Source: a virus
Lineage: Duplodnaviria > Caudoviricetes
Length of the DNA: 64,000 nucleotides
Virus record (IMG/VR): IMGVR_UViG_3300012983_000001
Coordinates: 128,001 to 192,000 of that record
Reading direction: 5' to 3' (one strand)
In this document: one piece after another, positions 1 to 64,000 of the stretch
How positions within the stretch are numbered: the first letter of the stretch is position 1
Layout: each line of letters starts with the position of its first letter
The notes under the pieces: model-generated
Database searches by the model: none
Seen by the model: only the letters and a program-made list of their open reading frames with translations
Told to the model about the DNA's origin: nothing
Position numbers and translations under genes: made by a program

Positions 1-3000
1 TATTGGTTGCATTTATCATAGGGATTGGGATGTTTACTGCATCAGCTTGTTCCTCATCGCTTTCCCAAATGTCAAACTCACCAGGGTCAAGATTATTTTG
101 ATGTACTAATTTTACTTTAACGTCTTCAATATTAGTAGCTTCATTCCATCCTATCCATGAAGCATCTGGTAATCCGTGCGTCTGGAAGTATTCCTGTAAG
201 CTAGGTTTTTTATCTACTGGCATTCCCCATGCAGACTGTAAAGCTCTTCGTAAATAACTAGGAGCAATACGTAATATCTTTTGTTTCTCTTCCTCAGGAG
301 CATCCATAAAGTGCTTAAAATACTGTCGTTCTTTCTTTGGAAGAGCACTCATGATATTTACTAAGGAGTCACCAGGTTCATAACCATACATGGTTTTGTC
401 CGCTGCTTGTTTATATTCAATGGCACGCATAGCATTTAATGGAAGTTTTGTTACTTTACGTTGGCTTTGTAACTCACTAAGCTCTTGATTGATTGCTCGA
501 ATTGTTTCTTGCTTGGTCATTGATTGCTCAACATACTTTGGTTCTCCATACTTAAAATTATACCTGTCTCTATGTTTGAAATCAAGCTTAACTTTTCGTT
601 TGAAATCAATAAGTTCCCGTTGCCTTAATGAATTAGTTACACCTTGAGCTTCATGAGATTTCATAAAACGTTCTACATCAAAGTTATTTTCCCTTTTAGC
701 TTTGGTTTTATATTGCTCATATAGACGCATATTTTTTACGTACTTTAATACATCTACATATTCATTGAGCTTTTCTTGCTCACGTCTACGTTTTGGACGC
801 CAATCTCGTTCTTTATCAGAGCCAGCGGCAAAGGCAATCTTTCCAATAGCTGGAAGACTTGCACCTACTGTAGCACCTACAATTTTACCAAATGCAGTTT
901 TGCCAAATAAACTTCCGATAAAACCTCCCATAAGAATACCGCCAAGTCCAAGAAATCTATTGTTTGCGATATTTTCTTCAACGTGTGGAATTAACATGTC
1001 TCTTACTGGATTATTCCATGACTGAAAATCTTTGCCGTATACTTCACGTTTACGATATTGCTCATATGGCGAACGCACTTGCATAAATTTACTACCAATG
1101 AACGGGATGCTACCAACAATATCATGAGTTACAGTTTCCATAGCAGAACCAAATGCAATCTCTCCTTGTGAATATCTGGCACGTATGCCCGCTGGAGAAT
1201 TATCGTCTTCTTTTTCTTTTGCATGACCTTGCTCTAATAATACTCTATTAACATTCTTTCCTTTAGAATGAACAACAGCACGAATAGACCGCGTGGAATC
1301 TTTAGAATATTTATTGCGCTCATCTGCATCATAAGAAATACGAATTTTAGCACCAGGTTTTACATAACTACGTATTGCTTGACGAGCTGCTTCATTCTTG
1401 GTACGTTTATCATCATACATTTCGCTTTCTGATGCAGATACGTTAATTCCAGCAAATTTAATTGCGTGACGTTTACCGTATTCTTTAGTAATAATTGTAT
1501 TGTTGTCGATAATTTTTGCAACAGTAACAGTTTCGGATTTAAGATTTGACGTTTTGAACTTATACGGATACACACGTAATGGTTCTTTCTGTTGAGTAAC
1601 TCTATCTCGAATCTGTGATACTTCTTCTTGCTCTTCGGTAGATAGCTTTTCCATACTTAACTGTGCAGAAACATCTCTGAATTCTTGTGAATACGGAGCA
1701 ACATCAGCAAGAATTCTAAATCTATCTAATGTACTATATAACTCACCACGACCAAGTTTGCCAGTTTCAATAGCATCTCTGATAGTCTGACGAGCACCAT
1801 ATACATTATTCAAAGTAGTTTCTAATTCTTTCTGACTGTAATCAAAACCAACAGTATACGTATTCATTGGGTTTTCTTTATCTACATAATGAATGTATCC
1901 TTTTGGTGTTCCTGTTGCCCACAAGTAGTAATTTGTTTGACGCATGTGATGTGTCAAAGGCTTTTCTGCCTTACGTATTTCTTCAAGCTTTTTAGCTGAT
2001 GTAGATTTAATATCTACGATTGCTGTTCCAGTTGGAGATGTAACGTCATGTACTTTAGCATCGTACCAGCCAACAATGCCATTACGTTTATCTTCTATTT
2101 TGCCTTCTACATCAATAGCAAGTCCTGACTGTAACCATGATTGCTGAATTTCTTTATGAATACGATTACCAGTATCAAGTGTTTCTTGCTCAAAAGCACT
2201 TTTATATTTATCGGCTTTAAGCATGTGCTTGATAATGTAATCTTGTTCATATCCGATAGAAGAAGAGCCAATATTAAAATCCATTAAGCCTTTGATACCA
2301 TGTAATCTTTCGTATCCCTCACCAGGTAATCTTTCTTCACCATTATCTATTTTAGAGTAAGGGTCGCCGTGCTTAAAATCTGTAAAGTAATTGGAACCAG
2401 GCATCCATGAAGGCATGGTATTTCTAATTGGATTGATGTATTCGACATTATTATTTCGTTTAGGAACAAAACGACGTGTAATTTCAGATAATCCTCCGCC
2501 TAAACCACCAAGATTAGCTTCCCAGAAATCATTATTGACACTGTATGCATACCCTGAATTTTCAATTACTCTTGCATTTTGATTAGCTTCGCCTGTAATA
2601 AAATTTTGCACTGCAAAACCTTTAAGACCTGCAATGTCAGCCAGCCAGTTGTATTGCTCGCCCATGCCATATACAAACGCATTATCAATAGATGGATTGT
2701 CATTACCAACAGGAATACCAGGTCCCATAAAATCATTGATTTCTACTTGCTGATTGGTGCCAAGAATTTTATTGATACTGTACATTTGTAAGTCTTGGTT
2801 AACATTATATAAGTTCATTTCGTCAGGAACGTCAACTACATTCAATGCACCAGAAGGAGTAGAGTACACTTCATAAGGATTATCGTATCTATCATAGGTG
2901 CGCACTGGCAATATACTTCTTTGTTGAAAAGTAATACCTGCTTTGTCTATAAAGGATTTTGATGTAATCTGCTTAGCATGATAAGCAGATGTTGTTAATG

Positions 3001-5806
3001 CATTCTGGTATATTGCATTGGAAACCGCTGTCTTTTGTTGCATTGTATTAAACGTATTGATATCCAATGCAGAATTATCCATACGTCCCGTAGTTAATAA
3101 TGGACTTGGTAACTCATCTAATGGATTGATTTGTAATCCGTTATTCCAGTATTCATGATGCATTCTTCTTGGCGGACTAATCACAGTACCAATAGTAGAG
3201 CTAAATGCTGGACCAATAATTGGTATATTTTGTCCTACAGGAGCAGTCTGTAAATACGGCCTATCGTGATAATGTTTCTTATCATAATGATTACGGTCAA
3301 AGATAAAATAGTTTAACGGAGCCAACGGATTTACAGGATTAGGATACCATGTATTATTGTAATACTCTTGACGAGAGCCCCATTTGGAATCACTGAATTC
3401 TACATCTGCCTCTACACGACGATAAATATTTGGCCTGAAATACATGATTTTACCACCAGTCCATGGTGTATTACCAGAGCCCCAATATCGTCCCTTACGT
3501 ACAGGGTCATATCCATTTTCAATGTATTCTCGTCGCTCTTCTGCTGTTTGAGTCAAACCAAGTCCGTAATCATGGATACCTAATTGGTCTGCGCCAGGTA
3601 CCATTTCTCCAAGAAACTTAAAGACATCAGTAGCCCCCACTAAGTCCATGGCATTATGAGCACCAACATCTATTGGCCTTACAACATTACGCATGAGATA
3701 TTTACTAATATTGTCACGATTACCTGTTTCGTCTCCACCACCAAAAAACGGTTCTGATAAATAGTTAATAACACCAGGTATCTGTGTTAATGCAAATACA
3801 GGTAATGCTCTTTTAAGAAGCAAATTACCAGCTAATGCCATTGATGAGTTTTTGCTATCTATGCTAAGACCTAATAACTTTGAAGCACCACCTAAACCTT
3901 CTGATAACTGATTAAATACTGTCCACAATATACCAGACCGTTCGGTAAAAAATTCGCTCATAACATCGTCGCCATCTGGAACTTTAGTACGTCCTGCAAC
4001 AAATTGCCTTACAAACCCTTGCAGCTCATACAGTGCATCTTCTGTATTGTTACTCTTAAAAGAGTTATATGCATTTCTTAATTTAAAGCCCTCTTTAGTT
4101 GTGGTATACATTCTAGGGATTTTACCATTATCCATGGTCCCTGCAAAGCCAGTACCAAATGCGCTTTTATACGTACCAGGTTCAATAGCTCTTATCATTT
4201 CTTCCATGTCATTATATTCGAAACCTGTTGTTTGAAATAATGGCCTGTCTGTTATCCATGAGATTGCTCTGTCTGTGATATTGTCTATACTTGTTGCTGT
4301 ATCAAGCGTTTGTCTCGCATCACTAGCTTCTGGATGAAATTCTTGATATCCCATATCAAGCATGTTACCAATACGATGTTTAGCTTTTTGAAACGTAGAC
4401 AATTCGCCGTAACCGTGTTCACGTAAATACTCAACGTATTCTTCAGTTGTTTGTTTGACAGGCTCACCCATACTTAATCCTGCCATTTGTCTTGACGCAT
4501 TTGTTAATGGAGTCAAGCCATAGTGTTCGTCAGCATAAGTAATGTCATGTAATTTCAAACCAGATGCGATTTCTTGTAGCTTACCTTCTCCATCTGTTAC
4601 AAAAGCATTGCCATTGATAACTGCTACTGATTTATCTTGAAACTCTTCACCAAAAGTTTCGGCCAACCAATCACCGATTCTTTTCTGACCGCCAATTCTT
4701 GTAATGTTTGGGTCATATTGACCACTACTAATTAAGCCCATGAGAGGCTTAACTCTACCTGCTTTATCAAATCCTAAAAGTGTTTTAAATGGATTGAATT
4801 GCACTAGTGGCAACTTAAAATCATTTGCTAAAGAATGTTGGAAGCCAACAATATTCTCTTTAGTCATTCTGTAGTCAAGTATACGACCAGCTTCGTCAAT
4901 ACGCATGTCGTTATCTATGATAATATTTCTCCAGTCTTGTTGCCATGCACTAGCATTTCTTGGTCCATATCCATGGAAACCTTCATTAAAGAAATCGGTA
5001 ACTTCGTTCAATAATGCATCATATTTATTATCTACAATGTCGCTTCTGCGCACAAGACGCCGTATACCATCCTGTTGAACAACATCTGCAACATCGCCTA
5101 ATGTCAAACGTTTATATCCAGATTCACGCAATTCTTGTACTACTTGACGTTCGGAAAGAGTCATAAAGCGCATAAATTCCTCCATGGCTTTATGGGTATA
5201 AACAACTCTATCACTGCTTGCAAATTTCTCTAAATGCTTCTCTAAATTAGCCATTTCTTGCATACGATAATGCAGTTCAGTATTACGGGTGTTCTGTCGT
5301 ATTTTTTGCAGACCAGCCTGGTTTTCTTGTATCATACGATGCAACAGTTGCATATCTTGCACTGTGCCATTCATGAGCTCTCTAACGTTGTGGAAGTTCG
5401 TTAAACGAGCACTTGACATGCTCATTGCATCTTGATAGATATCATAAAATAAACTAGTGTCTCTCTGTCTAAATAAACTTAGAGCAGGCGCATTATGTCT
5501 CTGTACCTTAGAACGATTTAGCTGTTCTGGTGTTAAGTGCTTTAATTGTGACCATTGCTTAATTGTAGACATAGCGACAGCTGCTCTATCTGTACCTTCG
5601 CGTGCGACAGTATCAGCAAGCTCTAAGAGTGGTTTCATAATTGGTTTTAGAATACCACTCTTATATAAACCATATCCACCTAAGGCCGCCAAACCAAGAC
5701 CTATTGTATTATACAAAACACCATTATCACTAGTGTCTTGATAATCCTGATAAGTCTGATTAGTCTCTCCTATTGTTCTTTGCTCTAATCTGTTGTCTAA
5801 TGACAC
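1..5806 (-). CDS. Giant tape-measure-like/ejected virion protein (>1,930 aa, runs off the window) with PD-(D/E)XK nuclease and degenerate SNase domains
   Basis: Absent from the ORF track because it has no stop in the window. GTG start at 5806 with SD GAGGTG. Frame is open in all segments translated by hand (MSLDNRLEQRTIGETNQ... to ...AVNIPIPMINATN). Follows two tail chaperones and has Gly-rich hydrophobic segments (e.g. FLGLGGILMGGFIGSLFG near 900-960). Confidence 0.8.
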   Translation of the reverse strand, partial: MSLDNRLEQRTIGETNQTYQDYQDTSDNGVLYNTIGLGLAALGGYGLYKSGILKPIMKPLLELADTVAREGTDRAAVAMSTIKQWSQLKHLTPEQLNRSKVQRHNAPALSLFRQRDTSLFYDIYQDAMSMSSARLTNFHNVRELMNGTVQDMQLLHRMIQENQAGLQKIRQNTRNTELHYRMQEMANLEKHLEKFASSDRVVYTHKAMEEFMRFMTLSERQVVQELRESGYKRLTLGDVADVVQQDGIRRLVRRSDIVDNKYDALLNEVTDFFNEGFHGYGPRNASAWQQDWRNIIIDNDMRIDEAGRILDYRMTKENIVGFQHSLANDFKLPLVQFNPFKTLLGFDKAGRVKPLMGLISSGQYDPNITRIGGQKRIGDWLAETFGEEFQDKSVAVINGNAFVTDGEGKLQEIASGLKLHDITYADEHYGLTPLTNASRQMAGLSMGEPVKQTTEEYVEYLREHGYGELSTFQKAKHRIGNMLDMGYQEFHPEASDARQTLDTATSIDNITDRAISWITDRPLFQTTGFEYNDMEEMIRAIEPGTYKSAFGTGFAGTMDNGKIPRMYTTTKEGFKLRNAYNSFKSNNTEDALYELQGFVRQFVAGRTKVPDGDDVMSEFFTERSGILWTVFNQLSEGLGGASKLLGLSIDSKNSSMALAGNLLLKRALPVFALTQIPGVINYLSEPFFGGGDETGNRDNISKYLMRNVVRPIDVGAHNAMDLVGATDVFKFLGEMVPGADQLGIHDYGLGLTQTAEERREYIENGYDPVRKGRYWGSGNTPWTGGKIMYFRPNIYRRVEADVEFSDSKWGSRQEYYNNTWYPNPVNPLAPLNYFIFDRNHYDKKHYHDRPYLQTAPVGQNIPIIGPAFSSTIGTVISPPRRMHHEYWNNGLQINPLDELPSPLLTTGRMDNSALDINTFNTMQQKTAVSNAIYQNALTTSAYHAKQITSKSFIDKAGITFQQRSILPVRTYDRYDNPYEVYSTPSGALNVVDVPDEMNLYNVNQDLQMYSINKILGTNQQVEINDFMGPGIPVGNDNPSIDNAFVYGMGEQYNWLADIAGLKGFAVQNFITGEANQNARVIENSGYAYSVNNDFWEANLGGLGGGLSEITRRFVPKRNNNVEYINPIRNTMPSWMPGSNYFTDFKHGDPYSKIDNGEERLPGEGYERLHGIKGLMDFNIGSSSIGYEQDYIIKHMLKADKYKSAFEQETLDTGNRIHKEIQQSWLQSGLAIDVEGKIEDKRNGIVGWYDAKVHDVTSPTGTAIVDIKSTSAKKLEEIRKAEKPLTHHMRQTNYYLWATGTPKGYIHYVDKENPMNTYTVGFDYSQKELETTLNNVYGARQTIRDAIETGKLGRGELYSTLDRFRILADVAPYSQEFRDVSAQLSMEKLSTEEQEEVSQIRDRVTQQKEPLRVYPYKFKTSNLKSETVTVAKIIDNNTIITKEYGKRHAIKFAGINVSASESEMYDDKRTKNEAARQAIRSYVKPGAKIRISYDADERNKYSKDSTRSIRAVVHSKGKNVNRVLLEQGHAKEKEDDNSPAGIRARYSQGEIAFGSAMETVTHDIVGSIPFIGSKFMQVRSPYEQYRKREVYGKDFQSWNNPVRDMLIPHVEENIANNRFLGLGGILMGGFIGSLFGKTAFGKIVGATVGASLPAIGKIAFAAGSDKERDWRPKRRREQEKLNEYVDVLKYVKNMRLYEQYKTKAKRENNFDVERFMKSHEAQGVTNSLRQRELIDFKRKVKLDFKHRDRYNFKYGEPKYVEQSMTKQETIRAINQELSELQSQRKVTKLPLNAMRAIEYKQAADKTMYGYEPGDSLVNIMSALPKKERQYFKHFMDAPEEEKQKILRIAPSYLRRALQSAWGMPVDKKPSLQEYFQTHGLPDASWIGWNEATNIEDVKVKLVHQNNLDPGEFDIWESDEEQADAVNIPIPMINATN

Positions 5807-6488
5807 TTAATACCACCTCATCTTTCCAGTGTGTTCCACCAATCAACGGGAAGTCTAATACTTCTTTTTTGAAGAGCTGTTGTAGTTCATCTGAGAAGTA
5901 ATACATTGGGTCAATGCCATTGTTCTGTAATTCTTTAATAAATTCTTGATTTTCAGAATGGATTTGTTCCATTTCTTGCATATACTCTTCAGTCTGGTCC
6001 TGAATATGCCAGTCAAAGCCTTTTAACTCAGCAACCTTTTCTGCTCGTACAGTCATGTGCATAAGCTTGCTCCATGTCCACTCTTCCATTTCTTCGTAAG
6101 TGTATTCTGGTATAAATGCTTTAATCAAATCCATGCATTGAATTTCAAGATTCGTATATTCTTTCATCTGCCTGTATTCTGCAAGTACATCTTGAATATT
6201 TTTAAGGCCAGAAGTAGTTTCTATGACATCAGCTATGTATTCATTCAAACCAGCAAAACCACTAGTTTCGAATTCATAGTCTTCTGGATAGACACAACAT
6301 GTATTACAGATTGCGTCTTCAATATCCATTTGTGATGCGCAACTTTTAAGTATATATTTATACTCTTTGCGCGTTAACGTTCTAAATACAAAGTCCGTAT
6401 CTAAAAAGCGGACATAAATAATCTTATGTCCGCTGTAAAGGTCTTTGTAGTAATTTAGTAATGCAACATCTACTTTATTATCAGCCAT
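5760..6488 (-). CDS. Tail assembly chaperone (paralogue 2)
   Basis: FVFRTLTRKEYK...ICNTCCVYP motif is shared with the 6501-7052 product; lies immediately upstream of the tape-measure-like gene. Confidence 0.65.
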   Translation of the reverse strand: MADNKVDVALLNYYKDLYSGHKIIYVRFLDTDFVFRTLTRKEYKYILKSCASQMDIEDAICNTCCVYPEDYEFETSGFAGLNEYIADVIETTSGLKNIQDVLAEYRQMKEYTNLEIQCMDLIKAFIPEYTYEEMEEWTWSKLMHMTVRAEKVAELKGFDWHIQDQTEEYMQEMEQIHSENQEFIKELQNNGIDPMYYFSDELQQLFKKEVLDFPLIGGTHWKDEVVLSVIRQQIRAKNNRRD

Positions 6489-6500
6489 GACAAGTTCCTC

Positions 6501-7052
6501 CTAAAGCACCTCTATGCCATATTCTTTTGTAAAGCCTGAGTTTTCCATGATGATTTGTGCCAGAGTACTAGGATAGCCACTATCTTCTGCTGCCATCTTC
6601 TTGAAATCGTAATTGTATGGCCACAATACACATGTATGACAGATAATTTCTTCTCGGTATAAAGCATCAATGTTTTCAATGGCGACGATTTGTTTGTACT
6701 CAAATCTGTTTAATGTTCTAAAAACAAAATGTCTATCTAAAATCTGAGTATGGAAGACTTTTTCTTTGGTGTATTGTTTCTTCCATAAGTCTACCTGGGA
6801 AATACCAGGGCCTCCTTCAAACAGTGGCGTATCATTTGGGTCAATGAAATATGTTTCTTCTGGCTCAGGCTCATGCTGTATTGCATACTCCTGTGTTTGT
6901 GCTTGAGGTTCATAAGAAACTTCAGGATAATCATTGTCCATCTCTGCTCTCATTTCTGCGTAAATGTCCTCCGTTTGACCTGCCTGTTTCTGTTGAGTTT
7001 CTAACTTTAGTTTTGCTGCGTTCATTAAATCGTTAATGTTGTGGTCTTCCAT
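6501..7052 (-). CDS. Tail assembly chaperone (paralogue 1)
   Basis: LWKKQY...FVFRTLNRFEYK...ICHTCVLWP...SGF pattern typical of tail chaperones; synteny. Confidence 0.65.
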   Translation of the reverse strand: MEDHNINDLMNAAKLKLETQQKQAGQTEDIYAEMRAEMDNDYPEVSYEPQAQTQEYAIQHEPEPEETYFIDPNDTPLFEGGPGISQVDLWKKQYTKEKVFHTQILDRHFVFRTLNRFEYKQIVAIENIDALYREEIICHTCVLWPYNYDFKKMAAEDSGYPSTLAQIIMENSGFTKEYGIEVL

Positions 7053-7068
7053 GGTATTTCCCTCCTGG

Positions 7069-7437
7069 TTACATTAAATTTTGTGTGGTGTCTTTAATCA
7101 TTTCACTGATATCTTGCATTAAGGATTCAACCTGTTGCTTTTTCTCAGCGATTTCTTCTTCTGAAGCTTGTTTCTTTTGCAACGTTAGCAATTCTTTTTC
7201 ACGCTTAGTCTTTTCTTCTTCAACATGCTCAACCTTAGCCATTGTCAAATAGAAGCCAGCGTAAATACCTGCGAATCCAAACGCTGAAATAATTAGCTGT
7301 GGTAACGCTTCATAGTTACCTGTATCGTGCATTTCTTTCATGGTGTATAAAGTAATAATGGATATAAAAGCAAAAGCAATCAGGCCGATAAGTTTAGACA
7401 TTGCCATAAAACGAAATTTAGGTCTTGTCTTTTTCAT
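7069..7437 (-). CDS. Two-TM membrane protein with C-terminal coiled coil (holin-like candidate)
   Basis: Basic N-terminus, two hydrophobic helices, charged tail. Confidence 0.45.
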   Translation of the reverse strand: MKKTRPKFRFMAMSKLIGLIAFAFISIITLYTMKEMHDTGNYEALPQLIISAFGFAGIYAGFYLTMAKVEHVEEEKTKREKELLTLQKKQASEEEIAEKKQQVESLMQDISEMIKDTTQNLM

Positions 7438-7466
7438 ATTATATCACCCTTTCTTGATATTTTCCA

Positions 7467-8222
7467 CTATCTACTACCGCCACCACTACCTCCGCCAGAA
7501 TAGCCACTGCCTCCTGTTACTGAAGATGCGCCGCCACCACCTTCATAACGTGAAGATGCAGATATATCATACGAAGGTTTATATGATGATGCTTTTGGCT
7601 TGATGAATGAAAAATCATATTTAATATCAGATGGGGTAGTTAATTCATTAGCACCTGTATATTTCATAACATCGCTAATTTCGTCTGACTCAACAACGTC
7701 TTGCGCAATAAATTCGTAAATTTCTGATACTGGATTACCAGAAGTATCGACTTCTACAGATACACTACGCATAAAGACGTTTTTAATAGTTTTAGTAATA
7801 GATTTATTGCCAAATACAATCTTGATATCTTTATGATTTTTACGATGCACTTTAAAGTTTCGGTCATCAAAGAAGGCATTGTAGTGAGGTGATTCAGTCA
7901 AATCATCAATAGTAGGGTCTTCTTGTTCATCACCATCACTTTCTATTGCATCCTGTAGACGACTAGTATAAAGTATCATAGATTGCCATACTGATGTAGT
8001 TAAAATACCAGTAACAGGTAAGCCCATCATTGCTTGAAATTGCGCTACGCCGTCTGCTACGGTTTCATCATATGTTCCTGTGGGTTTTACGTTAATGTAA
8101 CACTTATCAAGCATATCGCATACTTGATACACAAAAGTACCTGAAATTGCTGTATCGGCACTATTATATGCTAACTCATTGAGCTCATAATTTGTAAGCT
8201 CAGCAATAGATTGCGCTGTCAT
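7467..8222 (-). CDS. Peptidoglycan-binding-domain protein carrying the C-terminal half of a tube-like domain
   Basis: PG_binding_1-like TGTYDETVADGVAQFQAMMGLPVTGIL; C-terminal DIKIVFG...EIYEFIAQDV aligns by eye with the ends of the tube paralogues (FSFVARDI, VTWIARRL). Confidence 0.65.
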   Translation of the reverse strand: MTAQSIAELTNYELNELAYNSADTAISGTFVYQVCDMLDKCYINVKPTGTYDETVADGVAQFQAMMGLPVTGILTTSVWQSMILYTSRLQDAIESDGDEQEDPTIDDLTESPHYNAFFDDRNFKVHRKNHKDIKIVFGNKSITKTIKNVFMRSVSVEVDTSGNPVSEIYEFIAQDVVESDEISDVMKYTGANELTTPSDIKYDFSFIKPKASSYKPSYDISASSRYEGGGGASSVTGGSGYSGGGSGGGSR

Positions 8223-9007
8223 TGCCCTATTTGCACCTCCTTTTCATTAACATATCCTTCCCAACCATCGTTAGCTGTACGTACATACAGCCAGCCATCG
8301 TCGTATTTGTCATAAAGAATATAAATGTCTTGTGTTTCTAAAATAGTACGATATCCTGCGCTTTCCATGGGTGCAGTACGTAATTTAGTATTTTTGTATA
8401 TGCGACCAACTCGTAAATTTGTTTCATTTAACGCTTTGTCGATTTCGTACTTAGTAGATTCGGTTAATTTACCATTAGCCTCTACTCCATGGTCTTTTTG
8501 GAATTGTTTAATGACTTGAACTAATGTAGCAATAGGGGAGTTAGTATCTAATTGGTATCCAAGTAACATAAGCTTCTGACGATAACGAAATGTTTCATCG
8601 TCTTCGTTAATTGTATCTTCTACTTGCTGACCGATGTTTCCTGTAATCCAATCAACTGCATCCATGAGAGTTTGCTGATTGTCATTATAACTTTCTAGTG
8701 TTGAATGTTTACTGCGTTCAATAATTGTTTCCATTGGCGTTTGTGCTTCTGGATTCTTGATTGGCACTTTAAATGTGCCTGTAACGATACGGTTACCAAT
8801 CGCGACATCATCAAAAGTACGAGAAGCATATCCGTAAACTGGCTTTAATTGCTCTTGAATGGTATAACTTATGTACGCAATTTCGGATTGCTCCATGTCG
8901 TCCATGTAAATCTTCGTGTCGGTACTGGAGTAATACTCTTCCATAAAGAGATTTTCTTCTGTTTGCTCAATGCGAGGTATATATCTATGTGTCATTGAGG
9001 TAGCCAT
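8219..9007 (-). CDS. Tube-like (baseplate/tube initiator) N-terminal half + PG-binding + SH3b-like domain
   Basis: YYSSTD...ISYTIQEQLKPVYGYASRTFDDVAIGNRIVTGTF resembles the tube N-terminus; IKQFQKDHGVEANGKL (PG_binding_1); C-terminal GWLYVRT..GWEGYV (SH3). Confidence 0.65.
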   Translation of the reverse strand: MATSMTHRYIPRIEQTEENLFMEEYYSSTDTKIYMDDMEQSEIAYISYTIQEQLKPVYGYASRTFDDVAIGNRIVTGTFKVPIKNPEAQTPMETIIERSKHSTLESYNDNQQTLMDAVDWITGNIGQQVEDTINEDDETFRYRQKLMLLGYQLDTNSPIATLVQVIKQFQKDHGVEANGKLTESTKYEIDKALNETNLRVGRIYKNTKLRTAPMESAGYRTILETQDIYILYDKYDDGWLYVRTANDGWEGYVNEKEVQIGQ

Positions 9008-9011
9008 TTCA

Positions 9012-10694
9012 TCACTCCTTTATCATTATCGTCCACTTGTACGATTTTTTGTTGTATGGATACAAAATATAATCTATACGATATGGCGCTTTACCATGTT
9101 TTGGATTATATACAAAAGCATTGTTAAACTCATCCAAAGACATTGTTGTATGGTCTTTAATGATGGTATTCTTAGTATACACTTCGCTGGTATTGTTGTC
9201 GTAAGTACAGATAAGGGTTGCTTTAACATTTAAGTAGTTGTTACATGACATAATGGCATTAAAGTTGATTATCTGTTTAAAAACTTGACTAAGCTCCATT
9301 TCGTATATTCCTGGTGGAGTATCGAACTCAATTACAAAGTTATCATTTGACATCTGAATGGAGTTGTTACCAGAAAGCATATGCAATAATACCCATGTAT
9401 TATAATCGACGATACCTGTTGCTGTATATCCATTTTCAAGCTGCAATTGCATGATTTTCTTTTTGGTTTCAGCATCATATGTACCAGTAATATTATTGAA
9501 ATCAGGATAGATAGTTGATAATGCAGATTGTATTAATGTTACATAAGCATCAGAAGCTCCATAATCTATAGTAGGAAATTCTATTACATTACCAGCATAA
9601 TAGGAGCTATATACATCTGTTTCTATAACATATCCTGTGTCAGTTTCGTACCAACGGCCATCATCAGTAACAATAAAATCGTGAATATTGATATGTTCGC
9701 GATATTCTTTGGTATCTACTATATCAGAATGTAGAGAAGTATTTCTGTACACCATTGCACCATGTTTATTGACTACAACAGCAAGCTTTACTGGCACTTC
9801 CTGTACTTGATTTTTTAATGCATTATAAAGCTTGTCGTCTACAACTCCATCAATGGTGTCGCCAATTAATGATTGATATCTACGCACTGCTTCATCTGTT
9901 TGGCTGTCAAATACGCCGTTAATTTCTAAAGTAAACAGCCTTGTCTGATTTAATAACGTTTGAATTTCTGCAACGTCATTACCCATCATTAGTCTAGTTG
10001 TAGACTGATACAATACACGAGATAAGCTATATACTTTCTTCTGAGGAGCCTTAGCTTCAAGCTCTTTTAAAGTTTGTTTTCTTTCGAGCTCAATAGCCTC
10101 TTCAAGAGTAATGTTACTTGACTCCAATACATAAACACGTTTTGTATATTTATCATACTTACTATTAGAGCTATCTTTTACTGTTGCTTTAGCTTTTTTA
10201 TCCCATGCCTTAAAATTTGATATATCGCGTGCAACAAAGCTGAATACATTCTCTGTAAATAAGTCTTCGACAGAGATTGTTTGTGCCTCATCTGTAAAGT
10301 CAATACCGTAGATATACATGGAAACCGCATTACCATATTCGTTGGCAGATACAATCATAATATCAAACAACGGTAATTCGTCGACCTTTAGGTCCTTAAA
10401 GCCTTGTAACCAATCTAATTGGGACTGTAATTCTTTAAGCCAATGTTGGTTAATAAGAGTAAAAACCATGGTCCCTGCAAATATACGGGAACCTCGTGTT
10501 ACACCATTGATATTGGTTCTGCCTATGTTAATAACAGGCTTTTTGTTTCTGTACATAGAGTAGCTAATTGTTGTAAGAGAACCAATGACAACGGGAGAAG
10601 ACCCTGGCATCATAATAAAAGCCAAGGTATCTGTACCAGAGAAAGACTTATAAAACTTCGAGATATGATTACCTAAATTCAATTCTGTGTCCAA
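9012..10694 (-). CDS. Tube-like baseplate protein with two PG-binding domains and an SH3-like domain
   Basis: SFSGTD...ISYS.YRNKKPV..IG...RGSRIFAGTMVF...LPLFDI is paralogous to 10817-11701; GNDVAEIQTLL..GVFDSQTDEAVRRYQ..DGVVD and a second PGBD. TTG start with SD AAAGGAG. Confidence 0.75.
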   Translation of the reverse strand: MDTELNLGNHISKFYKSFSGTDTLAFIMMPGSSPVVIGSLTTISYSMYRNKKPVINIGRTNINGVTRGSRIFAGTMVFTLINQHWLKELQSQLDWLQGFKDLKVDELPLFDIMIVSANEYGNAVSMYIYGIDFTDEAQTISVEDLFTENVFSFVARDISNFKAWDKKAKATVKDSSNSKYDKYTKRVYVLESSNITLEEAIELERKQTLKELEAKAPQKKVYSLSRVLYQSTTRLMMGNDVAEIQTLLNQTRLFTLEINGVFDSQTDEAVRRYQSLIGDTIDGVVDDKLYNALKNQVQEVPVKLAVVVNKHGAMVYRNTSLHSDIVDTKEYREHINIHDFIVTDDGRWYETDTGYVIETDVYSSYYAGNVIEFPTIDYGASDAYVTLIQSALSTIYPDFNNITGTYDAETKKKIMQLQLENGYTATGIVDYNTWVLLHMLSGNNSIQMSNDNFVIEFDTPPGIYEMELSQVFKQIINFNAIMSCNNYLNVKATLICTYDNNTSEVYTKNTIIKDHTTMSLDEFNNAFVYNPKHGKAPYRIDYILYPYNKKSYKWTIMIKE

Positions 10695-10726
10695 GATGAT
10701 TCTCTCCTTTCACATTATTCAAATAA

Positions 10727-10755
10727 ATTATAGCATATACAACAAAATGAGCCAA
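10727..10755 (-). promoter_or_regulatory. sigmaA-type promoter upstream of the 560-aa gene
   Basis: TTGGCT-17 nt-TATAAT with TGn extended -10 on the minus strand. Confidence 0.55.
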
Positions 10756-10778
10756 GCCCTTTTTTTGACTTGACTCAC
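10742..10778 (-). terminator. Intrinsic terminator after the tail tube gene
   Basis: Minus strand GTGAGTCAAGTC-loop-GGCTTGGCTCAT followed by TTTGTT. Confidence 0.7.
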
Positions 10779-10816
10779 TTTGTTTATGCTAAAAATCTGA
10801 TTTGATTGAATTAGCA

Positions 10817-11701
10817 CTATGCGTTATAAGACGGACCGCCAAAAACGTTTGCTGTATTAACCTGCTTAGAAGCAGATGTAGGAGCAACGCCTCTGAGATT
10901 ACCAGCGTCATCACGAGTGTAAACACCACGGATGAGTGGACTCAGTCTACGAGCAATCCATGTTACCTGACGAGCCATTACTACTGTATCAACAGAAGCA
11001 CCAGAGCTCTCATTCAGGATATCAACATCGTAAATCTTCTGGAATGCGGTATGGCCGTATTCAGAAGCGAATGTTAATGTAACATCGAATGGCGGTAAGG
11101 TGTCAGCATAGATTACGTTCTCACCACGAATCGGAGCGAAACCTGCTGGAACGAAAATCTTGTCACCGTCCTGATTCCAATCTTCTACGAAACCAGTCTG
11201 CTGGTTAATGATTGGGCTGTTGTTAGAACCTTCAGTGGACTGAGCGCTGATTGCGTTGGTGTAATCACCAGAAGCAGTAGCGCCGAAAGAGAAACCGTAA
11301 CCAGCTCTCTTAGCTGTATCATCTTCTGCAAGAGCAGCCTGAGATACTGTTGCATTCCACTTAATCATATCCAGAGCGTTTGTGAAGTCTTCAGACATAG
11401 ACGGAACATTGTTAGCAGCTGCGGTAAACATAGCGGATGGAGCGATGTCGTCCCATACGGTCTGTAATGCAGATACTAATGCGTCATGGTCAAATACTGC
11501 AAATACCATGGAACCAGCGATGCCACGCTTACCTCTGGAGAAAGAACGTGCATCAGGAGAACCACATGTAAATACAGGTGCCTTATCTCTTTGTACTGCC
11601 CATGAAATCTGCTGAAGTTCGCCAATTACTTTATTAGCAAATGTAGCAACTAAGTCAGCACCAGAGAAACTTGTTAAGGTTTGGATAGTTGGACTTGCCA
11701 T
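10817..11701 (-). CDS. Tail tube protein
   Basis: Directly downstream of the sheath; SFSGADL..IGELQQISW...RSFSRGKRGIAGSMVF...LPPFDVTL; strong SD. Confidence 0.75.
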   Translation of the reverse strand: MASPTIQTLTSFSGADLVATFANKVIGELQQISWAVQRDKAPVFTCGSPDARSFSRGKRGIAGSMVFAVFDHDALVSALQTVWDDIAPSAMFTAAANNVPSMSEDFTNALDMIKWNATVSQAALAEDDTAKRAGYGFSFGATASGDYTNAISAQSTEGSNNSPIINQQTGFVEDWNQDGDKIFVPAGFAPIRGENVIYADTLPPFDVTLTFASEYGHTAFQKIYDVDILNESSGASVDTVVMARQVTWIARRLSPLIRGVYTRDDAGNLRGVAPTSASKQVNTANVFGGPSYNA

Positions 11702-11767
11702 AATATTTTCCTCCTTGTTTTCTTTATTTAGGTAGGGACATTGCTGTCCCTACCTGAGATTATTCAA

Positions 11768-14185
11768 TTAGGCAGCAGCTCTGAGAGCAACTACTGTAGT
11801 AATCTTACGTAATTCCTGAGGACATACAAGAGTTAATGCGATAGAGCATTCACCCAGGATAACCTGCTGAACGGTAGCGTTGATTTCGAATTCGTAATGA
11901 AGGATTTCACCCTGTTCCATCAGGTAGCTTAATCTCTTAGAAATCAGAGCAGACAAAGCATTTCTCTGTTCTACGGTGTTCGGCTCACCCAGGAATGGGT
12001 CGGATACTTCACGAATCTGGTCAACCACGTCAGTTACTACCTTAACGGTAGATAATCTTGCATAGTCAGAACCAGGAGCGCCTGCGGTACAACCGTCTAC
12101 TACGAACGGAACAGAAGATGCTGTTGCAGTACCTTCGTTCTTAAGCTTGAAGACAACCATACGATTACCAGTTAACTCATTCATCTGCTTGTTGGAGAGC
12201 TTGTACTTCATGCCCTTAACACCAGGAAGAGCCTTGTTGGTAGGAGCGGATTCTGGCCTGAGACTTGCATTTAATGCTGCATATGCAATAGCTGGGGAAC
12301 CGTAGTATGTACCGAGAGTATCGGAAGCTACAACTGGTTCTGGACCAACTACAACAGATGTGTACCAGCCTAAATCCATCTTGTTACCTTCAGTGTCTAC
12401 GATGTCGTTACCTTCAGCATCCTTCATGTAGTGAATGTTATTGTACTGAAGTAACTTCTCAACATGCTTCTGGATACCAACAAGAGTAGTGTTGGAGTTC
12501 GGCTTAACATCAATGAAACCGTGAGTCATCTTTGTTCTGTAAGTTAATACCGCACAAAGAAGAGCTAATTCATAATGGAAGCTGCTGAGTGGATTTACAG
12601 TCTGCTTGGAGTCTGCATATACACCAGCTGGGTAGATGTAGTCAACATTGTAGTTTTCGAGAATCTGATATGCACCCTGCTCAATTAAGTAGCCCTGAGC
12701 GTCTCTCTTACCAGATAATGCTTCGAAAAGCTGGTTAGCGTTTACTACAACACCGTCATCGCCACCTTCGCTAAGAGTGCCGTTGAATACAGGGTAATCT
12801 GCTGTTGTATCTTCTTCATCGTCAGTAACGATTTCAAATACATTATTCAACGCATAATTAGCTAACGCCTGCTTTAAGTGGCCAACAGTCGGACACTCGA
12901 AAGAAGTGAAGTAGAACGGAAGGTCCGCATTAGAGAATCTCTTGGATTCTGGCTTTGTGAAGGTGAACTGTCTACCGATATTACCGTTTGCATCAGCAAT
13001 CTGAGTAATAGTTACAGAAGCTTCCTTGTAAAGAGAACCACCGTAGATAGCACGAACAATCATGCTCTTGTTGGTAGTATTTACCTGCTCGTAATTGTAA
13101 GCAAATGTAAACTTGTCATTTACATTGAAGCTACCAGCAGTTAAGGTAAGAGTCTTACCAGATACGCTGTAGTCAGCTGTATCAGCTGGAGTACCGTTTA
13201 CAGTTAATACTGCGGAACCAGCAATCGGAGCGTAAGGTAATGCAATTACCTGGTCAGCGTCAGTCAGAGTCCAGGATTCTGTCTCATCAACTAACTCGTA
13301 AATATAGTATTCTGTGGTAATCTCTACGCCATCAACGATAGCTCCACCAGCTAACCATGTTAATACACCGTTGTTAATAGTATAATCGGTACCCTCAACA
13401 AGCTCAGTACCATCAGCAAGAGTAGCTTTAAAGCCATCGGTCACTGGGAATAAACCAGTTTTGTCAATGTACTGACCAAAGGTATCCTTTGGAGTTGCAT
13501 ATACGAACTGGTTCTGAGCAGCATCAGCCAAGGTAACAGGACCCTGAGCAATGAATGCAGCGGCATCAGGAACGTTTGTGGTTGTACCCTTATCAGCAGT
13601 GTCAATGTTCTTGTACTGATAGGAAGCATAGATTGTGCTACCCTTAGTAACTACGTTTGCACCGATATTGAAAGTAGCTTCATATTCGGTATAACCGCTT
13701 GCTACAACAGGAGTACCAGTACCGTTCGGGCCAGTGGTCAGAACGAGAGAACCTGCAACTACAGGAACGTTTGCCAGCGTCTTACCGCTAACAGCTGCGT
13801 TACCTTCGATTGCACCAGAAATAGGTGTTGCAACAATTGTTTCTACGCTAGTTGTAGTTGCTTTTGCGATTTCAGTGTAAGCCTGGGAGCCAGTAACTCT
13901 CATACATCTTACATCAGTGAAACCGTTTCTGAACGCCTGCTTAGCGTACTTGGTAAGAGTTGCACCGTTAGGGTATCCATGTTCGTTAACTTCTGTACCG
14001 AATAACTGACTAACGGTTGTTGCGTCAATCTGTACAGGTTCGTTGATAGGACCATCGAATGCGGTACCTAAGATGAGCAGACTCTTACCAGTGGCAGCAG
14101 TGTCATTGGTAGTCAACTTTAATCCGCCATCCTTAAACTCCACAAGATGTCCAGGCAAATTTGGATATAAATTTGTAACAGCCAT
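11768..14185 (-). CDS. Contractile tail sheath protein (with inserted Ig-like domains)
   Basis: N-terminal LPG...ILGTAFDGPINEPV; C-terminal YARLSTVKVV.DVVDQIR..PFLGEPN...LTLVCPQELRKITTVV are sheath hallmarks. Confidence 0.9.
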   Translation of the reverse strand: MAVTNLYPNLPGHLVEFKDGGLKLTTNDTAATGKSLLILGTAFDGPINEPVQIDATTVSQLFGTEVNEHGYPNGATLTKYAKQAFRNGFTDVRCMRVTGSQAYTEIAKATTTSVETIVATPISGAIEGNAAVSGKTLANVPVVAGSLVLTTGPNGTGTPVVASGYTEYEATFNIGANVVTKGSTIYASYQYKNIDTADKGTTTNVPDAAAFIAQGPVTLADAAQNQFVYATPKDTFGQYIDKTGLFPVTDGFKATLADGTELVEGTDYTINNGVLTWLAGGAIVDGVEITTEYYIYELVDETESWTLTDADQVIALPYAPIAGSAVLTVNGTPADTADYSVSGKTLTLTAGSFNVNDKFTFAYNYEQVNTTNKSMIVRAIYGGSLYKEASVTITQIADANGNIGRQFTFTKPESKRFSNADLPFYFTSFECPTVGHLKQALANYALNNVFEIVTDDEEDTTADYPVFNGTLSEGGDDGVVVNANQLFEALSGKRDAQGYLIEQGAYQILENYNVDYIYPAGVYADSKQTVNPLSSFHYELALLCAVLTYRTKMTHGFIDVKPNSNTTLVGIQKHVEKLLQYNNIHYMKDAEGNDIVDTEGNKMDLGWYTSVVVGPEPVVASDTLGTYYGSPAIAYAALNASLRPESAPTNKALPGVKGMKYKLSNKQMNELTGNRMVVFKLKNEGTATASSVPFVVDGCTAGAPGSDYARLSTVKVVTDVVDQIREVSDPFLGEPNTVEQRNALSALISKRLSYLMEQGEILHYEFEINATVQQVILGECSIALTLVCPQELRKITTVVALRAAA

Positions 14186-14213
14186 TTTAATTTCCTCCTT
14201 TTTATTATTGGAC

Positions 14214-15062
14214 TTAGAAATTGTAAGTTATTCCGTTGTCACCATCAAAGAAATCTAATTCAATCGGGTCAGAATTTTTTGACGAGTTGTTAATCAACGT
14301 CTTAACTTTGTCGGTGCTGAGTTGATTTGCACCGATTTCAGCATTGATGCTGTTGATAAGGCTTTGACGTACTGGAGTAATACTTTCGAGCCTTATATAA
14401 TAATATATACAACGCATTGGGGTCGATTCGTCGTAATTAAGCGAACATTTTGGTGATACTTCTTGTTGAAAAAAGATTTCACTAATACCTTGTCGCTTTA
14501 AGTAACCAGTATACACAGAAAGAAGGTTTTCAAATTTCTTCTGTATTTGTCTGGCCTCTTTATTGGTTCTGCCATAGATATTAAATTCGACATTACAATC
14601 ATACCATTGACGGTAAATCAGAAAAGCATCGCCAGTTTCATTACCGTTGGCATCAGTCTCATTAACAATATCAGTTAACTTAGGTTTTAAACCACCCATG
14701 TCTTCTGCTTTGTCTCTTGAGTTTATCTCGATTGTAATCTGTGGCATGACGATTTGGTCACTGTTTTCTCCTTTCTTAAGGTCAGGAGACAGCTCACCCC
14801 AGCCAGCACCCCAGGCGGCATTACACAATCTCTTGAGAATGTCGGCTAACTGTTCAATATCGTCTATATTATCGTCTGCAACATGTCGTAGTGTCTGTAT
14901 GTTATACTCTCTACTTGAAACTGTTTCAAGAGTATGAATGTGAGCCGCTTTCTTGGACTCATAGACATTATTGGTATTGCTCGGCTGAAGAACCGTAGAT
15001 TTTTCTTCAGGAGTTTTACCAAAATAATCAGCATATGCTTTTGCCAGTAATTCATTGTCCAT
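14214..15062 (-). CDS. Tail completion/terminator-like neck protein
   Basis: Upstream of the sheath; QWYDCNVEFNIYGRTNKEARQIQKKFE resembles tail-terminator motifs. Start moved to ATG 15062 (SD GAGGAGG). Confidence 0.55.
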   Translation of the reverse strand: MDNELLAKAYADYFGKTPEEKSTVLQPSNTNNVYESKKAAHIHTLETVSSREYNIQTLRHVADDNIDDIEQLADILKRLCNAAWGAGWGELSPDLKKGENSDQIVMPQITIEINSRDKAEDMGGLKPKLTDIVNETDANGNETGDAFLIYRQWYDCNVEFNIYGRTNKEARQIQKKFENLLSVYTGYLKRQGISEIFFQQEVSPKCSLNYDESTPMRCIYYYIRLESITPVRQSLINSINAEIGANQLSTDKVKTLINNSSKNSDPIELDFFDGDNGITYNF

Positions 15063-15063
15063 G

Positions 15064-16659
15064 TTAATCCTCCTCTGCAAACTCTACATTTATTACAGAA
15101 CATAATTGCACGGCTTTCACCATGTAACATGTTGTCAGACTTAAATATACTTTGATTTCGCCTTGACTATAATACGGAACGATTCTAAAATCATATGCTG
15201 TAATAATATCATAAGCAAATAATTGTTCCAGTATTTGCTGTAAGTCATTGGCTACAATATCATCTTCAACAAGTTCTACCATATTGTATCCTATGTAGTA
15301 TTGGAAAAGTTTGTTGATGTACGACATACACATTTGTATCATGCGTACATTACAATATAGTTTGAAATTTTCATGCGAAGGTGATGCGGTAATGCCATCA
15401 TATACAACAGGCGTGTTATATAATGGACTTTGTCGGAAAGTAACAATACCAGTATCCGCCAAATCCTTAAGGACTTCTTCTGAAAACTCATGGTGTAGAC
15501 TAATTGTATCGGATATTGGAATGTTTGTAGTACCACTAGTAACAACTGTATTAGCACACAATGCTGCATATGCTAAGTATCCATTATCTATAATGGTTCC
15601 TCTGTTATATCGAATATCACCGCCTACAACAGATATCAGAAATGCATAGAATGGATTAGAACAACACGCTAGGTTATATTCGTAACATGCCTTGTACATT
15701 TCAGCAATATCGTCTGCTTCAAACAGATATTGACTCCAATACTTATAGCTTGAATTATAACCTATAATTCCAGTAGTTACCATACCAAAATTCATCTGGC
15801 GAATACAGAATTGTAATAACTGGTCCATAAAGGATAGTTTTTTGCCAGATGGGTCTTCAGATAAGTAATCTTTAGTGGACTGATAATACTTTTTGTTATA
15901 CTGATATTGTGTTCCTTCAGAATCATCAGGATAGATATCATCCATGAATGCATCAATTGGAATAACGATATCAATGTCATGTGACTCAAGAATATCATAC
16001 GTCTGATTCAGGCAGTTGTAAAGTAAATTTTTCGAATAGTTTAATCCACATTGCCCGCCATACATATAGATATCTGTAGGATTACACGCAAAAAATGCAT
16101 GTTTTGTTGGAGTAGCTGCATCTACATAGTAGTATGCGTATATATGACTACGCTTTTGTCTGGTATCCTGATTGATTGCAGCTGCTAATTTATCCATTGT
16201 CGGATAATCGCTGTACTTATATTCCAGCTTTCCTAAGCCTAAATCTTTTGGAAAGATAATGGTTATCTTGTCGATATCTATCAGAATTTCCACTTCATTG
16301 AAGATTTCATTACTTTGAGATGCCACAAGCATGAAACCATTCTCGATAATCTCGCCATCCTGAATGTTTATATTCAGATATGCACTGGAATGTTCACCAG
16401 TTGTTTTAACTAAATAAACGAGATTATCTTTACTTGTGTATTTCAAAGCATGAAACGCATCTATTAGGGTACCATGTTTACCGAATTTATTGTAAAGACC
16501 AACGGTTGATTTAATCAACACAGGTTCATTTGTTGGTCCAAATTCAGCGGAGCCCAATAAGTATATATGCTTACCATGAAGTGTATCTTGTAGTATGGAT
16601 GAGATTAAGCTTTGGCGGTATGCCTTTAATTCTTGAGTAGTTTGCTCGGCCATATACAT
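15064..16659 (-). CDS. Second, divergent tail sheath paralogue
   Basis: LLGSAEFGPTNEPV, AYAALCA, VVYDGITA, NVRMIQ...YIG match the corresponding motifs of the 805-aa sheath. Start may be 16653. Confidence 0.8.
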   Translation of the reverse strand: MYMAEQTTQELKAYRQSLISSILQDTLHGKHIYLLGSAEFGPTNEPVLIKSTVGLYNKFGKHGTLIDAFHALKYTSKDNLVYLVKTTGEHSSAYLNINIQDGEIIENGFMLVASQSNEIFNEVEILIDIDKITIIFPKDLGLGKLEYKYSDYPTMDKLAAAINQDTRQKRSHIYAYYYVDAATPTKHAFFACNPTDIYMYGGQCGLNYSKNLLYNCLNQTYDILESHDIDIVIPIDAFMDDIYPDDSEGTQYQYNKKYYQSTKDYLSEDPSGKKLSFMDQLLQFCIRQMNFGMVTTGIIGYNSSYKYWSQYLFEADDIAEMYKACYEYNLACCSNPFYAFLISVVGGDIRYNRGTIIDNGYLAYAALCANTVVTSGTTNIPISDTISLHHEFSEEVLKDLADTGIVTFRQSPLYNTPVVYDGITASPSHENFKLYCNVRMIQMCMSYINKLFQYYIGYNMVELVEDDIVANDLQQILEQLFAYDIITAYDFRIVPYYSQGEIKVYLSLTTCYMVKAVQLCSVINVEFAEED

Positions 16660-17222
16660 TTACCTCCCTTCAGTAATTGAGAAACTGCTTTTCTAGGTAA
16701 TGAAGATAAGATGTTTGTAAATGGTCTGACTAGGTCAGTACGGCTATCAATTAAACAGCCGTTAAGCTCTACTCTACCCTTGTCTCCACGCATTTCGTAA
16801 ACATTTGTTATTTCTAACACTTGTAAAACATCCACAGGATAGCCTTGCTTATCCCAAGTAACTTTCAAAATCATGTCGCGTTCTTTTGGGTTGTATTGGT
16901 GACGGATATAATATATTTCATTTTTCTGGTTTGTGACGCCAGTTGGATTCGTTGTGATGGAGTTTTCTGAAGAGTAAGCACTATTAGAACTTTCGATTGC
17001 TCTAAGTTTCTGAATGCTGGCAAAATGTCCCGTTCCCATACATAATTTACAATTAGGGTCACCAGTCTTATTCAGGTCATCAAAGCAAGTGCATCTAACA
17101 AACTTACAGTTACGAATATACAAGACGTTGATGCCAAACTCATCTGTAAGAAGTTCAGCATCATGTCTAAGGTTAATCTCAACATTTTTCATTTCCAAGG
17201 TTTTGTCTGTAAACTTATACAT
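16626..17222 (-). CDS. Head-closure/neck protein with Cys cluster
   Basis: RCTC...PNCKLCMGTG motif; position among neck genes. Confidence 0.55.
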   Translation of the reverse strand: MYKFTDKTLEMKNVEINLRHDAELLTDEFGINVLYIRNCKFVRCTCFDDLNKTGDPNCKLCMGTGHFASIQKLRAIESSNSAYSSENSITTNPTGVTNQKNEIYYIRHQYNPKERDMILKVTWDKQGYPVDVLQVLEITNVYEMRGDKGRVELNGCLIDSRTDLVRPFTNILSSLPRKAVSQLLKGGKCIWPSKLLKN

Positions 17223-18106
17223 TAGAAATTAGTCTCCCTTGCCCAGTCTTCGTAACTATAGTTATTGATAGCTTTTACGCCAGATGCAACGATATTGATA
17301 CCTCTGATAGTGTTATCAGCTTCCTGGAACTGGTCTTTAAGACCATCAAGAAGATTATCAATATACGGTAACTTAGTGCTCTTCTCTATAGAGATATCTC
17401 CAATTTCTTTACGAACAGAACCATATCGGTATGAGATACCGTAATACCGAGCCATTATCAGGGCGATTTCTGTTTTATATCGAACCCAATTCTTTACGGC
17501 ACGATTCGGAGTCGTATAGTTTCCATCACCATCTACTTCATAAGTAACGTTTTCTACTGCTTCGTCTGCGTTAGCTAATTCATCAATCAATTCTATTACT
17601 TCAACGCTGTTTCTGTAAATCATTGAATTGATATATTCTTCGGTAAAGCCTTCAATGAATTCACCGATATCCTCCCATACTTTCTTCGAGGATACAAACA
17701 GAGGAGATAACTTTGACACGAATGACCATTTAAAGATATCTTTACCGATACATATCTGGACTTCGTATTTATTATTACCCTTCAGTCGTTTTACGGTGCC
17801 ATATTTCTTATATAAGGCATTTGGCTTATCTGCCTTACCAGAAGATACAATTTCAAGATTGATTTTCTGTGAAGCAACGTTACTGATAACAGAAACAATA
17901 TCTCCTTCGTTTAATGGGCTATGAAAGATTACCTTACCAGTATCTTGTACAGTAAGGTAATCTTCATCTTCTCCAAGTGTTTGAAGCATCCCATTAACGA
18001 AAATAGATATAGTGTCATTGATGAAAGGTTTTTCGACATTGAAAACCTGCTGTCCTTGTGTAGCAGTAAATTTTTCATTCACCGAATACTTTCTCATCAT
18101 TTTCAC
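17222..18106 (-). CDS. Head-tail adaptor-like protein
   Basis: N-terminal IFVNGMLQ..DY beta domain; C-terminal RKEIGDISI adaptor-like motif; synteny. Confidence 0.5.
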   Translation of the reverse strand: MKMMRKYSVNEKFTATQGQQVFNVEKPFINDTISIFVNGMLQTLGEDEDYLTVQDTGKVIFHSPLNEGDIVSVISNVASQKINLEIVSSGKADKPNALYKKYGTVKRLKGNNKYEVQICIGKDIFKWSFVSKLSPLFVSSKKVWEDIGEFIEGFTEEYINSMIYRNSVEVIELIDELANADEAVENVTYEVDGDGNYTTPNRAVKNWVRYKTEIALIMARYYGISYRYGSVRKEIGDISIEKSTKLPYIDNLLDGLKDQFQEADNTIRGINIVASGVKAINNYSYEDWARETNF

Positions 18107-18113
18107 CTACTTT

Positions 18114-18425
18114 TTATTCCTGGTTTAACTGAGTATGTAATCCTGTTAATTCAGGATGCAATCTTTCGGTCATAATCATTGTATGCTCGATATTGCTGAT
18201 TTTTTTAGAATGCGCTGCAATAATCTCATCCTGCTCGCTATTATGGTCCCAAAGTCTTTTATGACTTTTTTCATTATCTTGTTCGATACGATTAATGGCA
18301 TCACGTAACACATCTACTGAGTTATTTAACTTAGTGATGCTAGTGTTAAGTTTCATCATTGGACCAGTAATAGCAATAACGAAGGTAACTAAAGCAGCGA
18401 TACCTAAGAAGATTTCCCATGTCAT
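18114..18425 (-). CDS. Holin-like single-TM coiled-coil protein
   Basis: N-terminal hydrophobic helix followed by coiled coil. Confidence 0.5.
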   Translation of the reverse strand: MTWEIFLGIAALVTFVIAITGPMMKLNTSITKLNNSVDVLRDAINRIEQDNEKSHKRLWDHNSEQDEIIAAHSKKISNIEHTMIMTERLHPELTGLHTQLNQE

Positions 18426-18440
18426 AGCCTATTCCTCCTA

Positions 18441-19235
18441 TTATTGTGCTGTGCCATCATCTATGGCATATGTAACTACTGTTTCTAATGCGTCCTTGAT
18501 AGCCTCATCCACTGCTGGTAATACAGAGTTAATGATGTAATTAACTAATGCTTCTTCTGTTACTAATTTTGTAGCAGAAGGAGCTGTGCCACCTTCGGTG
18601 GTTCCGTCGCCATCATTAATGGATGTAGCTTTGTCAATATACACGCCACCATTAGTCTCATCGACTTTAATAGATTCCTCTCCTGCTTTGATTTTCAGTT
18701 CTCCAGAAATCTTATTGTCAGCAGAGATAGACATCTTGATGGAATTCGTGTCTTGGGTGGTATATACATTCTGTAAATAATTCTTCAGAGAGATGAAGTA
18801 ATAGCTTTCGCCACCAGCTTCATTGTCCGTATCTGCTGTAAATAACAGACCAACTTCGCCTGCGGTTACACCCTCTGGTTTAGTAATCGCACTGTTGGTT
18901 AAATCATCAGCTGTCAGTGTATGGCTTTCTACTTTTCTAAAGAACGATGTAGACAATACAGAAGATACATTGCCGACTTTGTCTGCTACATAATCAACGA
19001 TTGCCTTTGTGCTTGCAACCGATGTATTGTCAGCCGTAAATCCTTCAGCAAGCATATCAGTTACGATATTGCTAAGAACATTGTCGTCATCAGTAGCATC
19101 AAAAAGCTTTACAGAGCCGAGATAACCAACGCCAGTATTTAGCAAATAGAAAGTCATCGGGTCTTTAGTTACAACGGCATCGTACTGTGCTTGTGGGTCT
19201 GCGCTTGTAAACAATTTGAACTTAAAAGCTGCCAT
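18441..19235 (-). CDS. Virion fibre/appendage protein
   Basis: Start at MAAFKF (SD AAGGAGG); STKAIVDYV motif typical of fibre proteins. Confidence 0.5.
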   Translation of the reverse strand: MAAFKFKLFTSADPQAQYDAVVTKDPMTFYLLNTGVGYLGSVKLFDATDDDNVLSNIVTDMLAEGFTADNTSVASTKAIVDYVADKVGNVSSVLSTSFFRKVESHTLTADDLTNSAITKPEGVTAGEVGLLFTADTDNEAGGESYYFISLKNYLQNVYTTQDTNSIKMSISADNKISGELKIKAGEESIKVDETNGGVYIDKATSINDGDGTTEGGTAPSATKLVTEEALVNYIINSVLPAVDEAIKDALETVVTYAIDDGTAQ

Positions 19236-19312
19236 AGTTTTGCCCTCCTTTTTATTTTTAGTGTATAGCATACCGAAGCTTATTAGTACTTCGGTATGCT
19301 ATATTATTGTGA

Positions 19313-20125
19313 TTATACGTTTTTAATAACAGAATAAGCATCACCTGTATTCTGTACAGTGTAACCATCAGCAACATAGTTAACAGGGTTATTTTCTGTA
19401 CCGTTATCATCAGTAGTTGCACCAGAAGGGTCGAACTGATAGAAAGTACCACCCTTGACGGTGATGGTACCGCCAACAGTATTATTGACATTTAAAGTCC
19501 AGCGAGGAGTCTGGCAGGTAAAAGTACCGCCGTTGATAGTTGCAGAACCACCTTTGACGTAAATCAGGTCATAGTGGTCATGTTCACCTGCACCTACGTT
19601 GGTAAAATTACCACCATTGATGATAACATTACCGCCATTGACGAAAACACCGATACTCCAGTCATTATTACCAACGCTATTAACAATACTATTCTCGTCA
19701 CCATTGATGGTTAGAGTACCTGCGGTAACCCAGAATACACCGTTACCATCGGTATCTTCAGGCATTGCAATATTCATGCCGTTTAGGTCAATGGTCAAGT
19801 CTTTTGTAATCTCGATTGCAGTCTTTAAAGTAACATCGCTCAACAGAGTAATAGTCTGACCTTCAGTTGCAGCAGCAACTGCCCCTTCGAGAGTGGAATA
19901 AGATTGCTCACCAATCTTTACTTGGATTTCGCCAAGCTCAACTAAAGTATCTTCAATAGCCTGTTGAACTTCTGCATCTGTTACTAAAGCCTCACCACTA
20001 ATTTGCCTACCATTAAAGAGCAGTATACCATCTTCGCTTTCGCTTAACTTATCCAAGACAGCTTTGTTAGGAAAATATCCCTGAAGTACGCCTACAATGT
20101 ATGTTTGTAATTGATTTAATGTCAT
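19313..20125 (-). CDS. Fibre-tip/adhesin-like protein with beta-helix repeats
   Basis: YSTLEGAVAAA..TITLLSDV and repeated xINGGxF units; N-terminal NKAVLDKLS fibre module. Confidence 0.6.
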   Translation of the reverse strand: MTLNQLQTYIVGVLQGYFPNKAVLDKLSESEDGILLFNGRQISGEALVTDAEVQQAIEDTLVELGEIQVKIGEQSYSTLEGAVAAATEGQTITLLSDVTLKTAIEITKDLTIDLNGMNIAMPEDTDGNGVFWVTAGTLTINGDENSIVNSVGNNDWSIGVFVNGGNVIINGGNFTNVGAGEHDHYDLIYVKGGSATINGGTFTCQTPRWTLNVNNTVGGTITVKGGTFYQFDPSGATTDDNGTENNPVNYVADGYTVQNTGDAYSVIKNV

Positions 20126-20128
20126 GGT

Positions 20129-20770
20129 TTATCCCTCCTTTTTTAATAAAATGTTTAAGGTATCAGTAATTGCTTGTTGTATTTCTATATCTGTAACTAC
20201 AGGAAATACAGGAATTCCTTTATAGTTTAACAGCCCATCTGTATCAGATAAGTCATTGAGTACTAATAAATTTTCATGTTCATGACTATCTGTTTTAAGT
20301 AAATAGTCCTTAAGTAATTCTTCAACTTCGGTCTTTAGTATGTATTGTTCAAGATTTACTCTTGTGTTGCCGATAAGTTCCCATTGACCATCAAGATACA
20401 TGTATTCTTCATAGTAATTCTTATCTATTGGGTCAACTGCAAGAAAATATATACATGCTGTTTTGATATCTTCAGTAGGCAATTCAGTGACTTTAATAAT
20501 TTGCAATGAAGTAGATGCATTAAATAACTCTTTTGCATATTGCTTAGCATTATCTAGTATAGCGTTCCATGTATCTTTGTCTTCTTGAGTAACGTGAATT
20601 ACAAGATTACTAGTATGGTCATTTAAGTTGTTACCGCCAGTACTTTCTATCAAGGCCTTCACTTCATCTATTTTACCAAGCAGAATAAGATTATTTAGAT
20701 ACAATGCATCCTTAAGGTTTTGCAGGGTCACTTGTATCACCTCCCGTATTGTCTTCATCGCCTCCGTCAT
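20129..20770 (-). CDS. Tail fibre module protein
   Basis: IHVTQEDKDTWN, VTELPT..Y.EYMYLDGQWELIG and HEHEN..LNDLS modules. Confidence 0.6.
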   Translation of the reverse strand: MTEAMKTIREVIQVTLQNLKDALYLNNLILLGKIDEVKALIESTGGNNLNDHTSNLVIHVTQEDKDTWNAILDNAKQYAKELFNASTSLQIIKVTELPTEDIKTACIYFLAVDPIDKNYYEEYMYLDGQWELIGNTRVNLEQYILKTEVEELLKDYLLKTDSHEHENLLVLNDLSDTDGLLNYKGIPVFPVVTDIEIQQAITDTLNILLKKEG

Positions 20771-21122
20771 ACTCAGGGTCTATTTCTAACCACAATTCGT
20801 GTATCATTACAGTAATCTGAGTTTTCGTGTATTCCTGAGAAACAGTTACGTCATTAAATACCAAAACATTGTTGATATAGTCGAACTTTGAAAGCAAATC
20901 ATATTGTTTTTGACTTAACATCGTTACGTTACTTACATATAAGCCATCTGTTTCTAAGGTTACAGCGTTATTGTCTTTCTTCGATACGGAAGGAAATACA
21001 GGGGTGTCCTTATAATATAATATACCGCCAACATCAGAAAGCTTGTCTATTACATCAAAGTTTTCATGAAAATGTAGCTGTATTAAACTTCCTGGGCTGT
21101 TATTATTCATTACTATCGTCAC
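20712..21122 (-). CDS. Tail fibre module protein
   Basis: HFHEN..IDKLS and NAVTLETDGLYV modules. Confidence 0.55.
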   Translation of the reverse strand: MTIVMNNNSPGSLIQLHFHENFDVIDKLSDVGGILYYKDTPVFPSVSKKDNNAVTLETDGLYVSNVTMLSQKQYDLLSKFDYINNVLVFNDVTVSQEYTKTQITVMIHELWLEIDPEYDGGDEDNTGGDTSDPAKP

Positions 21123-22299
21123 CCTTCCTTATTCCTGTAATTCGATAGACACACACGTTATGATAGTAGTTTATCCATATCTTGTTTTCGTGCATCCTAA
21201 TCTTTGAATTAGATACGAGAATACCATATCCGTATTCTAACATGTAGTCTATGCCTTTCTCGTAAAGAAGATTGAGTACATCAGTATCAATGACTGCTGT
21301 TTTTGCACACCCTGGCGTATCTTGAGGGTCATTTGGTTTATAGTAATATTCTACCAGAAGTATGTTGTAATTGTCTATAAAATCTTTTAATTCATACACG
21401 CCTGAATCAGTTAACTCGTAATCTAAAAGATTTATCTTTGCAAATGCCGATGATATCTGCATTGTTTTGATTTCGTCTGTATAGTCACGCACATAAAGCT
21501 GGCCGTTAATCAATTGTGCTGCGTTTTTGTCTTGACTAGACACTCCAATGTCATGAATATTAGCGCCGTCATAAAGCAATTCACCATTTTCATTTTCAGT
21601 AAACTTATCAATAACAGATTGGTTATCATGAACATGGCTATTATCTATAGCATCTTGCGCATCTGTTTTAAGTACATAATGATTTAATATGGTATTGGTA
21701 ACGCCAAGCTTAATCCATTGTCCCATGATATACATGTTCATAGTACATGGACAACCTTCAGGACACTCTGGGTCATTATCAAGTAAGTATATAGTTGTTT
21801 CAGAAATATCATCTTCTTCAGGTAATGTAGACACAGGACGTATTTCCAGAATTTTTAACTTCTGAATTTCATCTAATGTAAACACTTTGGCATCTGCCAG
21901 CATTTGATTCCACGTATCTTTATCTAATTGTGTTACATGAATTTCATTATCATTTGTATGGTCTGTATGCTGCTGAATTTCTGTTGAGTAATCTGTGACA
22001 AATATACCATCAGGTAATTGTTGTATTGCATTATCTGCTTGTGCAGACACACGACATAAGAGATGTGTATCATAATAGATATTACCTTGGTCATCAGCAG
22101 TAATTTTGTTCAAGATTGCCTTAATGGTAGCATCAACATGTACGTCTGTATTATTCATGTGCGCATTCAAGTCATTGGTGTAATCTTTTACATATAAACC
22201 ATCACTAAGCATCTGGAAGGCATTATCAGCTTGTGCAGACAATCTGAAGATACCATTCAGTATGTAGATTAAATCGTCTTTCGTTAACGCTTTCTGCAT
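21103..22299 (-). CDS. Tail fibre protein with His-containing repeats
   Basis: Repeated SAQADNA...DG(L/I)(Y/F)V.DY and H..N..(V/I)HV units. Start at MQKALT (SD AGGAGG). Confidence 0.6.
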   Translation of the reverse strand: MQKALTKDDLIYILNGIFRLSAQADNAFQMLSDGLYVKDYTNDLNAHMNNTDVHVDATIKAILNKITADDQGNIYYDTHLLCRVSAQADNAIQQLPDGIFVTDYSTEIQQHTDHTNDNEIHVTQLDKDTWNQMLADAKVFTLDEIQKLKILEIRPVSTLPEEDDISETTIYLLDNDPECPEGCPCTMNMYIMGQWIKLGVTNTILNHYVLKTDAQDAIDNSHVHDNQSVIDKFTENENGELLYDGANIHDIGVSSQDKNAAQLINGQLYVRDYTDEIKTMQISSAFAKINLLDYELTDSGVYELKDFIDNYNILLVEYYYKPNDPQDTPGCAKTAVIDTDVLNLLYEKGIDYMLEYGYGILVSNSKIRMHENKIWINYYHNVCVYRITGIRKGDDSNE

Positions 22300-22310
22300 A
22301 TCACTTCCTC

Positions 22311-22832
22311 CTACCAAATGTTTTGTATAATCTCATCAAGCTCTTCCTGTGTATATGGCTGAAAATCAGTTTGTGTAGACTCTTCTTCTTGCTTCAAACG
22401 ATAACCACGCTGTATGTCGACACGTAATCCGTCTGGCATTTGTACTGCAATCTGTTTGTGTATCATATTTGGAGCCATACTAACTAATTTACCTGGTATA
22501 AGCTCAGACAAATATAATGGCGTATCGACATCGAATTTAAGCCTATCAGTTAATATATATCCTGAAGTGATAAACTTACAAGTGTGATTATCAATAACAG
22601 ATGATATTACTCCGCAGACTTCTGATTCCATGGTGTTAATTGCCAGAGCTTTCTCAAAAGTTTGCTTTTGTATATTATAATATATCACATCGCCAACTTG
22701 AAATCCATGGTTTTCTTGTTGAATTGTAACATCTTTATCTATATGCTCATACACTCCAAGGAATTCCAAATCATGAATGTCGTGACCATAAGGCACTTCT
22801 AATATCAATGAATTATTCTTTGTTTTTACCAT
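22311..22832 (-). CDS. Fibre-associated protein with cement-like (DUF2190-like) domain
   Basis: QENHGFQVGDVIYY..KALA..GVIS..LYLS..PG domain shared with the 476- and 627-aa neighbours. Confidence 0.55.
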   Translation of the reverse strand: MVKTKNNSLILEVPYGHDIHDLEFLGVYEHIDKDVTIQQENHGFQVGDVIYYNIQKQTFEKALAINTMESEVCGVISSVIDNHTCKFITSGYILTDRLKFDVDTPLYLSELIPGKLVSMAPNMIHKQIAVQMPDGLRVDIQRGYRLKQEEESTQTDFQPYTQEELDEIIQNIW

Positions 22833-24262
22833 TACATCACCCCAGTCACTGTTTGTGCAATAATATCATCAAGCTCTTGCTTTGTGTATTTCTCAAAGTC
22901 ATCTTGATATGTCGAGTACGGTGCCAATTTAGAACCAGTAGAACCTTGCTCAATTCTAATAAGAATTCTGTTGTTGGTATAAACAGCCACTGGTACATAT
23001 ACCATTGAAGTAATCTCTTGATATTGAACTAAAGCTCCAGGAGTAGTATCTGATAAGTATAATATTGTTGTATCTTTACAGTCTAATGTGGTCCATGGTA
23101 TTGCGCCTGTAGTTACAAGAGTAAAAGTGTCTTTATCATATACATCAGCTATAATACCAACTGGTGGGTTGAAATCCGTAACAATAGCAATCGCTCTTTC
23201 ATACTTGCCATCGGACGTTAAACAGACAACATCATGTTTGTGCAATCCGTGATTTTCTTGTACTACATCTTCTGGCGTCAGTAATTTATCGGGCGTAACA
23301 TTTAAGTAATCAAAACGAAATACCGTTCGTCCAAATATATCTCTGTCTATATTAGTATTCTTTTTGTTTTCCTGAAAGACAGCTTCAATTGTTATATCAT
23401 AACCAGGAGAAGTAATATTTAGCACTTCGTTATATGCTTGATATTGTAAATCGTAATCTTGACATGCCCACTCTTGAAATAATTTCAATGCGTTGTATGG
23501 TTTCTGTAATTCGATTCTAACAGGATATCGTGTACATGCACGATATAACTGTGTATCAAACGAATTCTTTACAGTGATTTCGTATACATCACTAATACGT
23601 TCAATAGTAGCATAGCCATCAATACGGTCTGTATCACTGCCTTCTTGTGTAAATGCATCGTATAGACACGGATTACAGAATCCAGAACCACCACCTGCAT
23701 TAAATGAAGTGGAATCCGAACTGTATCCACCATACCATCCGCCACCGCCAGCAGGCTTATTATCAACACCATTTTGTCCTTGACCAAAAGCATATCCTTT
23801 GGATTGAGTTGCTCTTCTGTTACCGCGTCGCTCTGGTCCAGCCTCTAATCCGCCACCATGACCATAGTTTTCTGGATTTGTTTTTCCTGCACCACCGCCA
23901 CCACCTGCAACTAAAAGAACATCAAGTTCATGTTCAGAATATCCTGACAATGTACCATGATTACTAATGGCAATATGTGTAGCTCCACCACCACCATTAT
24001 TATTTGGACTACTTCCACCACCATTATATCCATTGGTAGGGTCTGACGATGGACCGCCAGCCTTACCAACGCATACATATAACGTGACATTATGCTGAGC
24101 TAAATAAAATCCTTCGCTATAACCACCATTGGACCGAGAATATGGATTATTGCCATTATTCGTACCGCCTTTGGCTCCATAGCAAGTTATTTTATATAAC
24201 CCAGCAGTTAAATGGATTTCTTGTACTTGATTCATATAATTGAACTCATACATGAATATCAC
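22832..24262 (-). CDS. Glycine-rich receptor-binding-like protein with C-terminal cement-like domain
   Basis: YGAKGG, GYNGGG, GGGGATHI, VAGGGGG, GGGGWYGG, GGGSGF Gly-rich domain motifs. Confidence 0.7.
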   Translation of the reverse strand: MIFMYEFNYMNQVQEIHLTAGLYKITCYGAKGGTNNGNNPYSRSNGGYSEGFYLAQHNVTLYVCVGKAGGPSSDPTNGYNGGGSSPNNNGGGGATHIAISNHGTLSGYSEHELDVLLVAGGGGGAGKTNPENYGHGGGLEAGPERRGNRRATQSKGYAFGQGQNGVDNKPAGGGGWYGGYSSDSTSFNAGGGSGFCNPCLYDAFTQEGSDTDRIDGYATIERISDVYEITVKNSFDTQLYRACTRYPVRIELQKPYNALKLFQEWACQDYDLQYQAYNEVLNITSPGYDITIEAVFQENKKNTNIDRDIFGRTVFRFDYLNVTPDKLLTPEDVVQENHGLHKHDVVCLTSDGKYERAIAIVTDFNPPVGIIADVYDKDTFTLVTTGAIPWTTLDCKDTTILYLSDTTPGALVQYQEITSMVYVPVAVYTNNRILIRIEQGSTGSKLAPYSTYQDDFEKYTKQELDDIIAQTVTGVM

Positions 24263-25537
24263 CTACAGTTTTAATAAGAATGAAAAGTCATAATAAAGCT
24301 GCCAATATGTTGTGTTATATGCTAAATTAGACCAGTTAGCAATGGTATCTCTCATATAGCTACCCATGCACCAATATTGCTCTCCATTGATTTCATAGTT
24401 AGCGTTCCATTTTTGCAATCCAGACGGTGCGTAATATACATTATCAAAATCAATAAAACCATTGATACATATTGGTTTGGTTAACAGAGTGTTATCTGAC
24501 CTTGCAAGACTATATAAACCAAAGCAATATGGCTTTGTTGTAGCGTATAGATTAGAAAATAAACAATATGGGTTGATATTTATAGCACCTGTAATGTCTT
24601 TACCACCAGGATAAAATAAATCATATAGTGGCTCAATATGGTGACCAAAATAAGTAAATGCATTTAAGTTCGGCCACTGGCTTGCCTCGTTTGTATGGGA
24701 TTTTTCTCCTTCATTTAAGTTTCCGTTTACTACATGTGTAATAGCATCTAAAGAAATAGTATTAAAATTATACCATCTTGAATTTACTGCACCACCTAAT
24801 GTCGTAAAAACAACGTTTTTTTGATTGATATCTTGTCCTTGCATAACAAATAATAATGGTATTTCATTACCATTCCAGTTTTCATAGCTAATGTGTAAGA
24901 AATTTGTATTGTATCGTATTTTAATAGTATAAATGTATTGTAATTTATTTTGTGTTGTAATAGAAGAATATGCGCCCTTACTAAAACTACGTATGGAACT
25001 CATTTTAGAAGTAGTATTTGATTGTATATTTGTTTGATTATTGTAACCATAACTAGGACTACTCCACATCGTAATGTGCATACTAATACTACGATTACAG
25101 CTCCATCCTGGTGTAACAATTTTACCTTTACGATACACTACAGGAATCGACAGGCCACATTGAATATTAGTCGATGCTCCTGATGCTGCATTATCAAATA
25201 AGTTTAATGCTCTTATGTAAAAAGTAGTATCAAAAATTGTAAATGAAAAATTACTATCTTCAAATTGAATAGATAAAATTTTATCATCTAAGGCGCTAAG
25301 TATTTGCTTAAGGTCTTGATAAAATATACTAGTACCTTCTGTATGCAAAAAGATGTTTGTAAATGTACCCCAACCGCTAGTGTTTACATATCCTGCTACA
25401 TGCGTAATTTTAGCAATACTTTTTAATGTACCTGTATTGTCTTCTACTGCATACTCAGGATAATTCAGGACACTGGGAGTATCCAATAATGTATAACTAT
25501 CTGCTGTATGGTTATAAGTTTTTTGAATAAATGGCAT
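24263..25537 (-). CDS. Hypothetical protein in the fibre cluster (Asn/Tyr-rich)
   Basis: 424-aa ORF; no motif recognised. Confidence 0.5.
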   Translation of the reverse strand: MPFIQKTYNHTADSYTLLDTPSVLNYPEYAVEDNTGTLKSIAKITHVAGYVNTSGWGTFTNIFLHTEGTSIFYQDLKQILSALDDKILSIQFEDSNFSFTIFDTTFYIRALNLFDNAASGASTNIQCGLSIPVVYRKGKIVTPGWSCNRSISMHITMWSSPSYGYNNQTNIQSNTTSKMSSIRSFSKGAYSSITTQNKLQYIYTIKIRYNTNFLHISYENWNGNEIPLLFVMQGQDINQKNVVFTTLGGAVNSRWYNFNTISLDAITHVVNGNLNEGEKSHTNEASQWPNLNAFTYFGHHIEPLYDLFYPGGKDITGAININPYCLFSNLYATTKPYCFGLYSLARSDNTLLTKPICINGFIDFDNVYYAPSGLQKWNANYEINGEQYWCMGSYMRDTIANWSNLAYNTTYWQLYYDFSFLLKL

Positions 25538-25540
25538 CTC

Positions 25541-25918
25541 TTATTCCTCCTCTACTAATGTAATGGTATTACCTTTAGAGAAGACATGGTTAATATCCAC
25601 ATCAAACTCATCGCCTTTATATAATGTAATTGGTTCACGATGATACTCATCATTGATTGGTACAAATGTAAGTTTTCCCATATAGTTAAATACATGATGA
25701 GGGTCAACAGCAAATTGTTTAGTACTAATGATTTCTTCTATCGTTGTATCTGATATACTACCAGAAATTGCACCACCTTCGGTCCTGAGGCGACGAATTA
25801 ATGCACCATAATCTCTTAGAACGTATTTTGACATTACAAAACCTTTTTCGTCTAACGCATCTTCAATGTCTTGAACAGAAGTTAATGCAGCTAAGACTTT
25901 CTTTGGTAATGGCATCAT
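25541..25918 (-). CDS. Hypothetical fibre-associated protein
   Basis: DIEDALDEKG...LRDYGALIRRL helix motif, as seen in fibre-associated proteins. Confidence 0.45.
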   Translation of the reverse strand: MMPLPKKVLAALTSVQDIEDALDEKGFVMSKYVLRDYGALIRRLRTEGGAISGSISDTTIEEIISTKQFAVDPHHVFNYMGKLTFVPINDEYHREPITLYKGDEFDVDINHVFSKGNTITLVEEE

Positions 25919-27801
25919 TATTCAATCACCTCACGATTCAATATATCAAATACTCTGGATAATTCAGAAATTTCTTGTCGTAACAGAGCATTTTGTGCTT
26001 TCAGTTCTTCGAAGGAACCTGTACCAGATGCATCAATATCAAAGGCACGTATAAAGAGATTTAATCCCTCAGGAACATGTTTCTGTGCATATAACGTTGC
26101 TGTATTGATAAACTGCACTACATTATCTGTTACTAATATATGTTGTGCCTTGAATTCATCTGATAAGATAGCCAGTAAGTCTTCTACAAAGGTTAATTTA
26201 TAATCTATGCCTTCTGCAATGCGGATATAACCATCAGAACGTACATTATAAGCGTTGGCTGATATCTTAAAGTCACCAAGAGCAATGCTACGATTGTATT
26301 CAACACCTCGTTCGATACTAATGATAAGACCAAGATTTTCCACAGGATACCCTACTGCCTTAGACATATCAGGTTGTATTTGTACTACTCCGCCTGGAGT
26401 TGTTTCTGCTAAATACAAAGGCATACCTTGTGTATAGCCATTGGCTTCAGTAAAAATATCAGTTGCAAAGAATCCTGTCCACCTGTATTCGAATGTATCG
26501 GTATCAAATACTCTTGATACAATACCAATAACATTAATGCTTAAGTCATCTATTGCCAACGCTTTTTGATAACCTTTATCATGATGGTAGTAAATAAACT
26601 CTCCGACGCTAAGACCGTGTTGTGCTTGTGTTACGATATGTGCATTACCACGGTCTGTAATGTAATAACCATCTGGTAGCTTTTCTAAATAATTACCAGC
26701 TTCTGCTGATATATTAAATTGCTCGCTCCAATAACCATCTGGCTTCAATACAATACCATTGTTTTCTTCTTGAGACAGTGGTACTTCTACAAATTGACCA
26801 TCGTAATATATTTGATTATCTGCAATACTTAGTTTGTCCAAGAAGTCCTTGTTAGCATGACTATGAGCACTAACAAGTTTCTGACGTAAATTCGCTTCTA
26901 AGTCACGTTCTTCAATGGTAACTTCGTGATGGTCACACACAATCGGAGTAACAGTCATTGTGGGAGCTCCATTACCTTTAATGATTGCATAGCACGGTTC
27001 GCCAAAATAAGTCTGGAAGTCTGTCATTTTTGGACAGGTAATGGCAAAATGCTCATATCTACCACCATCAGTACCGCCATACCAGGTTTGTACTTTAGCA
27101 ATTTTACCTGCAATTTTCTGACCTGTGTTAAGAAATACTGTTTCAGTATTAAACATTGATGTCCATGAACCGCCACCACTAGTTTGAGAACCAATTTTAA
27201 TATAAGCAACACGCTTACCGCTTTTTGTGTAGATATCGCATAGAACATTAGCTTCTCCAGTATAAGTACCAGCTTTTTGCCATCCAGTGCCATTACCACC
27301 AGTGGTCCATCCAGCCGTAGCACTAAAGGCATACATACCACTGATATCATACTTATAGAAATAGCTTCTAATGGTTTCTATAGCCCCTAATGTTTTATTT
27401 GCCTGTAATACAGCAGGAACGAATCTGAAATCAATGGCATCAGCTAAATGAGCAATAGCAGCGTATTTGTTATCTGCTTGTTTCCATGTAGGATAATCAA
27501 GTAATACTTCTGTCAATTCTTCTTTGGTAAAGTATGTATCTATAACCGCAACCATATCTAAGACTTCTTGTATTCTCTTATTGGTTTCGTCGACAAATGC
27601 AGTTAATAGCTTACTTAACTCATAATCTGTATCTTCCAATAAGTTTAATACTTCCTGAAGGCCAGTAATAGCGTAAATGGGATGCTGGTTCATTAGGTCT
27701 TTATTGATAAGTTCATCGTGGTCACTGGCCATGCCACCAGAGCCAGAGCCGCCAGAGCCAGGATTCATGCCATGATTATATCTGACTAATCTCACTCCCA
27801 T
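25918..27801 (-). CDS. Tail fibre protein
   Basis: HDELINKD..QHPIYAITGL, HSHANKDFLDKLS, NGIVLKPDGY modules and cement-like domain. Confidence 0.7.
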   Translation of the reverse strand: MGVRLVRYNHGMNPGSGGSGSGGMASDHDELINKDLMNQHPIYAITGLQEVLNLLEDTDYELSKLLTAFVDETNKRIQEVLDMVAVIDTYFTKEELTEVLLDYPTWKQADNKYAAIAHLADAIDFRFVPAVLQANKTLGAIETIRSYFYKYDISGMYAFSATAGWTTGGNGTGWQKAGTYTGEANVLCDIYTKSGKRVAYIKIGSQTSGGGSWTSMFNTETVFLNTGQKIAGKIAKVQTWYGGTDGGRYEHFAITCPKMTDFQTYFGEPCYAIIKGNGAPTMTVTPIVCDHHEVTIEERDLEANLRQKLVSAHSHANKDFLDKLSIADNQIYYDGQFVEVPLSQEENNGIVLKPDGYWSEQFNISAEAGNYLEKLPDGYYITDRGNAHIVTQAQHGLSVGEFIYYHHDKGYQKALAIDDLSINVIGIVSRVFDTDTFEYRWTGFFATDIFTEANGYTQGMPLYLAETTPGGVVQIQPDMSKAVGYPVENLGLIISIERGVEYNRSIALGDFKISANAYNVRSDGYIRIAEGIDYKLTFVEDLLAILSDEFKAQHILVTDNVVQFINTATLYAQKHVPEGLNLFIRAFDIDASGTGSFEELKAQNALLRQEISELSRVFDILNREVIE

Positions 27802-27817
27802 AACTATTTCTCACCTT

Positions 27818-29122
27818 CTATTCTATAATAATTTTAAACCTGTAATCGTTTGCAGTCATATAAAAATCTTGTATTGGCTTATCTGTTAGCTTGATAAATA
27901 TACTACGCCCTTCTGATGGTTCAATGGCGTCTATTACCACTTCTTTATCGTAGACAAGCTCATCTTCTTTTCTCTCTTCGTTATATAAGGCAACAGAAAC
28001 TTCTTCTTCGCCTTCATAATATTCGGAATATTTAATGACCTTAATTTTAACATCATGAATAGTATATTCTTCCTTGTTGTAAACATCAAGTTGTATCTTG
28101 TAAGCACCACGATAGAATGTACCCAAATCGTACAATTCCAATGGACTTAACTCAGTATTGTCAATAAACAATCTGATGTCTCTTTCAAGAGTAAAACCAT
28201 CACCACCGTACACGGTAGTTCCAAGGTCATATACACCAATAGCATTGTCATACTGCCATCGAGGATAAATCCTCATTTTAGCATTTCTAATGGGTGCTGG
28301 TAACGTTGTTGTATTGATTAAACATCGTTTATTGGAACGGTTAATCATGTGCATATACTGAATACTATCAGTTCTCATTAACACAGCACCGTTCTCATCA
28401 AGAATTTCCATTTCATGCGTTCTGTCGATACCATCAAAAGTAATATACTTACTCTTGTATAATGCAAAAGATTTAAAATAGCAATGACTGTTCTTGAGAA
28501 CATTGGCATTTCTTGTACCATACACGAAAAAGCCAATTACTCCAGCATCATCAAATTTTACATTGCCAATATCAATCCATGTAATGCCATCCTGACTTGC
28601 GCTGAACATATACTTGTACTTAATTTTGGTAAACTTGATATATGGATATCTTACATCGACAAACTTAATATCAGGGTCCGTACTAATGTTTGTTGCATCT
28701 GGATTATCAGCAGTTATAGTGCCATCATCCATGCTCCAAAGCACATAACGCTCATCCAGAAGTTTGTCTACCATACCTTCTACATCAGCATATACATCTT
28801 CTGAATTTGTCATTGCCGAGTCTCCTGTGGCAATATATGATTGACATTCAGCGTATTCTTTAGTATTGGACATTATAAGTACTCCTGCAATGTCTTCCAT
28901 TGCCGCAGGGACATGGTCTAAATGAACAATGCAGGAATACTCATCTACACTTGGCTCAACTATGGTATATGTCGTGTATCGCCCATGATGCTTTATCTGT
29001 AGGCCATTATCTCCAAATGATAAGCAATTAGCGTCAGATGGAGATAATGTCCACAGTAACGTCTGTTCCGAGAAGTCGTCATAGAAAAACAGTCCATCAC
29101 TTGTTTTATTAAGTTTTGCCAT
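27818..29122 (-). CDS. Virion structural protein with ConA/lectin-like N-terminal domain
   Basis: FFYDDFS..W...AGVLI...SQDGITWIDIG pattern. Confidence 0.5.
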   Translation of the reverse strand: MAKLNKTSDGLFFYDDFSEQTLLWTLSPSDANCLSFGDNGLQIKHHGRYTTYTIVEPSVDEYSCIVHLDHVPAAMEDIAGVLIMSNTKEYAECQSYIATGDSAMTNSEDVYADVEGMVDKLLDERYVLWSMDDGTITADNPDATNISTDPDIKFVDVRYPYIKFTKIKYKYMFSASQDGITWIDIGNVKFDDAGVIGFFVYGTRNANVLKNSHCYFKSFALYKSKYITFDGIDRTHEMEILDENGAVLMRTDSIQYMHMINRSNKRCLINTTTLPAPIRNAKMRIYPRWQYDNAIGVYDLGTTVYGGDGFTLERDIRLFIDNTELSPLELYDLGTFYRGAYKIQLDVYNKEEYTIHDVKIKVIKYSEYYEGEEEVSVALYNEERKEDELVYDKEVVIDAIEPSEGRSIFIKLTDKPIQDFYMTANDYRFKIIIE

Positions 29123-29135
29123 AGTTAATCACCTA

Positions 29136-29822
29136 CTATACAATATCAATATACTGGTCAAGCGGAACTATCTTTCCGATTTTAACAGCATCCTTTCCAA
29201 GCAGATTTGCTAATTCCTTAGCTTTTGCCATTGCAGAATTTAACGATGCATGAGTAGAATACAAGAACCAAGGGTCCAGCTGAAGACGCTTCATTCTGTC
29301 ATAGTACAGATACGGAGTTTGTTTAGATTGATTTGCAGGGTCTCCATTACGGTCCACAATATCACTCTCGGCATAAGCCATACCGTCATAAATAAACACC
29401 ATATCATACTTAGGATTGTTTGCAGATGTTTCTTCCGTAATAATTTCATAGTTATCCAGGTCAATTTGTGCCTGTTTCTTTCGTAATATACCATTGACAT
29501 CGTTATAGAAAGAATTTTCTGGCTCAATGATACAGTTTTCAACAGACATTTTATCTTTACTAGTCTTATCTTGCATTTCTTCGTATCTTTGGCCGATATT
29601 ATAAACCTTCAGTTCTGGAACACTTAAGTTAATGACTTTGGTTTTACCGCTGACAATATCCGCTTTTAAAGCAAGATATTCAGCTTCGTTTGCAGCGTAA
29701 TCTGCCTCAAGTTTTGTTTTTTCTTCGGCACCAATCCATTCGATATTCGTATGGTTGGTCAATGCACGGTTAACGGTTTCATTAAGATATCTACAAAATA
29801 TCTGATATTGTGTAACAGCCAT
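29136..29822 (-). CDS. Hypothetical protein, paralogue of 29834-30823
   Basis: Shared N-terminus MAxTQYQIxCRYxNET and C-terminus LxPWF...VPxDQ. Confidence 0.7.
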   Translation of the reverse strand: MAVTQYQIFCRYLNETVNRALTNHTNIEWIGAEEKTKLEADYAANEAEYLALKADIVSGKTKVINLSVPELKVYNIGQRYEEMQDKTSKDKMSVENCIIEPENSFYNDVNGILRKKQAQIDLDNYEIITEETSANNPKYDMVFIYDGMAYAESDIVDRNGDPANQSKQTPYLYYDRMKRLQLDPWFLYSTHASLNSAMAKAKELANLLGKDAVKIGKIVPLDQYIDIV

Positions 29823-29833
29823 GTCATTACCTC

Positions 29834-30823
29834 CTATTTAATCTTTACGAACTGGTCAAATGGAACAACCTTGATAAGCTTAACATTTTCAAGGCCAATC
29901 TTTTCAACTAAAAGTCTAGCCTTAATTAAAGCTGCTTCCAGAGAACCAACTGTAGTGTTAACAAACCATGGACTTAACTTGATACGTGTGTATGTATCTT
30001 TAATAAGATACGGGGCTTCGTTTATTTCTTCGTAATGACCAGGTACTGTTTTACGTGCAATATCTTCCTTGGTAATATTAACACTTTCGTATAAATGCGT
30101 TTGTGTACGAGACCCCCATGTTTCTCTACCATTTGGCAACATAAGCTTATCCATTGGATTGTTGCCAATTGCTACTGGACCATCATAATATGTAAACATG
30201 ATGCCACCATAACTTGAATCAATTGGCTCATCGACTACGGTATAATCTTCCCAGCTAAGTTTGCTTTCTTTTGCCTGGAATATATCTAAAGCTTCGTCAA
30301 TAAGAGCTTGGATGCGTTCTTCAGAATAATATCTATTCTTTTCTTTACCCTTATCGGCTTTACTAAGGTCTCGAATATATGTATCTTTAAAATGTTTTTG
30401 AATAGAGTGTGATTTACAAACAACAATCCCACCATCTTCTGGTGTAGTACGCTCAAGAGTAGTAAAATCTTTAGAATAATCCCCAAGGTTTCCGATTTTA
30501 CTACGGTCAAGACTCTGCCAATCTTTTACTACATAGCCTTCTGCTTCTGGATACCATTTCTTATGTCTAATTTTCTTTGTTCCATCATAAGCAAAAATCA
30601 TGTTGTTCTTAGGATTCTCACTGCTGTTACCAAAGGAAATCAGTTCTTGCTGTTCGTCAATCGCATCTGATTTCTCGATTTCATTACCAGCAAAGAGCTT
30701 ATGATATGGGTCAGTATAGAATTCACACACTGGCTCATAATCATAGTGCAAATCATTGGTAACTGGAGTATTAGTAGTTTCATTGATGTATCTGCAAAGA
30801 ATTTGATATTGTGTTGCAGCCAT
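29834..30823 (-). CDS. Hypothetical protein, paralogue of 29136-29822
   Basis: Same shared N- and C-terminal motifs as 29136-29822. Confidence 0.7.
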   Translation of the reverse strand: MAATQYQILCRYINETTNTPVTNDLHYDYEPVCEFYTDPYHKLFAGNEIEKSDAIDEQQELISFGNSSENPKNNMIFAYDGTKKIRHKKWYPEAEGYVVKDWQSLDRSKIGNLGDYSKDFTTLERTTPEDGGIVVCKSHSIQKHFKDTYIRDLSKADKGKEKNRYYSEERIQALIDEALDIFQAKESKLSWEDYTVVDEPIDSSYGGIMFTYYDGPVAIGNNPMDKLMLPNGRETWGSRTQTHLYESVNITKEDIARKTVPGHYEEINEAPYLIKDTYTRIKLSPWFVNTTVGSLEAALIKARLLVEKIGLENVKLIKVVPFDQFVKIK

Positions 30824-30842
30824 TGTTACATCCTTCCTTTCT

Positions 30843-33800
30843 TTAGGTTTCTTTAATGGTTAATCGCTTACCTTTTGATTTGTCTTGGTGATGGAGGTCC
30901 CAATATTCTTGTAATCGCTTATAGATTTCTCCAATACCTAAGTTACCTTTTCTAAGCATCTCATATATAGTTGCTCGGTCTTCATACAAGTTTGCATACT
31001 CAATCATCTTTCTTGCGATGTCATTCAATGGTTTATTGCCTGCTTTCAGAACAGGGTCAAAATCAATAGAAAGATTTTTGAACGTACAGTTCGGTACTTT
31101 AATATTACCGATGTAGAAGAAAGCATTCAAGTTGTGTTCTTTTGGTTTTTCTATTCTTACTATATTGGGCTCGCCAGTATAAGGTAACTCATACATTAAG
31201 TTTAATGTTGACCGTGAAACTGTATCAACGAGTGCATCGTTTATATATATATTAACCGAACCTATCGTATTTGACAATGAAAAAGTGAATGAACTATTCT
31301 TTTTATTCTTAATTTCGAAAGTTACAGACGCTTCTCTTTGTCCAATTAACTCAGGTTTATTACGAATAACTCCAAGTTTGCCGTCAACATACATAGTTGC
31401 ATCGGGGTCGTTAAGATTATTTGGTATCAAACATTCGCCAGTTGTAAGCTTTGATTCTAGTGTATCATATTCGTAAGAAATAATATACTGTGAATTTTGA
31501 ATAATACTTGTTTCGCCATACCATCGAATCAGCTTAAACACTCTTAGTGCTTGTTCCAGCTGGTCCAATGAGAAGTATTCCATAATCCAAGCATACATAT
31601 ATTCCATCATTAACTTTACCGACTGCATCATTGTCATTGTACCAAACTCAAAGATTTTGCTTTGCCATAAACGATAGAACTTCAAAAATATCGTATGCAT
31701 AACACTAGTTTCGATACCATAGAATTGTTCTATCTTTATAGCACTGTCGTCATAGTTAACTGCAATGTCGGCATGTTTTGACGTTAAAGGGTGCCTAATT
31801 GGGAACTTTGCTATAAACGTATGGTCGTCAATAACCTTAACAGGGTTACGTGGCCTCATGGTTTGTCTATTAAAGATAATGTCTTCGAATTGTTCATAGC
31901 GAGTATCGTTTTCTGGTAATAACAATTCATCAATACCAAAGACATTACCAGGGAACGGGTCTGGTGTTTCATATACCCAAGCCCAATTGCCAAAGTCATC
32001 AGGACGAATACCTGCATCATATGCTTTTGTATGAACTTCATGTAATTGTTGAAACAATGCAGACTCACGAATAATTTTATGGGTAAATACTCCGTAATCA
32101 TAAAAAGTATCAACGTGCTTTTTGATTGTAGGAGAAATACAATCTAACATATAACCATGTCTTTGGTCTCTGCTAACGCTAAATGTTTCATCTAGCATAA
32201 CACTATATTGTTTTTGACTCCACAAAGTACTGTAATCATAATAACACATTTGACTGATTTTATCTACAAATATTGAATTATTGCAATAAATATCTCTTGA
32301 AATTACAATAGTGCTCAGGTCACCTTCTATATGGCCGTCATATGACTTTCTATGGACTTTTATTTCTTCGTTTAACCAACACTCGCTTATTGTCTTATCG
32401 ACCAAAATTGAGGCGTTTAGCGCGGTCAAATGTTGATATTTATCCACAAAAACATCTTCAAAGACAAAGCCACGTACTTTGACTTTCGTAATCTGAGTAT
32501 TTTTATAGTCTAAGTAAACATCAAAAGCTTGTTTATCGCAAAATAAATCTAAATCTGGAATGCTCGTGTCTTTCGGAATAACAGAGCCACTTACATCATG
32601 ATTGATATATCCATTACCTGCGAGCTTTTGTACCATTGAATTGATACTATCAATATATGCTCTGTGTTTTACTTTAGATAACGGAATAATCATATTTGTA
32701 AAATTACTGTCTCGTATTTTTTCAATATAATGTTCTGCTATCTCGTTCTTGAAAACGAAATCCACATCAGGTATATATACAGGCTGTGGTGCCTTGTTTG
32801 CCAATACATTACGGAATAACGAAGCATTGTGCATCAATTTATCAGTAAATAATTGGTTAACTATAGCAATATCGTGTTGACCCTTAAACGCCCAATCATC
32901 ATCAAATGTGTATATACTGTGACTATATTTTGTTGCTAGTTTCATTTGAGTATCTAACATAGTCCCAAGTTGATTTTTAAACGCAAATACCGAATCATGC
33001 ATCTCGATGCTCATGTTGCTTTTATGACCAAAAGAACCAAGGTTTTGTATAAATATACTTGCTCTGTCTTTATTTGCTTCTTCAAATCCATGCCACAAAC
33101 TAATTCCATATTGGTCTTTATAAGCAAAGTCATTGTCACCAAAAACAGAGATAGATGCTTTATCTTTAGAGACAAAAATCTGACTCCAATTCTCAATAGA
33201 ATGATTGTCTTTGTATGCAAACCATGTATTGTCTTCGGCCCAAATACTTTTCTTATCAAGAGATAGGTCAACATTTGTAACTGGAAGCGTTAGGACTGCT
33301 TTGTCTTTGTACATGTATAATTGCCATGGGTCTACAATAACGCTTTTATCACCGAGCATACCCGACACAGAAGTGTATAATGTAATATTTTTTCCATTAT
33401 CTCCAAGAAACGTACTATCGGCAATACTTGCACCACCATTAAATTTGGTACCATGAACATCATTATCAAACAATGCAATTACTGCTTTGTCTGCTGTCAT
33501 CCATATGCCCTCAAAAAGTGACGTTAATGGATTATCTAATGTACCTGTGGTTATTATAAAATCTTTTAAGATTTTATGGTCCAAGCCAGCAAAAACAGAA
33601 CGAAGAGGTGTTATGGTATTTTTATCTTTAGATGCTGTATTTGTAACAAACCTAGAAACAACATGTTTGTCTCTAAAAACCATTGTAGGTATTACATAAT
33701 TCATTACATTGTCGTCTTTGAATGCTGACTCTAAGTTATGTTGGCTACCAATAGTAAGAACTGCTTTACTTACAAATGCTGACTGAAACATAAAAGCAGT

Positions 33801-34901
33801 GTTGTTATGTCTATATCCCCATAAAACTTTATGGCTATCCAGATGTTTTAAATAAACACTACCAGATACTTGTTTAAAGACATTTCCATGCTTATCACCT
33901 GGTTTGCCAAATAAAATTCTAAATGCATTTGCATACTTACGCTGTGGAGTACAAATAAGTGTTTTATTGATATTACCAATAAACGACGAACGTTCTCCGT
34001 ATATTTGAGGAATAATGTTCATTCTATGTGTGCGCGGATACTGTTCTGCTATTTGTGGCAAAATATTCATATGTATTGTATCATCTGCACGCTCTAACAT
34101 ATATACAGGCAGAATATTCATTTCTAAATCGAATGGAGCCATAAATATGTTTTCCAGACGACTTAAATCATTATCAAGAAACCCGCCTTGTGGATTAATC
34201 CATCGGTTTAATCTAAATGTAGGTAGTTTCAATGCAAATGTATCATAGATATTTAGCTCTTTATCAAACGTTGCGAGCATTCCAGGAGATTGCATTATGT
34301 CAAGATGATTTGTAAAAGCAAGATGACGCCACTCTTGGAAATATCTTAAATGATTATGATAACGTTTTTGTAAAAGTAAATTCGAATACTTTGATAGAAC
34401 ATAATCTTGTTGAAGCCAGATGTCTTGACCTAAAACCTGCTTGCTTAGGGCATCTCTGTCCATACTAGCAATAGGATTCTCGTATTTGTTGAGAATAGTA
34501 TCATGTCTACTAAGATAATAATCGTCATAAACATTTAATACGTATAATGGTAATGCCATATTGCGCACATCAAGAAATGTACTTAAGTTATAATGGGTTC
34601 TGTGTGCTTGCTCTTGCGTAGTATCAGAAAACATATCGTCTTTTACGATATCGAGACTTAAAAACAAGTTATGGTATTCAGTCTCATAAGGCTTAAGGTC
34701 AACAAATAGACCATATAACTGGTAAAGCCCAGTTGCTACCTTTGTGATAGCAACTGGGCTATTGAATGTGCTTGCATCAGAAAGGGCGATATATCTTTGA
34801 TACACTAAACCATATTCGATTGATTCAGACGGCCAATATGCAAATCTAGCTTCGTATCGTGGTTCAGATTTTGTTTTGTATTGAAAGGATATTTCGCTCA
34901 T
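30843..34901 (-). CDS. Large virion protein with degenerate ~15-16-aa repeats
   Basis: 1352 aa; quasi-periodic F-x-x-K-D units in the central part. Confidence 0.6.
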   Translation of the reverse strand: MSEISFQYKTKSEPRYEARFAYWPSESIEYGLVYQRYIALSDASTFNSPVAITKVATGLYQLYGLFVDLKPYETEYHNLFLSLDIVKDDMFSDTTQEQAHRTHYNLSTFLDVRNMALPLYVLNVYDDYYLSRHDTILNKYENPIASMDRDALSKQVLGQDIWLQQDYVLSKYSNLLLQKRYHNHLRYFQEWRHLAFTNHLDIMQSPGMLATFDKELNIYDTFALKLPTFRLNRWINPQGGFLDNDLSRLENIFMAPFDLEMNILPVYMLERADDTIHMNILPQIAEQYPRTHRMNIIPQIYGERSSFIGNINKTLICTPQRKYANAFRILFGKPGDKHGNVFKQVSGSVYLKHLDSHKVLWGYRHNNTAFMFQSAFVSKAVLTIGSQHNLESAFKDDNVMNYVIPTMVFRDKHVVSRFVTNTASKDKNTITPLRSVFAGLDHKILKDFIITTGTLDNPLTSLFEGIWMTADKAVIALFDNDVHGTKFNGGASIADSTFLGDNGKNITLYTSVSGMLGDKSVIVDPWQLYMYKDKAVLTLPVTNVDLSLDKKSIWAEDNTWFAYKDNHSIENWSQIFVSKDKASISVFGDNDFAYKDQYGISLWHGFEEANKDRASIFIQNLGSFGHKSNMSIEMHDSVFAFKNQLGTMLDTQMKLATKYSHSIYTFDDDWAFKGQHDIAIVNQLFTDKLMHNASLFRNVLANKAPQPVYIPDVDFVFKNEIAEHYIEKIRDSNFTNMIIPLSKVKHRAYIDSINSMVQKLAGNGYINHDVSGSVIPKDTSIPDLDLFCDKQAFDVYLDYKNTQITKVKVRGFVFEDVFVDKYQHLTALNASILVDKTISECWLNEEIKVHRKSYDGHIEGDLSTIVISRDIYCNNSIFVDKISQMCYYDYSTLWSQKQYSVMLDETFSVSRDQRHGYMLDCISPTIKKHVDTFYDYGVFTHKIIRESALFQQLHEVHTKAYDAGIRPDDFGNWAWVYETPDPFPGNVFGIDELLLPENDTRYEQFEDIIFNRQTMRPRNPVKVIDDHTFIAKFPIRHPLTSKHADIAVNYDDSAIKIEQFYGIETSVMHTIFLKFYRLWQSKIFEFGTMTMMQSVKLMMEYMYAWIMEYFSLDQLEQALRVFKLIRWYGETSIIQNSQYIISYEYDTLESKLTTGECLIPNNLNDPDATMYVDGKLGVIRNKPELIGQREASVTFEIKNKKNSSFTFSLSNTIGSVNIYINDALVDTVSRSTLNLMYELPYTGEPNIVRIEKPKEHNLNAFFYIGNIKVPNCTFKNLSIDFDPVLKAGNKPLNDIARKMIEYANLYEDRATIYEMLRKGNLGIGEIYKRLQEYWDLHHQDKSKGKRLTIKET

Positions 34902-34912
34902 TTCACCACTCC

Positions 34913-36340
34913 TTATGCTGCTGCAATTTTAGATGTATCAATCTGGAAGGAAGCAGTACGGTCAGCTGTTGTAGAACCGCCACCGATTTCATCACCTGTT
35001 GCAGAGTATCCAGATACGCCAATCTTAATACCACAAGTGAATCTCTTCTGTTCCTCGCTTGCATCCTTAAGCTTATCAAAGTCGATAGTAAGAATAGCTA
35101 ATGTGTCATCAACGTTACGATTGAAGCCCTTATTATATGCGTCAACAAAGATTGCAGGATGGGTTTCCTTGAAGAGAGTCATTGTACCATAGTTATACAT
35201 TACGCTTTCAAGTGTTACGCCGATAATCTGACCAAGACCAAGCTTAAGCTCTGGAGCTTCAAATAATTCACTACCTCTGTTACTGAATGCTGTCAATGTC
35301 ATTGTGCCACCTGTTGTTGGAGCAAGAAGGGTTTCGTAAGAAGAGCTACCATCTGTCTTGTACTGATACTTGCCTTCATCGTCTGTTTGCAGATACAGAT
35401 TGTTGAGTACAACGTCAAGAACTTCTTCATTGGTAATATATTTACTAATGGTAGAACAGTTAAATACAACATCTCTGGTAACCTGGCCAAGAGTAAGAGT
35501 TGCAGTAAGAACAAGACCGCCAATGCGGACGCGATTCTGTAATGCGTTATTCGTACTACCAACAACCTTAACGGTAGCAGTTGCATTAGGAATAACATCA
35601 ATCAGCGTACATGCTTCTTTGTATGTACATCTTGTAACAGCACCTGTTTCGATATTAATACGAGGCTCTGTATAAATACCAGTTGTAAACGGAAGCGTTT
35701 CATCTACGACACTCCATTTAATGGTTACAGGCTCTGTAGACATATCAGGAATGCTTCTGCTCTGAACAAGACTAAGTGGCTTTAAAATGTTATTGTGACC
35801 AGAAGCTTCACTGTTCTGCTGATAAGCTTCATTTGCACCACCAATCAGAGCCCATAAGCCAGCCTGAGTAAATGTAGTGCTATTCAGTACTTCTTCAGCA
35901 GTAATTGCCATAACAGTTGTCTGTATTCTGGAAGTTACCATACCAGTATCGCCCTTGGTAACGGTAATCTCAATATGACCAACAGCATTGCCTTCGCCAA
36001 ACTTTGGTCTTCCTAAGACCTTACCGTCGTCAGTCATATAGGTACTAAGATACGGAACGTCAATATCGACAATACGATATGTAATAGTTGTTCCATTAGC
36101 GCCGCTATATGTCAATGTAACATTGTCCACAAGCTGACTTAAATCGTGGGCAGTAGTAATTTTTTCTACCGCAGTTGCATGGTCAAGAATACAACATGTC
36201 ATATCGTCAATACCAGCTGCTTTAACGCTTACATTAAATGTCTTCTTAGCCCATTTCTTCTTATTCTCTGTAACAACCTTGGCCATCAAACGAACGCCAG
36301 TAGGTTTATCTTTTCGAGTTACTAAACCAACAAAAGACAT
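34913..36340 (-). CDS. Ig-like repeat virion protein
   Basis: GANGTTITY...DGKV.GRP and VTIKWS...TGAVTR...LTATLTLG Ig-like patterns. Confidence 0.55.
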   Translation of the reverse strand: MSFVGLVTRKDKPTGVRLMAKVVTENKKKWAKKTFNVSVKAAGIDDMTCCILDHATAVEKITTAHDLSQLVDNVTLTYSGANGTTITYRIVDIDVPYLSTYMTDDGKVLGRPKFGEGNAVGHIEITVTKGDTGMVTSRIQTTVMAITAEEVLNSTTFTQAGLWALIGGANEAYQQNSEASGHNNILKPLSLVQSRSIPDMSTEPVTIKWSVVDETLPFTTGIYTEPRINIETGAVTRCTYKEACTLIDVIPNATATVKVVGSTNNALQNRVRIGGLVLTATLTLGQVTRDVVFNCSTISKYITNEEVLDVVLNNLYLQTDDEGKYQYKTDGSSSYETLLAPTTGGTMTLTAFSNRGSELFEAPELKLGLGQIIGVTLESVMYNYGTMTLFKETHPAIFVDAYNKGFNRNVDDTLAILTIDFDKLKDASEEQKRFTCGIKIGVSGYSATGDEIGGGSTTADRTASFQIDTSKIAAA

Positions 36341-36392
36341 ATATTTTTCCTCCTTTATTTATTCCCCCAGGCGGTTAGCCTGGGGGTTATTG

Positions 36393-39300
36393 TTATGCAA
36401 TTTCGGTAAATAATACCTTTAACTGGATGTTCTTGGATACGTTCTTCAATCTCACAGCCTTATAGGTTACGTTATTGATAATCATATCTTCGAATGCTTC
36501 GATAACTTCTACAGTAGAAGCATCTGCCATATTGATAACAGTAACAGCGGAAACTTCATAACCATCCGCAGGTACTAAAGGCATATCAAATACGCCGTCA
36601 TACTCAACAGAAGTTGTGATAGTATTTACTGTCTTGTTATCGTACAGCATTGCGCCCTTACCACCTTCAATATAAGCACTGATAGAGCAAGGATACTGCA
36701 ATAACCAGTTTGTATCATTAGTACCGTCCTTAAGAGGTACACATGCAAACTTGGAAATTGTATAAGTCTTTGTTGTAGTGCCGCCTGTTTCTGTAGTATT
36801 TGTTTCCTTAACGGAATATAACATCAAATACTTATCAGGAGCAGCGTCGGTAAGCTGTACATCACCAGTAGGTAATACATCACCGATAACACCACCATAA
36901 GGTACACCCTGAATATTGTATTCAAAGGACTCGTTTTCGGTTGTGCCATCGTACAGTACTGCCTTAATGTGAGCGCCAGTACCAAAAGAGTCAATTGGTG
37001 CAGGAGCAATACCGTAATAGATTTTCTCACCTGCTTCAGCAGTAAAGCCACTAATCTTAAGATAAGATGTAGTATTATCTGCTTTATTATCGCCCTGGTC
37101 AAGCGTTACGCCAGTTTCAGGTGCAATCGGTTGACTTAAATCGCCCTTATATTCACTAGTATTAACGACTGCAAGCTGAATTGGGCTGTAAGCGGATGGA
37201 GTGTTAACACTACCAATCCATGCGCTATTTGGAACAATGCTCCAATATACACTACATTCATCAACCTTATCTCTTGGATAAATGTCAGATTCAACATTCT
37301 TCCAGTGCTCAGTGAACAGAGACAAGCTTTGTATTGCAAGCTTTAACAGGATTTCTTCGTCTTCATAACGAGGTTCGATTTCCTGTTTCTTGATAGCTAA
37401 ACCATATCTTGCATTTGGAGAGTCACTTAATGGAGAGAACGGTGCGGTAATCGGGAAGAATACAAAGGTCTCTTCATATTCATTAGGGTCTTTTTCGAAG
37501 TCCTTATTGATTACCAGTTCATCCAGTGCATATAAGCTTGCGCTGTCGATAACGAGTAAGTCACTAAGAGTACCACGAGGACCATCGTTACTATGTGTAA
37601 CTTTGATGCGGTCTGCATAGTATTCACCAGTGTAACTGGACTTACCATACATTACCTTACTCATGTATTCTTCTGTGGTTGCAAATAACATATGGTGTTT
37701 CTGATAGTAAGCCTTAGAACGGGTATGATACATCATAATAGATGTAATACCGTCAGAGGTATTGATACCATAGTCCTTTACCTTATCTACGTCAACAACG
37801 TTACCAAAAACGTCTCTGGATACACCACTTGTAATTACGAATTTCTCCTGATAATCACTGAAGTTCAACAGGATAATATAATTATCGTTGTTGTACTGAA
37901 GATGTTCAGGGTCAATCTTGATACGCAACAGGTCGGACTTACCATTGTTCATGTAGAACTCTCTTTCAGTAGCATTTACGAAAGGAGTTACTGGTTTTCC
38001 AGTTCCCTTTTCGATAATCATGTACTTAGGCCATCTTTCACGATTGAAATAGGTCTTGTCGGTTAACTGAATATCGTAATATTCATCACCAGTACATTCA
38101 GTACTCCAAGGACAAACGGTAATGAATGCTGCAAGCGCATCCTGGTCATATGTACCGTCTTTTACTTCAGCCGCACTTAAGGTATACTCGTACATTTCAC
38201 GAATGGTCTTCTCAGTTGTCAGAGTAGTATTACATGGCTCTGTACTGGAAGAAGTAAATAATGCAAAGTTACCTGCGGTATCATTGATGGAATTATCGAA
38301 AGATTCGATACGTCCACAATAACAACCAGATACTAAGTGACGGTCTCTCTCGTAGTCAAGAGACGGATTACCCATTACGATAATGGAGAATCTGTCGTTG
38401 TTGGTGTTAATCCAGTATCTCATCTTTGTGTCAGCGTTTAAGCCCGCTGTTTCCAATGGAACAAGGATAGTACCATCGTGAATACTAGAGATGCTAACGT
38501 CAGCATCAATAGAGTCAACAATGATTTCTTCGAAATCCTGGTACCAAGACAGCTTAGACCAAGGAGAAATGTGTGAATTAGTCTGCACCAATTCGCCGCT
38601 GGCATTGTACACGTTATCCATCGGACCGTTCATCTCGTCATTGATGATATCGAATAATCTCATTAAAACATAATGGTTATTCAACAGAGTTACTCTTTCA
38701 GAGATAACATCCTGCTCGTTGGTCTCGTAAGTATATCTAACTACTAAGCGGCCCTGGCTGGATTCCTCAAAGGTAATATCTTCATCAAAGATGATTGTCT
38801 GATTATCAAGGTGATATAAGCTGGTACTTAATGGAGTGTAAATACCATTCAGGCAAAACTCAGGAACTAATTTTTCGGTTGGTGACTTTGCTACTTTGTA
38901 AGTAGAATTTACACCAGTCTTAATGCTGTAGGTCTTAAGTTTCTTAAGGCCTTCAAACATCATGTTATATACGTTACCGAGTCTTAAAATGGTAATTGTA
39001 AGCTTCTCCAATAAAGTATAAGTCTTCGGCTCAATACCTTCGCCACTGTCCAGGCTGTTCAGAATTAAGGAATACAAAGCCGCATCGTCCTGCTTAATCT
39101 TTGTGAGCTGTGCTGCATTAAAAGTAACGAATGTACTAGCTCCATCAGTTAACGGCGGGCTAAATGTATCGTCACCGATGATACCACAAATCTTTCTTAC
39201 GTAATCATCACACTCAGTATAAGTGAGTTTGACGGTACCAGAAGTTGGGTCATTCTGGTGCAACAAGCTACCGTCTTCCTCTTTACAGAGAAATGCACTA

Positions 39301-39866
39301 ATGTCTTCTTCGGTAGAATGCTGAAGTTGTAAGGAATCGGAATATAACTCCTTGGTAATCAGCTTAGGAGTAATACCGTGTCTTTCACAATCCAACGGAT
39401 ACTCTTCTGGATTTGCCAGATATGCTGGTTTGTAAATCTCCAGATACATTGTTAAGGATGCCTTATTGGAATCAGAGTCTACCGTAAGGTCATCAAATTC
39501 AATGTCTGCCAAATCTTTTGGAGTGGTAGTTGTACGTAAGATAACGGTATCTGCAATCTTGCTTACCTGATTGAGAATCTTCTTCTGATATTCTTCAATA
39601 GATAAGTATTCTGTAGTGTAATTGCCTTCCTCGTCATACAAGGTTAAGCCGAGAGAGTCATCAGGCTTAGGATAAACAATATCCCAGTTCTTGTCGATTG
39701 ACACCAATGCTTTTTCAAGCTCATTGCCATCAACGTCCTTCAGGGCTTCTGTTCTAACGCCTAAGGCCAATACTTTGGCGATTTCCTTCGGGAAATCTGT
39801 AGAAGAACATAAGCCTTCATAATACTTGAACACTTTACGTTCTACATTATTGACATTTACAGCCAT
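36393..39866 (-). CDS. Large virion structural protein
   Basis: 1157 aa, strong SD AAGGAGG, in the head-to-tail interval; C-terminal VPADGYEVSAVTV Ig-like domain. Confidence 0.6.
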   Translation of the reverse strand: MAVNVNNVERKVFKYYEGLCSSTDFPKEIAKVLALGVRTEALKDVDGNELEKALVSIDKNWDIVYPKPDDSLGLTLYDEEGNYTTEYLSIEEYQKKILNQVSKIADTVILRTTTTPKDLADIEFDDLTVDSDSNKASLTMYLEIYKPAYLANPEEYPLDCERHGITPKLITKELYSDSLQLQHSTEEDISAFLCKEEDGSLLHQNDPTSGTVKLTYTECDDYVRKICGIIGDDTFSPPLTDGASTFVTFNAAQLTKIKQDDAALYSLILNSLDSGEGIEPKTYTLLEKLTITILRLGNVYNMMFEGLKKLKTYSIKTGVNSTYKVAKSPTEKLVPEFCLNGIYTPLSTSLYHLDNQTIIFDEDITFEESSQGRLVVRYTYETNEQDVISERVTLLNNHYVLMRLFDIINDEMNGPMDNVYNASGELVQTNSHISPWSKLSWYQDFEEIIVDSIDADVSISSIHDGTILVPLETAGLNADTKMRYWINTNNDRFSIIVMGNPSLDYERDRHLVSGCYCGRIESFDNSINDTAGNFALFTSSSTEPCNTTLTTEKTIREMYEYTLSAAEVKDGTYDQDALAAFITVCPWSTECTGDEYYDIQLTDKTYFNRERWPKYMIIEKGTGKPVTPFVNATEREFYMNNGKSDLLRIKIDPEHLQYNNDNYIILLNFSDYQEKFVITSGVSRDVFGNVVDVDKVKDYGINTSDGITSIMMYHTRSKAYYQKHHMLFATTEEYMSKVMYGKSSYTGEYYADRIKVTHSNDGPRGTLSDLLVIDSASLYALDELVINKDFEKDPNEYEETFVFFPITAPFSPLSDSPNARYGLAIKKQEIEPRYEDEEILLKLAIQSLSLFTEHWKNVESDIYPRDKVDECSVYWSIVPNSAWIGSVNTPSAYSPIQLAVVNTSEYKGDLSQPIAPETGVTLDQGDNKADNTTSYLKISGFTAEAGEKIYYGIAPAPIDSFGTGAHIKAVLYDGTTENESFEYNIQGVPYGGVIGDVLPTGDVQLTDAAPDKYLMLYSVKETNTTETGGTTTKTYTISKFACVPLKDGTNDTNWLLQYPCSISAYIEGGKGAMLYDNKTVNTITTSVEYDGVFDMPLVPADGYEVSAVTVINMADASTVEVIEAFEDMIINNVTYKAVRLKNVSKNIQLKVLFTEIA

Positions 39867-39922
39867 TTTGGTTACCTCCTTATAAGATTGTATACTATAT
39901 AATATACCAGTCTAACGAACGA

Positions 39923-40453
39923 TTATGCGTCTGGAATAGGGTTCATTTCTGCTCCCGTGATTTCAGCTGTTGGTGTAGATACCGTAAAAGTATCTATCAA
40001 ATCAACAGTAATCTGTTCGGCTTTAACTGGATTTCTTAATAGTCTCACACCTAACCATACTTTCTTAGATGTACCGCTAATATTAACAAATTTTAGTTTG
40101 AATTTGGATTCAGGCGGTAATACATATACATACGTTGATGTACCAATGTACAAACCTTCTTTAACTTCCGTAGGAAACCAAGTATCAAACCAAAGTTCAT
40201 CATTAACGAATAAATTATAATAGTCATTCTCGCCATATCCACTGCAAGTTACGACAATCGACATCAATTCCATCTCTTCATCTGGGCTAGTGTAATCTAA
40301 ATCATAAACGCCAGCAATGGCAGGAATGTTTATCATAGTCATCTTATTGTACGGTTGGCTTAAGTAAGCAAAGTTTCGAATTCGGTCTACGTAATTGACG
40401 CGCTTGACTTTATCAAGCTCACCACCTGCAACGTATACAACTTGGAATCCCAT
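39923..40453 (-). CDS. Virion protein (hypothetical)
   Basis: 176-aa beta-rich ORF with SD GAGGTG. Confidence 0.5.
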   Translation of the reverse strand: MGFQVVYVAGGELDKVKRVNYVDRIRNFAYLSQPYNKMTMINIPAIAGVYDLDYTSPDEEMELMSIVVTCSGYGENDYYNLFVNDELWFDTWFPTEVKEGLYIGTSTYVYVLPPESKFKLKFVNISGTSKKVWLGVRLLRNPVKAEQITVDLIDTFTVSTPTAEITGAEMNPIPDA

Positions 40454-40463
40454 GAACTCACCT

Positions 40464-41129
40464 CTATCCTATGTTTTGTACATAAGGTACACGATTGTTA
40501 AAGTAGTCAGGGTCTCCAACAAACTTGTACTCGTGTTTGTCTTCAATCGGCAGCACAAACGTTACTTCTGTATCATCCATAGTAATCATGATATCGTCGT
40601 ATGTAATGCCAGCAATCTGATTCTGGTCTAAATCAAAGTGAGCTTTAATATAACCGATATTACCTTCTGGAACAATATCACTTACCTCGCTTGCGTCATG
40701 AATACTATAAGATGCACTTTTGACATAAACGTCATCTACCAATACGTTGATAATAAAATCTCTGCCACACTGACCGTCTGCATCTGGCATCAGCAATGCT
40801 TTGATTTCATCACCTGTCAGCCATTTGTCTGTATTTATGTCTTTCAGTGTAATGAAGATATCACCTGAAGCTGCATCGTTAATTACGGTGTTCATCTTAA
40901 AAGTTAACAGCTCTGAGATAACATACTTAGAAGCCTGTAATGAGTGGATAACGCTATCCATCATTTCGTTAATCAGCATTTTGGTACTCTTGGTAATACC
41001 ATTGTTCATTAAGTAGTCACGAAACTCTTTGACTGTAATCTTTTTGGTTTCAGCACTATCTTCGATTACAAGGATATCGGTATCCTGAATCTCAATAGCA
41101 GTCTTGGATGTAAGATTACTAATCTTCAC
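40464..41129 (-). CDS. Fibre-attachment-like virion protein
   Basis: N-terminal KISNL...DTDILVIED..ETKKITV motif common in fibre proteins. Confidence 0.5.
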   Translation of the reverse strand: MKISNLTSKTAIEIQDTDILVIEDSAETKKITVKEFRDYLMNNGITKSTKMLINEMMDSVIHSLQASKYVISELLTFKMNTVINDAASGDIFITLKDINTDKWLTGDEIKALLMPDADGQCGRDFIINVLVDDVYVKSASYSIHDASEVSDIVPEGNIGYIKAHFDLDQNQIAGITYDDIMITMDDTEVTFVLPIEDKHEYKFVGDPDYFNNRVPYVQNIG

Positions 41130-42210
41130 TATTCACACCTCCAGTCGTAGCTTGAATAAGATTGCCACTTCGTAAAGTCTCAAGATACTCAAGCTCTTCG
41201 ACTTCGTCAATATTGACTGGAGTAAAGATAACATAAGTTACATCGAAGTACGCATCATATACTACAGTCCATTTGCCGTCCACTGTTTCATGGGCATATT
41301 CTTCGTGCTCTTCGTCGAAACTTTCTCCATATACATAGCAATCATCTAATCTAAGCCTAGATTCATCAATTTTCCCTTTTATTTTAATATAAATAACATT
41401 AGTTTTCAAGCTAATATTTACATTATCTTCAGCTGGAAAAAACTCAAGAATCTCGATTGGCTCTTCCAAGCCATCAAGGAATTCATCAAGATGAAGAATT
41501 TCAGGAGTATCTTGTTCTGCAACTACAGCATCTGTTATTGCTTTGATAAATATCTGATGAACATCGCTCCATTCACCATTCTCACTTTTAACCCTAACAT
41601 GGTACATACCTTCTTCGGCATCAAAGACAGGAGTAAATCGCATCAGTTCTTCTATCTTATTGCCAGGAATAACTTCGTTACATAACAAAAGCTCGAAAGT
41701 ATTACTCTTCGAAACCTGGAAAATATATGATTCAGAACATTGATTCTTCCATACAAATTCAGGTATTGCATTTATGATACTTCCATATTTAGGCGATGTG
41801 ATTTCACATCTAGGGAAGCTTGCGACTGACTCTGTATAGAAGCAAGACACATGCTTCTTAATCATTTTATTCCCAGTAATATCAGTGATTCCATCGCTTA
41901 ACATTACCACATAACAGGTATCTGTATTAAATGGTTCGTCAGGCGTATACGTGAGAACCCTATCCTTGTAGGATATTGCGCCCTTCACTACACTGTATTG
42001 CGAATAATCTTTCAAGCTATTGATATTCTTATATATTTTGTTGTAATCTTCAAGAACTACAATGTTTTTAACGAAGCTTGCTGGGTTAATGTCAGCGCTA
42101 AATGTTATTTCAATACTGGAATGCACGTTAACGCTGGCCATTTGATGATTTGGAGATACGCTCAACACTCTAAGACCGATTGTTTCATTATTGTTGTTCA
42201 TGTATCTCAC
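41119..42210 (-). CDS. Ig-like (Big_5/SbsA-type) domain virion protein
   Basis: VLSVSPN...IEITFSADINPAS...LTYTPDEP...GITDITGN. Confidence 0.7.
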   Translation of the reverse strand: MRYMNNNNETIGLRVLSVSPNHQMASVNVHSSIEITFSADINPASFVKNIVVLEDYNKIYKNINSLKDYSQYSVVKGAISYKDRVLTYTPDEPFNTDTCYVVMLSDGITDITGNKMIKKHVSCFYTESVASFPRCEITSPKYGSIINAIPEFVWKNQCSESYIFQVSKSNTFELLLCNEVIPGNKIEELMRFTPVFDAEEGMYHVRVKSENGEWSDVHQIFIKAITDAVVAEQDTPEILHLDEFLDGLEEPIEILEFFPAEDNVNISLKTNVIYIKIKGKIDESRLRLDDCYVYGESFDEEHEEYAHETVDGKWTVVYDAYFDVTYVIFTPVNIDEVEELEYLETLRSGNLIQATTGGVNSED

Positions 42211-42221
42211 CTTCTATTCAT

Positions 42222-42698
42222 TTATTCAGCTTTTGCTTTGCGTCCGCCTCTCTTTGGCTTATCTCCTGTTTCAGCAGCAGGCTCAACAGTTGCTTCTGCT
42301 TGCTGAGTTTCGTCAGCAGATTCAGTAGTTTCATCAACCGTTACAGTCTCATCAGGATTTACCTGTGCGGTATCGCTATTCTCTTCGTCATTGGTTTGTT
42401 CAGGTTCAGAATTCTTCAGTTCTGGTGTTTCCTGAGCTTCCTGAGGCTTCTGTGGTGCAGGAGCAGGAGTTTCTTCCTTCTTTGGAGCTACTTCTGCGTT
42501 ACCCTTCACTGTACCTGTTTCAAGGTCAATTACACCATCAACGTCTAAGACCGTTTTAGCTTTGACTGCTCTTAAAATAGCAGCAGTAACCTCGTTGGCA
42601 TAGCCAACGGGGTTACTTACTGTCAAATGCAATCTTGAAACAGGACAGAAGAAAGCGTAATTGTTAAATTTATGTGTGTTCAACATCAACTTAATCAT
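42222..42698 (-). CDS. Hypothetical protein with acidic low-complexity tail
   Basis: Directly after the MCP gene; E/T/A/P-rich C-terminus ending KPKRGGRKAKAE. Confidence 0.6.
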   Translation of the reverse strand: MIKLMLNTHKFNNYAFFCPVSRLHLTVSNPVGYANEVTAAILRAVKAKTVLDVDGVIDLETGTVKGNAEVAPKKEETPAPAPQKPQEAQETPELKNSEPEQTNDEENSDTAQVNPDETVTVDETTESADETQQAEATVEPAAETGDKPKRGGRKAKAE

Positions 42699-42720
42699 TG
42701 TCTTTCTCCTTCCGTTCTAA

Positions 42721-43896
42721 TTACTGGTTGATAACAATCATGCGCTCTGGTGTAGCGTAAGACTTAGCCATGCTAATGTTCTTAGCGGAGCAGATTGCAC
42801 GACCTTCGTTATATGTACCGAAGCCATAACGCTCGATAACCTTAACGTTGTTGAGGTCACGGGATGGGTCTCTGAACTCTTCAGTCTTGAGCTCATCCTT
42901 AACAATCTGTACACCAACATTGTTTGCGTCTACGCAGAACATGTCAAAGGTCTTGCCTGCTCTGTCGATAGGAGCAAATGGAGACAGATTAACATTGAAA
43001 GAGAATGGGAGACGACCCTGAATGCTTTCAGGTCCGAGCTTGAACTGAGCGTTCGGCATCTCTCTCTTAGTTTCACGGTCAAACGGAGCTGTAAGAGAAC
43101 CAGTAAGACCATTACGAGCAAATACTGTCCATACAAGCGGATGCATGATAAGGTCAGTAGGAGTGTACTCGTTGTTGTAAACAGCAATGATGATATCGAG
43201 CAAGTCGTCGATACTCATTGTGTCATTCAGGTTACCCTGGAAGTCAAGACCAGTAGTACCAGCTTCTGGAATAGTACCTCTTAAGCTGTTATCGAATACG
43301 GTCCAGCCATGGCGTAACCATTCATCAAATGCCTTCTGTTCCTTAAGACGAGCCATTGCGCGGCCTGCTTCCTGAAGCAGAATAGAGATAAGGTCAAATT
43401 CCAAATCAGACTGTAATTCATCGGAATACTGGATACGTACACCGCTCTTACCAACGCTGATAAGAGAATTCTTGTGTAACTGCCAGTCAACAGTCTCTTC
43501 TGGAATTTCCTGACCTTCGGCAACATCATGTGCTCTCATAACGCCGATGGAAGGGAACATAACAGCCTGACCGTTCTTAAGACGAATCTTCTTATAGAAC
43601 TTGGAAGCCAGGTATACAGGGTCAGCCGCCTGTCTCATGGTACCAACGATAACTCTCGGAATAAGAACCTTTGCGGATGGAGATGCAAGGAAATCCTTAA
43701 AGCTAAAGCCAGGTACATTCTTGCCGTCCAGAACATTACTGAAAGCAGTAAATACTTTCTGGTCATCTTCGGTAAGTTGATACTGGTCTAACTCAGCATC
43801 TGTAAGCGGTAAGCCCTTAGTCAGTTTATCTTGTAATTCTCTCTGGATTGAGGCGTTTGCCTGTTCCATCTGGTCTAAAATATTAACTAATGCCAT
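42721..43896 (-). CDS. Major capsid protein (HK97-like fold)
   Basis: VLIPRVI...AHDVAEGQEIPE...KSGVRIQYSDEL.SD...AGRAMARLKE...IMHP...ERYG; position after protease/scaffold. Confidence 0.85.
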   Translation of the reverse strand: MALVNILDQMEQANASIQRELQDKLTKGLPLTDAELDQYQLTEDDQKVFTAFSNVLDGKNVPGFSFKDFLASPSAKVLIPRVIVGTMRQAADPVYLASKFYKKIRLKNGQAVMFPSIGVMRAHDVAEGQEIPEETVDWQLHKNSLISVGKSGVRIQYSDELQSDLEFDLISILLQEAGRAMARLKEQKAFDEWLRHGWTVFDNSLRGTIPEAGTTGLDFQGNLNDTMSIDDLLDIIIAVYNNEYTPTDLIMHPLVWTVFARNGLTGSLTAPFDRETKREMPNAQFKLGPESIQGRLPFSFNVNLSPFAPIDRAGKTFDMFCVDANNVGVQIVKDELKTEEFRDPSRDLNNVKVIERYGFGTYNEGRAICSAKNISMAKSYATPERMIVINQ

Positions 43897-43950
43897 TGTA
43901 ATATCCTCCTATTTTTATTTTTGCTGGCTCTTGCGAGCCAGCTTGAATAC

Positions 43951-45150
43951 TTATTTCTTAAGCAGCACGTACATAGCACCCTGAACACCCTTGAAGTCTG
44001 CCCAAGACGGTGTGCCATAATGCATTGCCTTATAAGTTGCGGTTACAGTAGCGTCAGCATCTGGAGCTTCAGCAACAGTGACGGAGATTAAGCCCTTCTG
44101 ATAGTTAATAGCAACCTTATCAGCAGCTACTTCAGTACCATCAACGAATACCTTAACGCCGTTCTGGAGATTGGTTAACTTACCACCTGCGAAATCCTTT
44201 GCCTGGAACTGAACGAGAGTACCAGCAACAGTACCAGCAGGGATAGCACCGATTTCCATATTGGTGTATTCGGTATCATTCTTGCCGAATCCATCGTAGT
44301 TACCAGAACCGTCATGAAGACCAATAATACCAGTTGGATTATTGATAAGCTTGGACTGGTAGTTCTGGAAGATAGTATTACCTTCAGCATAGCCTGGGTC
44401 AAACGGATATCCCTCATCGGAAGGAAGATTGGAAACGCCAGAACGATTAATGAACTCATTGTCATCATACTTGTACTGTTCTTCCCACAGCATCCACTTA
44501 AGCCAGCCAGTAGGCTCAGCATTAAGGTCGGAAGCGAGAACCTGACCAACGATTTCATGAGGCTTATCTGTATTTGGATTCCACTTGGTTAAACGACCAG
44601 ATGGAGTAGCCTTTAAGTAATCACCGTTCTGACATTCACCGATAACAGCACCCCATGGCATTCTGTTATCAACAGAAAGCTCCTGCTCTTCCTTGAGGAC
44701 ACCAGCTACGTCGAAAGTAGTCTGAGCGGTAAAGCCAGGCATATAAGGAAGCTGTACGTAATCCAGAGTAATGATGGAAGGCTGATTGCCGCCGAATCTG
44801 TCCATCTGGAACCAATCCTTAGTGAAGTTGTATGGAGCCATACCGATGGTGTTGCCACCTAATGCCATACCTGGCAGAGTAATGGAAGCAAGGAATTTCT
44901 TGGATACGTAATCCTTAACGGATGCGCCGACACCAACAACACGTCCCTTTGGAATAACTACTTCGTCCATTCCAGGACCGCCGTATTGGTAGTTGAATAA
45001 TACACCGTCCTTAAAGATGCTGCTCATCTTCTTATCTAAGAACTGTGGGTCGAGAATCCACTTCTCTGCTGGAGACATATGACCAGAACGCACTAACGCG
45101 GTATGAGAACGTGAACCCTGCTGGTTTTCATAACCTCTAAATAAAGCCAT
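43951..45150 (-). CDS. Capsid decoration/minor capsid protein
   Basis: Between scaffold and MCP; VVIPKGRVV, GDYLKA..SGRL, IVGQVL. Start MALFRG with SD AAGGAGG. Confidence 0.6.
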   Translation of the reverse strand: MALFRGYENQQGSRSHTALVRSGHMSPAEKWILDPQFLDKKMSSIFKDGVLFNYQYGGPGMDEVVIPKGRVVGVGASVKDYVSKKFLASITLPGMALGGNTIGMAPYNFTKDWFQMDRFGGNQPSIITLDYVQLPYMPGFTAQTTFDVAGVLKEEQELSVDNRMPWGAVIGECQNGDYLKATPSGRLTKWNPNTDKPHEIVGQVLASDLNAEPTGWLKWMLWEEQYKYDDNEFINRSGVSNLPSDEGYPFDPGYAEGNTIFQNYQSKLINNPTGIIGLHDGSGNYDGFGKNDTEYTNMEIGAIPAGTVAGTLVQFQAKDFAGGKLTNLQNGVKVFVDGTEVAADKVAINYQKGLISVTVAEAPDADATVTATYKAMHYGTPSWADFKGVQGAMYVLLKK

Positions 45151-45172
45151 CTTTATTTCCTCCTTATTGATA

Positions 45173-46639
45173 TTATTTGAACAACTTACCAACAATGTCA
45201 TTTGCAAAGTCGTCTACGGTCTTCTTTGCGGCGTTGTTGTCAGTAGTTTCTTTATTAGTATCGGCGGAGCCGTTACTATCTTTGTTGTCGTCCACTTTTA
45301 CTGGACTTGTTACCTGTGCAGGCTTGCGTACTTCCTTGGAGTCAGTAGTGGTCTGCTCTTCAGCCAACTTGTTAAGGTCCTTCATAGACATTGCCACAAG
45401 TGCTTCTTTACGAGCATCCTTTTCTTCGTCCTTAAGAGTACCAGCTGCGATTTCCTTAGCAATGATACCATCAGCTACAAGTTCTTTGTTAGCTGTTGCA
45501 AGTGCTAAGCACTTATCTTTCATATCATTTGCTTCGGTTTGAGCTGCGGTCAGGTCTTCCTGTGCTTTTGCTAATGCGTCTTTAGCCTCATTGAGTTCTT
45601 TCTCAAGGTTAGCTACTTTTTCATTAGCATCTGCCAAGTCCTGCTTGAGCTGCTCAGCCTCGTTATTAGTTGCATCTTCTGCTTGACCTGCTTCTGCTTC
45701 TGGTGCCTGGTCGTTTACTACAGGTTGCTCAGCTTCATCTTTATTCTCAGGAGTAGCTGAAGCATCTGAAGTTGTCGCTGCACCGTTGCCTAATAACTGG
45801 TCAATCATGTCGCAGACATTCTTCTTTAATTCTGCGCTCTTGTTGTCTGTGTTAGTTCCAGCCATTGGTTCTTCCTCCTTACTATCTTTCTTATTATCAC
45901 TGTCTGTAACAACAGTAACTTTCATGATTTGTGCGAAATCATCAGCAGGGTTGTTTACTGTGGATACCTCATGATATTCGATATCTCTTGCTCCCCAGTA
46001 ACATACCTGGTCTTTGTAGGACTCACCACGCCAATGACCACAGAACTTGAATTTGCCATCCTTCAGAATGGTCTTACCACAAATATTACATGTGACTGTA
46101 CCCATTGTACCGCCGATACTTACTGTACCATATCGACCATCCAAGAACTTTGGAATGGCATCTTGGTCTGTAACTCGTGTTCTCAAATGAATGGCGCTGC
46201 GCTCATCTGTGAGTGCTGACGGTCCATACCAAGATTGAGTAATACGACCAAGTGGCTCTGAATAAGAGTCATGGTTCTTAAGCATTGGCTTCTTAAATGG
46301 ATTAGTGAAAGATTCAGCGTCTTTCTCCATGCTGTCTTCATAATACACACAGTAATTATGATTCTTACCAGAATGGGTAGCTTCCATTTCAACATCAAGG
46401 GCAAGTACTTGAGTCTTACCAGCGGCCATGTCTTTTAATAATTGAAGATTATCAATCGCTTCGCCGTTCTGATTGACATATGTAATGTCATGGACTTTTT
46501 GTACTCTGTTCTTCATGTTGTCAGTAATAGAAGCGGAGGCGCTATCACCTAAATCACCGTTAATGTCACAAATCTTGGATACATCTACAGAAAATGTTTT
46601 TCCATTAGCATCCTGAACTTGTTGAATTGCATCTGCCAT
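45173..46639 (-). CDS. Prohead protease-scaffold fusion
   Basis: MLKNHD..PLGRI, YGTVSIGG, EVSTVNNPAD protease motifs with a CNIC..CGH insert; acidic coiled-coil C-terminal half. Confidence 0.85.
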   Translation of the reverse strand: MADAIQQVQDANGKTFSVDVSKICDINGDLGDSASASITDNMKNRVQKVHDITYVNQNGEAIDNLQLLKDMAAGKTQVLALDVEMEATHSGKNHNYCVYYEDSMEKDAESFTNPFKKPMLKNHDSYSEPLGRITQSWYGPSALTDERSAIHLRTRVTDQDAIPKFLDGRYGTVSIGGTMGTVTCNICGKTILKDGKFKFCGHWRGESYKDQVCYWGARDIEYHEVSTVNNPADDFAQIMKVTVVTDSDNKKDSKEEEPMAGTNTDNKSAELKKNVCDMIDQLLGNGAATTSDASATPENKDEAEQPVVNDQAPEAEAGQAEDATNNEAEQLKQDLADANEKVANLEKELNEAKDALAKAQEDLTAAQTEANDMKDKCLALATANKELVADGIIAKEIAAGTLKDEEKDARKEALVAMSMKDLNKLAEEQTTTDSKEVRKPAQVTSPVKVDDNKDSNGSADTNKETTDNNAAKKTVDDFANDIVGKLFK

Positions 46640-46640
46640 T

Positions 46641-48509
46641 TTAGGAACCCCTTTCTATCAACTGCGCTTGCATTGATTTATAGTTTTGAATATATGTCAT
46701 TAATGAATCCCGATAAATACTTATGCGGACATCAATAATGTCAATAATAGAAGATTCCGTACTGGTTAATGTATTTGTTCCAACCATGTCTGTATGTATG
46801 TGATTAATCAAATTGGTTGAGTGCTTAGCAATAGCATTTTGGATATCGTGTGCAACAACTTCGGAACCCCTTGAAATAATATACATTATTTCTTTGTTAC
46901 AAGCAACCACTTTTTCAACTAATCTGGTTTGTAAGATTTGTGTATCGGTTGCAAAACATTCTTTAATGTAATTATCTATCGAAAGTTCAAGATTGTCAAT
47001 CGAATCCTTTATTAAACCAATACTTTTTGCATCAATACTGTCACTCTTTTTGGATGCAGCTTTCTTATTGCCTGAACCACCAGATGTTTTACCGCCTTGA
47101 TTCTTCTGCTTGTTGTTGGTCTCTGAAGTTCCTTGTTGCTTAGCTGCTTCCTTCTGAGCTTGTAAGTTAAGCTCTGCTTCAACTCTAAGATTTTCTCTAG
47201 TGATAAGTTCAACAAACAGTTTTGCCCGTTCACCTTCAGGAATAGGGTCCATACCAATTTCATCTCGCATTTCATCTTCAGTGATAGCATTATGCTCGTA
47301 TTTATAGATAGCATGAACTTCTTTCTTAATCATGACATCGACATCATTATCGTTAAATTTAAACTCAACGGCCTGGTCTGGATTAAGTACTGGGTCATAA
47401 CCGCCCTCCATCAAAAGCTCTTTAATAATAAATGAGTTAAAAAACATTTCTATAACTCTACTAATAGCTCGGATACGGTCAGCCATTTCGGAAGTCATGT
47501 TGTCGCCTGTACTTCTGTTAGCAGTGTTACCTCTACCAAACATGATTTCAGGAATGCCCATGCCAGAGAACACTCTGGATTCCATATATTTTAAGTATGG
47601 CTCAGCATCTATAACCTTATCAGAAGCGATAGGTGTTATCTTTACTCTTTCTGTGGTTACTAAGCCACCTTCTACATCCATTCCGTCCAATGCTTCTTTG
47701 AGTTGGTCTACTTCTTTGGAAGTACCTGTTTGCTCTTCAGTACCAACTGCAATATGATAAAACGGATAAATGTTACGATACATCATTTTCAGTACATTTT
47801 CTTCTGCCTGTCTTAATGCTCTTACGTCATCAAGTACTGGAATCAAGAAGCTTGTACCATAAGCATTGCCTTTTTCGCGTTTATAATAGAAGTGGACAAC
47901 GTCTTCTGGTGGAAATGTTTGTGTACCACCATCATTGTCTTGTTGCCATTCTGTTACTGTTCCAAATTCATCTCGCTTACATTTCATTGTTACTGGATTG
48001 GCACAAAAATAACCGACAACTGGGTCTTTACCATATAAGCCTGTAACGGTTGTTCCTTGCGGTATTGCATTTGGGTCGTTGTTTCTTGCCTTAACAATCA
48101 TACAGTTACCATACTTTACAACGTCTTCTGCAATATCCATTAACAATTGATTTGTTGGAGTGCTACTTGCTTCTGCAATATATGCAAGTCTAAGCTTTAA
48201 GTAATCAACTGCATTTGAGTCTGTCCCATAAAAGCTATAACCTTCTTTGAATATCTGGTCTACGTATTTGTCGACACCCTGGCGGACATATGAATCGGTA
48301 TTGTAACCGTTTTGTATGTCTTCCAGGTCAAAGTCAGGGTCTTCAAAATCAGTATCGCTATTCTCTTTATAGGTAACTTTCTTGACAAACTCAGATGCTA
48401 ACTCTCTACCAGCTCCTCCACCAGAACTACCAGATGCATCTTCTTCAGTTACAGACGGCAGTAATTCTTTGAAGAATTTTTTGGCTACAAACATTTTTAT
48501 TCGATTCAT
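46641..48509 (-). CDS. Portal protein
   Basis: YGNCMI, EDVVHF...YGTSFLIPV, GMGIPEIMFG, ITEDEMRDEIGMDPI. Confidence 0.88.
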   Translation of the reverse strand: MNRIKMFVAKKFFKELLPSVTEEDASGSSGGGAGRELASEFVKKVTYKENSDTDFEDPDFDLEDIQNGYNTDSYVRQGVDKYVDQIFKEGYSFYGTDSNAVDYLKLRLAYIAEASSTPTNQLLMDIAEDVVKYGNCMIVKARNNDPNAIPQGTTVTGLYGKDPVVGYFCANPVTMKCKRDEFGTVTEWQQDNDGGTQTFPPEDVVHFYYKREKGNAYGTSFLIPVLDDVRALRQAEENVLKMMYRNIYPFYHIAVGTEEQTGTSKEVDQLKEALDGMDVEGGLVTTERVKITPIASDKVIDAEPYLKYMESRVFSGMGIPEIMFGRGNTANRSTGDNMTSEMADRIRAISRVIEMFFNSFIIKELLMEGGYDPVLNPDQAVEFKFNDNDVDVMIKKEVHAIYKYEHNAITEDEMRDEIGMDPIPEGERAKLFVELITRENLRVEAELNLQAQKEAAKQQGTSETNNKQKNQGGKTSGGSGNKKAASKKSDSIDAKSIGLIKDSIDNLELSIDNYIKECFATDTQILQTRLVEKVVACNKEIMYIISRGSEVVAHDIQNAIAKHSTNLINHIHTDMVGTNTLTSTESSIIDIIDVRISIYRDSLMTYIQNYKSMQAQLIERGS

Positions 48510-48548
48510 TTTTCTTCACCATCCTGCCTTAATTTATAATATACACTA

Positions 48549-49589
48549 TTAAACATCCGATTTGTAGCTAAAACTAGCGTAAAGATTCTTTAAAAAGTAT
48601 TTTTCGCTTTCTAATTTAGCCATTTCGGACAAAAAATACTGATTTCCAACAAAGCTTCTGTTAATGTTCTCAAGTGCTTCATCCAGTTGCTTTCTACAGG
48701 CTTGTATTCTATTACCTATAAAGACAGAATTACTGTTGGCACCAAAGATATCATATAATGCTAACATCTCTTTACGCTTATTATAATAATTGTATAATGT
48801 TTTCTGCATTATTTCAATACTTTGTTGTGTATCATATGCATCTTTTCGGTATTTTATTTCATTATTGGCGTCTTCAAAGTACTGAACCAACAAAGATGCC
48901 TTGGATTCATCAGTTGTTGTATCATCTGTTTTGTTCACGACATTTGCCAATCCAATTACTTGTTCGTTTGCTTGAAATGCATACATGTTAACAGACCTAT
49001 TAACAGATATATCGGATGAAATTGCTAAATATCCTATTTGTGCCATGTTGCCGTCTGCTTCAAAGGCTTGTATTTTCTTTAGATAGTCTTCGTCTTTTTG
49101 CTTGGCATCCTCAGTGCTAATAGATGCAGTACCATAATACAGTTCTTTAATGACTGTACTAAGAACTCTTAATCGTTTTTCTGTATCATAGATTGTACCA
49201 ATAAGCTCTGGAACTAAACTACCAGTAATGGATTGTTGATGGTATGCAATAAAACTATCAATATATTCTGTATTATTACTCTCTATTGCGCTCAACAAAG
49301 ATGAGATTTCTCCATACTGATTCCAATTGCCATTTTGAAACGTTGCGGCTAATTTGTCAATAAGTAATTTCATATTTTTGAGAACAAAGTCAATGTTTTT
49401 TAGAGACGTACTTGGTAAATTATTTTTTAAACCAATAATAGTATTACTATACGTAATTTTACCAGAATGATTAGTTTCTAAAGATTGCTTAGCGCTTTCA
49501 TCACCATTATTGATGCGTTCTTTCGTGTATTGCAATGTAGGCTGATAACCTATAACCGCACCATCATCATGAAGTTGGTTAATACTCAT
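48549..49589 (-). CDS. Hypothetical helical protein between terminase and portal
   Basis: 346-aa ORF translationally coupled to terL. Confidence 0.6.
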   Translation of the reverse strand: MSINQLHDDGAVIGYQPTLQYTKERINNGDESAKQSLETNHSGKITYSNTIIGLKNNLPSTSLKNIDFVLKNMKLLIDKLAATFQNGNWNQYGEISSLLSAIESNNTEYIDSFIAYHQQSITGSLVPELIGTIYDTEKRLRVLSTVIKELYYGTASISTEDAKQKDEDYLKKIQAFEADGNMAQIGYLAISSDISVNRSVNMYAFQANEQVIGLANVVNKTDDTTTDESKASLLVQYFEDANNEIKYRKDAYDTQQSIEIMQKTLYNYYNKRKEMLALYDIFGANSNSVFIGNRIQACRKQLDEALENINRSFVGNQYFLSEMAKLESEKYFLKNLYASFSYKSDV

Positions 49590-51505
49590 TAAAACTTCCT
49601 CCTTTGATAAGCTGTGGCACGCTTATTTACGGGTTTATTATTATAATTAGTTACACCTATGATACCATAAGTACTACTTGGTACTGCATGAATAGCCTCA
49701 AACGGAAGGTCTTCAGTGTCTCCAACCAGCAATGCACGGCTTTTAACGTCAACATCTCTATTATCAAGAGTGCCAATAAACACAGTCTTGATAGAAAATA
49801 CTTTCTTTAGAAGAGCTCCGTATTTCTGCTCAAATATCAACAAGGCAAGGTTCATAGAGTCAATAGCGTGTTCATTTTCATCAGTATATTGTGGTAAACC
49901 TGCACTACTGATAGATTTTACTCTATATTCTTCCAGTTGTTGAATCATAACCTTGTCTTTAGGGTCCAGAACAATCTTGCCTTTCTCGAATAGATTAACT
50001 GAATTGTTAACCATGAATGGCTTGAGATGTTTTTGGTCTTTCTTACGGGTATATGGGTCGGTAACTTCAATTTTTTGTGAGAACTGATAACCCACTACCT
50101 TGTCTGCTAATCCAGTTTCTGGATGTTCTTCTCCGTATTTGTGAAGCATTTCAAGCTGAACTTCGCCATAACCACGGTCAATAGCTATCCAGTCAAATTT
50201 ATATTCATCGTTTAGTTCAACAATTTTATTCATGGCATTGACATATGTAAACTCTGAACGGGCAATTTCTATACGGAACAGCATTTTAAATATCGGAACG
50301 ATACGCCCTTCATGGTCTTGATGGAATCTATCAAATTCCATACATACCATATTGGTTGCTGCTGCATATTTATCCCAGTCAACACCAAGAATACGAATAC
50401 ATTGACCTTGAGTACGCTTAAGATATGCTTCTCTTTCTTCAGGTGTCCACTTGGTAATGTATTTATATTTAAGCCTTTCGCCTTCAGCAACGGCTTCGTA
50501 GATATATTTCTTTTGGTATACACCAAGTTCTTCTTCACCAAACTCTGCCATAACTTCTTGAACATAACGCATTTCAGATAATTCATCGCGAATATCTTCA
50601 AGATATGTTTGTAATGTGTCTGGATTCATCTTAAGAAGCTCTTTGTTAACGTTAGAAGGCGCATATATTTCTGTCCAACCATTACCTTCGCCAATAGGCT
50701 TTTCTTCGATTTGATAACCACTAAATCTATTATTTTTAATATCGTCTTGTGTTGGAAAATACTTTTTAGACGCACCCACACACCAACGATAATACTCTTC
50801 GTGCTTACCAGATGGAGTTGAAGCACATATAAGTCTGATACGCTCAGGTGCTTCATTACGAATATTAAGGATATTTGTTACTTGATTTGAGCCTATATAG
50901 TCACATTCGTCTAAAATAATAACGTCTGCACGCTGACCACGAGTCGAGTTTGCTCCGCCAGTAGCATTGTTAGCTCCTGCTGTCAAACCAAGGATATTAC
51001 TAGTTACCCCATTGATATTAAAACATATATTATGATGAACATCTCTGGATATCAAACCTGTTAACAACGGAGAAACTTCGATTAATTGATGCAAACGCTT
51101 AAAAATCAAGTCAATTTGCGTCTCATACGGGGTTGCAATAATGATATCATACTGATTATTTGGTCCTTTATTGTATTGAGTATATGCAAACCACAAAATA
51201 AGTACGCACATATCGTCAGTTTTACCAAGACGACGACCTAATCTTAGCACTAATTTCTTAGATTTTTTGCCTTCAGTAAGAATTGCAAACTGATAATCTC
51301 TGGCTTCCCAGTCAAGATAGACTTTTGCCCAGAGCACAGGATTATCGGTAATTATGTATTCCAAAGCTTCGTTTTTGGCCATTTTATAGGCATTCATGAC
51401 ATAATTGACCCGTTTATCCAGTTGATTATCTAATGGAGTCAATAATTTAATGACTTCATCAAGCTGTTGGTCATTTAATTCCATAATCGTTTGACTTGCT
51501 GCCAT
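49589..51505 (-). CDS. terL: Terminase large subunit
   Basis: Walker A GRRLGKT, Walker B VIILDE, ASTP coupling motif, RNase H-like nuclease ILGVDWD...AIDRGYG...HAIDS. Confidence 0.95.
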   Translation of the reverse strand: MAASQTIMELNDQQLDEVIKLLTPLDNQLDKRVNYVMNAYKMAKNEALEYIITDNPVLWAKVYLDWEARDYQFAILTEGKKSKKLVLRLGRRLGKTDDMCVLILWFAYTQYNKGPNNQYDIIIATPYETQIDLIFKRLHQLIEVSPLLTGLISRDVHHNICFNINGVTSNILGLTAGANNATGGANSTRGQRADVIILDECDYIGSNQVTNILNIRNEAPERIRLICASTPSGKHEEYYRWCVGASKKYFPTQDDIKNNRFSGYQIEEKPIGEGNGWTEIYAPSNVNKELLKMNPDTLQTYLEDIRDELSEMRYVQEVMAEFGEEELGVYQKKYIYEAVAEGERLKYKYITKWTPEEREAYLKRTQGQCIRILGVDWDKYAAATNMVCMEFDRFHQDHEGRIVPIFKMLFRIEIARSEFTYVNAMNKIVELNDEYKFDWIAIDRGYGEVQLEMLHKYGEEHPETGLADKVVGYQFSQKIEVTDPYTRKKDQKHLKPFMVNNSVNLFEKGKIVLDPKDKVMIQQLEEYRVKSISSAGLPQYTDENEHAIDSMNLALLIFEQKYGALLKKVFSIKTVFIGTLDNRDVDVKSRALLVGDTEDLPFEAIHAVPSSTYGIIGVTNYNNKPVNKRATAYQRRKF

Positions 51506-51512
51506 GTTATAC

Positions 51513-51740
51513 CTACTTTCCGAGTATTTTCTTTAATGCCAATACGGTACCTGCTGTACCAGCACCAATACCCATACCGACTAAGCCATGTGTAAATCCT
51601 CCAGCAATGGACCCCGCTATAACTTTAGCATCAGATGCTCCCTGATTTTCTAATTGTTCGCCTTTACGCATAAAGCCAACTGCTGTACCGATACTGCCAC
51701 CAGCAAAACCTGCTGTAAGCAAGCCAGGATGTATTTGCAT
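51513..51740 (-). CDS. Small glycine-zipper hydrophobic protein
   Basis: GxxxG-rich helices. Confidence 0.55.
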   Translation of the reverse strand: MQIHPGLLTAGFAGGSIGTAVGFMRKGEQLENQGASDAKVIAGSIAGGFTHGLVGMGIGAGTAGTVLALKKILGK

Positions 51741-51752
51741 AATTTACACCTC

Positions 51753-52184
51753 CTAAAAAGAACCACGATAATAAGTACGTGCTTCATTACCAAGCACTGA
51801 TTGTGTATTCAAACCATTATTGCGAATTGCATTCAAGCTACGTTGTCTCATTGTATACCCTGCCTCTGTCATATTAAAATGACCAGAGCCAAATTTACCA
51901 GCAGAACGATATCGTTGTCCCATGCTTTTTGCTGTATGTTGAGCAGTCGCTGGGACCAAAGAGCCAACAACTTGCGCTCCAATTAATGCAAATGAAGCTG
52001 GGCCTAACATTTCATAAAAAGCAAACGAACCAACTGCTTTAGCAATAGATACAACAGCGTTGTTGCCTTCCTTTCTTGCCTGCTTATAGTCTGATATACC
52101 ACCTACAACGTTTAAAACGTCTCCAATGTTTGCTGCTTTAGTAACACTTGAGAGACTTGCTTTTACCATTGCACCTGCGGCCAT
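51753..52184 (-). CDS. Gly/Ala-rich putative internal virion protein
   Basis: Amphipathic/hydrophobic helices; C-terminal TMRQRSLNAI...LGNEAR. Confidence 0.55.
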   Translation of the reverse strand: MAAGAMVKASLSSVTKAANIGDVLNVVGGISDYKQARKEGNNAVVSIAKAVGSFAFYEMLGPASFALIGAQVVGSLVPATAQHTAKSMGQRYRSAGKFGSGHFNMTEAGYTMRQRSLNAIRNNGLNTQSVLGNEARTYYRGSF

Positions 52185-52186
52185 AT

Positions 52187-52603
52187 TTATCTACCTCCCA
52201 TGTGATATAATGCAGAAATCAATTCTGGGGTTGCTCCATAGTTTTCTATTGCACTACCCAATGTATTGCCTTGCATTGTTTCTTCTGCCATATCCGAGAA
52301 TGCTGCGTAATTACCACCAGATGCTCTATGCATTGCAGGAACTACGCCTGTTGTATACGAATTCGTCATTCGCGCTAATCCATCTGAATAGGATACTCTT
52401 CCAAGTACTGCTTTATTTCGTCCCTTTAAACCTTCCTTGCCTAAATTAAAGGCACTAACTCCGCCAACAACTAATGTTGCGCCTAATGCATTAAATTTGC
52501 GAGGAACTAATAGTGACGACAAACCACCACCATTTGCAATAGTATTTGGTTTTGTAACAGCTTTACCTATTCCTTTAAGAATCTTGTGCTCCACTATCTT
52601 CAC
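52187..52603 (-). CDS. Gly/Ala-rich putative internal virion protein
   Basis: One hydrophobic helix; C-terminal YGATPELISALY. Confidence 0.5.
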   Translation of the reverse strand: MKIVEHKILKGIGKAVTKPNTIANGGGLSSLLVPRKFNALGATLVVGGVSAFNLGKEGLKGRNKAVLGRVSYSDGLARMTNSYTTGVVPAMHRASGGNYAAFSDMAEETMQGNTLGSAIENYGATPELISALYHMGGR

Positions 52604-53408
52604 CTCCAGGATTCATAACTGTATGAACCTCAGATTTGCCATTTTCATTTACTACTGGCTCATCAATTATTACACTACCGTCATCATCGAATTCCATATC
52701 GCTAATATTGATGATTTGTTGAGCTTTTTCCAGTTCTTTTACTTGCTGGAATATCTTGATTGCCGTATCAGATGCAGACTCTTTACGCTTATCAGCAGCT
52801 TTATCTTTACGAGTAGCGTTCAGTTGATTCAAAATTTTAATCTTTTTGTCTTGTAATGTCATGAGAAATTCTACTTCAGGAGCAACTATTTTACCATAAT
52901 ATGGTTGGCATTTCTTATCAATATCAAGTAATGTATCGGCCATAAAATCACCATTTAAGGCTATTTTATTCTCTGCTCTTAAGATTTGTACCTCAATATT
53001 GACCAAATCCTTGATTAACGTAGCGTCAACAAGGTCTTTTGAATCAATAACATCGTTAACAGTATCAATTTCAAAGTGATAACACCACTGTTCGTATCTG
53101 GATAAAATAGCTGCAATTTCCATTGGACATCTTTGACCAACAGTACGTTGAGCCTGACTTACCATGCAAGTGTCTTTGTATGCACAATCTGCACCTCTAC
53201 ATATGATAGGCACCGATGCAAACATACCGTGCTTTGAAGAATAGACCCTGTTCATATTACCAATTTCTTTGATAACTGCTGGGTCTATTCCCCACATTGC
53301 TGTTGTAATTTCAGTACCAGATTTATTTGCAAGGTCTGGTAATGTACTGTCTGTATTGTATGTAATAGGCTTATTTACGTTTATGCCTTGCGTTAAATTA
53401 TTACTCAT
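52575..53408 (-). CDS. Candidate terminase small subunit with Cys4 cluster
   Basis: CRGADCAYKDTC...RCPME cluster, helical C-terminus (LNQLNATRKDK), upstream of terL. Start MSNNL with SD AAGGAG. Confidence 0.5.
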   Translation of the reverse strand: MSNNLTQGINVNKPITYNTDSTLPDLANKSGTEITTAMWGIDPAVIKEIGNMNRVYSSKHGMFASVPIICRGADCAYKDTCMVSQAQRTVGQRCPMEIAAILSRYEQWCYHFEIDTVNDVIDSKDLVDATLIKDLVNIEVQILRAENKIALNGDFMADTLLDIDKKCQPYYGKIVAPEVEFLMTLQDKKIKILNQLNATRKDKAADKRKESASDTAIKIFQQVKELEKAQQIINISDMEFDDDGSVIIDEPVVNENGKSEVHTVMNPGGEDSGAQDS

Positions 53409-53418
53409 GTTGTTCTCC

Positions 53419-53982
53419 TTATAAGAATGGCACTCCAGCAATATCTTTACGGCCATAATTATCAGTTGTTAATGTTCCACCAGATAAGTATCTGCCACCA
53501 ATTGCTACACCTGCATAGGCAGCAACTGCGGTTTTAATACGTGTACTTTTTACTTTTGCATCTTCTGGATTAAAATATGCTTTAGGTATTGCCCAGGCAC
53601 GTTCGAGACTTGACATTCTTTTAGTAACTTCACCACCATTAACATCTTGTACGGCCATTGATGCACGTTTTTTAATCATTTCCAGCATTGATTCAGGAAT
53701 GTCACCCATGTCTTTAAATTGCTCATCAATAGATGCTTCAAGGTTTTTTGCATTTATTTGCTTAATTGCAGCTTCTATGTCGTCTGTTAGGTGAGTACCA
53801 AATGTAGCACGAACTTCGTTCTGAGCAATGTCATTCAAATATTTTGGTGAACGTGCAACATATGAAGCCAATTCATCTTGCATACTCTTTGGCTTAACAG
53901 CAGCATACCAATCACTTTTTGCAATGGAACCTGCAACATCTTCAATTGATGCCCCCACTGAATTCAATACGCCTTTATTCAT
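53419..53982 (-). CDS. Hypothetical protein, paralogous C-terminus with 53997-54584
   Basis: Ends GRYLSGGTLTTDNYGRKDIAGVPFL. Confidence 0.65.
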   Translation of the reverse strand: MNKGVLNSVGASIEDVAGSIAKSDWYAAVKPKSMQDELASYVARSPKYLNDIAQNEVRATFGTHLTDDIEAAIKQINAKNLEASIDEQFKDMGDIPESMLEMIKKRASMAVQDVNGGEVTKRMSSLERAWAIPKAYFNPEDAKVKSTRIKTAVAAYAGVAIGGRYLSGGTLTTDNYGRKDIAGVPFL

Positions 53983-53996
53983 GTGTCTTCACCACC

Positions 53997-54584
53997 TTAA
54001 ATAAATGGAATGCCTGCAATATTACGCTCTCCTTGTGCTGTAGTTGTTAAATTACCACCAGATAAGTATCTAGCAGCAACACCTACGCCTACTGCACCAG
54101 CGATTGCAACCTTAGTACGAGCTTTACCGAATTGTTCGTCGCCAAAATATCCTCTTGCAGTATTTAAAGGACCAAGGCCTTGTTTGCCTTCTCTTCCGAT
54201 AAATTTCTGAAAGTCAGCACTTTGTAAATCCGCTCCTTCGCCTGTATGTTTAGCAAAACTTTCAACAGCATCAGCGTATGCAGTTTGCATTGCGCTATCC
54301 TTTAAAGGTTCAAAACTACCTGTTTGTTTTAATGCTTGATTCAATTCATCAATACCACGAACAGAAACTCTTTCGCCTTTTTTAATAATACGCTTTGCCG
54401 CGTCATCACCAAGCGTGATATCAGATGCCGCTACTCTCCCAAAGCCATTAAAAGCACTAACTGCCTTGGAATTTGCAAGTGAACGAGCTACGCTTACATT
54501 ATTAAATGCCATAGTAGTTTTTAAAGAGCTCTTACCAAAAGCTGTTGAAAAAACATCATCAAGTGTTCCCCAAAGATTAGCCAT
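53997..54584 (-). CDS. Hypothetical protein, paralogous C-terminus with 53419-53982
   Basis: Ends ARYLSGGNLTTTAQGERNIAGIPFI. Confidence 0.65.
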   Translation of the reverse strand: MANLWGTLDDVFSTAFGKSSLKTTMAFNNVSVARSLANSKAVSAFNGFGRVAASDITLGDDAAKRIIKKGERVSVRGIDELNQALKQTGSFEPLKDSAMQTAYADAVESFAKHTGEGADLQSADFQKFIGREGKQGLGPLNTARGYFGDEQFGKARTKVAIAGAVGVGVAARYLSGGNLTTTAQGERNIAGIPFI

Positions 54585-54602
54585 TGTAATTCTCCTTTCT
54601 GA

Positions 54603-54956
54603 TTAAACTATATTATAGTCACCACGATTACGGTATCCGTCCCGTGGTGCTTTGCCATAATGTATCTTATTTTTCATTTTTTTATGTACATTCTTATTAG
54701 ATGAAACAGTGGTATTGCTGCTAATAATGGTATTACCATATACATCATAACCAGAAGCCGCCATTTTTGCTTGCATATTTACATTACCAGCAGTTAATGA
54801 AGAATATGATTGTACAGTTCCATTGTACTTGGCACGCTGATTATCCATCTCGATACGTATTTGCTTGGATATTTCAGCCTTTACTTCGTTGTTGTTAAGA
54901 GCAGCAATGATTAAATTTACTATTTCTTGACTTACGCTTTGCCCTGGAAACCACAT
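54603..54956 (-). CDS. Hypothetical protein
   Basis: 117-aa ORF with SD AAGGTG, in operon. Confidence 0.55.
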   Translation of the reverse strand: MWFPGQSVSQEIVNLIIAALNNNEVKAEISKQIRIEMDNQRAKYNGTVQSYSSLTAGNVNMQAKMAASGYDVYGNTIISSNTTVSSNKNVHKKMKNKIHYGKAPRDGYRNRGDYNIV

Positions 54957-54973
54957 TCTATCACCTTCTCTTT

Positions 54974-56167
54974 TTAATCGTCGTCATCCAGGATGGAAAT
55001 CAGACCAATACCTGCTGTTGCAATACCTGCGGCAGTGATAATCTGATTATTTTGAGCAAATTCCGCGATACCACTCTTTTTATTTGCCCACCATTCCGCA
55101 TGTTCTTGTGCTTTAGCAGCTGCTTCTTGATTAGCTCTCTCAATATCGCTTACATCAAAATCTTCACCATACTGTCTTTGCATTTGTCTCATTTGTCGAT
55201 TACTAGTTACATAATCAATTTGTTGTTCAGGATGCATTCTATTGTAAGCATCAATACTTTGATTTAACGCTCTTCTGTCTTGTGTACTTGGTCTATGTGA
55301 ACGATGAGTTACATTATGAAATGCTCTACCTAATGGACTTCTGTTTGCATCTTCTAATGCATCATTTGTGTTAAATACAGATGTTTGTCTGGTTGGTGTA
55401 CGAGCTTCATTTACACCACCACGCCTAGCTTCATTAATGAGACGTTGTGCTTCTGGCTGAGGAACGCTACGACTTCTTTCTCCACCCATGCCTTCCAGGT
55501 CACCTTTTTCTTGCACAGGTTTACCTGCTTTTCTGTCGGCAATTCTTTGTCGAATCTCTTCTTTACGAGCCTCTAATTGAGCTTGACGCTCTGCCGCCTC
55601 TTTTTCCATTTGTCTTGCTTCACGGTCAATTCGTCTTTGAGTAACTTCTTCGCCTCTACGTTTCTTCTCTGCTCGTGTTGTAGCTTCATGATATTCATCA
55701 TAAGAACGGCCAGAAGTATGTCCCTTTTCTGCTCTTTGTTCTGCTGTTAATGGCGACTGTCTACGCTGTTCACTTTGTTGACGTCTCCAAGCTTGCTGTG
55801 GAGTTTCACCATCCAGTTTATTACTAACTACTCGTTCTGGTGCAGCTTCTTTGCTTCTCAGCTCTTCCAAACGCGCCCTACGTGCTTCAGGATTAGCACG
55901 CATGTCATCCATATGAGTTCTGTAGCGTCTAACTAAATCAAGCTGGTCTGACTGATTCATTTTACTAAAGTCAGCAATACCACCCCACTGTGCGGCTTTA
56001 GTGCCGATTTCGTCAAATTCTCCTTGTAATTCTTTTAGTACTTGCTTTTTAGCGTTATTGACAGCGTTTTTTCCTGTGCTTTTGGTAGCTCCTTTGACGA
56101 GGTCATCTGCATTTTTACCTAATGCTTCACCAAGCTCTCTTAAGCTACCGATACCAAATCCAGCCAT
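54974..56167 (-). CDS. Arg/Glu/Gln-rich coiled-coil protein with C-terminal hydrophobic helix
   Basis: Highly charged centre; ends IITAAGIATAGIGLISILDDDD. Confidence 0.65.
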   Translation of the reverse strand: MAGFGIGSLRELGEALGKNADDLVKGATKSTGKNAVNNAKKQVLKELQGEFDEIGTKAAQWGGIADFSKMNQSDQLDLVRRYRTHMDDMRANPEARRARLEELRSKEAAPERVVSNKLDGETPQQAWRRQQSEQRRQSPLTAEQRAEKGHTSGRSYDEYHEATTRAEKKRRGEEVTQRRIDREARQMEKEAAERQAQLEARKEEIRQRIADRKAGKPVQEKGDLEGMGGERSRSVPQPEAQRLINEARRGGVNEARTPTRQTSVFNTNDALEDANRSPLGRAFHNVTHRSHRPSTQDRRALNQSIDAYNRMHPEQQIDYVTSNRQMRQMQRQYGEDFDVSDIERANQEAAAKAQEHAEWWANKKSGIAEFAQNNQIITAAGIATAGIGLISILDDDD

Positions 56168-56181
56168 GTATATTCACCTCT

Positions 56182-56487
56182 CTATTCATTGCAATACTGT
56201 TCTTGAATCTTTTGATTCAATTCTGTTTCACATTTCGGGCAACAAATTCCAGGCTTCTCGTTTCTGCGGATAAGATATTCTCCGCAGCATTGTGGGCAAA
56301 TCACTTTCTTGTCCTTACGTACATCCTTGTTGTATGTTGGAATATTATTCTCATTGCGGATACGCTGGATACTTACTCTGTTATATTTAATTATATCAGC
56401 AATTTCAGAATCCTTCAATCCTTCTTCTTGAGATAATCTTCTGATTTCATTAACAATAACAGGACTAGTTACGCTCATGTTTCTCAT
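56182..56487 (-). CDS. HTH + zinc-ribbon transcription regulator (first gene of the morphogenesis operon)
   Basis: GLKDSEIADIIKYNRVSIQRIR HTH; CPQC...CPKC. True start may be ATG 56478. Confidence 0.75.
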   Translation of the reverse strand: MRNMSVTSPVIVNEIRRLSQEEGLKDSEIADIIKYNRVSIQRIRNENNIPTYNKDVRKDKKVICPQCCGEYLIRRNEKPGICCPKCETELNQKIQEQYCNE

Positions 56488-56514
56488 TCCTTTCTTATAA
56501 GTATCTTAATATAT

Positions 56515-56544
56515 AATATACCCGATAAGGTACCAGTTTTGCAA
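56515..56544 (-). promoter_or_regulatory. Promoter of the regulator/morphogenesis operon
   Basis: TTGCAA-18 nt-TATATT; overlaps the recurrent GTATATTATA motif. Confidence 0.5.
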
Positions 56545-56604
56545 CATAATATTACTAATTTGGGGCGAAGCCCCCGTTTTTTCCACTCTTTTTTTGTAAC
56601 ATCG

Positions 56605-56695
56605 TATGACAAAGGGCTCCAGAGAGTAACACTCTGGAGCCCTTGCCGTAGGAACAAATGCCTATAAACTTACACGAAGGAGAAGCCTATGCTTC
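56605..56695 (-). ncRNA. Candidate anti-SD small RNA 1 (~90 nt)
   Basis: Promoter at 56702-56730; body contains CUUCUCCUUCG; ends in a 13-bp hairpin (56608-56647); no ORF on this strand. Confidence 0.6.
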
Positions 56696-56701
56696 AATCT
56701 C

Positions 56702-56730
56702 ATCATAGCATGACTTTGGCCATTATGCAA
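56702..56730 (-). promoter_or_regulatory. sigmaA-type promoter of sRNA 1
   Basis: TTGCAT-17 nt-TATGAT with TGn extension. Confidence 0.7.
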
Positions 56731-56769
56731 GCAAATTTTTAATATATATATTTTTCAGACCAACGTTTA

Positions 56770-56856
56770 CAACAAAGACCAGCGAGGCTAATGCGAACCC
56801 CACTGGTCTTTTTAGTTGACTCGAAAAGGAATGTAGAAAGAATTATTCTCACCACA
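56770..56856 (-). ncRNA. Candidate anti-SD small RNA 2 (~85 nt)
   Basis: Extended -10 TGaTATTCT at 56863-56871; seed UUUCUACAUUCCUUU; terminator 56774-56811 whose G-U pairs work only on the minus strand. Confidence 0.55.
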
Positions 56857-56899
56857 TGTTAAAGAATATCACAGTTTCATTTAATAAACTACTGGAAAT

Positions 56900-57076
56900 C
56901 TATTCCTTATTAAAGTCTACTTTAAATAGAAACTGCTTAACCTCTTCGAACTCAAAGTTATGTACATCCCCAAGGACTTCTTTGACATGGTTATAAGCTG
57001 CAAGTAAATTTACATGATTGTCCTGAGAATATCGAAATGTCATTTCTGACACTTCTTCAAGTTCCAGATTTCTCAT
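56900..57076 (-). CDS. Small hypothetical protein (58 aa)
   Basis: Below the ORF-track cutoff; MRNLELEEVSEMTFRYSQ...VDFNKE; SD AGGAGGT and its own promoter. Confidence 0.7.
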   Translation of the reverse strand: MRNLELEEVSEMTFRYSQDNHVNLLAAYNHVKEVLGDVHNFEFEEVKQFLFKVDFNKE

Positions 57077-57100
57077 TATAAATTACCTCCTGTGTCTAAA

Positions 57101-57129
57101 GTTATATCACATTTTGTCACAAAAAGCAA
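57101..57129 (-). promoter_or_regulatory. sigmaA-type promoter of the 58-aa gene
   Basis: TTGCTT-17 nt-TATAAC with TGn extension. Confidence 0.7.
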
Positions 57130-57145
57130 ATTTCACTCTATTATT

Positions 57146-57192
57146 CGGACCGTAGGTCCGTTTTGTTATGGTTGTATCGGGCCGTAGGCCCG
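57146..57192. repeat. Two 15-bp palindromes CGG(A/G)CC-GTA-GG(T/C)CCG, 32 bp apart
   Basis: 57146-57160 and 57178-57192, with a compensatory A-T to G-C change between copies. Confidence 0.85.
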
Positions 57193-57427
57193 CTTAACCA
57201 TGGGCGCAAAAGAAACACTAATCGTTGCAACAGATATATAGTCGCAAAATAAAACCCACCAGTTGCTTTACATTTTGGTACATGATACTCGAACAGATGT
57301 TCGGCCAGTATAGGGTAAATTTATATATATATTTTTGGGGGGAACCTGCTTTTAATCTTGTATGATGTTCTTTAGTTCGATACCCCACCCTATGTGTGGA
57401 AGACAATAAAGATTGGAGGAATTGGTT

Positions 57428-57874
57428 ATGAAGAAACATGAGAAAAGATACCATGAAGTAGTTAGTAACAAAGTAGCAAGTGTATATGTTCAGGAGTTTT
57501 ATTTTCCAAAGTTTAGAACATTCACAGATGGCACAGATACTATTGAAACACAGTACACTGAGAATATCAGTATTTGTGTAGGTAAGAGTAGACGTGCTAA
57601 TAATGATTGGTTCAATGGTGATAAGACTGGAGATAAGATACACAATAAATCTACAGGTAATATCGCTACATTCATGAGTATCGTTGATACCTTGACACTG
57701 CATATCCTTGAGTTCCATCACATCTATGGATACTACTGTTGTACATTCACCCCTACTGATGATAAGAGACGTAAGACCTATCTTAAGGCTATCAAGCATC
57801 TGTGTAGGGAGTGCTATCTCACATTCAAGTATGTAATATGTGATGATAACGAACTAATGATATGGATTGAATAA
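57428..57874 (+). CDS. Early hypothetical protein
   Basis: ATG 57428 with SD GGAGGA; first plus-strand gene. Confidence 0.7.
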   Translation: MKKHEKRYHEVVSNKVASVYVQEFYFPKFRTFTDGTDTIETQYTENISICVGKSRRANNDWFNGDKTGDKIHNKSTGNIATFMSIVDTLTLHILEFHHIYGYYCCTFTPTDDKRRKTYLKAIKHLCRECYLTFKYVICDDNELMIWIE

Positions 57875-57897
57875 CTCACATTAAAGGAGGGATTGTT

Positions 57898-58089
57898 ATG
57901 AATAACCGCATAACCCTGTCTCATGATGACATGATGCTTATCGTATCTGCATTAGCTGCATATCCAGGTGTAGTTAAGAAAATGCATCACAATGATGATT
58001 CCATGGGTGACATTACCCGTGCTACGAACCAGTGTGTCGAAATCGGTATGAAGATTATTGACATGATGGATGCAATCGAGCAGCAGTAG
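57898..58089 (+). CDS. Early hypothetical protein (63 aa)
   Basis: SD AAAGGAGG. Confidence 0.7.
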   Translation: MNNRITLSHDDMMLIVSALAAYPGVVKKMHHNDDSMGDITRATNQCVEIGMKIIDMMDAIEQQ

Positions 58090-58093
58090 TGTA

Positions 58094-58120
58094 TGTCCTG
58101 AGCATGACAATAAAAGGCTC
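58094..58120 (+). ncRNA. H-type pseudoknot motif, copy 1
   Basis: S1 TGTC/GACA, S2 GAGC/GCTC, A-rich loop 3. Confidence 0.6.
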
Positions 58121-58184
58121 TCTCCTCTGGGGGAGACTAAATAGGCAGTTAGGCCCAGAGCGTTAGTAGAAATACTAGGTCTGC
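58121..58184 (+). ncRNA. Pistol self-cleaving ribozyme
   Basis: TCTCC TCTGGG GGAGA CTAAATA G GCAG TTAGG CCCAGA GCG TTAGTA GAAA TACTAG GT CTGC. P1, 6-bp pseudoknot, P2, P3 and the conserved AAAUA, GCG and GU are all present. Predicted cut G58179/U58180. Confidence 0.93.
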
Positions 58185-58240
58185 ACACAACAAAAAATAA
58201 AATAAAGACCCATGTGTAGAGGGCAGATTGGAGAAACCAT

Positions 58241-58510
58241 ATGAGTTATCAGATGAACAACCAGGAAAACGAAGCTATGAGACAGTACAGCTACAGAGAA
58301 CGTAGTCGTATAGCAAGAGAGAAAAAGAGACAGGAATTTATCTCTAACTTTATTGCTGTTGTAGTAGGTGTACTCATGATGCTTGCATTTGCGTATGCAT
58401 TCGTATATGCACTTGCTAATGAACCGTTTAATGCACCTGTTGCTAATCCAGCGTACATAAACGAGTATGAAACACCAGATGTACCAAGATACATCTACCC
58501 TGAAGAGTAG
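58241..58510 (+). CDS. Small single-TM membrane protein flanked by two ribozymes
   Basis: Basic patch followed by FIAVVVGVLMMLAFAYAFVYALA. Confidence 0.7.
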   Translation: MSYQMNNQENEAMRQYSYRERSRIAREKKRQEFISNFIAVVVGVLMMLAFAYAFVYALANEPFNAPVANPAYINEYETPDVPRYIYPEE

Positions 58511-58517
58511 TACTACA

Positions 58518-58592
58518 TGCAGAGTGGCATAGGGACTGTACATCCCTATGTTAATGCACTATCCCATATAGGGATACTGGTCACAAGTCCAG
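58518..58592 (+). ncRNA. Twister ribozyme, circularly permuted (P5-type order)
   Basis: TGCA-GAGTG, P1 hairpin GCATAGGGA/TCCCTATGT, TAA-TGCAC, P3 TATCCC/GGGATA, P4 CTGG-TCACAAGT-CCAG; T1 CAC/GTG, T2 AC/GT. P2/T2 is 1 nt shorter than consensus. Predicted cut U58552/A58553. Confidence 0.75.
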
Positions 58593-58623
58593 GTGCAAAT
58601 ATAATCCTAAGGAGGATAAGGTT

Positions 58624-59298
58624 ATGAAGATTAAGAATCTGTATTATGGCATTATCGGTCTTATTGCTTACTACAAGCAGACCAAGGCAAACAAGGTTAA
58701 TCTTAAGGCTACTAAAGCTAATAAGGTTGACGTAGTAACTGTTGATGATAGGGAATTAAGTATTCACTACATCCCTGACATGAATAAGCGTGGTGTTGCA
58801 TATGGAGCAATCTTTGTTTTCCCACATCTTGACAAAAAGACATTCATCGGTGTGGATGACAAATTCTATGCATTACCGCAGGAATTACAACAGGCAGTGA
58901 TTTACCATGAGGTAGGGCATTATGCACATGGTCACTTTAGTAACAAGGGGTTCCGCTATATCTGGCAACAGTGTGTACAGTTAGGCAAGATTGCTGTTGC
59001 TTCTGAAGACCAGAAGGCTAACCTGTTATACGAGTTTACCATGATGACTCGTAATGACAACGAGGAGTATGAAGCAGATGCCTATGCAGTTAATAAGGTA
59101 GGAGCTCATGCTGTTGCTGCTTTGCTCTTAACGTTCTATAGCTTGTACCCTAGTGAGGAACTTGCTATCAGATATCAAAAGGTTACTGGTGAAGCAATCG
59201 AAACAAGTAGTGCTTTTCTGGAGCTTAAGAAACAAATGGCACAACAATTTACTTCTATCTTTAAGGATGCTGAAGTAGTATCCATTGAGACTTTATAA
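58624..59298 (+). CDS. Zinc metalloprotease (M48/M56-like zincin)
   Basis: AVIYHEVGH and EYEADAYA motifs. Confidence 0.8.
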   Translation: MKIKNLYYGIIGLIAYYKQTKANKVNLKATKANKVDVVTVDDRELSIHYIPDMNKRGVAYGAIFVFPHLDKKTFIGVDDKFYALPQELQQAVIYHEVGHYAHGHFSNKGFRYIWQQCVQLGKIAVASEDQKANLLYEFTMMTRNDNEEYEADAYAVNKVGAHAVAALLLTFYSLYPSEELAIRYQKVTGEAIETSSAFLELKKQMAQQFTSIFKDAEVVSIETL

Positions 59299-59321
59299 AC
59301 CTAGATTACATTAAGGAAAGG

Positions 59322-59951
59322 ATGGTAGTTATGATGAACACTACAACAAACAAGGTATTGGAGAAACTAGTAAACGCAGGCGCACTGGAAAGAATCGCAA
59401 AGGACTTAAAGCTAGACAAGGTTCCAACTATTGTATATGACGGAGAAGGTGATTACGTCATGGCAGCGTCTGGACAAGTATGGGCTCGTGGTAATCTGTT
59501 CCATGAAACAGTTACAAAGACTGAAAGTGACTATGTTATTCATGTCAACACCAAGGCCTTAGCTGATACTCAGAGACAGTATTGTATGCTGACTTTAAAC
59601 CCTCAGATTATGACAGACATTACACTGATATTACTGAAACACGAATGCCGTCATATCTGGCAATATCAGAATCAGTTCACGGTTGGTGATGTTCGCGAAA
59701 AATTCTCTTTTCGTTTAGAAGCTCATGGAGATTCCAAGGTAGAGCGTGATGCAAACGAGTACGCAGTACAGAAAAGCAAAGGCAGACGCTATATCTTAGC
59801 TCTTCATGCAAAAATGTTACAAGAGAAAAACCCATTCTCATTTGGACCTTCTACAGAAGAGATACATTTAAACCATGAGGTAATGCGTGCGTATTTTCCT
59901 ATTGCACATTACATAATCAATAAACTTACAGGAGGTAAGAAATATGTATAA
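59322..59951 (+). CDS. Zinc metalloprotease-like protein (HExxH)
   Basis: LLKHECRHIWQY and VERDANEYA. Confidence 0.75.
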   Translation: MVVMMNTTTNKVLEKLVNAGALERIAKDLKLDKVPTIVYDGEGDYVMAASGQVWARGNLFHETVTKTESDYVIHVNTKALADTQRQYCMLTLNPQIMTDITLILLKHECRHIWQYQNQFTVGDVREKFSFRLEAHGDSKVERDANEYAVQKSKGRRYILALHAKMLQEKNPFSFGPSTEEIHLNHEVMRAYFPIAHYIINKLTGGKKYV

Positions 59952-60258
59952 GATTAGTCAAATTGTACAGGACTGTGTCAACGGTTGCACTGCAAACAAT
60001 CTCATCGAAGACTACATGCATTTCATGATTAACTATTATGTTAATACTGAACATGGTCAGGGTACCAAGTATCGTTGTTTCGTATACAACATACAAGACT
60101 TAGAGGTCAATCTCTATCATATTATTAGAGAAAATATCTCTCCTACTACTGATGTTGTTATTACAGACATCACCGTAAAAGACAGTGGCGAAATCATTCG
60201 TGTGAACCCTAAGAATTATTCTTACAGCATGGACTATTTCATGGATATGCTTCGTTAA
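59944..60258 (+). CDS. Early hypothetical protein
   Basis: SD AGGAGGT; overlaps the upstream stop. Confidence 0.65.
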   Translation: MYKISQIVQDCVNGCTANNLIEDYMHFMINYYVNTEHGQGTKYRCFVYNIQDLEVNLYHIIRENISPTTDVVITDITVKDSGEIIRVNPKNYSYSMDYFMDMLR

Positions 60259-60260
60259 TC

Positions 60261-60316
60261 ATCTTCTATTCTTTGAGGGCATCACAATGAGTGGTGTCCT
60301 TTCTAGTGTAGAAGAT
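60261..60316 (+). other. Long bulged stem-loop (RNase III-like processing site candidate)
   Basis: ATCTTCTA/TAGAAGAT lower stem, internal loop, GAGGGCATCAC/GTGGTGTCCTT upper stem; no U-tract. Confidence 0.55.
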
Positions 60317-60346
60317 ACACTAATTCACTATAAGGAGGTGAGCAAT

Positions 60347-60499
60347 ATGACTACTACTTATACCAAGCACACACCAACAAAAGAACCTAAGAAAACATAT
60401 AATAACCATGCTAGTTTTGGTTTTTATCTTAGAACTGGTGTGCCATACAATCCTCGTATGAGCGAGAGAGAAAAGAAGGCTTTAATAAGCCGCAGATAG
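60347..60499 (+). CDS. Small basic early protein (50 aa)
   Basis: SD AAGGAGGTG before MTTTYTK; the upstream ATG in the track lies inside the hairpin. Confidence 0.65.
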   Translation: MTTTYTKHTPTKEPKKTYNNHASFGFYLRTGVPYNPRMSEREKKALISRR

Positions 60500-60504
60500 C
60501 ACTG

Positions 60505-60533
60505 GGTCCTGGAGTATGACCTAAAACTGCTTC
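60505..60533 (+). ncRNA. H-type pseudoknot motif, copy 2
   Basis: S1 GGTC/GACC, S2 GGAGTA/TGCTTC, loop TAAAAC. Confidence 0.6.
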
Positions 60534-60576
60534 TGTTACCAGTAAACATCCTAACATGGATTGGAGGTGATACGCC

Positions 60577-60753
60577 ATGGATGTTGATATTACACTGTCT
60601 AGTATAGCTGTGACTTATATTAAGCATGGACTTATGAGACAAGAAGAACTGGAAGGACATAAAGACCTTCTAAAAGACTGCTTGAATAGACGCGCGATTC
60701 AAGTATTTAACAACGGCCACGAGTACGATACTCGCAAAGACTATTTTCTCTAA
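60577..60753 (+). CDS. Small early protein (58 aa)
   Basis: Below the track cutoff; SD GGAGGTGA; MDVDITLSSIAVTYIKHG...RKDYFL. Confidence 0.7.
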   Translation: MDVDITLSSIAVTYIKHGLMRQEELEGHKDLLKDCLNRRAIQVFNNGHEYDTRKDYFL

Positions 60754-60769
60754 GAAAGAGGTGTAGGTC

Positions 60770-61840
60770 ATGGAAGTATTAAATGTATACGTTGGCAAAG
60801 AACAGGTAAAGTTCGATTTAGGTAATCTATTGGGTGTTGATGTAGAGATATGGGATAAGCTTACATATCAGACTGCAAAGAAACATCAAGATTTAATTCC
60901 TGCGATTGAGATATGTATCGAGGATTGCCTTGGTACTGCGGTAAATATCGTAGATGAGGTTAGTTTTAAACTAGCCATTGCTGATTTAGTGAACATTATC
61001 CAAGGTGATAATGCAATAAATATTAAGGAGGATACTATTATGATGAACAACACTACTAACCAGAACATGGAAATGGCAATGGAAGAGATGCAGAAGAAGG
61101 CAGGCATCGGAGAATTACTCAAAGAAACAAAGGATGCAGTTATCCACGGAGTAATTTCTAAGACACACAAGACTAAGGAACAGTACGTACAGCAGGTTGA
61201 TGAATCTGCTAACGTGGTTAAGGGTGCAATGGTTGTTACTCTTGACAAGATGTCCGCAGTGCTTGGTTACAATGCTCTAAAGGAAAGTATCTTAGGCATC
61301 ATTGAAGCAGGTACTTGTAATGGCAAGACTGATTTATTCGCAATGGCCGAGGAATGCAGAAAGCGTATTGACCTTGAGGTTGAGACACTTCTTGCATGGG
61401 GTAGCGAAGAAGATTTCAGAAAGGCTGCACAGTTAAAAGCTTTATCTAAAGACCAGAGAGGCAAGTCTATCTTTGAAGCTTTAGTATCCATGTTAATTTG
61501 GATTGCTAAATGGGTAGCTAAGACACTCAGAAAATGGTTCCAGGTAGACAATGAGAAATCCATTATTGGTGCTCTTTGCCGTGCTCTTTCTGGTTTTGCT
61601 GCTGTGGTACGTGAAGGCGTTAAGTTAGTATGGCACACTGCAAAGTTTGGTGTAAGCTTTGTAATTGCTGGCGCTATTAAGCTTGGCGTGTGGATTATCA
61701 ATACATTTAAGACTTTCTGTGAAGGCATCAAAGGATGGTTTAACAAGAAGAATGAAATGATTGATGATGAGGAAGACCAGTTCTTCTTTGTTGCAGATGA
61801 AGAGGGCAATCTTGTAATTCCTGACGAAGACGAAGAATAA
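60770..61840 (+). CDS. Early hypothetical protein with amphipathic helices and acidic tail
   Basis: 356 aa; in-frame internal SD/ATG at 61040. Confidence 0.75.
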   Translation: MEVLNVYVGKEQVKFDLGNLLGVDVEIWDKLTYQTAKKHQDLIPAIEICIEDCLGTAVNIVDEVSFKLAIADLVNIIQGDNAINIKEDTIMMNNTTNQNMEMAMEEMQKKAGIGELLKETKDAVIHGVISKTHKTKEQYVQQVDESANVVKGAMVVTLDKMSAVLGYNALKESILGIIEAGTCNGKTDLFAMAEECRKRIDLEVETLLAWGSEEDFRKAAQLKALSKDQRGKSIFEALVSMLIWIAKWVAKTLRKWFQVDNEKSIIGALCRALSGFAAVVREGVKLVWHTAKFGVSFVIAGAIKLGVWIINTFKTFCEGIKGWFNKKNEMIDDEEDQFFFVADEEGNLVIPDEDEE

Positions 61841-61850
61841 TCGTCACTAC

Positions 61851-61891
61851 TAGTCCAATGGGTGTGTAAGACTATAAACTGCTATCACCCA
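61851..61891 (+). ncRNA. H-type pseudoknot motif, copy 3 (extended S2)
   Basis: S1 TAGTC/GACTA, S2 TGGGTG/CACCCA plus GTA/TGC, loop TAAAC. Confidence 0.6.
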
Positions 61892-61915
61892 TAACTACTA
61901 TACATATACATGAAC

Positions 61916-61974
61916 TATACTCCCTGGTGTTACTTGAATACGTTTACGGGTTATCTTTAACACCAGGGGGTATA
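61916..61974 (+). other. 17-bp stem-loop (RNase III-like candidate)
   Basis: TATACTCCCTGGTGTTA / TAACACCAGGGGGTATA with one G-U pair. Confidence 0.6.
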
Positions 61975-61998
61975 TGTATATATCCCACCTTAATGGTT

Positions 61999-62054
61999 TG
62001 CTGTCGTAGCGGTAAAAGTCCGTTACCTGATGATTGGCATGAGCCGAAACAGCA
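61999..62054 (+). ncRNA. Hammerhead ribozyme, type III
   Basis: TGCTG-TC-GTAGCGG TAAAAGT CCGTTAC-CTGATGA-TT-GGC ATGA GCC-GAAA-CAGCA. GUC triplet, cut after C62005; 2-nt insertion before stem II. Confidence 0.88.
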
Positions 62055-62152
62055 TCAGAGATTCTCACGCGGGGATGGTAAGGATAACATCGTTAAGACT
62101 TCCAAACACTATAAACTATTTTATGGGTTGATAACCCAGAAAGGAGTATAGC

Positions 62153-63025
62153 ATGAAACAGAAAACAACTACTAGTCATGCAAAGAAGGCGACTACTACA
62201 AGTAACGCCAAGACCGCAACCAACAACCAGAACACTACACAGGAGGTAGCTACTATGAAGAACGCAAACGTACACGCAACTGATTATTTATCCAAGGATA
62301 AGATTCGTGAAGAACTTAAAGTGCTCGGTATTGAGTTATCCAACTCTAAGTTCAAGAACACCAAGAGAGAAGTATTACTTGAGATGCTTGAAGCTAAGAA
62401 GGCAGAGACTACTACTGCTAATGCAACTAAGCCTGCTATGCCAATTGCACCTGTATCTACTGACATTCCTGTTGGTGATTTAGAGATTACCAAAGACAAT
62501 GCTCCTCAGGAGATTCCAGTAGAACAGGAACAACCGAAAAAGAGCACCGTACAGATTCTCTACGATGTAGTTGCTAACTGCTGTTACGTACAGTATTACA
62601 GCAAGAAGCAGGTTGCTAAGAACTATGTCAGCGATTATATGTTGAAGTCCTGTATTAACCATGTACTTCACGGCAAGTACTCCAAGGAAAAGAATGGACA
62701 GGATAATACATTCACGGATATTCAGCAGAAGCAGACCGAGTTCATTAAGGATAAGTTAATCCAGGCTGGTTTTGTTACCGAACATAAGGGTACAGGTTAT
62801 ATCATCAAGGCAAGACTCATGGCATGGTACTACGAGGGAGCTCTGAAGCTTCATGTTGTTTACAGATTCCGCTACGAAGATAAGTCCAAGGGCTATGTAG
62901 ACTACAAGGTAGACTTTGCTAAGAACGAGCTGCTTAATCTCCGTGACAACAAGGTTACCAAGCTGGATGATGCAGGCTGGGCTAAGGTTGATGCAACTCT
63001 CAACTTCAACAGAACTATGAAATAA
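62153..63025 (+). CDS. Early protein with HeH/Rho-N-like nucleic-acid-binding motif
   Basis: LSKDKIREELKVLGI...TKREVLLEML; SD AAAGGAG; second in-frame SD/ATG at 62255. Confidence 0.7.
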   Translation: MKQKTTTSHAKKATTTSNAKTATNNQNTTQEVATMKNANVHATDYLSKDKIREELKVLGIELSNSKFKNTKREVLLEMLEAKKAETTTANATKPAMPIAPVSTDIPVGDLEITKDNAPQEIPVEQEQPKKSTVQILYDVVANCCYVQYYSKKQVAKNYVSDYMLKSCINHVLHGKYSKEKNGQDNTFTDIQQKQTEFIKDKLIQAGFVTEHKGTGYIIKARLMAWYYEGALKLHVVYRFRYEDKSKGYVDYKVDFAKNELLNLRDNKVTKLDDAGWAKVDATLNFNRTMK

Positions 63026-63064
63026 TGCAACAGCTCCTGGATGTGCTGAAAGGAGGTGATTAAC

Positions 63065-63118
63065 ATGCACATTCAAAACCTTTACCAACCGCTTGCTCCC
63101 GCTTTCCCAAACTGGTAA
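63065..63118 (+). CDS. 17-aa micro-ORF MHIQNLYQPLAPAFPNW
   Basis: Near-perfect SD AAAGGAGGTGA upstream; followed by a GC hairpin at 63141-63162. Confidence 0.5.
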   Translation: MHIQNLYQPLAPAFPNW

Positions 63119-63187
63119 CCATAATACGATGATAATACAACAGCGCCCCGTTAGGGGCGCTGACTCCAAGAAAGGATGGTGCTTTAT

Positions 63188-63601
63188 ATGTCTTACAGTA
63201 TCTTTGACAAATGTCTTACCGCAGATGGTTGCAAATATTACTGCAACCAGGTGGCTAATCGTCTCGGCCTTAAGCCGTTCTTTTATTATTACGACAAGCT
63301 CAACAATCTTCAATTCCCTGGGAACTCTAATGTACATTCATTCAAGGAGTTTCGTGAATATGAGAGCTGGAGAATTAAGTTCAACTTAACTAATCCAGCT
63401 ACTATTAAGAAAGCAGGCCTTGATGAGTATGTATTGAAGCATAAGGAGCTTGCGTTCCATTTAACAATTAAGGGTTACTCTTTCCTGTTAATGTGCAAAT
63501 TCTCACAGCCTAACCATAATGAAGCTGCTTGTACTATACAGGAAACTGTTAAACCCATTTATATAGAAGAAACTAATGGCCAGTTAAGATTAAACTTATA
63601 A
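63188..63601 (+). CDS. Early hypothetical protein
   Basis: ORF in track (63176); likely start MSYSIF. Confidence 0.65.
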   Translation: MSYSIFDKCLTADGCKYYCNQVANRLGLKPFFYYYDKLNNLQFPGNSNVHSFKEFREYESWRIKFNLTNPATIKKAGLDEYVLKHKELAFHLTIKGYSFLLMCKFSQPNHNEAACTIQETVKPIYIEETNGQLRLNL

Positions 63602-63614
63602 GGAGGAACTCATT

Positions 63615-64000
63615 ATGAAGAACACAATTATCGAAGCTATGAAGAAACTCAACCAGGAACTTGTTCACCGCTGTATTGTTTATGATGCTCCAGATATTCC
63701 TGACCAGTACAATCAGTGTGCATCTCTGGATGGAGTGTACGACTGGGGATTTACTGTTGTTACCTACTGTGATGTTCTTGACCCAATCATGACTTTCTAT
63801 GACTGGGAATTTCAGAGCATTGTATCCATTGATTTGGATGATGAGACTCAGTATCACTTACGTCATGGAATGTTATCTGTCAAGCAGTCCTATATGTTTA
63901 GTGATACGGTTCAGAAGTTTGTTGTAAATCTTACCCGCGGTGCTGCTGTTCATGAGAAAGATATCCAGGCAATTGGGTACATGCCAAACTTAGGTCTCTC
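63615..64000 (+). CDS. Early hypothetical protein (partial, runs off the window)
   Basis: SD AAGGAGG; MKNTIIEAMKKLNQEL... open to the window end. Confidence 0.7.
   Translation, partial: MKNTIIEAMKKLNQELVHRCIVYDAPDIPDQYNQCASLDGVYDWGFTVVTYCDVLDPIMTFYDWEFQSIVSIDLDDETQYHLRHGMLSVKQSYMFSDTVQKFVVNLTRGAAVHEKDIQAIGYMPNLGL

Follow-up and report, generated by a model that had tools for sequence, protein, structure and literature searches.

Three self-cleaving ribozymes of different classes, namely a pistol, a type-P5 twister, and a type III hammerhead variant, were found inside 3.9 kb of the window (the whole 64,000-nucleotide stretch analyzed here), all of them intergenic and on the coding strand. The window belongs to the genome of a 208-kb jumbo phage akin to the Bacillus jumbo phage 0305phi8-36. 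This bore out the sequence-only reading, which had placed three classes within about 4 kb; the pistol and the twister were recovered with Rfam models, and the hammerhead with a descriptor and covariation. No other ribozymes were found in the remainder of the 208-kb genome, and simple arithmetic gave a chance of approximately 1e-3 for three sites to fall inside 3.9 kb of 208 kb. On balance, we consider it probable that the non-structural gene block is transcribed through three active ribozymes and cut into four pieces, which would uncouple neighboring cistrons. The features of the block are as follows.

57428 to 57874, plus strand: first ORF of the block, K148 (group K, 148 aa), also called in publicly available assemblies of this phage (L017 1276-1722).
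57898 to 58089, plus strand: ORF L63 (63 aa), final gene of predicted unit 1, with the ribosome-binding site AAAGGAGG upstream.
58094 to 58120, plus strand: post-stop H-type pseudoknot 1 (S1 58094-97/58106-09, S2 58100-03/58117-20).
58121 to 58184, plus strand: pistol ribozyme, predicted cut G58179/U58180 (RF02679, 44.7 bits, gathering threshold 34.5).
58241 to 58510, plus strand: ORF D89, an 89-aa single-pass membrane protein with homologues in L027, L016, and L013.
58518 to 58592, plus strand: type-P5 twister with the optional P3 hairpin, predicted cut U58552/A58553 (RF02684, 47.1 bits, gathering threshold 37.6).
58624 to 59298, plus strand: ORF E224, HEVGH zinc-metallopeptidase-like by sequence, with a hydrophobic segment at the N terminus.
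60505 to 60533, plus strand: post-stop pseudoknot 2 (S1 60505-08/60518-21, S2 60511-14/60530-33).
60770 to 61840, plus strand: ORF A356, upstream of the hammerhead gap, a conserved backbone gene by comparison with relatives.
61851 to 61892, plus strand: post-stop pseudoknot 3 (S1 61851-55/61870-74, S2 61859-64/61886-91).
61906 to 61983, plus strand: long hairpin of conserved structure with a 17-bp core (61916-32/61958-74).
61999 to 62054, plus strand: type III hammerhead variant, cut 62005/62006, by descriptor and covariation.
62153 to 63025, plus strand: ORF B290, leading gene of the predicted unit 3' of the hammerhead cut, from ORF calls and relatives.

The plus-strand block starts at the point of divergence from the structural and terminase genes, runs toward the RNA polymerase gene, and contains strong Shine-Dalgarno sites. 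A promoter scan showed no enrichment of promoter-like sites in the block. Because the promoter and terminator scans gave no information, we assume both a single polycistronic transcript across the block and its early expression, the latter from position alone. A homologue of K148 is present in the relative L027.

The pistol and twister matches had E values of 6e-5 (for the 64-kb window) and 1e-6, respectively. In the RF02679 alignment, P1, P2, P3, and the pseudoknot that joins the P1 loop to the P2-P3 junction were all found, with the cleavage dinucleotide G58179-U58180 unpaired; the 6-bp pseudoknot UCUGGG (58126-31)/CCCAGA (58154-59) covaried with ACUAGG/CCUAGU in L023/L025. For the twister, P1 was closed, P2 and P4 were present, and the T1/T2 loop contacts were accompanied by the U-A cleavage site, with U58552/A58553 at the UAA site. 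Both contacts differed in sequence while remaining paired in the L028 copies, T1 being GUG/CAC here and GGG/CCC there, and T2 AC/GU here and GC/GC there. Thus, by score and fold, the two elements are predicted members of the pistol class and of the type P5 twisters. The model alignments agreed with the positions originally proposed for their cuts, and C17 of the hammerhead fell at 62005.

The Rfam check proposed with the original reading succeeded for these two, which exceeded the gathering thresholds, but not for the hammerhead: the Rfam hammerhead models returned nothing at E<=10 for 61999-62054 in 7.5-kb, 312-nt, or whole-genome scans, so that the RF00008 gathering threshold was not reached. 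A sibling copy in L042 scored 23 bits against a threshold of 48.5. This failure reflects how far the model reaches; membership of the class does not depend on it. Stem III (61999-62004/62049-54) is open, whereas stem I (62006-12/62020-26, loop 1 UAAAAGU) and stem II (62036-38/62043-45, only 3 bp, loop 2 AUGA) are closed, which is the type III arrangement and is supported by covariation. The core comprises CUGAUGA (62027-33), GAAA (62046-49), U62004, and C62005, with the A15.1-U16.1 pair and a residue other than G at position 17. It is interrupted between A9 and G10.1 of stem II by an extra unpaired UU (62034-35), where the subfamily has one variable nucleotide; since natural active forms with core insertions exist (PMC3088659, PMC3705267), the element was classified as a variant. 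Natural type III hammerheads carry a tertiary-contact motif with loop 1 of the U-N-Y-N type and loop 2 of the R-Nn-A type (PMC2632901); AUGA matches it, and UAAAAGU has the 5' U, with its 3' pyrimidine last rather than penultimate. The two loops were invariant among the sequences collected, partly because the search pattern fixed both.

The type III descriptor matched once in 208 kb on both strands, where approximately 0.007 matches were expected by chance, and any match was obtained in only 1 of 150 random genomes. The subfamily comprised 39 distinct sequences (38 besides the window copy), found at 56 loci in public phage or metagenome data. Across them, pairing was 93.2%, compared with 28-44% in slid controls; compensatory changes occurred at 13 of the 18 pairs, and none of 500 shuffles reached the score. 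From these comparisons, we judge 61999-62054 to be a real hammerhead despite the Rfam miss.

The copy in the window could nevertheless be a decaying, inactive relic owing to the second inserted U, so that only the pistol and twister cut, which we consider very unlikely. The absence of an Rfam match would fit such decay, and in the MFE fold an alternative pairing prolongs stem II through G12/A13 and sequesters them. Core insertions may reduce hammerhead activity, and two-nucleotide insertions strongly reduced it in another natural variant (PMC3088659). Against this, the UU form is retained in three diverged lineages (the window, L027, and L013) with compensatory changes in stem I. The window and L013 hammerheads are identical at 53 of 56 positions (95%), all three differences preserving the structure, whereas the flanks agree at 170 of 223 (76%) and contain a further 60 indel columns. 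By this comparison, the two-U lineage is under purifying selection. Across the subfamily, any base can occupy the inserted position, which points to a nucleotide that is bulged out.

The pattern recurs within the phage group, and the number of ribozymes per locus among the relatives ranged from 0 to 5: three in L027, five in L028, and one each in L023/L025 and L013. The syntenic relatives L011/G001, L015, and L016 have the same genes and no ribozymes, which indicates that the ribozymes are dispensable. A twister lies immediately upstream of the E224 homologue in L027 and L028 and is absent in L016. The suggestion that ribozyme classes are swapped at the same gap found no support, as the relatives differed only in presence or absence. 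The accompanying idea that unrelated classes avoid recombination was contradicted by L028, whose array holds two twisters and two hammerheads together, and by other phages, in which this hammerhead subfamily occurs alongside two twister-sisters. Triple-hammerhead arrays have also been published and likewise run counter to it.

This sporadic distribution also bears on whether the ribozymes are passenger modules, small inserts that spread horizontally and cleave with no regulatory benefit to the phage, persisting because intercistronic cuts are close to neutral. Such an origin is possible, although we regard it as unlikely. In a gap whose scaffold is otherwise conserved, the hammerhead forms a clean indel of approximately 60 nt, near-identical cores occur in unrelated gut and rumen phage contigs of 90-160 kb, and the cultured relative 0305phi8-36 has no ribozymes. 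However, the compensatory changes and the divergence below that of the flanks indicate continued selection on the catalytic fold, and the ribozymes always lie between genes on the coding strand. In addition, we know of no mobility mechanism for DNA-encoded 60-nt ribozymes, which counts against the passenger explanation.

Other structured elements occupy the gaps. Three pseudoknots had been proposed, and all were present, sharing a motif class and with covarying orthologous copies: in pseudoknot 2, GGAG/CUUC changes to GGAU/AUCC in L013, L016, and L027, and S2 of pseudoknot 3 takes the forms GGGUG/CACCC, GAGUA/UACUC, GAGUG/CACUC, and GAAUG/CAUUC across the window, L011, L013, and L016. One of two proposed long stems (61906-61983) was confirmed, its structure being kept in L011, L013, and L016 while the sequence differs; the second was not identified inside the span. 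None of the five gaps longer than 50 nt in the block lacked a validated or conserved element, in line with the original observation for nearly all of them.

In the processing model that we favor, the plus-strand non-structural block would be transcribed through the pistol, twister, and hammerhead, and co-transcriptional transesterification at 58179/80, 58552/53, and 62005/06 would split the RNA into four pieces, with 5'-OH and 2',3'-cyclic phosphate at the cut ends. Unit 1 would carry K148 and L63 with the pistol fold at its end; D89, the sole gene to lie between the first two cuts, would form unit 2, a 373-nt mono-cistronic RNA that closes with the twister P1 hairpin; twister P3/P4 would open unit 3, whose approximately 3.45 kb would span E224 to A356 and stop just past the long hairpin; and unit 4 would run from B290 onward with a flush start at hammerhead stem I. 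The cuts would thereby uncouple decay and translation of adjacent cistrons, and the ribozyme modules would be accessory, gained or lost in relatives with the same genes. The proposal that the pieces are separately stabilized fits the hairpins predicted to remain at the new ends.

The same ends might act in the opposite direction. In Firmicutes, as glmS shows, a 5'-OH end can mark RNA for RNase J1, destabilizing rather than protecting it. Cuts that open 5'-OH ends to an RNase J1-type 5'-to-3' exonuclease, lowering downstream expression or causing torpedo-style termination, are distinctly unlikely here, in our view. In its favor, the closest cultured relative has Bacillus as its host, the Shine-Dalgarno sites are strong, and the 3' product of the twister begins with 7 single-stranded nucleotides; however, the hammerhead 3' product starts base-paired in stem I, the 5' end of the D89 fragment is paired in the MFE and centroid folds, and essential-looking genes, including that of the RNA polymerase, lie downstream of the cuts.

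The paired end of the D89 fragment involves 58180-85 and 58518-23 (6 bp), which places the 5'-OH beside the 3'-terminal P1 hairpin, and the end chemistry is suitable for ligation. The 373-nt pistol-D89-twister RNA, its ends side by side, might thus be closed by host RtcB into a circular mRNA or persist as an end-protected panhandle. In the engineered Tornado circularization cassette, flanking twisters likewise leave 5'-OH and 2',3'-cyclic-phosphate ends held by a stem, whereas the cassette here is natural and has a stem of only 6 bp. We regard this outcome as highly improbable. Neither RtcB nor an RNA ligase was found in the phage; the 6-nt complementarity uses the twister consensus GCAGAG and pistol P2 (GCAG/CUGC), the latter also occurring in the L028 pistol in a different arrangement; and the L027 cassette contains a second ORF. 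Moreover, a search by Perreault et al. for circular or spliced RNA from arrays of a similar type came out negative (PMC3088659).

Processing by ribozymes, which remains our preferred reading, matches published proposals. Perreault et al. (2011) described ribozyme clusters flanking single phage genes and proposed transcript processing (PMC3088659 section 6; PMC6765202), and for such arrays cleavage has been published both in vitro and in E. coli (PMC3088659). As in those prophage hammerhead clusters, where coding-strand ribozymes flank genes or short blocks over approximately 2-4 kb, the identities of the flanked genes vary, and long phage transcripts were proposed to become single-gene mRNAs (PMC3088659), the locus here has at least two coding-strand ribozymes on either side of single genes or short blocks, and the flanked genes vary between genomes. 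It differs in mixing three classes and in lying in a 208-kb lytic-type jumbo phage rather than a prophage. Pistol ribozymes are prevalent in Firmicutes and phage DNA, and in the neighborhoods described by Weinberg et al. (2015) on the discovery of pistol, hatchet, and twister-sister, different classes lie near one another and near phage genes, as far as that work is represented in PMC4604425 and PMC6765202. The particular genes of the present locus, D89, HEVGH peptidase-like E224, and A356/B290, had no above-threshold match among the families of Pfam, PHROG, or PADLOC. The hammerhead resembles the HHphage variant of haloviruses HF1/HF2, a core-insertion hammerhead within a phage early polycistronic transcript, which has a mapped 5' end at most 3 nt from the cut site (PMC3088659); the HHphage insertion, however, adjoins C3/stem I and needs high salt, whereas that in the window lies between A9 and G10.1. 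It also shares the type III topology and a tolerated extra unpaired core nucleotide with the CChMVd (+) hammerhead (PMC3705267), and a heptaloop 1 starting with U and an R-Nn-A loop 2 with natural type III hammerheads (PMC2632901). In CChMVd, 1 extra A sits next to A9, whereas the present subfamily has 1 extra nucleotide and the copy in this phage has 2, with a 3-bp stem II and a loop 1 pyrimidine in the last 3' position.

Thus, the ribozymes themselves are real, and their most plausible consequence would be that an RNA of several genes is cut without proteins, but what had been offered as a candidate processing system is a published hypothesis, and the locus reveals no new kind of system; it adds a well-supported case to an arrangement that has been on record since 2011. 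It provides a compact natural test case, with three classes in one operon and a single-gene cassette bounded by two different ribozymes, together with a natural control set of syntenic relatives that have the same genes and 0 to 5 ribozymes. If the circular reading were true, the phage would encode a small membrane protein on a circular mRNA made by ribozymes. Finally, type III hammerheads of the subfamily in which A9 and stem II are separated by an unpaired nucleotide are common in gut and rumen phage contigs and fall below the Rfam gathering thresholds, so that the density of ribozymes in phages is underestimated.

Screening of the whole window against Rfam at gathering thresholds revealed exactly two ribozymes, and only tRNAs were found in the remaining genome outside the window. 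The ribozymes were as follows:

58121-58184, plus strand, pistol ribozyme, 44.7 bits
58518-58592, plus strand, twister-P5 ribozyme, 47.1 bits

The model alignments placed the scissile bonds at G58179/U58180 in the pistol and at U58552/A58553 in the twister, which coincides with the cuts proposed in the sequence-only reading. The tertiary contacts of both ribozymes covaried with the copies in related phages. The pistol pseudoknot, UCUGGG/CCCAGA in the window, is ACUAGG/CCUAGU in the relatives L023 and L025; twister contact T1 changes from GUG/CAC to GGG/CCC in the relative L028, and T2 from AC/GU to GC/GC in one of the L028 copies.

The type III hammerhead claimed at 61999-62054 was borne out as a motif by a structural descriptor, by related phages and by covariation, but not by the Rfam hammerhead models, all of which were silent at this site at E<=10, a 312-nt scan included. 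Read by hand from 5' to 3', it comprises stem III, U, C (the predicted cut, 62005/06), a stem I of 7 bp capped by loop UAAAAGU, CUGAUGA, UU, a 3-bp stem II (GGC/GCC) with loop AUGA, GAAA, and the return of stem III. An explicit type III descriptor with an insertion permitted had this site as its sole match on both strands of the whole genome, and any match at all occurred in one of 150 first-order random genomes. The element was also present in related phages, where each of the three stems has changed in a compensatory way. A pattern made of the two loops and the core, with stem positions left free, matched 15 viral loci and 41 from metagenomes (39 distinct sequences), many of them on phage contigs of 90-160 kb from gut or rumen. 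In the alignment of these 39 sequences, 93.2% of the cells pair, against 28-44% for slid partners; both-sided changes occur in 13 of 18 pairs, and the observed score was reached by none of 500 shuffles. Taken together, the chance test, the relatives, the subfamily and the covariation show that the hammerhead of the window is, as a sequence motif, real. RF00008 detected one of the five carrier genomes, at the variant site, with 23 bits against a gathering threshold of 48.5; thus, the negative Rfam result reflects a gap in model coverage and is no evidence against the hammerhead. A match of the first core pattern in locus L012 was rejected as a chance hit in GC-rich sequence without the stems.

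Between A9 and G10.1, the norm of the subfamily is one variable, unpaired nucleotide; the window phage and its relatives L027 and L013 have two. The hammerheads of the window and L013 are identical at 53 of 56 positions, and all three changes preserve stem I, whereas the surrounding gap is identical at 170 of 223 positions with 60 further indel columns. This difference in conservation indicates selection on the two-U form. Loop 2 (AUGA) conforms to the loop-loop contact pattern described for natural type III hammerheads (PMC2632901). The heptaloop of loop 1 starts with U, as in that pattern, but has its 3' pyrimidine at the last and not the penultimate position; both loops are invariant in the 39 sequences, an invariance partly imposed by the search pattern. 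An insert of about 45 nt right behind the hammerhead (62055-62100), which folds into small hairpins, was found in the window phage and L027 only.

The viral record is 208,433 bp long with direct terminal repeats, the window being bases 128001-192000. Its terminase-like protein shares 47% identity with the counterpart in the Bacillus jumbo phage 0305phi8-36, and the genes are preceded by strong AGGAGG-type ribosome-binding sites; on both grounds, the host is likely Firmicutes-type. The genes around the array are arranged as follows:

to near 57.1 kb, minus strand, long structural and packaging block
from 57428 to the RNA polymerase gene, plus strand, small genes with function unassigned
about 65172-69011, past the window end (9020-12859 in the public assembly L017), plus strand, 1279-aa protein with Rho_N and PF05183 (RdRP/YonO-like two-barrel RNA polymerase) matches

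The polymerase gene is kept in the relatives L013, L015 and L016. Searches of the flanking genes with PHROGs and PADLOC gave no assignment except one weak SspE-like match, and promoter and terminator scans gave counts no better than chance. Ahead of the plus-strand block, the divergent region carries a promoter-like TTGACA-17-TAAATT on the plus strand (56982-57010), and a terminator-like hairpin with a T-run follows about 140 nt later (57146-57160); the two could delimit a small RNA. The octamer TATAAACT occurs nine times on the plus strand of the genome and never on the minus strand, and the hammerhead gap holds two copies (61875 and 62112). It was dropped as an internal promoter, as only three copies are intergenic despite the strand bias. 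In the unrelated phage L042, a string resembling TATAAACT lies ahead of the variant hammerhead. Among the 15 tRNAs of the phage, one of 95 nt (L009 14228-14322; genome 206028-206122) scored 45.2 bits with the Rfam tRNA model and was given a four-base anticodon (ttag) and no amino acid by ARAGORN; it could be quadruplet-decoding, suppressor or intron-bearing.

The three pseudoknots described from the sequence were all present, each starting 5-12 nt past a stop codon:

58094-58120, plus strand, H-type pseudoknot 1
60505-60533, plus strand, H-type pseudoknot 2
61851-61892, plus strand, H-type pseudoknot 3

They belong to a strand-specific family with a common GUCC...GAC-N-UAAAACUGCU-like sequence and no Rfam match, whose members begin 5-15 nt downstream of long-ORF stop codons. 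Stem 2 shows compensatory changes across orthologous copies in L011 (7045), L013 (4404, 5745), L016 (7313, 8730) and L027 (732/2932/3931). As for the two long stems also described, one hairpin (61906-61983, adjoining pseudoknot 3) is conserved in structure and not in sequence across four phages, with counterparts at L011 7098-7165 and in the A356-B290 gaps of L016 and L013; the second stem was not identifiable inside the span. After a hammerhead cut, the hairpin would be close to the 3' terminus of the released RNA.

No relatives were found when the 4.4-kb span was compared with cultured phages by blastn, or when metagenomes were scanned with the A356 alignment; they were obtained through protein searches. 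Their layouts are compared below.

Gene and ribozyme order in the window phage and its relatives (P, pistol; T, twister-P5; HH2, type II hammerhead; HH3v, variant type III hammerhead; genes as homology-group letter plus length in aa)
Window: K148, L63, P, D89, T, E224, M206, C104, F70, A58, A356, HH3v, B290, G137
L027: window layout plus one further ORF, N109, lying between D89 and T
L013: HH3v as the only ribozyme
L023, L025: pistol ahead of the unrelated gene H131
L011/G001, L015, L016: no ribozymes found
L028 (also L064): 185, HH2, P95, T, E214, M222, T, A364, HH3v, 187, P, O309

L028 thus holds five ribozymes within about 4.2 kb, including a textbook twister-P5 immediately upstream of E214 (1413-1485; also L064 3024-3093, minus strand). 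As this clear twister escaped the batch scan at Rfam gathering scores, such scans undercount ribozymes, and ribozyme-free calls in other relatives are lower bounds; regex and descriptor rescans gave no further copies. The hammerhead forms a self-contained module of some 60 nt in the A356-B290 gap, where pseudoknot, long hairpin and ribosome-binding-site region make up a conserved scaffold around it; in the corresponding gap of L016 and L011, the module is cleanly missing. The layouts and this module indicate that the ribozymes are accessory, being gained and lost independently of the genes. Swapping of ribozyme classes among related phages, for which the sequence-only reading suggested a check, was seen at no gap; the ribozyme-free equivalents hold nothing or an unrelated hairpin. 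The D89-E224 gap of L016 (5887-6000) contains unrelated sequence of twister-like length, which folds into a roughly 24-bp hairpin (z = -2.2) and is a structured element of another kind or else a remnant. The cultured relative 0305phi8-36 was searched and had no pistol, twister-P5 or variant hammerhead. In unrelated gut phage contigs of about 140 kb, the hammerhead variant shares a strand with two twister-sister ribozymes:

L033, 3443-3522, 5658-5737 and 10940-11153
L059
L069, 7609-7688 and 10483-10564

L033 and L059 additionally carry a HEARO RNA.

The best reading of this anatomy and of precedent is that co-transcriptional self-cleavage would yield four RNA units, each flanked by stable helices that remain from the ribozymes. 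Upstream pieces would end in the pistol fold or the twister P1 hairpin, and downstream pieces would begin with twister P3/P4 or hammerhead stems I and II. The effect of the cuts could go either way: by the glmS precedent, RNA with a 5'-OH end can be directed to decay by RNase J1 in Bacillus. The 373-nt RNA excised between the pistol and twister cuts, which carries the membrane protein gene D89, might instead become circular. This possibility stays alive because the RNA is predicted to fold as a panhandle, with 5' UCUGCA pairing with 58518-23 in both MFE and centroid folds; however, consensus or inherited sequence of the ribozymes takes part in the pairing, neither RtcB nor an Rnl2-type ligase was found in the phage, and circular products were undetected in comparable arrays by Perreault et al. 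(PMC3088659).

Cleavage of such arrays was demonstrated by the same authors in vitro and in E. coli (PMC3088659). Processing of polycistronic RNA, as in the four-unit cleavage favored here, has already been proposed as a role of these ribozymes, and their classes are known to co-locate with one another and with phage genes (PMC4604425, PMC6765202). The array of the window is a well-documented further case of this known arrangement; what is modestly new is a hammerhead subfamily that lacks annotation, together with a naturally occurring series of syntenic jumbo-phage relatives in which ribozymes are present or absent.

What the first reader, a model, noticed from the sequence alone, without database searches (positions are those of the whole stretch)
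58094..61891. Recurrent H-type pseudoknot placed 4-10 nt after stop codons (three covarying copies)
Copies at 58094-58120, 60505-60533 and 61851-61891 share GTCC...G(C/T)A(T/A)GAC..AAA..GCT. Both stems vary while keeping pairing (TGTC/GACA, GGTC/GACC, TAGTC/GACTA; GAGC/GCTC, GGAGTA/TGCTTC, TGGGTG/CACCCA), and loop 3 is A-rich. I cannot assign a named family. Hypotheses: a 3'-exonuclease block for processed mRNAs (two copies precede ribozymes), a protein-binding tag, or a mimic of the similarly sized pseudoknot antitoxins of type III toxin-antitoxin systems.
Basis: partly seen in the sequence, partly recalled or inferred. Interest (0 to 1): 0.75.

Follow-up and report, generated by a model that had tools for sequence, protein, structure and literature searches.

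The report
Widespread phage pseudoknot after stop codons
The three repeats are real copies of a tiny (27-41 base) interlocked RNA fold that phages of very different bacteria place a few bases after a gene's stop codon. It is in no RNA catalogue, its core closely resembles the plant-virus 'coremin' RNA that stops RNA-degrading enzymes and ribosomes, and its job in phages is untested.

Summary
Observation confirmed. All three copies sit where stated, 4, 5 and 10 nt after stop codons in the early operon of a 208-kb crAss-like phage. A covariance model finds no further copy in the genome.

The fold is real. Nine related phages, found by protein synteny, keep the copy-3 site with seven different fully complementary versions of stem 2. 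Copies 1 and 2 also have orthologues with compensatory changes.

The short form is very widespread. It occurs in more than 120 IMG/VR contigs, in MAGs of many phyla, and in named phages of Staphylococcus, Lactobacillus, Mycobacterium, Arthrobacter, Bacillus, Paracoccus, Nostoc and Synechococcus. In 140 sequences, 90.7% of pair cells are paired, against 21-47% when partners are slid.

Rfam 15 has no match. The closest known relative is the coremin Xrn1-resistant RNA (xrRNA-C/WCC) of plant RNA viruses, but the phage form lacks coremin's obligatory second hairpin.

Most likely function (inferred, about 0.4): a mechanical roadblock at gene boundaries that shields message ends from exonucleases. 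It often abuts tRNA 5' ends or a pistol ribozyme, and one relative has a plain GC hairpin in its place.

This scan reported the same motif earlier on other DNA.

The parts
58094..58120 (+). Pseudoknot copy 1 (short form, slightly degenerate). S1 is 58094-97/58106-09, L1 is C58098, S2 is 58100-03/58117-20, and loop 3 is A-rich but lacks the usual AAAC-UG. It lies 4 nt after TAG 58087-89 and directly abuts pistol stem P1.
   Evidence: 33.1 bits. The orthologue in L011 at 3781-3809 has a compensatory S2 and also directly abuts a pistol ribozyme.
60505..60533 (+). Pseudoknot copy 2 (short form). S1 is 60505-08/60518-21, L1 is C60509, S2 is 60511-16/60528-33, and loop 3 is 60522-27. It lies 5 nt after TAG 60497-99 and 44 nt before the start codon at 60577.
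   Evidence: 28.2 bits. Orthologues at L011 5635, L013 5603, L014 5948 and L015 5836 show S1 and S2 changes that keep pairing.
61851..61891 (+). Pseudoknot copy 3 (long form). S1 is 61851-55/61870-74, L1 is 61856-58, S2 is 61859-64/61886-91, L2 is 61865-69, and loop 3 is 61875-85. It lies 10 nt after TAA 61838-40, at the head of a 312-nt non-coding gap.
   Evidence: Nine syntenic orthologues carry seven different fully complementary 6-bp S2 helices.
58121..58184 (+). Pistol ribozyme, starting at the base after copy 1.
   Evidence: Rfam RF02679, 44.7 bits against a gathering score of 34.5.
58518..58592 (+). Twister-P5 ribozyme. This is context only; no pseudoknot copy is beside it.
   Evidence: Rfam RF02684, 47.1 bits.
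61999..62054 (+). Hammerhead-like element about 108 nt downstream of copy 3, with 2 extra bases between the CUGAUGA core and stem II.
   Evidence: No Rfam hit at E<=10. It is conserved in L011, L013 and L017 with covarying stems I and III and a 1-3 nt insertion at the same place.
57898..58089 (+). 63-aa ORF whose stop codon precedes copy 1.
   Evidence: no Pfam or PHROG family.
60287..60499 (+). Small ORF (70 aa as listed; the true start may be further downstream) whose stop codon precedes copy 2.
60770..61840 (+). 356-aa ORF whose stop codon precedes copy 3. It served as the synteny anchor for finding orthologous sites.

Best explanation
The three elements belong to a widespread, uncatalogued family of phage RNA pseudoknots.

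Consensus of the short form:
- S1: N-GUC paired with GAC-N'.
- Loop 1: a single C.
- S2: 5-7 bp, usually UG-NNN-CA paired with UG-N'N'N'-CA.
- One junction U.
- Loop 3: NN-AAAC, lying along S1.

I read the element as a compact, mechanically robust roadblock placed at cistron boundaries of long phage transcripts. It sits as close behind the stop codon as it can without being melted by the terminating ribosome. There it stops processive enzymes at the gene boundary, so that the adjoining message segment keeps a defined, protected end.

The most likely case is protection of the upstream ORF against 3'-to-5' exonucleases once the transcript is cut just downstream (RNase P at a tRNA, a self-cleaving ribozyme, or an endonuclease in the unstructured leader).

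Shown here: the fold, its conservation, its placement and its neighbours. Inferred: the roadblock function and its direction.
For: Structure:
- Seven compensatory S2 variants occur at the orthologous copy-3 site.
- Copies 1 and 2 have compensatory orthologues.
- Family alignment A1: 90.7% of cells paired against 80.5% shuffled and 21-47% slid; 157 cells changed on both sides against 55 +/- 12 (0/500 shuffles).
- U.G wobbles are seen on the listed strand in the IMG/VR copies, which points to RNA of that strand.

Placement:
- The stop of an ORF of at least 40 codons lies 4-7 nt upstream in 34% of 128 family members, against 2.3% of random positions. For 4-16 nt the figures are 57% against 7%.
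- The mode is 5 nt, with a sharp lower bound and a long upper tail.
- That shape suits 'as near as allowed' better than a fixed recoding distance.

Neighbours that create RNA ends:
- At least 10 of 131 copies have a co-directional tRNA starting 2-10 nt downstream (also Nostoc phage NMeng1 and Arthrobacter phage Molivia).
- Copy 1 and its L011 orthologue abut a pistol ribozyme.

Interchangeability:
- In relative L015 the slot between the stop codon and the pistol holds a plain 7-bp GC hairpin instead.
- In this clade's early operon most of the longer gaps after genes carry a pseudoknot, a long stable hairpin or a ribozyme.

Roadblock capacity of the fold type:
- The related coremin and Watson-Crick coremin RNAs stall Xrn1, block scanning ribosomes and stimulate frameshifting (PMC6546385, PMC10520033, PMC10321173).
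Against: - No RNA-end or half-life data exist for any member.
- A plain hairpin suffices to stop 3' exonucleases, so this reading does not explain why about 17 of 27 positions are nearly fixed in phages of unrelated hosts.
- The only experimentally characterised relatives (coremin) stop a 5'-to-3' enzyme and need a second hairpin that the phage form lacks.
- In Staphylococcus and Lactobacillus phages the element precedes the scaffold and major-capsid genes. That placement would fit protection of the downstream segment, or translational control, at least as well.
- Most copies are followed by an ordinary G-poor leader and a gene, with no known processing site.
Confidence: 0.4

Rival explanations
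1. A prokaryotic xrRNA. Like coremin against Xrn1, the pseudoknot stalls a 5'-to-3' exoribonuclease (RNase J type), or 5'-end-dependent decay, coming from upstream. It thereby protects the downstream cistron, tRNA or ribozyme segment.
For: The core matches coremin.
- The hp1 stem has a pyrimidine-purine closing pair, and the first loop base is C.
- The spacer reads G-UU-AAAC-U. In BNYVV, U13U14 may be changed, whereas A16, A17, C18 and U19 may not (PMC6546385). In the phage alignment the first two loop-3 bases vary and AAA-C-U are 90-100% conserved.
- S1 variants seen in phages (middle pair flipped in Staphylococcus and Lactobacillus phages, third pair flipped in a Vibrio phage) are of the kinds coremin tolerates.

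In Staphylococcus and Lactobacillus phages the element precedes the highly expressed scaffold and capsid genes. 102 of 124 copies are followed by a co-directional gene.
Against: - hp2, which is strictly required for Xrn1 resistance of both coremin types (PMC10321173), is absent. The 30 nt downstream are less structured than random 30-mers: -2.2 against -3.4 kcal/mol.
- Protecting a tRNA precursor's 5' side is pointless, because RNase P removes the leader, yet about 8% of copies sit 2-10 nt before a tRNA.
- Some carriers are gammaproteobacterial MAGs or phages, a group said from my own knowledge mostly to lack RNase J. I could not test RNase J presence (one search was uninformative).
Confidence: 0.2
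2. A ribosome-directed signal. The knot is wedged at the mRNA entry channel while the stop codon is in the A site. It either tunes termination or recycling, or bars read-through and post-termination ribosomes from sliding into the next leader, tRNA or ribozyme (a translational insulator).
For: - The modal spacing of 5-6 nt after the stop codon equals the spacing of frameshift-stimulating knots from the A-site codon (geometry from general knowledge of the ribosomal helicase site).
- Coremin-type knots block ribosomes and stimulate -1 frameshifting in vitro (PMC10321173, PMC10520033).
- The ribosome is a partner common to all hosts, which would explain conservation across phyla.
Against: - Spacing is not fixed. 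Nearly half of the stop-linked copies lie 7-16 nt away, and the copy-3 orthologues range from 8 to 16 nt.
- There is no slippery heptamer upstream. In-frame, -1 and +1 continuations are short (medians 12, 13 and 6 codons), so no recoded product is made.
- Stop-codon usage is unremarkable.
- A plain hairpin replaces the element in L015.
Confidence: 0.15
3. A specific binding site for a small ligand or for a conserved protein (riboswitch-like element or operator) that regulates the downstream gene.
For: Near-invariant loop and junction bases across phyla are typical of aptamers. The architecture resembles the preQ1-I riboswitch (own knowledge).
Against: - No Rfam riboswitch family matches, even at E<=10.
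- The knot is fully closed (single-base L1, single junction U), with no loop left to form a pocket.
- Its 3' strand does not overlap the next ribosome-binding site, and the distance to the next start codon is very variable (10th-90th percentile 16-220 nt).
- I identified no protein family shared by the carrier phages, though this was not searched for systematically. The neighbouring genes are unrelated.
Confidence: 0.07
4. A mimic of the pseudoknotted antitoxin RNAs of type III toxin-antitoxin systems, used as a counter-defence decoy.
Against: - The copies are dispersed behind different genes, not in a tandem array.
- No ToxN-family gene is in the genome (weak evidence).
- The same sequence core occurs in phages of Firmicutes, Actinobacteria, Cyanobacteria, Proteobacteria and Bacteroidota, whereas type III antitoxins are system-specific.
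- There is no sequence likeness to the ToxI repeat (own knowledge).
Confidence: 0.02

Closest known systems
Coremin motif (xrRNA-C) of beny-, cucumo- and other RNA viruses, and its Watson-Crick variant xrRNA-WCC (Dilweg et al. 2019, 2023: PMC6546385, PMC10520033, PMC10321173)
   Same: - A 3-5 bp first hairpin with a C-G closing pair, and C as the first loop base.
- A spacer reading G-UU-AAAC-U, with the same pattern of free positions (the first two) and fixed positions (AAA, C, U).
- A proposed H-type knot between the hairpin loop and the end of the spacer, with adenines along the minor groove of S1.
- Often located just behind the last ORF; the SPlV5 example lies 8 nt after its stop codon.
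- Sometimes repeated.
   Different: - The phage form has a long canonical S2 of 5-7 bp, against 3 non-canonical or Watson-Crick pairs in coremin.
- The loop is C-UG...CA-U, not YGAD or YGNNAD.
- The spacer continues UG-N..., not UAC.
- It lacks the obligatory second hairpin hp2.
- It occurs in DNA phages of bacteria, which have no Xrn1.
- The two coremin papers I term-searched do not mention bacteria or phages (context).
- The full coremin 20-mer is from my own memory; only positions 5 and 12-21 are confirmed by the papers' text.
Luteovirus/enamovirus compact -1 frameshift pseudoknots (BWYV, PLRV, PEMV-1, ScYLV)
   Same: - Same size class (26-28 nt).
- A cytosine as the first base of a short loop 1 in the S2 major groove.
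- A single junction U.
- An A-rich loop 3 ending in AAAC in the S1 minor groove.
- Placed 5-8 nt after the codon in the A site.
   Different: - No slippery heptamer; a stop codon occupies that place.
- No extended shifted frame.
- S2 is longer and S1 shorter.
- BWYV-type knots do not stall Xrn1 (PMC10321173).
MuLV-type stop-codon read-through pseudoknots
   Same: A knot a few bases after a stop codon.
   Different: The in-frame continuation is short (median 12 codons; only 6 of 59 exceed 60 codons). All three stop codons are used and spacing is variable.
STAXI motif (Rfam RF01728; PMC2864571)
   Same: A small repeated pseudoknot in mobile-element and phage-like DNA.
   Different: STAXI is a tandem array of two or three units with UUCG loops, found in Enterobacterales. 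No RF01728 match appears at E<=10 here.
3'-end stabilising hairpins and REP-like elements of bacterial operons
   Same: Placed behind stop codons inside polycistronic transcripts. A hairpin occupies the equivalent slot in relative L015.
   Different: Those are sequence-free hairpins. This element is a knot with a nearly fixed sequence core across phyla.

Membership tests
Coremin xrRNA-C | hp1 of 3-5 bp whose loop-closing pair is 5'-pyrimidine/3'-purine | tested here: met
   S1 is 4-5 bp with a C-G closing pair in all three window copies and in all 140 aligned members. The flipped variants in Staphylococcus and Vibrio phages keep the C-G closing pair.
Coremin xrRNA-C | Loop 1 consensus YGAD (4 nt) or YGNNAD (6 nt) | tested here: not met
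   The loop is C, then U-G...C-A-U (8-9 nt), or C-A-A-U-G... in the long form. Only the leading pyrimidine agrees.
Coremin xrRNA-C | Conserved ~10-nt spacer G-UU-AAAC-UAC, with A16-A20 essential | tested here: inconclusive
   The AAAC-U part is shared and conserved, but the final AC is replaced by the S2 3' strand. Copy 1 of the window even lacks the C-U.
Coremin xrRNA-C / xrRNA-WCC | Second hairpin (hp2) directly after the spacer, required for Xrn1 resistance | tested here: not met
   The 30 nt downstream of 131 members fold more weakly than random 30-mers (-2.2 against -3.4 kcal/mol; 10% against 24% at or below -5) and are G-poor. Exceptions are copies followed at once by pistol P1 or a tRNA stem.
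Coremin xrRNA-C / xrRNA-WCC | Stalls Xrn1 in vitro | not testable with these tools
   Needs an enzyme assay.
-1 PRF stimulatory pseudoknot | Slippery heptamer 5-8 nt upstream and an extended -1 frame | tested here: not met
   The upstream 27 nt of 59 members show no X-XXY-YYZ site, and the median -1 continuation is 13 codons. The same holds for the window copies.
Stop-codon read-through pseudoknot | Long in-frame ORF continuing through the knot | tested here: not met
   The median in-frame continuation is 12 codons. Copy 1 meets TGA after 3 codons.
preQ1-I riboswitch (RF00522) and other Rfam pseudoknot riboswitches | Match to the family covariance model | tested here: not met
   No hit at E<=10 in 56500-64000, none at E<=5 in five canonical loci, and none in three named phages.
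Type III toxin-antitoxin antitoxin RNA | Tandem repeats next to a ToxN/AbiQ-type endoribonuclease gene | tested here: not met
   The copies are 1.3-2.4 kb apart behind unrelated ORFs. There is no PF13958 match in the genome, although that search's control genomes also did not ring.
STAXI (RF01728) | Match to the family model; tandem units | tested here: not met

The most novel reading that the evidence does not exclude
The phage pseudoknot is the prokaryotic counterpart of eukaryotic-virus xrRNAs. On this reading it is a minimal, near-universal fold, sharing its core with plant-virus coremin, that directionally stalls processive RNA enzymes (RNase J-type 5'-3' exonucleases and ribosomes) in bacteria. 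Phages would use it to cut long transcripts into segments of different stability. That would make exonuclease-resistant RNA a strategy common to viruses of bacteria and eukaryotes. It would also raise the question of whether the 20-nt core arose twice or moved between them.
Probability: 0.15. Interest if true: 0.9.

Novelty: new variant of a known kind. Interest (0 to 1): 0.78.

Why it matters
About 17 of the 27 bases are nearly fixed in phages of Firmicutes, Actinobacteria, Cyanobacteria, Proteobacteria and Bacteroidota, in gut Microviridae and in a 208-kb crAss-like phage. That makes it one of the most widely shared cis-elements in phage genomes, yet Rfam 15 lacks it and I found it in none of the papers searched.

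Its core matches an RNA from plant viruses that is known to stop Xrn1 and ribosomes. This gives a concrete, cheap hypothesis to test on how phages set the ends and lifetimes of individual messages within polycistronic transcripts.

It would also be a compact, host-independent part for synthetic operons (an insulator or stabiliser), and a useful annotation mark for gene ends in metagenomic phage contigs.

Tried and rejected
- **Rfam.** The gathering-threshold scan of the whole genome gave only pistol, twister-P5 and tRNAs. E-value scans of the region, of five canonical loci and of three named phages gave nothing for the motif.
- **BLAST of the 7-kb region against INPHARED.** No match.
- **IMG/VR search with the 224-aa neighbouring protein.** No relatives.
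- **The loose regex alone.** Not significant.
- **Long-form DNA pattern in IMG/VR.** Mostly chance matches with a weak S2, so I did not use them.
- **Half of the genome-contig hits.** These lie inside conserved coding genes with no S2, including all the Enterobacterales hits, and were discarded.
- **Host correlation with RNase J.** The TIGR00649 control rang in 13 of 14 genomes without saying which passed the cut-off, so it was uninformative. I dropped this as evidence.
- **Stop-codon reassignment.** No suppressor tRNA was called among the 15 tRNAs (one is an unassigned call with a 4-base anticodon), so I did not pursue this.
- **Literature searches.** Searches for RAGATH, for phage pseudoknot with stop codon, and for phage structured-RNA screens found no description of this motif. 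Weinberg 2015 could not be opened.
- **MAFFT alignment of the long-form orthologues (A2).** It was not in structural register, so pairs there were read by eye rather than counted.
- **Downstream gene orientation.** It did not discriminate between protection of upstream and of downstream RNA.

Full report
**What is in the window**

The window is bases 128,001-192,000 of a single 208,433-bp virus record with terminal repeats and 15 tRNA genes. A long minus-strand block ends near 57.8 kb, and a plus-strand block of small genes without recognised families starts at 57,898. Relatives carry an RdRP-fold RNA polymerase gene with a Rho_N domain a few kb downstream. From my own knowledge, that is the crAss-like type.

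- Copy 1 is 58094-58120, 4 nt after TAG.
- Copy 2 is 60505-60533, 5 nt after TAG.
- Copy 3 is 61851-61891, 10 nt after TAA.

Each can form an H-type pseudoknot with an A-rich third loop.

**Is it more than chance?**

The loose shared string is not unusual by itself: 6 matches against 3.8 expected. Across the whole genome, however, only these three of the nine loose-string matches carry the full motif directly after a stop codon. A covariance model built later from 140 family members finds copy 1 (33.1 bits), copy 2 (28.2 bits) and part of copy 3, and nothing else credible in 208 kb.

**Orthologous sites**

The 356-aa protein before copy 3 has 32 relatives at 33-98% identity. I fetched the DNA of nine distinct relatives. 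In every one the same element lies 8-16 nt after that gene's stop codon.

Across these sites:
- The S1 core, the loop bases after it and the loop-3 core (U-AAAC-U) are constant.
- The six S2 pairs change on both sides. There are seven different, fully complementary helices among the nine sequences with the long form of the element.
- The outer S1 pairs also change in step.

Copies 1 and 2 have orthologues too. The L011 counterpart of copy 1 has a different 5-bp S2 and again touches a pistol ribozyme. The copy-2 counterparts change S1 from G-C to C-G ends and turn a G.U pair into A-U. These sites were found by protein synteny, not by the motif, so this evidence is unbiased.

**A very large family**

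- In 82 of 127 hits the bases after AAAC are a complete complement of the loop, with at least a dozen distinct helices.
- Many contigs have two to four copies.
- U.G wobbles are seen on the listed strand in these copies, which would be A-C mismatches on the other strand and so points to RNA of that strand.

In the 140-sequence alignment, 90.7% of pair cells are standard pairs, against 80.5% after shuffling partners and 21-47% after sliding them. There are 157 cells changed on both sides, against 55 +/- 12 in shuffles (0 of 500 shuffles reach this). The three inner S1 pairs in that set were fixed by my search pattern, so their invariance there means nothing. BLAST-found members show they can flip: the middle pair in Staphylococcus and Lactobacillus phages, and the third pair in a Vibrio phage.

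Named carriers:
- Staphylococcus phietaviruses (83 records)
- Lactobacillus phage phiEF-1.1
- Mycobacterium phage Labelle
- Arthrobacter phage Molivia
- Bacillus phage Edson
- Paracoccus phage ParMal1
- Nostoc phage NMeng1
- Synechococcus phage S-EIVl
- Moorella phage MTATph1
- a gut Microviridae record

Genuine copies also occur in MAGs of many phyla, presumably in prophages or binned phage contigs. The Enterobacterales hits were false.

**Not catalogued**

Rfam 15 gives no match at permissive thresholds in the window, in canonical loci or in named phages. My literature searches on phage RNA motifs found no description.

This scan has met the motif before on other DNA (e1-370971, e1-5348825, e1-3410594, e1-5131032). 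One of those notes named coremin as the nearest relative, and I checked that lead in the papers.

**Comparison with coremin**

For BNYVV coremin the papers give the following:
- a 3-5 bp hairpin whose closing pair must be pyrimidine-purine;
- a loop starting with C5 (consensus YGAD or YGNNAD);
- a spacer G12-U13-U14-A15-A16-A17-C18-U19-A20-C21, in which U13U14 may be replaced but A16, A17, C18, U19 and A20 may not;
- an obligatory second hairpin, hp2.

A Watson-Crick variant forms a canonical 3-bp S2. Both types stall Xrn1. Coremin also blocks scanning ribosomes, and both types stimulate -1 frameshifting; the Watson-Crick variant does so even without hp2.

The phage element shares the hairpin, the leading C and the spacer G-NN-AAAC-U, with the same split into free and fixed positions.

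It differs in three ways:
- its loop sequence;
- its long canonical S2;
- the lack of hp2. The 30 nt downstream are less structured than random 30-mers and G-poor.

It therefore works like, and probably folds like, a coremin-type knot, but it does not meet the family's definition.

**Placement and neighbours**

- Among 128 strict family members, the stop of an ORF of at least 40 codons lies 4-7 nt upstream in 34% (random positions 2.3%) and 4-16 nt upstream in 57% (random 7%).
- The mode is 5 nt, with almost nothing closer and a long tail.
- There is no slippery site, and the continuations in all three frames are short. Frameshifting and read-through products are therefore excluded.
- At least 10 of 131 copies are followed within 2-10 nt by the first tRNA of a cluster.
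- Copy 1 and its L011 orthologue are followed at once by a pistol ribozyme.
- In relative L015 the same slot, between the stop codon and the pistol, holds a plain 7-bp GC hairpin.
- Across this clade's early operon, most of the longer gaps after genes hold a pseudoknot, a long hairpin or a ribozyme.
- In Staphylococcus and Lactobacillus phages the element separates the head-morphogenesis gene from the scaffold and capsid genes.

**Interpretation**

I read the element as a compact mechanical roadblock that marks and shields cistron boundaries.

The sharp lower limit of 5 nt equals the reach of the ribosomal helicase beyond the A-site codon (general knowledge). The knot therefore sits as near as it can while staying folded during termination.

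The links to tRNA 5' ends and ribozymes, and the hairpin substitute in L015, favour protection of the upstream message's new 3' end (confidence about 0.4).

Two rivals remain open. The coremin likeness and the position before capsid genes keep a 5'-to-3' xrRNA-like role open (about 0.2). The spacing and the universality of the ribosome keep a termination or insulator role open (about 0.15).

None of these readings explains fully why so many bases are fixed across phyla. That remains the unexplained and most interesting feature.

A ligand or protein site is unlikely (about 0.07) and an antitoxin mimic very unlikely (about 0.02).

Noticed in passing
window 61999-62054; L011 ~7230-7290, L013 ~7230-7290, L017 ~7215-7280: A type III hammerhead-like element that Rfam misses. 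It is conserved in three relatives with covarying stems I and III, a constant stem-I loop, and a 1-3 nt insertion between the CUGAUGA core and stem II. It is absent from L002, L014, L015, L016, L018 and L019.
   Followed up: partly
window ~60259-60330; L013 after 4503, L014 after 4521 and 5704, L015 after 4707 and 5533, L017 after 5708, L019 after 4710: A second recurrent element of this clade's early operon: a long (10-20 bp) hairpin ending in a conserved UAGUGUAG ... ACACUA box, placed just after stop codons. In the window the listed ATG at 60287 lies inside it, so the 70-aa ORF probably starts further downstream, near 60348.
   Followed up: no
window 61922-61968 and orthologous gaps: A long stem between copy 3 and the hammerhead-like element. 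It is conserved in most relatives, with changes on both strands (CCCUGGU... against CCCCUAGU...) and a conserved ACUUGAA box in its loop.
   Followed up: no
window ~62122-62145; same place in all nine relatives: A small conserved hairpin with a UGAUGA-type loop, immediately followed by the AGAAAGGAG ribosome-binding site of the gene that starts at 62153.
   Followed up: no
window 63141-63162 (listed on the minus strand) and after the orthologous gene in L011, L013, L014, L016, L017, L019: A very GC-rich 8-9 bp hairpin with a tetraloop and no U tract follows the 290-aa to 418-aa gene in every relative. It may be a stabiliser or a terminator for the phage polymerase.
   Followed up: no
L015 3097-3126: A plain 7-bp GC hairpin occupies the place of pseudoknot copy 1, between the stop codon and the pistol ribozyme. 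L015 also has the pistol/twister-P5 pair flanking a small ORF, as the window does.
   Followed up: partly
L010 14129-14223 (genome ~206,028-206,122): A 95-nt tRNA that ARAGORN calls with a four-base anticodon (ttag) and no amino-acid assignment. Rfam scores it at 45 bits as a tRNA.
   Followed up: no
L199 (Anaerolineae MAG) ~676-730; L284 (four copies); L047, L088, L161 (three each): Some contigs carry tandem or many dispersed copies of the pseudoknot. In L199 a second copy starts directly after the first.
   Followed up: no
IMG/VR loci L050, L064, L069, L078, L145, L151, L158, L163: In one group of marine-type phages the knot is followed by a G-free leader with repeated ACUACGAAC-like words and a start codon without a Shine-Dalgarno sequence, 20-28 nt downstream.
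   Followed up: no

Follow-up and report, generated by a model that had tools for sequence, protein, structure and literature searches.

What becomes of a phage message that its own ribozyme has cut just ahead of a gene? The role of phage pistol, twister, and hammerhead ribozymes is still open, and reviews suggest that polycistronic RNA is processed into pieces differing in stability (PMC6765202, PMC3088659). The question is raised here by a locus within a 64,000-nucleotide window, the whole stretch of DNA that was analysed, which comprises bases 128001–192000 of an IMG/VR phage record that is 208,433 bp long and has direct terminal repeats. Two ribozymes in the window score above their Rfam gathering scores, a pistol (RF02679) and a twister-P5 (RF02684). 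A permissive Rfam scan of 56500–63500 reveals no ribozyme beyond this pair, and the Rfam search of the other 146 kb of the genome returned only tRNAs, which leaves the two as the sole Rfam ribozymes in 208 kb. At 62000–62052, a type III hammerhead candidate displays GUC, CUGAUGA, and GAAA motifs and a closed stem I; its stem II looks short or irregular, and it has no Rfam hammerhead match at E ≤ 1.

The pistol ribozyme occupies 58121–58184 of the + strand and matches model positions 1–68 of RF02679 at 44.7 bits, above the gathering score of 34.5 (E = 6.3e-5 in 64 kb; E = 5e-8 in the search of its own genome). The match is full-length, and zero non-canonical pairs are marked in the cmscan alignment. 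P1 comprises 5 bp (UCUCC 58121–25/GGAGA 58132–36), P2 comprises 4 bp (GCAG 58145–48/CUGC 58181–84), and P3 comprises 6 bp, one of them U-G (58163–68/58173–78). The P1 loop forms a fully complementary 6-bp pseudoknot with the strand that intervenes between P2 and P3 (UCUGGG 58126–31/CCCAGA 58154–59); this pseudoknot lies outside the Rfam pistol covariance model, and the other pistols used obey this rule of complementarity as well. The conserved unpaired nucleotides are found as AAAUA 58139–43 and GCG 58160–62, and the segments UAAAUA, GAGCGU, and GGU match the consensus letters of the Rfam alignment. By Rfam and by the pair lists, every element stands where a first-pass annotation of this DNA had named it, and the ribozyme is a further representative of the known pistol class. 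Alignment to the consensus GGU predicts cleavage between G58179 and U58180 on the + strand. This register (Rfam 3′ end = cut + 4) is the same in 17 of 17 other pistols checked, and the predicted 3′ product begins at U58180 with the 5′-OH that pistol cleavage, which also yields a 2′,3′-cyclic phosphate, leaves on its 3′ product (PMC4604425, PMC8782182).

In terms of gene context, the pistol follows a 63-aa ORF (57898–58089) and precedes an 89-aa ORF (58241–58510, + strand) that encodes one hydrophobic helix and has a Shine-Dalgarno GGAG ahead of it at 58231–34 (+ strand), in a leader whose start the pistol cut would set. Beyond the 89-aa gene lies the twister-P5 and, downstream of the twister, a 224-aa ORF (58624–59298). 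The start-codon distance heuristic is crude and gives artefactual zeros, and it was used qualitatively only. None of the 63-, 89-, and 224-aa proteins received a family assignment above threshold in Pfam or PHROGs; the 89-aa protein has a sub-threshold SecE-like Pfam match and no PHROGs match. GC content around the pistol site is ∼39%. The pistol is separated from the stop codon of the 63-aa ORF by 27 nt (58094–58120) that could form a short GAGC/GCUC stem. As neither a + strand terminator-like site nor a strong promoter was found between the upstream gene and the pistol, the locus is most simply read as a canonical pistol, with the twister behind it, internal to a polycistronic phage transcript.

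The twister-P5 (58518–58592, + strand) is located 334 nt downstream of the pistol and matches model positions 1–58 of RF02684 at 47.1 bits, where the gathering score is 37.6; its fold has z = −3.5. From the consensus UAA, its cut is predicted between U58552 and A58553 on the + strand. Cleavage by both ribozymes would free a 373-nt RNA (58180–58552) carrying only the 89-aa gene, and both ends of this RNA are predicted to be structured, the 3′ end being closed by the 9-bp hairpin of the twister (58526–34/58544–52). The predicted twister 3′ product begins AAUGCAC, in which UGCAC 58555–59 can pair with GUGCA 58593–97 just beyond the ribozyme; this pairing would again recapture a strand of a ribozyme helix and leave a 2-nt overhang.

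It is at the 5′ end of the bracketed RNA that a second structure comes into view. The first eight nucleotides of the product, UCUGCACA (58180–87), can form eight consecutive pairs, one of them G-U, with UGUGUAGA (58213–20), giving a hairpin on the + strand (58180–58220) that is blunt at U58180-A58220 and encloses an A-rich 25-nt loop (58188–58212). This hairpin is the RNAfold minimum-free-energy fold of 58180–58220 (−6.5 kcal/mol), 58180–58228 (−7.3 kcal/mol), and 58180–58245 (−8.9 kcal/mol), so the blunt pairing proposed for the new 5′ end is also the predicted fold of the product. The predicted helix begins at product nucleotide 1, and the GGAG at 58231–34 is placed outside it, 11 nt past the stem. 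The 5′ arm consists of U58180, the CUGC of P2, and ACA, and thus contains the 3′ strand of P2. Hairpin and P2 are mutually exclusive, as the first-pass annotation had also held, and the hairpin is the stronger in nearest-neighbour terms: on a background of P1 and P3, the hairpin is worth −7.3 kcal/mol, compared with −3.6 kcal/mol for P2, in a comparison of secondary structure only that excludes the pseudoknot and tertiary contacts. A second, weaker possible partner of UCUGC 58180–84 is GCAGA at 58223–27 (+ strand), which nearly duplicates the P2 5′ strand and appears paired in the predicted fold of a 161-nt precursor. A hairpin that recaptures the P2 3′ strand is undescribed in the pistol literature considered here, a scope that leaves outside Weinberg 2015 and, on pistol ligation, Lihanova & Weinberg 2021.

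The reading that we prefer, tentatively and with somewhat less than even confidence, is that a pistol within a polycistronic message is followed by a blunt post-cleavage hairpin that takes the P2 strand, hides the new 5′ end, and leaves the Shine-Dalgarno sequence open. In the corresponding mechanism, pistol and twister would both cut, giving the 373-nt RNA with the 89-aa gene alone. After the pistol cut, the 3′ product would be held by the 4-bp P2 helix alone, and its first eight nucleotides would re-pair with 58213–20 into the blunt hairpin. This refolding would remove the P2 strand and so make the cut irreversible. The blunt hairpin would present no single-stranded 5′ end on which a 5′–3′ exonuclease could load, offsetting the vulnerability of the 5′-OH, while the Shine-Dalgarno sequence 11 nt past the stem would stay open.

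Two earlier suggestions are modified by this analysis. The first-pass annotation had credited the 5′-OH, together with the terminal stem, with hindering RNase J-type decay; the 5′-OH part of this claim is not supported, as the 5′-OH product of glmS is degraded by RNase J1 in Bacillus subtilis (PMC3328962, PMC11780869), and it is the predicted terminal stem alone, not the 5′-OH, that could give such protection. The B. subtilis setting that had been envisaged is itself an assumption about the host. The suggestion that the hairpin drives product release survives in part. The greater predicted strength of the hairpin relative to P2 speaks for it, but the same strength means that the hairpin can compete in the uncut precursor and slow or inhibit cleavage, and with a P2 of 4 bp the product should come away even without a hairpin.

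We then consider how far the hairpin differs from what chance would supply. When the 53-nt leader was dinucleotide-shuffled 20,000 times, 0.26% of the shuffles had a blunt run of at least 8 bp from nucleotide 1, and such a run starts at 2.05% of all + strand positions in the window; a hairpin at this fixed, cut-defined position is unlikely by chance. Broader measures give a weaker signal: the pairing probability of product nucleotides 1–5 is 0.97, compared with 0.57 in shuffles (p ∼0.06). Against a selected hairpin, the 66-nt fold of the product leader is unremarkable (z = −1.08); trimming the stretch so that it starts and stops with the stem gives z = −3.7, but this value is post hoc. That the pistol is active and the 8-bp complementarity downstream of it fortuitous is a serious possibility, if on balance a doubtful one. 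The shuffle and positional frequencies argue against coincidence and the leader fold argues for it, and the comparisons that follow also bear on both sides.

Comparison with related loci offers no variation from which conservation of the stem could be read. On contigs from four further samples, the 89-aa protein is unchanged, the 154-nt intergenic sequence is identical to that of the window, and the pistol motif is likewise identical; these copies are 100% identical. The 89-aa protein has only three relatives (80, 75, and 43% identity), and none of the three genes is accompanied by a pistol, a twister, or any Rfam ribozyme at E ≤ 0.1. Upstream of the relatives' genes, a gap of 12–19 nt or unrelated sequence is found in place of the pistol. 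The absence of both ribozymes from the closest relatives indicates that pistol and twister are a lineage-specific acquisition or loss. For the upstream 63-aa protein, zero relatives were found; the 89-aa protein had no match among the viral contigs scanned, and a blastn search against cultured phages returned none. In the two closest relatives, the gap that corresponds to the twister is filled by a different conserved stretch of ∼115 nt (L188:364–485 and L189:3267–3387), which has long complementary arms (GUAUUACU...AGUAAUAC) and no Rfam match at E ≤ 0.1.

For the comparison with other pistols, a terminal hairpin was defined as a helix of at least 4 bp whose first paired nucleotide is product nucleotide 1 or 2 in the minimum-free-energy fold. 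Pattern searches of viral, metagenome, and genome collections supplied the pistols of a first sample, with cut sites assigned by P3, P2, and pseudoknot rules; 226 pistols gave 76 non-redundant 3′ products in 61 lineages, or 60 without the window. A terminal hairpin was found in 20 of these 60 lineages. The number expected was 10.6 ± 3.0 when the 5′ pentamers (heads) were swapped, 11.6 ± 3.5 at other offsets (20 was reached in 2 of 49), and 13.1–13.6 ± 2.8 when each product's own tail was shuffled (∼1 in 100 reach 20). The enrichment persisted whether 40, 60, or 80 nt were folded. The head-swap control probably overstates the enrichment, the swapped heads and tails differing in base composition, and we therefore rely on the own-tail shuffles and the positional controls. 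An initial shuffle test of 32 sequences had given no overall trend (0.43 versus 0.39).

The enrichment in the first sample was not replicated in a second one. Built from Rfam coordinates only, the second sample drew 20 further non-redundant products from 50 viral records, and 3 of the 20 have a terminal hairpin, compared with 4.5 expected. Pooling of the two samples yields 23 of 80 against 18.1 ± 3.2 expected (p ∼0.09). At this value, a family-wide terminal-hairpin rule is not established, and the family-wide support for the terminal hairpin as a general module is only suggestive. These results weigh on the side of a fortuitous pairing in the window: chance alone gives a terminal hairpin in about one-fifth of pistol products (13–14 of 60 in shuffles), and the pooled test over 80 lineages is non-significant. 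The loop points the same way: of the 20 terminal helices that the first sample contains, 12 have a span of at most 20 nt, and the 25-nt loop of the window is atypical beside the tight loops of the convincing cases.

The individual lineages argue in the opposite direction. Record G002 (L397, 13376–16050) contains five pistols within 2.4 kb, each of the five followed by a different tetraloop hairpin that begins at product nucleotide 1 or 2, with the common leader AACCAAGGGAGAGAACAUG after each. In a human-gut pistol family, the product of most variants begins U-UUAGCA-GUU-UGCUAA; in a sister lineage, in which the P2 5′ strand has changed from GUAA to GUGU, the product instead folds into the blunt hairpin UACAUUAU-UUU-AUAAUGUA, with homologous sequence downstream. 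Judged from these sequences, terminal hairpins appear convincingly to be maintained in some lineages, namely, the G002 array and the human-gut family with its two hairpin solutions, and the keeping of comparable hairpins despite sequence turnover speaks against coincidence as a sufficient account. In record G017, an array of seven pistols, such hairpins are mostly absent. A metagenome scan for pistols with the CCCAGA pseudoknot returned more than 119 contigs, and the P2 and leader of the window occur in none among the matches listed.

Several further features of these pistols were observed. The human-gut family is very abundant (>119 contigs, L069–L187, e.g., L087, L136, L137, and L145), and ∼60 conserved nucleotides follow its hairpin (AGAAGCC...GGGCUUGCCGUAGUAACC) without an Rfam family match. 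Several of its contigs carry the same pistol twice, 7.7–10.5 kb apart; in L136, the copies lie at both contig ends, and the contig may represent a circular element of ∼8.6 kb. In a single Gastranaerophilales MAG (CALUWA01...), pistol-pattern matches are found on many contigs (L283, L292, L294, L297, L305, L321, L327, L332, L338, L347, and L348), which suggests a multi-copy element. Within ∼6 kb, the L056 record (G025) combines 7 type II hammerheads with 2 pistols, and the L225 record (G049) has a pistol and a twister-P5 ∼1.3 kb apart, the pairing of classes found in the window.

One generalization of these findings is that a subset of phage lineages have pistols with a built-in accessory strand farther downstream, by which the P2 3′ strand is recaptured into a 5′-terminal hairpin directly after cleavage, the window hairpin being a long-loop member of this subset; we regard the generalization as unlikely. 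If such a module were real, the cut could not be reversed and a 5′-OH end sensitive to RNase J would become a protected one; the module would be a natural RiboJ-like insulator, and it would give the first concrete handle on the purpose of phage pistol ribozymes. For the window alone, the meaning is modest: a pistol and a twister are added to those already known, with a hairpin that modest statistics and similar designs in some other phages render plausible and that is unproven.

Quite improbable, in our estimation, is a second alternative, in which the hairpin acts as a regulator and not as an end protector: by competing with P2, it would tune cleavage, confining it to a short kinetic window in which part of the RNA is cut and the rest stays polycistronic. 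The mutual exclusion of the two helices and the 3.7 kcal/mol by which the hairpin is the more favourable in secondary structure are what such a competitor would show, and in the predicted 161-nt precursor fold the P2 3′ strand is paired to sequence farther downstream instead of to its P2 partner. The energy model, however, takes no account of the stability that the active fold gains from the pseudoknot and from tertiary contacts. The ribozyme also folds first, since 29 nt separate P2 from the 3′ arm, and regulation needs no blunt helix, yet the helix is blunt. A decayed, inactive pistol that makes no cut is highly improbable: its 44.7 bits fall below the 55–78 bits of the 17 other pistols checked and the relatives of the 89-aa gene manage without a pistol, but the match covers all 68 model positions with canonical pairs only and scores higher than the gathering score, the 6-bp pseudoknot is intact though the covariance model does not include it, and the motif is identical in the contigs from four further samples.

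The preferred reading, a post-cleavage hairpin that hides the 5′ end of a single-gene message, can be set beside four known systems. The pistol class was discovered through its proximity to phage genes and to other ribozyme classes (PMC4604425), and the ribozyme of the window shares with that class (RF02679; Weinberg et al. 2015; Harris et al. 2015, PMC4604425) the P1-P2-P3 architecture, the 6-bp pseudoknot, the conserved linker and GCG, the G-U cleavage step, the phage context, and an adjoining ribozyme of another class. Its core is without any difference; the published consensus stops at P2, whereas the hairpin extends beyond it. Clustered hammerheads on either side of single prophage genes have been known since Perreault et al. 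2011 (PMC3088659). As in those clusters, ribozymes flank one gene without an assigned function in a longer phage transcript, which implies single-gene mRNAs; here, however, a pistol is combined with a ribozyme of another class, a twister-P5, and the two enclose only one gene.

A contrast in the fate of the cut end is provided by glmS, whose accessible 5′-OH end marks the mRNA for degradation by RNase J1 (PMC3328962, citing Collins et al. 2007; PMC11780869). In both systems, self-cleavage puts a 5′-OH end on the coding fragment, but the end considered here is predicted to be buried in a helix, and the outcome could be the opposite. If P2-strand hairpins do stabilise cut mRNA, they would explain how phage messages can be cut without exposure to 5′ exonucleases.

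The locus also resembles RiboJ, an sTRSV hammerhead joined to a 23-nt hairpin, whose authors suggest that mRNA stability may be increased by the terminal hairpin that cleavage leaves behind (PMC6206723). In both, a ribozyme and its cut are followed by a 5′ hairpin, a ribosome-binding site, and a gene, in this order. RiboJ is engineered and uses a hammerhead, whereas the hairpin predicted here reuses the P2 strand of the ribozyme itself and has a 25-nt loop. If the preferred reading is true, such loci would supply natural, compact ribozyme-insulator parts for synthetic biology, and by analogy the arrangement in the window may be regarded as a natural counterpart of the synthetic RiboJ insulator.

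What the first reader, a model, noticed from the sequence alone, without database searches (positions are those of the whole stretch)
58180..58552. A single membrane-protein ORF excised by flanking pistol and twister: possible natural circular mRNA
Cleavage by both ribozymes releases a 373-nt RNA holding only the 89-aa single-TM ORF, with 5'-OH and 2',3'-cyclic phosphate ends. That is the RtcB ligase substrate and the principle of the engineered Tornado circularisation cassette. The 5' TCTGCA (58180-85) is complementary to TGCAGA (58518-23), next to the terminal P1 hairpin, which would juxtapose the ends. This 6-bp pairing competes with a local 8-bp hairpin, so circularisation is speculative.
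Basis: inference. Interest (0 to 1): 0.72.

Follow-up and report, generated by a model that had tools for sequence, protein, structure and literature searches.

The report
Phage gene flanked by two ribozymes
A small membrane-protein gene in a 208-kb uncultured phage sits between a pistol and a twister self-cutting RNA. Ribozyme-flanked genes have been known in phages since 2011, close relatives lack this exact layout, and nothing found here shows that the excised message becomes a circle.

Summary
Rfam finds a pistol ribozyme (58121-58184, cut 58179/58180) and a type-P5 twister (58518-58592, cut 58552/58553) above gathering score. They bracket a real, conserved 89-aa single-TM gene, so the excised RNA would be 373 nt. 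The 6-bp end helix exists and is in the ViennaRNA minimum-energy fold (p about 0.96).

The circular-mRNA reading has no direct support.
- A 99%-identical variant (L019/L020) has 441 extra bases, a long hairpin plus a 109-aa gene, inserted exactly at the twister's 5' edge. Its pistol-to-twister RNA is 813 nt with two genes.
- Relatives with 75% and 43% identical copies of the gene have neither ribozyme. The 80% copy lacks the twister, and its contig is too short to show a whole pistol.
- The only other independent pistol-to-twister-P5 cassette found (G032) folds its 5' end locally.
- The phage has no match to the RtcB or RNA-ligase Pfam families searched.
- No RNA run holds the locus.

The most likely function is ribozyme processing of an operon transcript into defined pieces. 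A hammerhead lies 3.5 kb downstream in the same operon. Perreault et al. 2011 described such gene-flanking ribozymes in prophages and looked for circles without finding any. This scan has reported the same layout on other DNA. It is a new member of a known kind.

The parts
57898..58089 (+). Upstream 63-aa gene. Its mRNA would end with the whole pistol fold after cleavage.
   Evidence: ORF list and translation. The gene is called in six near-identical contigs.
58121..58184 (+). Pistol ribozyme. P1 is 58121-24/58133-36. A 7-bp pseudoknot joins 58125-31 to 58154-60. P2 is 58145-48/58181-84. P3 is 58163-68/58173-78. Cleavage falls between G58179 and U58180.
   Evidence: Rfam RF02679, 44.7 bits against a cut-off of 34.5. 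Helices were read. The C in place of the first A of AUAAAUA also occurs in 10 of 102 distinct natural pistol-pattern hits.
58180..58552 (+). Predicted 373-nt excised RNA with a 5'-OH on U58180 and a 2',3'-cyclic phosphate on U58552.
   Evidence: Cut sites derived from the Rfam alignments. Fold. The end chemistry is established knowledge for both ribozyme classes.
58180..58185 (+). 5'-terminal UCUGCA. It includes the orphaned pistol P2 3' strand and pairs with 58518-58523.
   Evidence: Direct reading. Pair probabilities 0.68-0.96. Ranked first of 256 alternative strands.
58230..58233 (+). Shine-Dalgarno GGAG for the 89-aa gene.
   Evidence: Direct reading.
58241..58510 (+). 89-aa single-pass membrane protein gene (P0001). 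The C-terminal motif NEYETPDVPRYIYPEE is conserved.
   Evidence: Translation. Homologues at 80, 75 and 43% identity and about the same length. No Pfam or PHROG family above cut-off.
58518..58592 (+). Type-P5 twister ribozyme. P2 is 58518-21/58555-58. P1 hairpin is 58527-34/58544-51. P3 is 58561-66/58572-77. P4 is 58577-79/58590-92. T1 pairs 58524-26 with 58582-84. T2 pairs 58558-59 with 58587-88. Cleavage falls between U58552 and A58553.
   Evidence: Rfam RF02684, 47.1 bits against a cut-off of 37.6. T1 (GUG/CAC) and T2 (AC/GU) keep pairing through changes on both sides relative to the consensus. P3 is shortened symmetrically in L019.
58624..59298 (+). Downstream 224-aa M48-like metallopeptidase gene. 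After twister cleavage its 5' leader begins at A58553.
   Evidence: Translation. Pfam PF01435 at E 9.7e-4, just below the cut-off.
62000..62053 (+). Type III hammerhead in the same operon, with its cut between C62005 and G62006. Helix II has only 3 bp plus a UU bulge.
   Evidence: Hand-read core CUGAUGA...GAAAC. Rfam misses it in the window. The homologue L010 2582-2638 scores 25 bits and shows four compensatory pairs in helix I.

Best explanation
The pistol and the twister are two of three independent self-cleaving processing sites in a rightward multi-gene operon of a 208-kb phage. The third is a hammerhead at 62000-62053.

Each ribozyme sits in an intergenic gap on the coding strand, just upstream of a ribosome-binding site. 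As the long transcript is made, each cuts it. Together they turn a polycistronic RNA into pieces of one or a few genes with fixed ends. The 5' ends carry a hydroxyl. The 3' ends carry a cyclic phosphate, preceded by a stable hairpin (twister P1) or by a whole folded ribozyme (pistol).

The 89-aa membrane-protein gene becomes a 373-nt monocistronic mRNA only because, in this variant, it is the sole gene between two such sites.

Shown here: the motifs, their positions, their gain and loss between relatives, and the replacement of the twister position by a long hairpin in relatives. Inferred: that both ribozymes cleave in vivo, and that the benefit is uncoupled stability or translation of the individual messages.
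For: Both motifs exceed Rfam gathering scores and keep every helix and pseudoknot. About 94% of predicted natural twisters tested in vitro were active (PMC11662667).

A third ribozyme, a hammerhead with four compensatory pairs against its L010 homologue, lies in another intergenic gap of the same operon.

Synteny and read laying show that the cassette content varies.
- The window has pistol-ORF89-twister.
- L019/L020, 99% alike, have pistol-ORF89-hairpin-g109-twister, giving an 813-nt RNA with two genes.
- The homology break lies exactly at the twister's first base, 58517/58518.
- L011 and L012 have ORF89 with no room for a pistol upstream (18- and 20-nt gaps), and no Rfam ribozyme at E<=1 beside the gene.
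- L010, L011 and L019 carry a 25-bp hairpin with three compensatory pairs where the window has the twister. It looks like an RNase III-type processing site.

In other phage contigs:
- Tandem pistol cassettes are spaced 340-1000 nt apart.
- Twister-twister cassettes span 291-2149 nt and mostly hold one small ORF.
- 16 of 20 twister-P5 loci have no other Rfam ribozyme within at least 1.5 kb upstream, so a twister does not need a partner.

No intrinsic-terminator-like site lies on the + strand between 57160 and 62837.

[quoted passage not shown] Processing of polycistronic transcripts has been proposed but not proven (PMC6765202).
Against: No RNA data exist for this phage, so cleavage in vivo is unproven.

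The pistol score (44.7 bits) is at the low end of phage pistols, which score 42-77 bits.

The selective benefit of cutting between cistrons has never been demonstrated for any phage (PMC6765202).

The 6-bp end helix is the best of 256 possible strands. A pure processing model treats that as coincidence.
Confidence: 0.62

Rival explanations
1. Natural circular mRNA. After both cuts, the 5' UCUGCA pairs with UGCAGA next to the twister P1 hairpin. This brings the 5'-OH of U58180 beside U58552>p, and a host RtcB ligase seals the 373-nt RNA into a translatable circle, as in the engineered Tornado system.
For: Both ribozyme classes leave the end chemistry that RtcB uses (established knowledge).

The 6-bp helix is in the minimum-energy fold with p about 0.96 in the 373-nt product and about 0.97 in the 813-nt product of L019.

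The native strand ranks first of 256.

The pistol product 5' end UCUGCAC copies the twister's own 3' product AAUGCAC at +3 to +7, so it would dock in twister P2 at the cleaved active site.

Tornado constructs yield translatable circular mRNA in E. coli with native RtcB (PMC12628768).

An apparent pistol-bearing circular RNA from a metatranscriptome mapped to a dsDNA phage and remains unresolved (bioRxiv 10.1101/2022.07.19.500677).

RtcB is common in bacteria: 10 of 14 control genomes have it.
Against: No junction or RNA evidence could be obtained.

The phage has no match to RtcB or to the two RNA-ligase Pfam families searched (PF09511 also matched no control genome). The host is unknown.

The single-gene cassette is not conserved, and relatives express the gene with no flanking ribozymes.

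The only other independent pistol-to-twister-P5 cassette (G032, 443 nt) folds its 5' end into a local hairpin (p about 0.9), with end pairing at p about 0.04.

The L031 pistol has the same CUGC strand and no twister in the 2.6 kb available downstream, nor anywhere in its record.

All copies of the two motifs are identical at the helix, so there is no covariation.

The helix starts 8 nt after the stop codon, within reach of a terminating ribosome, and the local hairpin can form about 340 nt earlier during transcription (inference).

Perreault 2011 looked for circular or spliced products of clustered hammerheads and detected none.
Confidence: 0.09
2. The ribozymes are mainly conserved boundary modules of a mosaic accessory region. 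Their sequences serve as recombination joints or hitch-hike with neighbouring cassettes, and cleavage has little consequence for the flanked gene.
For: The window and L019 diverge exactly at the twister's 5' edge.

A 163-nt block is about 95% conserved while both flanks are replaced. It comprises the twister, the RBS and the first 19 codons of the peptidase gene (58518-58680).

Gene order around ORF89 is shuffled among five lineages.

Ribozymes come and go between relatives.
Against: The motifs keep full catalytic architecture.

The twister P3 stem is preserved through a symmetric indel, and the hammerhead helix I through four compensatory changes. Both argue for selection on the RNA fold, not only on the DNA.

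This reading is compatible with the processing model rather than exclusive of it.
Confidence: 0.17
3. One or both motifs are inactive relics, so no 373-nt RNA is made.
For: The pistol score is near the bottom of the phage range, and one conserved linker A is a C.

Some motif-matching ribozymes are inactive (Perreault 2011).
Against: All helices, both twister pseudoknots and the pistol pseudoknot are intact.

The C variant is found in about 10% of natural pistol-pattern hits.

Both sequences are identical in contigs from more than six samples.

About 94% of predicted twisters cleave in vitro.
Confidence: 0.08

Closest known systems
Clustered self-cleaving ribozymes flanking single genes or short gene blocks in prophages (Perreault et al. 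2011, PMC3088659). I recall, but could not open, Weinberg et al. 2015 showing pistol near twister and hammerhead.
   Same: The ribozymes are intergenic, on the coding strand, and flank a single small gene. The identity of the flanked gene is not constant between relatives. The context is a phage. A circular product was already considered as a possibility.
   Different: Here the pair is heterologous (pistol 5', type-P5 twister 3') rather than hammerhead-hammerhead. The two orphaned P2 strands left after cleavage are complementary to each other over 6 bp.
Tornado (twister-optimised RNA for durable overexpression) circularisation cassette, RtcB-dependent (described for E. coli in PMC12628768)
   Same: A 5' ribozyme leaves a 5'-OH and a 3' ribozyme leaves a 2',3'-cyclic phosphate. 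Short complementary ends could juxtapose the termini. An RBS and an ORF lie inside.
   Different: The Tornado stem is designed and longer, and both ribozymes are twisters. Here the helix is 6 bp, with a 3-nt bulge and a 25-nt hairpin between helix and 3' end. No ligase is known, no circle has been observed, and the cassette is not conserved.
Phage early-mRNA processing at intercistronic RNase III hairpins (T7 paradigm; from my own knowledge)
   Same: Intercistronic structured RNA elements cut a long phage transcript into defined messages with protective terminal structure. Relatives of this phage carry a 25-bp hairpin at the position of the twister.
   Different: Cleavage here is autocatalytic, and the end chemistry differs from the 5'-P and 3'-OH that RNase III leaves.
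Viroid-like, satellite and retrozyme circular RNAs made by ribozyme cleavage and ligation
   Same: An RNA is excised by two self-cleavage events, leaving ends that can be ligated.
   Different: Those use the same ribozyme at both ends, so the monomer rebuilds an active site. Here the ends come from different classes, and the +1 base would be U instead of the twister's conserved A. Self-ligation is therefore unlikely (inference).

Membership tests
Pistol ribozyme (Rfam RF02679) | Covariance-model score at or above the gathering threshold | tested here: met
   44.7 bits against 34.5, full model 1-68.
Pistol ribozyme (Rfam RF02679) | P1 hairpin whose loop forms a pseudoknot with the internal loop, plus P2, P3 and a G-U cleavage step in the P2-P3 linker | tested here: met
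   Read. CUCUGGG at 58125-31 pairs with CCCAGAG at 58154-60. P2 is GCAG/CUGC. P3 has 6 bp with a GAAA loop. The cleavage step is G58179-U58180.
Pistol ribozyme (Rfam RF02679) | Site-specific self-cleavage | not testable with these tools
   Needs in vitro transcription or RNA end mapping.
Twister ribozyme, type P5 (Rfam RF02684) | Covariance-model score at or above the gathering threshold | tested here: met
   47.1 bits against 37.6. 47.8 bits in L019/L020.
Twister ribozyme, type P5 (Rfam RF02684) | P1, P2 and P4 helices, double pseudoknot T1/T2, and a U-A cleavage step followed by a conserved A | tested here: met
   T1 is GUG/CAC and T2 is AC/GU, both keeping pairing by two-sided change from the consensus. 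The cleavage step is U58552-A58553-A58554. The optional P3 is kept through a symmetric indel in L019.
Twister ribozyme, type P5 (Rfam RF02684) | Site-specific self-cleavage | not testable with these tools
   As a prior only: about 94% of predicted natural twisters were active in CHiTA (PMC11662667).
Ribozyme-flanked gene cassettes in phage operons (Perreault 2011) | Two or more self-cleaving ribozymes in intergenic gaps on the coding strand, flanking single genes or short blocks | tested here: met
   Pistol, twister and hammerhead lie within 3.9 kb, all on the + strand and all intergenic.
Ribozyme-flanked gene cassettes in phage operons (Perreault 2011) | Identity and number of flanked genes not constant between related elements | tested here: met
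   The window has one gene, L019/L020 have two, and L011/L012 have the gene without ribozymes.
RtcB-sealed (Tornado-like) circular RNA | 5'-OH and 2',3'-cyclic phosphate ends produced by flanking ribozymes | tested here: met
   Follows from class membership of both motifs and the established chemistry.
RtcB-sealed (Tornado-like) circular RNA | Terminal complementarity that juxtaposes the ends | tested here: inconclusive
   The 6-bp helix is in the MFE at p about 0.96 and ranks 1 of 256. There is no covariation, the second natural pistol-to-twister cassette does not pair its ends, and the same strand occurs without a twister.
RtcB-sealed (Tornado-like) circular RNA | An RtcB-type ligase available in the infected cell | tested here: inconclusive
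   No PF01139, PF09414 or PF09511 match in the complete phage genome (PF09511 also matched no control genome). The host is unknown.
RtcB-sealed (Tornado-like) circular RNA | A covalently closed product with a 58552-58180 junction | not testable with these tools
   No RNA run holds the locus. Only DNA contigs could be laid.

The most novel reading that the evidence does not exclude
The orphaned P2 strands of a pistol and a type-P5 twister have been matched so that the excised message docks its 5'-OH into the cleaved twister site. A host RtcB then seals it. This would make a natural, translatable circular mRNA in a bacteriophage, a natural counterpart of the Tornado design.
Probability: 0.08. 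Interest if true: 0.8.

Novelty: new member of a known kind. Interest (0 to 1): 0.3.

Why it matters
The biological role of the many self-cleaving ribozymes in phage genomes is still an open question (PMC6765202).

This locus adds a clean natural comparison. One phage species has two variants that differ by a 441-base insertion exactly at the ribozyme edge. Relatives place a long hairpin where this phage has a twister. Both facts fit the view that these ribozymes are interchangeable transcript-cutting signals at cassette boundaries.

If the excised RNA were shown to be circular, it would be the first natural circular mRNA in a phage. The present evidence makes that unlikely.

Tried and rejected
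- RNA evidence. The look-up of sequencing runs listed no RNA holder. The four DNA runs laid were contigs only, so no transcript ends or back-joined reads could be seen.
- Close relatives. Peptide-pattern scans of viral contigs with ORF89 and the peptidase found none. blastn and tblastn against cultured phages found nothing, so the host stays unknown.
- Function of ORF89. Pfam gave only a sub-threshold SecE hit over the TM span. PHROGs and the ESM Atlas gave nothing usable.
- More ribozymes. Rfam at E<=1 over the window and at gathering threshold over the rest of the genome found only the pistol and the twister. A scan at E<=10 around 62000 missed the hammerhead, which was then read by hand.
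- More heterologous cassettes. Of 50 pistol-bearing phage records, only one other (G032) has a Twister-P5 above the cut-off. Twenty twister-P5 loci had no other ribozyme class upstream. A statistical test of end pairing across many pistol-to-twister cassettes was therefore not possible.
- TAG read-through. The frame stays open for 38 codons after the stop. I rejected read-through because all homologues stop at the same TAG with unrelated downstream sequence, and no suppressor tRNA was seen among the 15 phage tRNAs.
- Papers not held. Weinberg 2015 (PMC4509812) and Roth 2014 (PMC3867598) could not be opened. What I say about them rests on the 2019 review and on memory.

Full report
**What is there**

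The window is bases 128001-192000 of a complete 208,433-bp phage genome with direct terminal repeats.

Rfam at gathering threshold reports exactly two ribozymes in the window, both on the + strand:
- Pistol at 58121-58184, 44.7 bits against a cut-off of 34.5.
- Type-P5 twister at 58518-58592, 47.1 bits against a cut-off of 37.6.

A permissive scan of the window (E<=1) adds nothing. A gathering-threshold scan of the other 146 kb finds only tRNAs.

I read the alignments against the sequence.

The pistol has:
- P1 at 58121-24/58133-36.
- A 7-bp pseudoknot between 58125-31 and 58154-60.
- P2 GCAG/CUGC at 58145-48/58181-84.
- A 6-bp P3 with a GAAA loop.
- The G-U cleavage step at 58179/58180.

The twister has:
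- P2 UGCA/UGCA.
- An 8-bp P1 hairpin at 58527-34/58544-51.
- An optional P3, and P4.
- Both pseudoknots. T1 is GUG/CAC and T2 is AC/GU, and each keeps pairing through two-sided changes from the consensus.
- The U-A step at 58552/58553.

The single departure in the pistol is a C for the first A of AUAAAUA. This occurs in 10 of 102 distinct pistol-pattern hits in phage contigs.

**The gene**

The ORF 58241-58510 encodes 89 aa. It has a basic N-terminus, one hydrophobic span and a conserved C-terminal peptide. GGAG lies 7 nt upstream of the ATG.

It is a real gene. Homologues of 88-89 aa at 80, 75 and 43% identity keep the C-terminal motif NEYETPDVPRYIYPEE. No family assignment was possible.

In every lineage it lies close to an M48/DUF6782-like metallopeptidase gene.

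**The end pairing**

UCUGCA (58180-85) is the exact complement of UGCAGA (58518-23).

ViennaRNA places this helix in the minimum-energy structure of the 373-nt product. Pair probabilities are 0.68-0.96. The competing 8-bp local hairpin (58180-87 with 58213-20) has p about 0.03 and costs 2.9 kcal/mol more.

I replaced the pistol P2 3' strand by each of the 256 possible 4-mers. The native CUGC gave the highest end-pairing probability. 28 of 256 reached 0.5 or more and 5 of 256 reached 0.8 or more.

They are the two orphans left when the P2 helices of the pistol and the twister lose their partners. The pistol product 5' end UCUGCAC copies the twister's own 3' product AAUGCAC from +3 to +7. It would therefore sit in twister P2 with its 5'-OH at the cleaved site.

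This is suggestive, but it is an equilibrium prediction on a naked RNA. The local hairpin can form about 340 nt earlier during transcription. The helix also starts 8 nt after the stop codon, within reach of a terminating ribosome (both inference).

**Comparative evidence**

Six contigs from different samples carry the same arrangement with identical ribozymes. They give no covariation.

A variant that is 99% alike differs in an informative way (L019/L020; read-laying run X1):
- It has 441 extra bases inserted exactly between 58516 and 58518, at the first base of the twister.
- The insert is a 25-bp hairpin followed by a 109-aa gene.
- The twister then starts 2 nt after that gene's stop codon.
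- The pistol-to-twister RNA of this variant is 813 nt and holds two genes. The same end helix is predicted for it.
- Its twister P3 stem is one pair shorter through a symmetric indel, which argues for selection on the fold.
- A 163-nt block (58518-68680 region: twister, RBS and the first 19 codons of the peptidase, 58518-58680) is about 95% conserved, while the rest of the peptidase is only 47% identical.

More distant relatives tell the same story:
- L011 has the gene 18 nt after an upstream gene. L012 has gaps of 20 and 13 nt on either side of it. Neither has a ribozyme beside the gene at E<=1.
- L010 lacks the twister. Its contig starts only 100 nt upstream of the gene, which is too short to hold a whole pistol, and the part present shows no pistol sequence.
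- L010, L011 and L019 all carry the long hairpin directly after the ORF89 stop, where the window has the twister. It has three compensatory pairs and a free energy of -26.8 kcal/mol.

A type III hammerhead lies at 62000-62053 in the window. Rfam misses it there. Its L010 homologue scores 25 bits and shows four compensatory pairs in helix I.

The picture is an accessory operon with three features. Intergenic gaps carry interchangeable structured cutting signals. Gene order is shuffled between lineages. Ribozyme edges coincide with mosaic boundaries.

**How general the layout is**

Among 50 phage records found with a pistol sequence pattern, 48 have Rfam pistols. Several have tandem arrays spaced 340-1000 nt apart.

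Twister-P5 copies are frequent in phage contigs. Twister-twister cassettes span 291-2149 nt and mostly hold one small ORF.

Of 20 twister-P5 loci with at least 1.5 kb upstream, 16 have no other Rfam ribozyme at gathering threshold. Two more hold homotypic twister arrays.

Only one other independent pistol-to-twister-P5 cassette turned up: G032, 443 nt, with an unrelated 97-aa ORF. Its 5' end UAUGCAC also resembles its twister's 3' product. However, it is predicted to fold into a local terminal hairpin (p about 0.9), and end pairing has p about 0.04.

A third pistol (L031) has the same CUGC strand as the window and no twister downstream.

Among about 17 distinct pistol product 5' ends, 3 carry NUGCA. 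Two of those three precede a twister-P5, which is a weak hint (roughly p 0.02 on tiny numbers). The complementarity in the window is best treated as a possible coincidence that one experiment could settle.

**Ligase and expression**

The complete phage genome has no match to RtcB (PF01139), the Rnl2-type RNA ligase family (PF09414) or the T4 Rnl1 family (PF09511). The PF09511 search also matched none of the control genomes, so it is uninformative.

The host is unknown. RtcB is common in bacteria: 10 of 14 control genomes have it.

No public RNA run holds the locus.

**Literature**

Perreault et al. 2011 reported three relevant points (PMC3088659):
[quoted passage not shown] - Circular or spliced products were considered but not detected.

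The 2019 review states that bacterial ribozymes cluster with each other and near phage genes. It also states that processing of polycistronic transcripts is proposed but unproven (PMC6765202).

Tornado cassettes do yield circular, translatable mRNA in E. coli through native RtcB (PMC12628768).

An apparent pistol-bearing circular RNA from a metatranscriptome mapped to a dsDNA phage and was left unresolved (bioRxiv 10.1101/2022.07.19.500677).

The circle idea is therefore biochemically plausible, already raised, and still undemonstrated.

This scan has also met ribozyme-bracketed phage genes several times on other DNA, with the same outcome.

**Verdict**

Excision of a 373-nt monocistronic RNA is the expected consequence of two intact ribozymes. 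Circularisation is not supported by conservation, by a second natural example, by a phage ligase or by any RNA data.

My estimates are:
- Independent transcript-processing sites at cassette boundaries: about 0.6.
- Mainly mosaic-boundary modules: about 0.17. This overlaps with the processing reading.
- Natural circular mRNA: about 0.09.
- One or both motifs inactive: about 0.08.

This is a new member of a known kind. Interest is modest.

Noticed in passing
window 62000-62053: A type III hammerhead with its cut at 62005/62006. It has a 3-bp helix II and a UU bulge after CUGAUGA. Rfam does not report it in the window, but the L010 homologue (2582-2638, 25 bits) shows four compensatory pairs in helix I.
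   Followed up: partly
L019 1184-1245; L010 368-430; L011 5271-5333: A conserved 25-bp hairpin lies directly after the ORF89 stop codon in relatives, at the position where the window has the twister. It has about 60 nt, three compensatory pairs and a free energy of -26.8 kcal/mol. It looks like an RNase III-type processing site.
   Followed up: partly
window 58518-58680: This 163-nt block (twister, RBS and the first 19 codons of the peptidase gene) is about 95% conserved between the window and L019. The sequence on both sides is replaced, and the rest of the peptidase is only 47% identical. The ribozyme edge is therefore a mosaic boundary.
   Followed up: partly
window 60577-60753 and 60770-61840: The 58-aa and 356-aa ORFs together correspond to a single 439/449-aa gene in L010 and L011. 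L012 is split in the same way. This may be a split gene, a frameshift or a small insertion.
   Followed up: no
window 61904-61983: A near-perfect hairpin of about 78 nt lies just upstream of the hammerhead. It gives only spurious miRNA-family hits in Rfam and may be another processing stem.
   Followed up: no
L009 14228-14322 (genome 206028-206122): ARAGORN calls a 95-nt tRNA-like gene with a four-base anticodon (ttag) among the phage's 15 tRNA genes.
   Followed up: no
window 58241-59951 and relatives: ORF89 lies next to or near an M48/DUF6782-like metallopeptidase gene with an HExxH motif in all five lineages examined, although gene order is otherwise shuffled. The two products may work together.
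   Followed up: no
L181 2681-5405; L238: Two other phage contigs carry arrays of six and four type-P5 twisters spaced 420-590 nt apart, each interval holding about one small ORF. Monomers excised from such arrays would rebuild a complete nicked twister at their ends.
   Followed up: no
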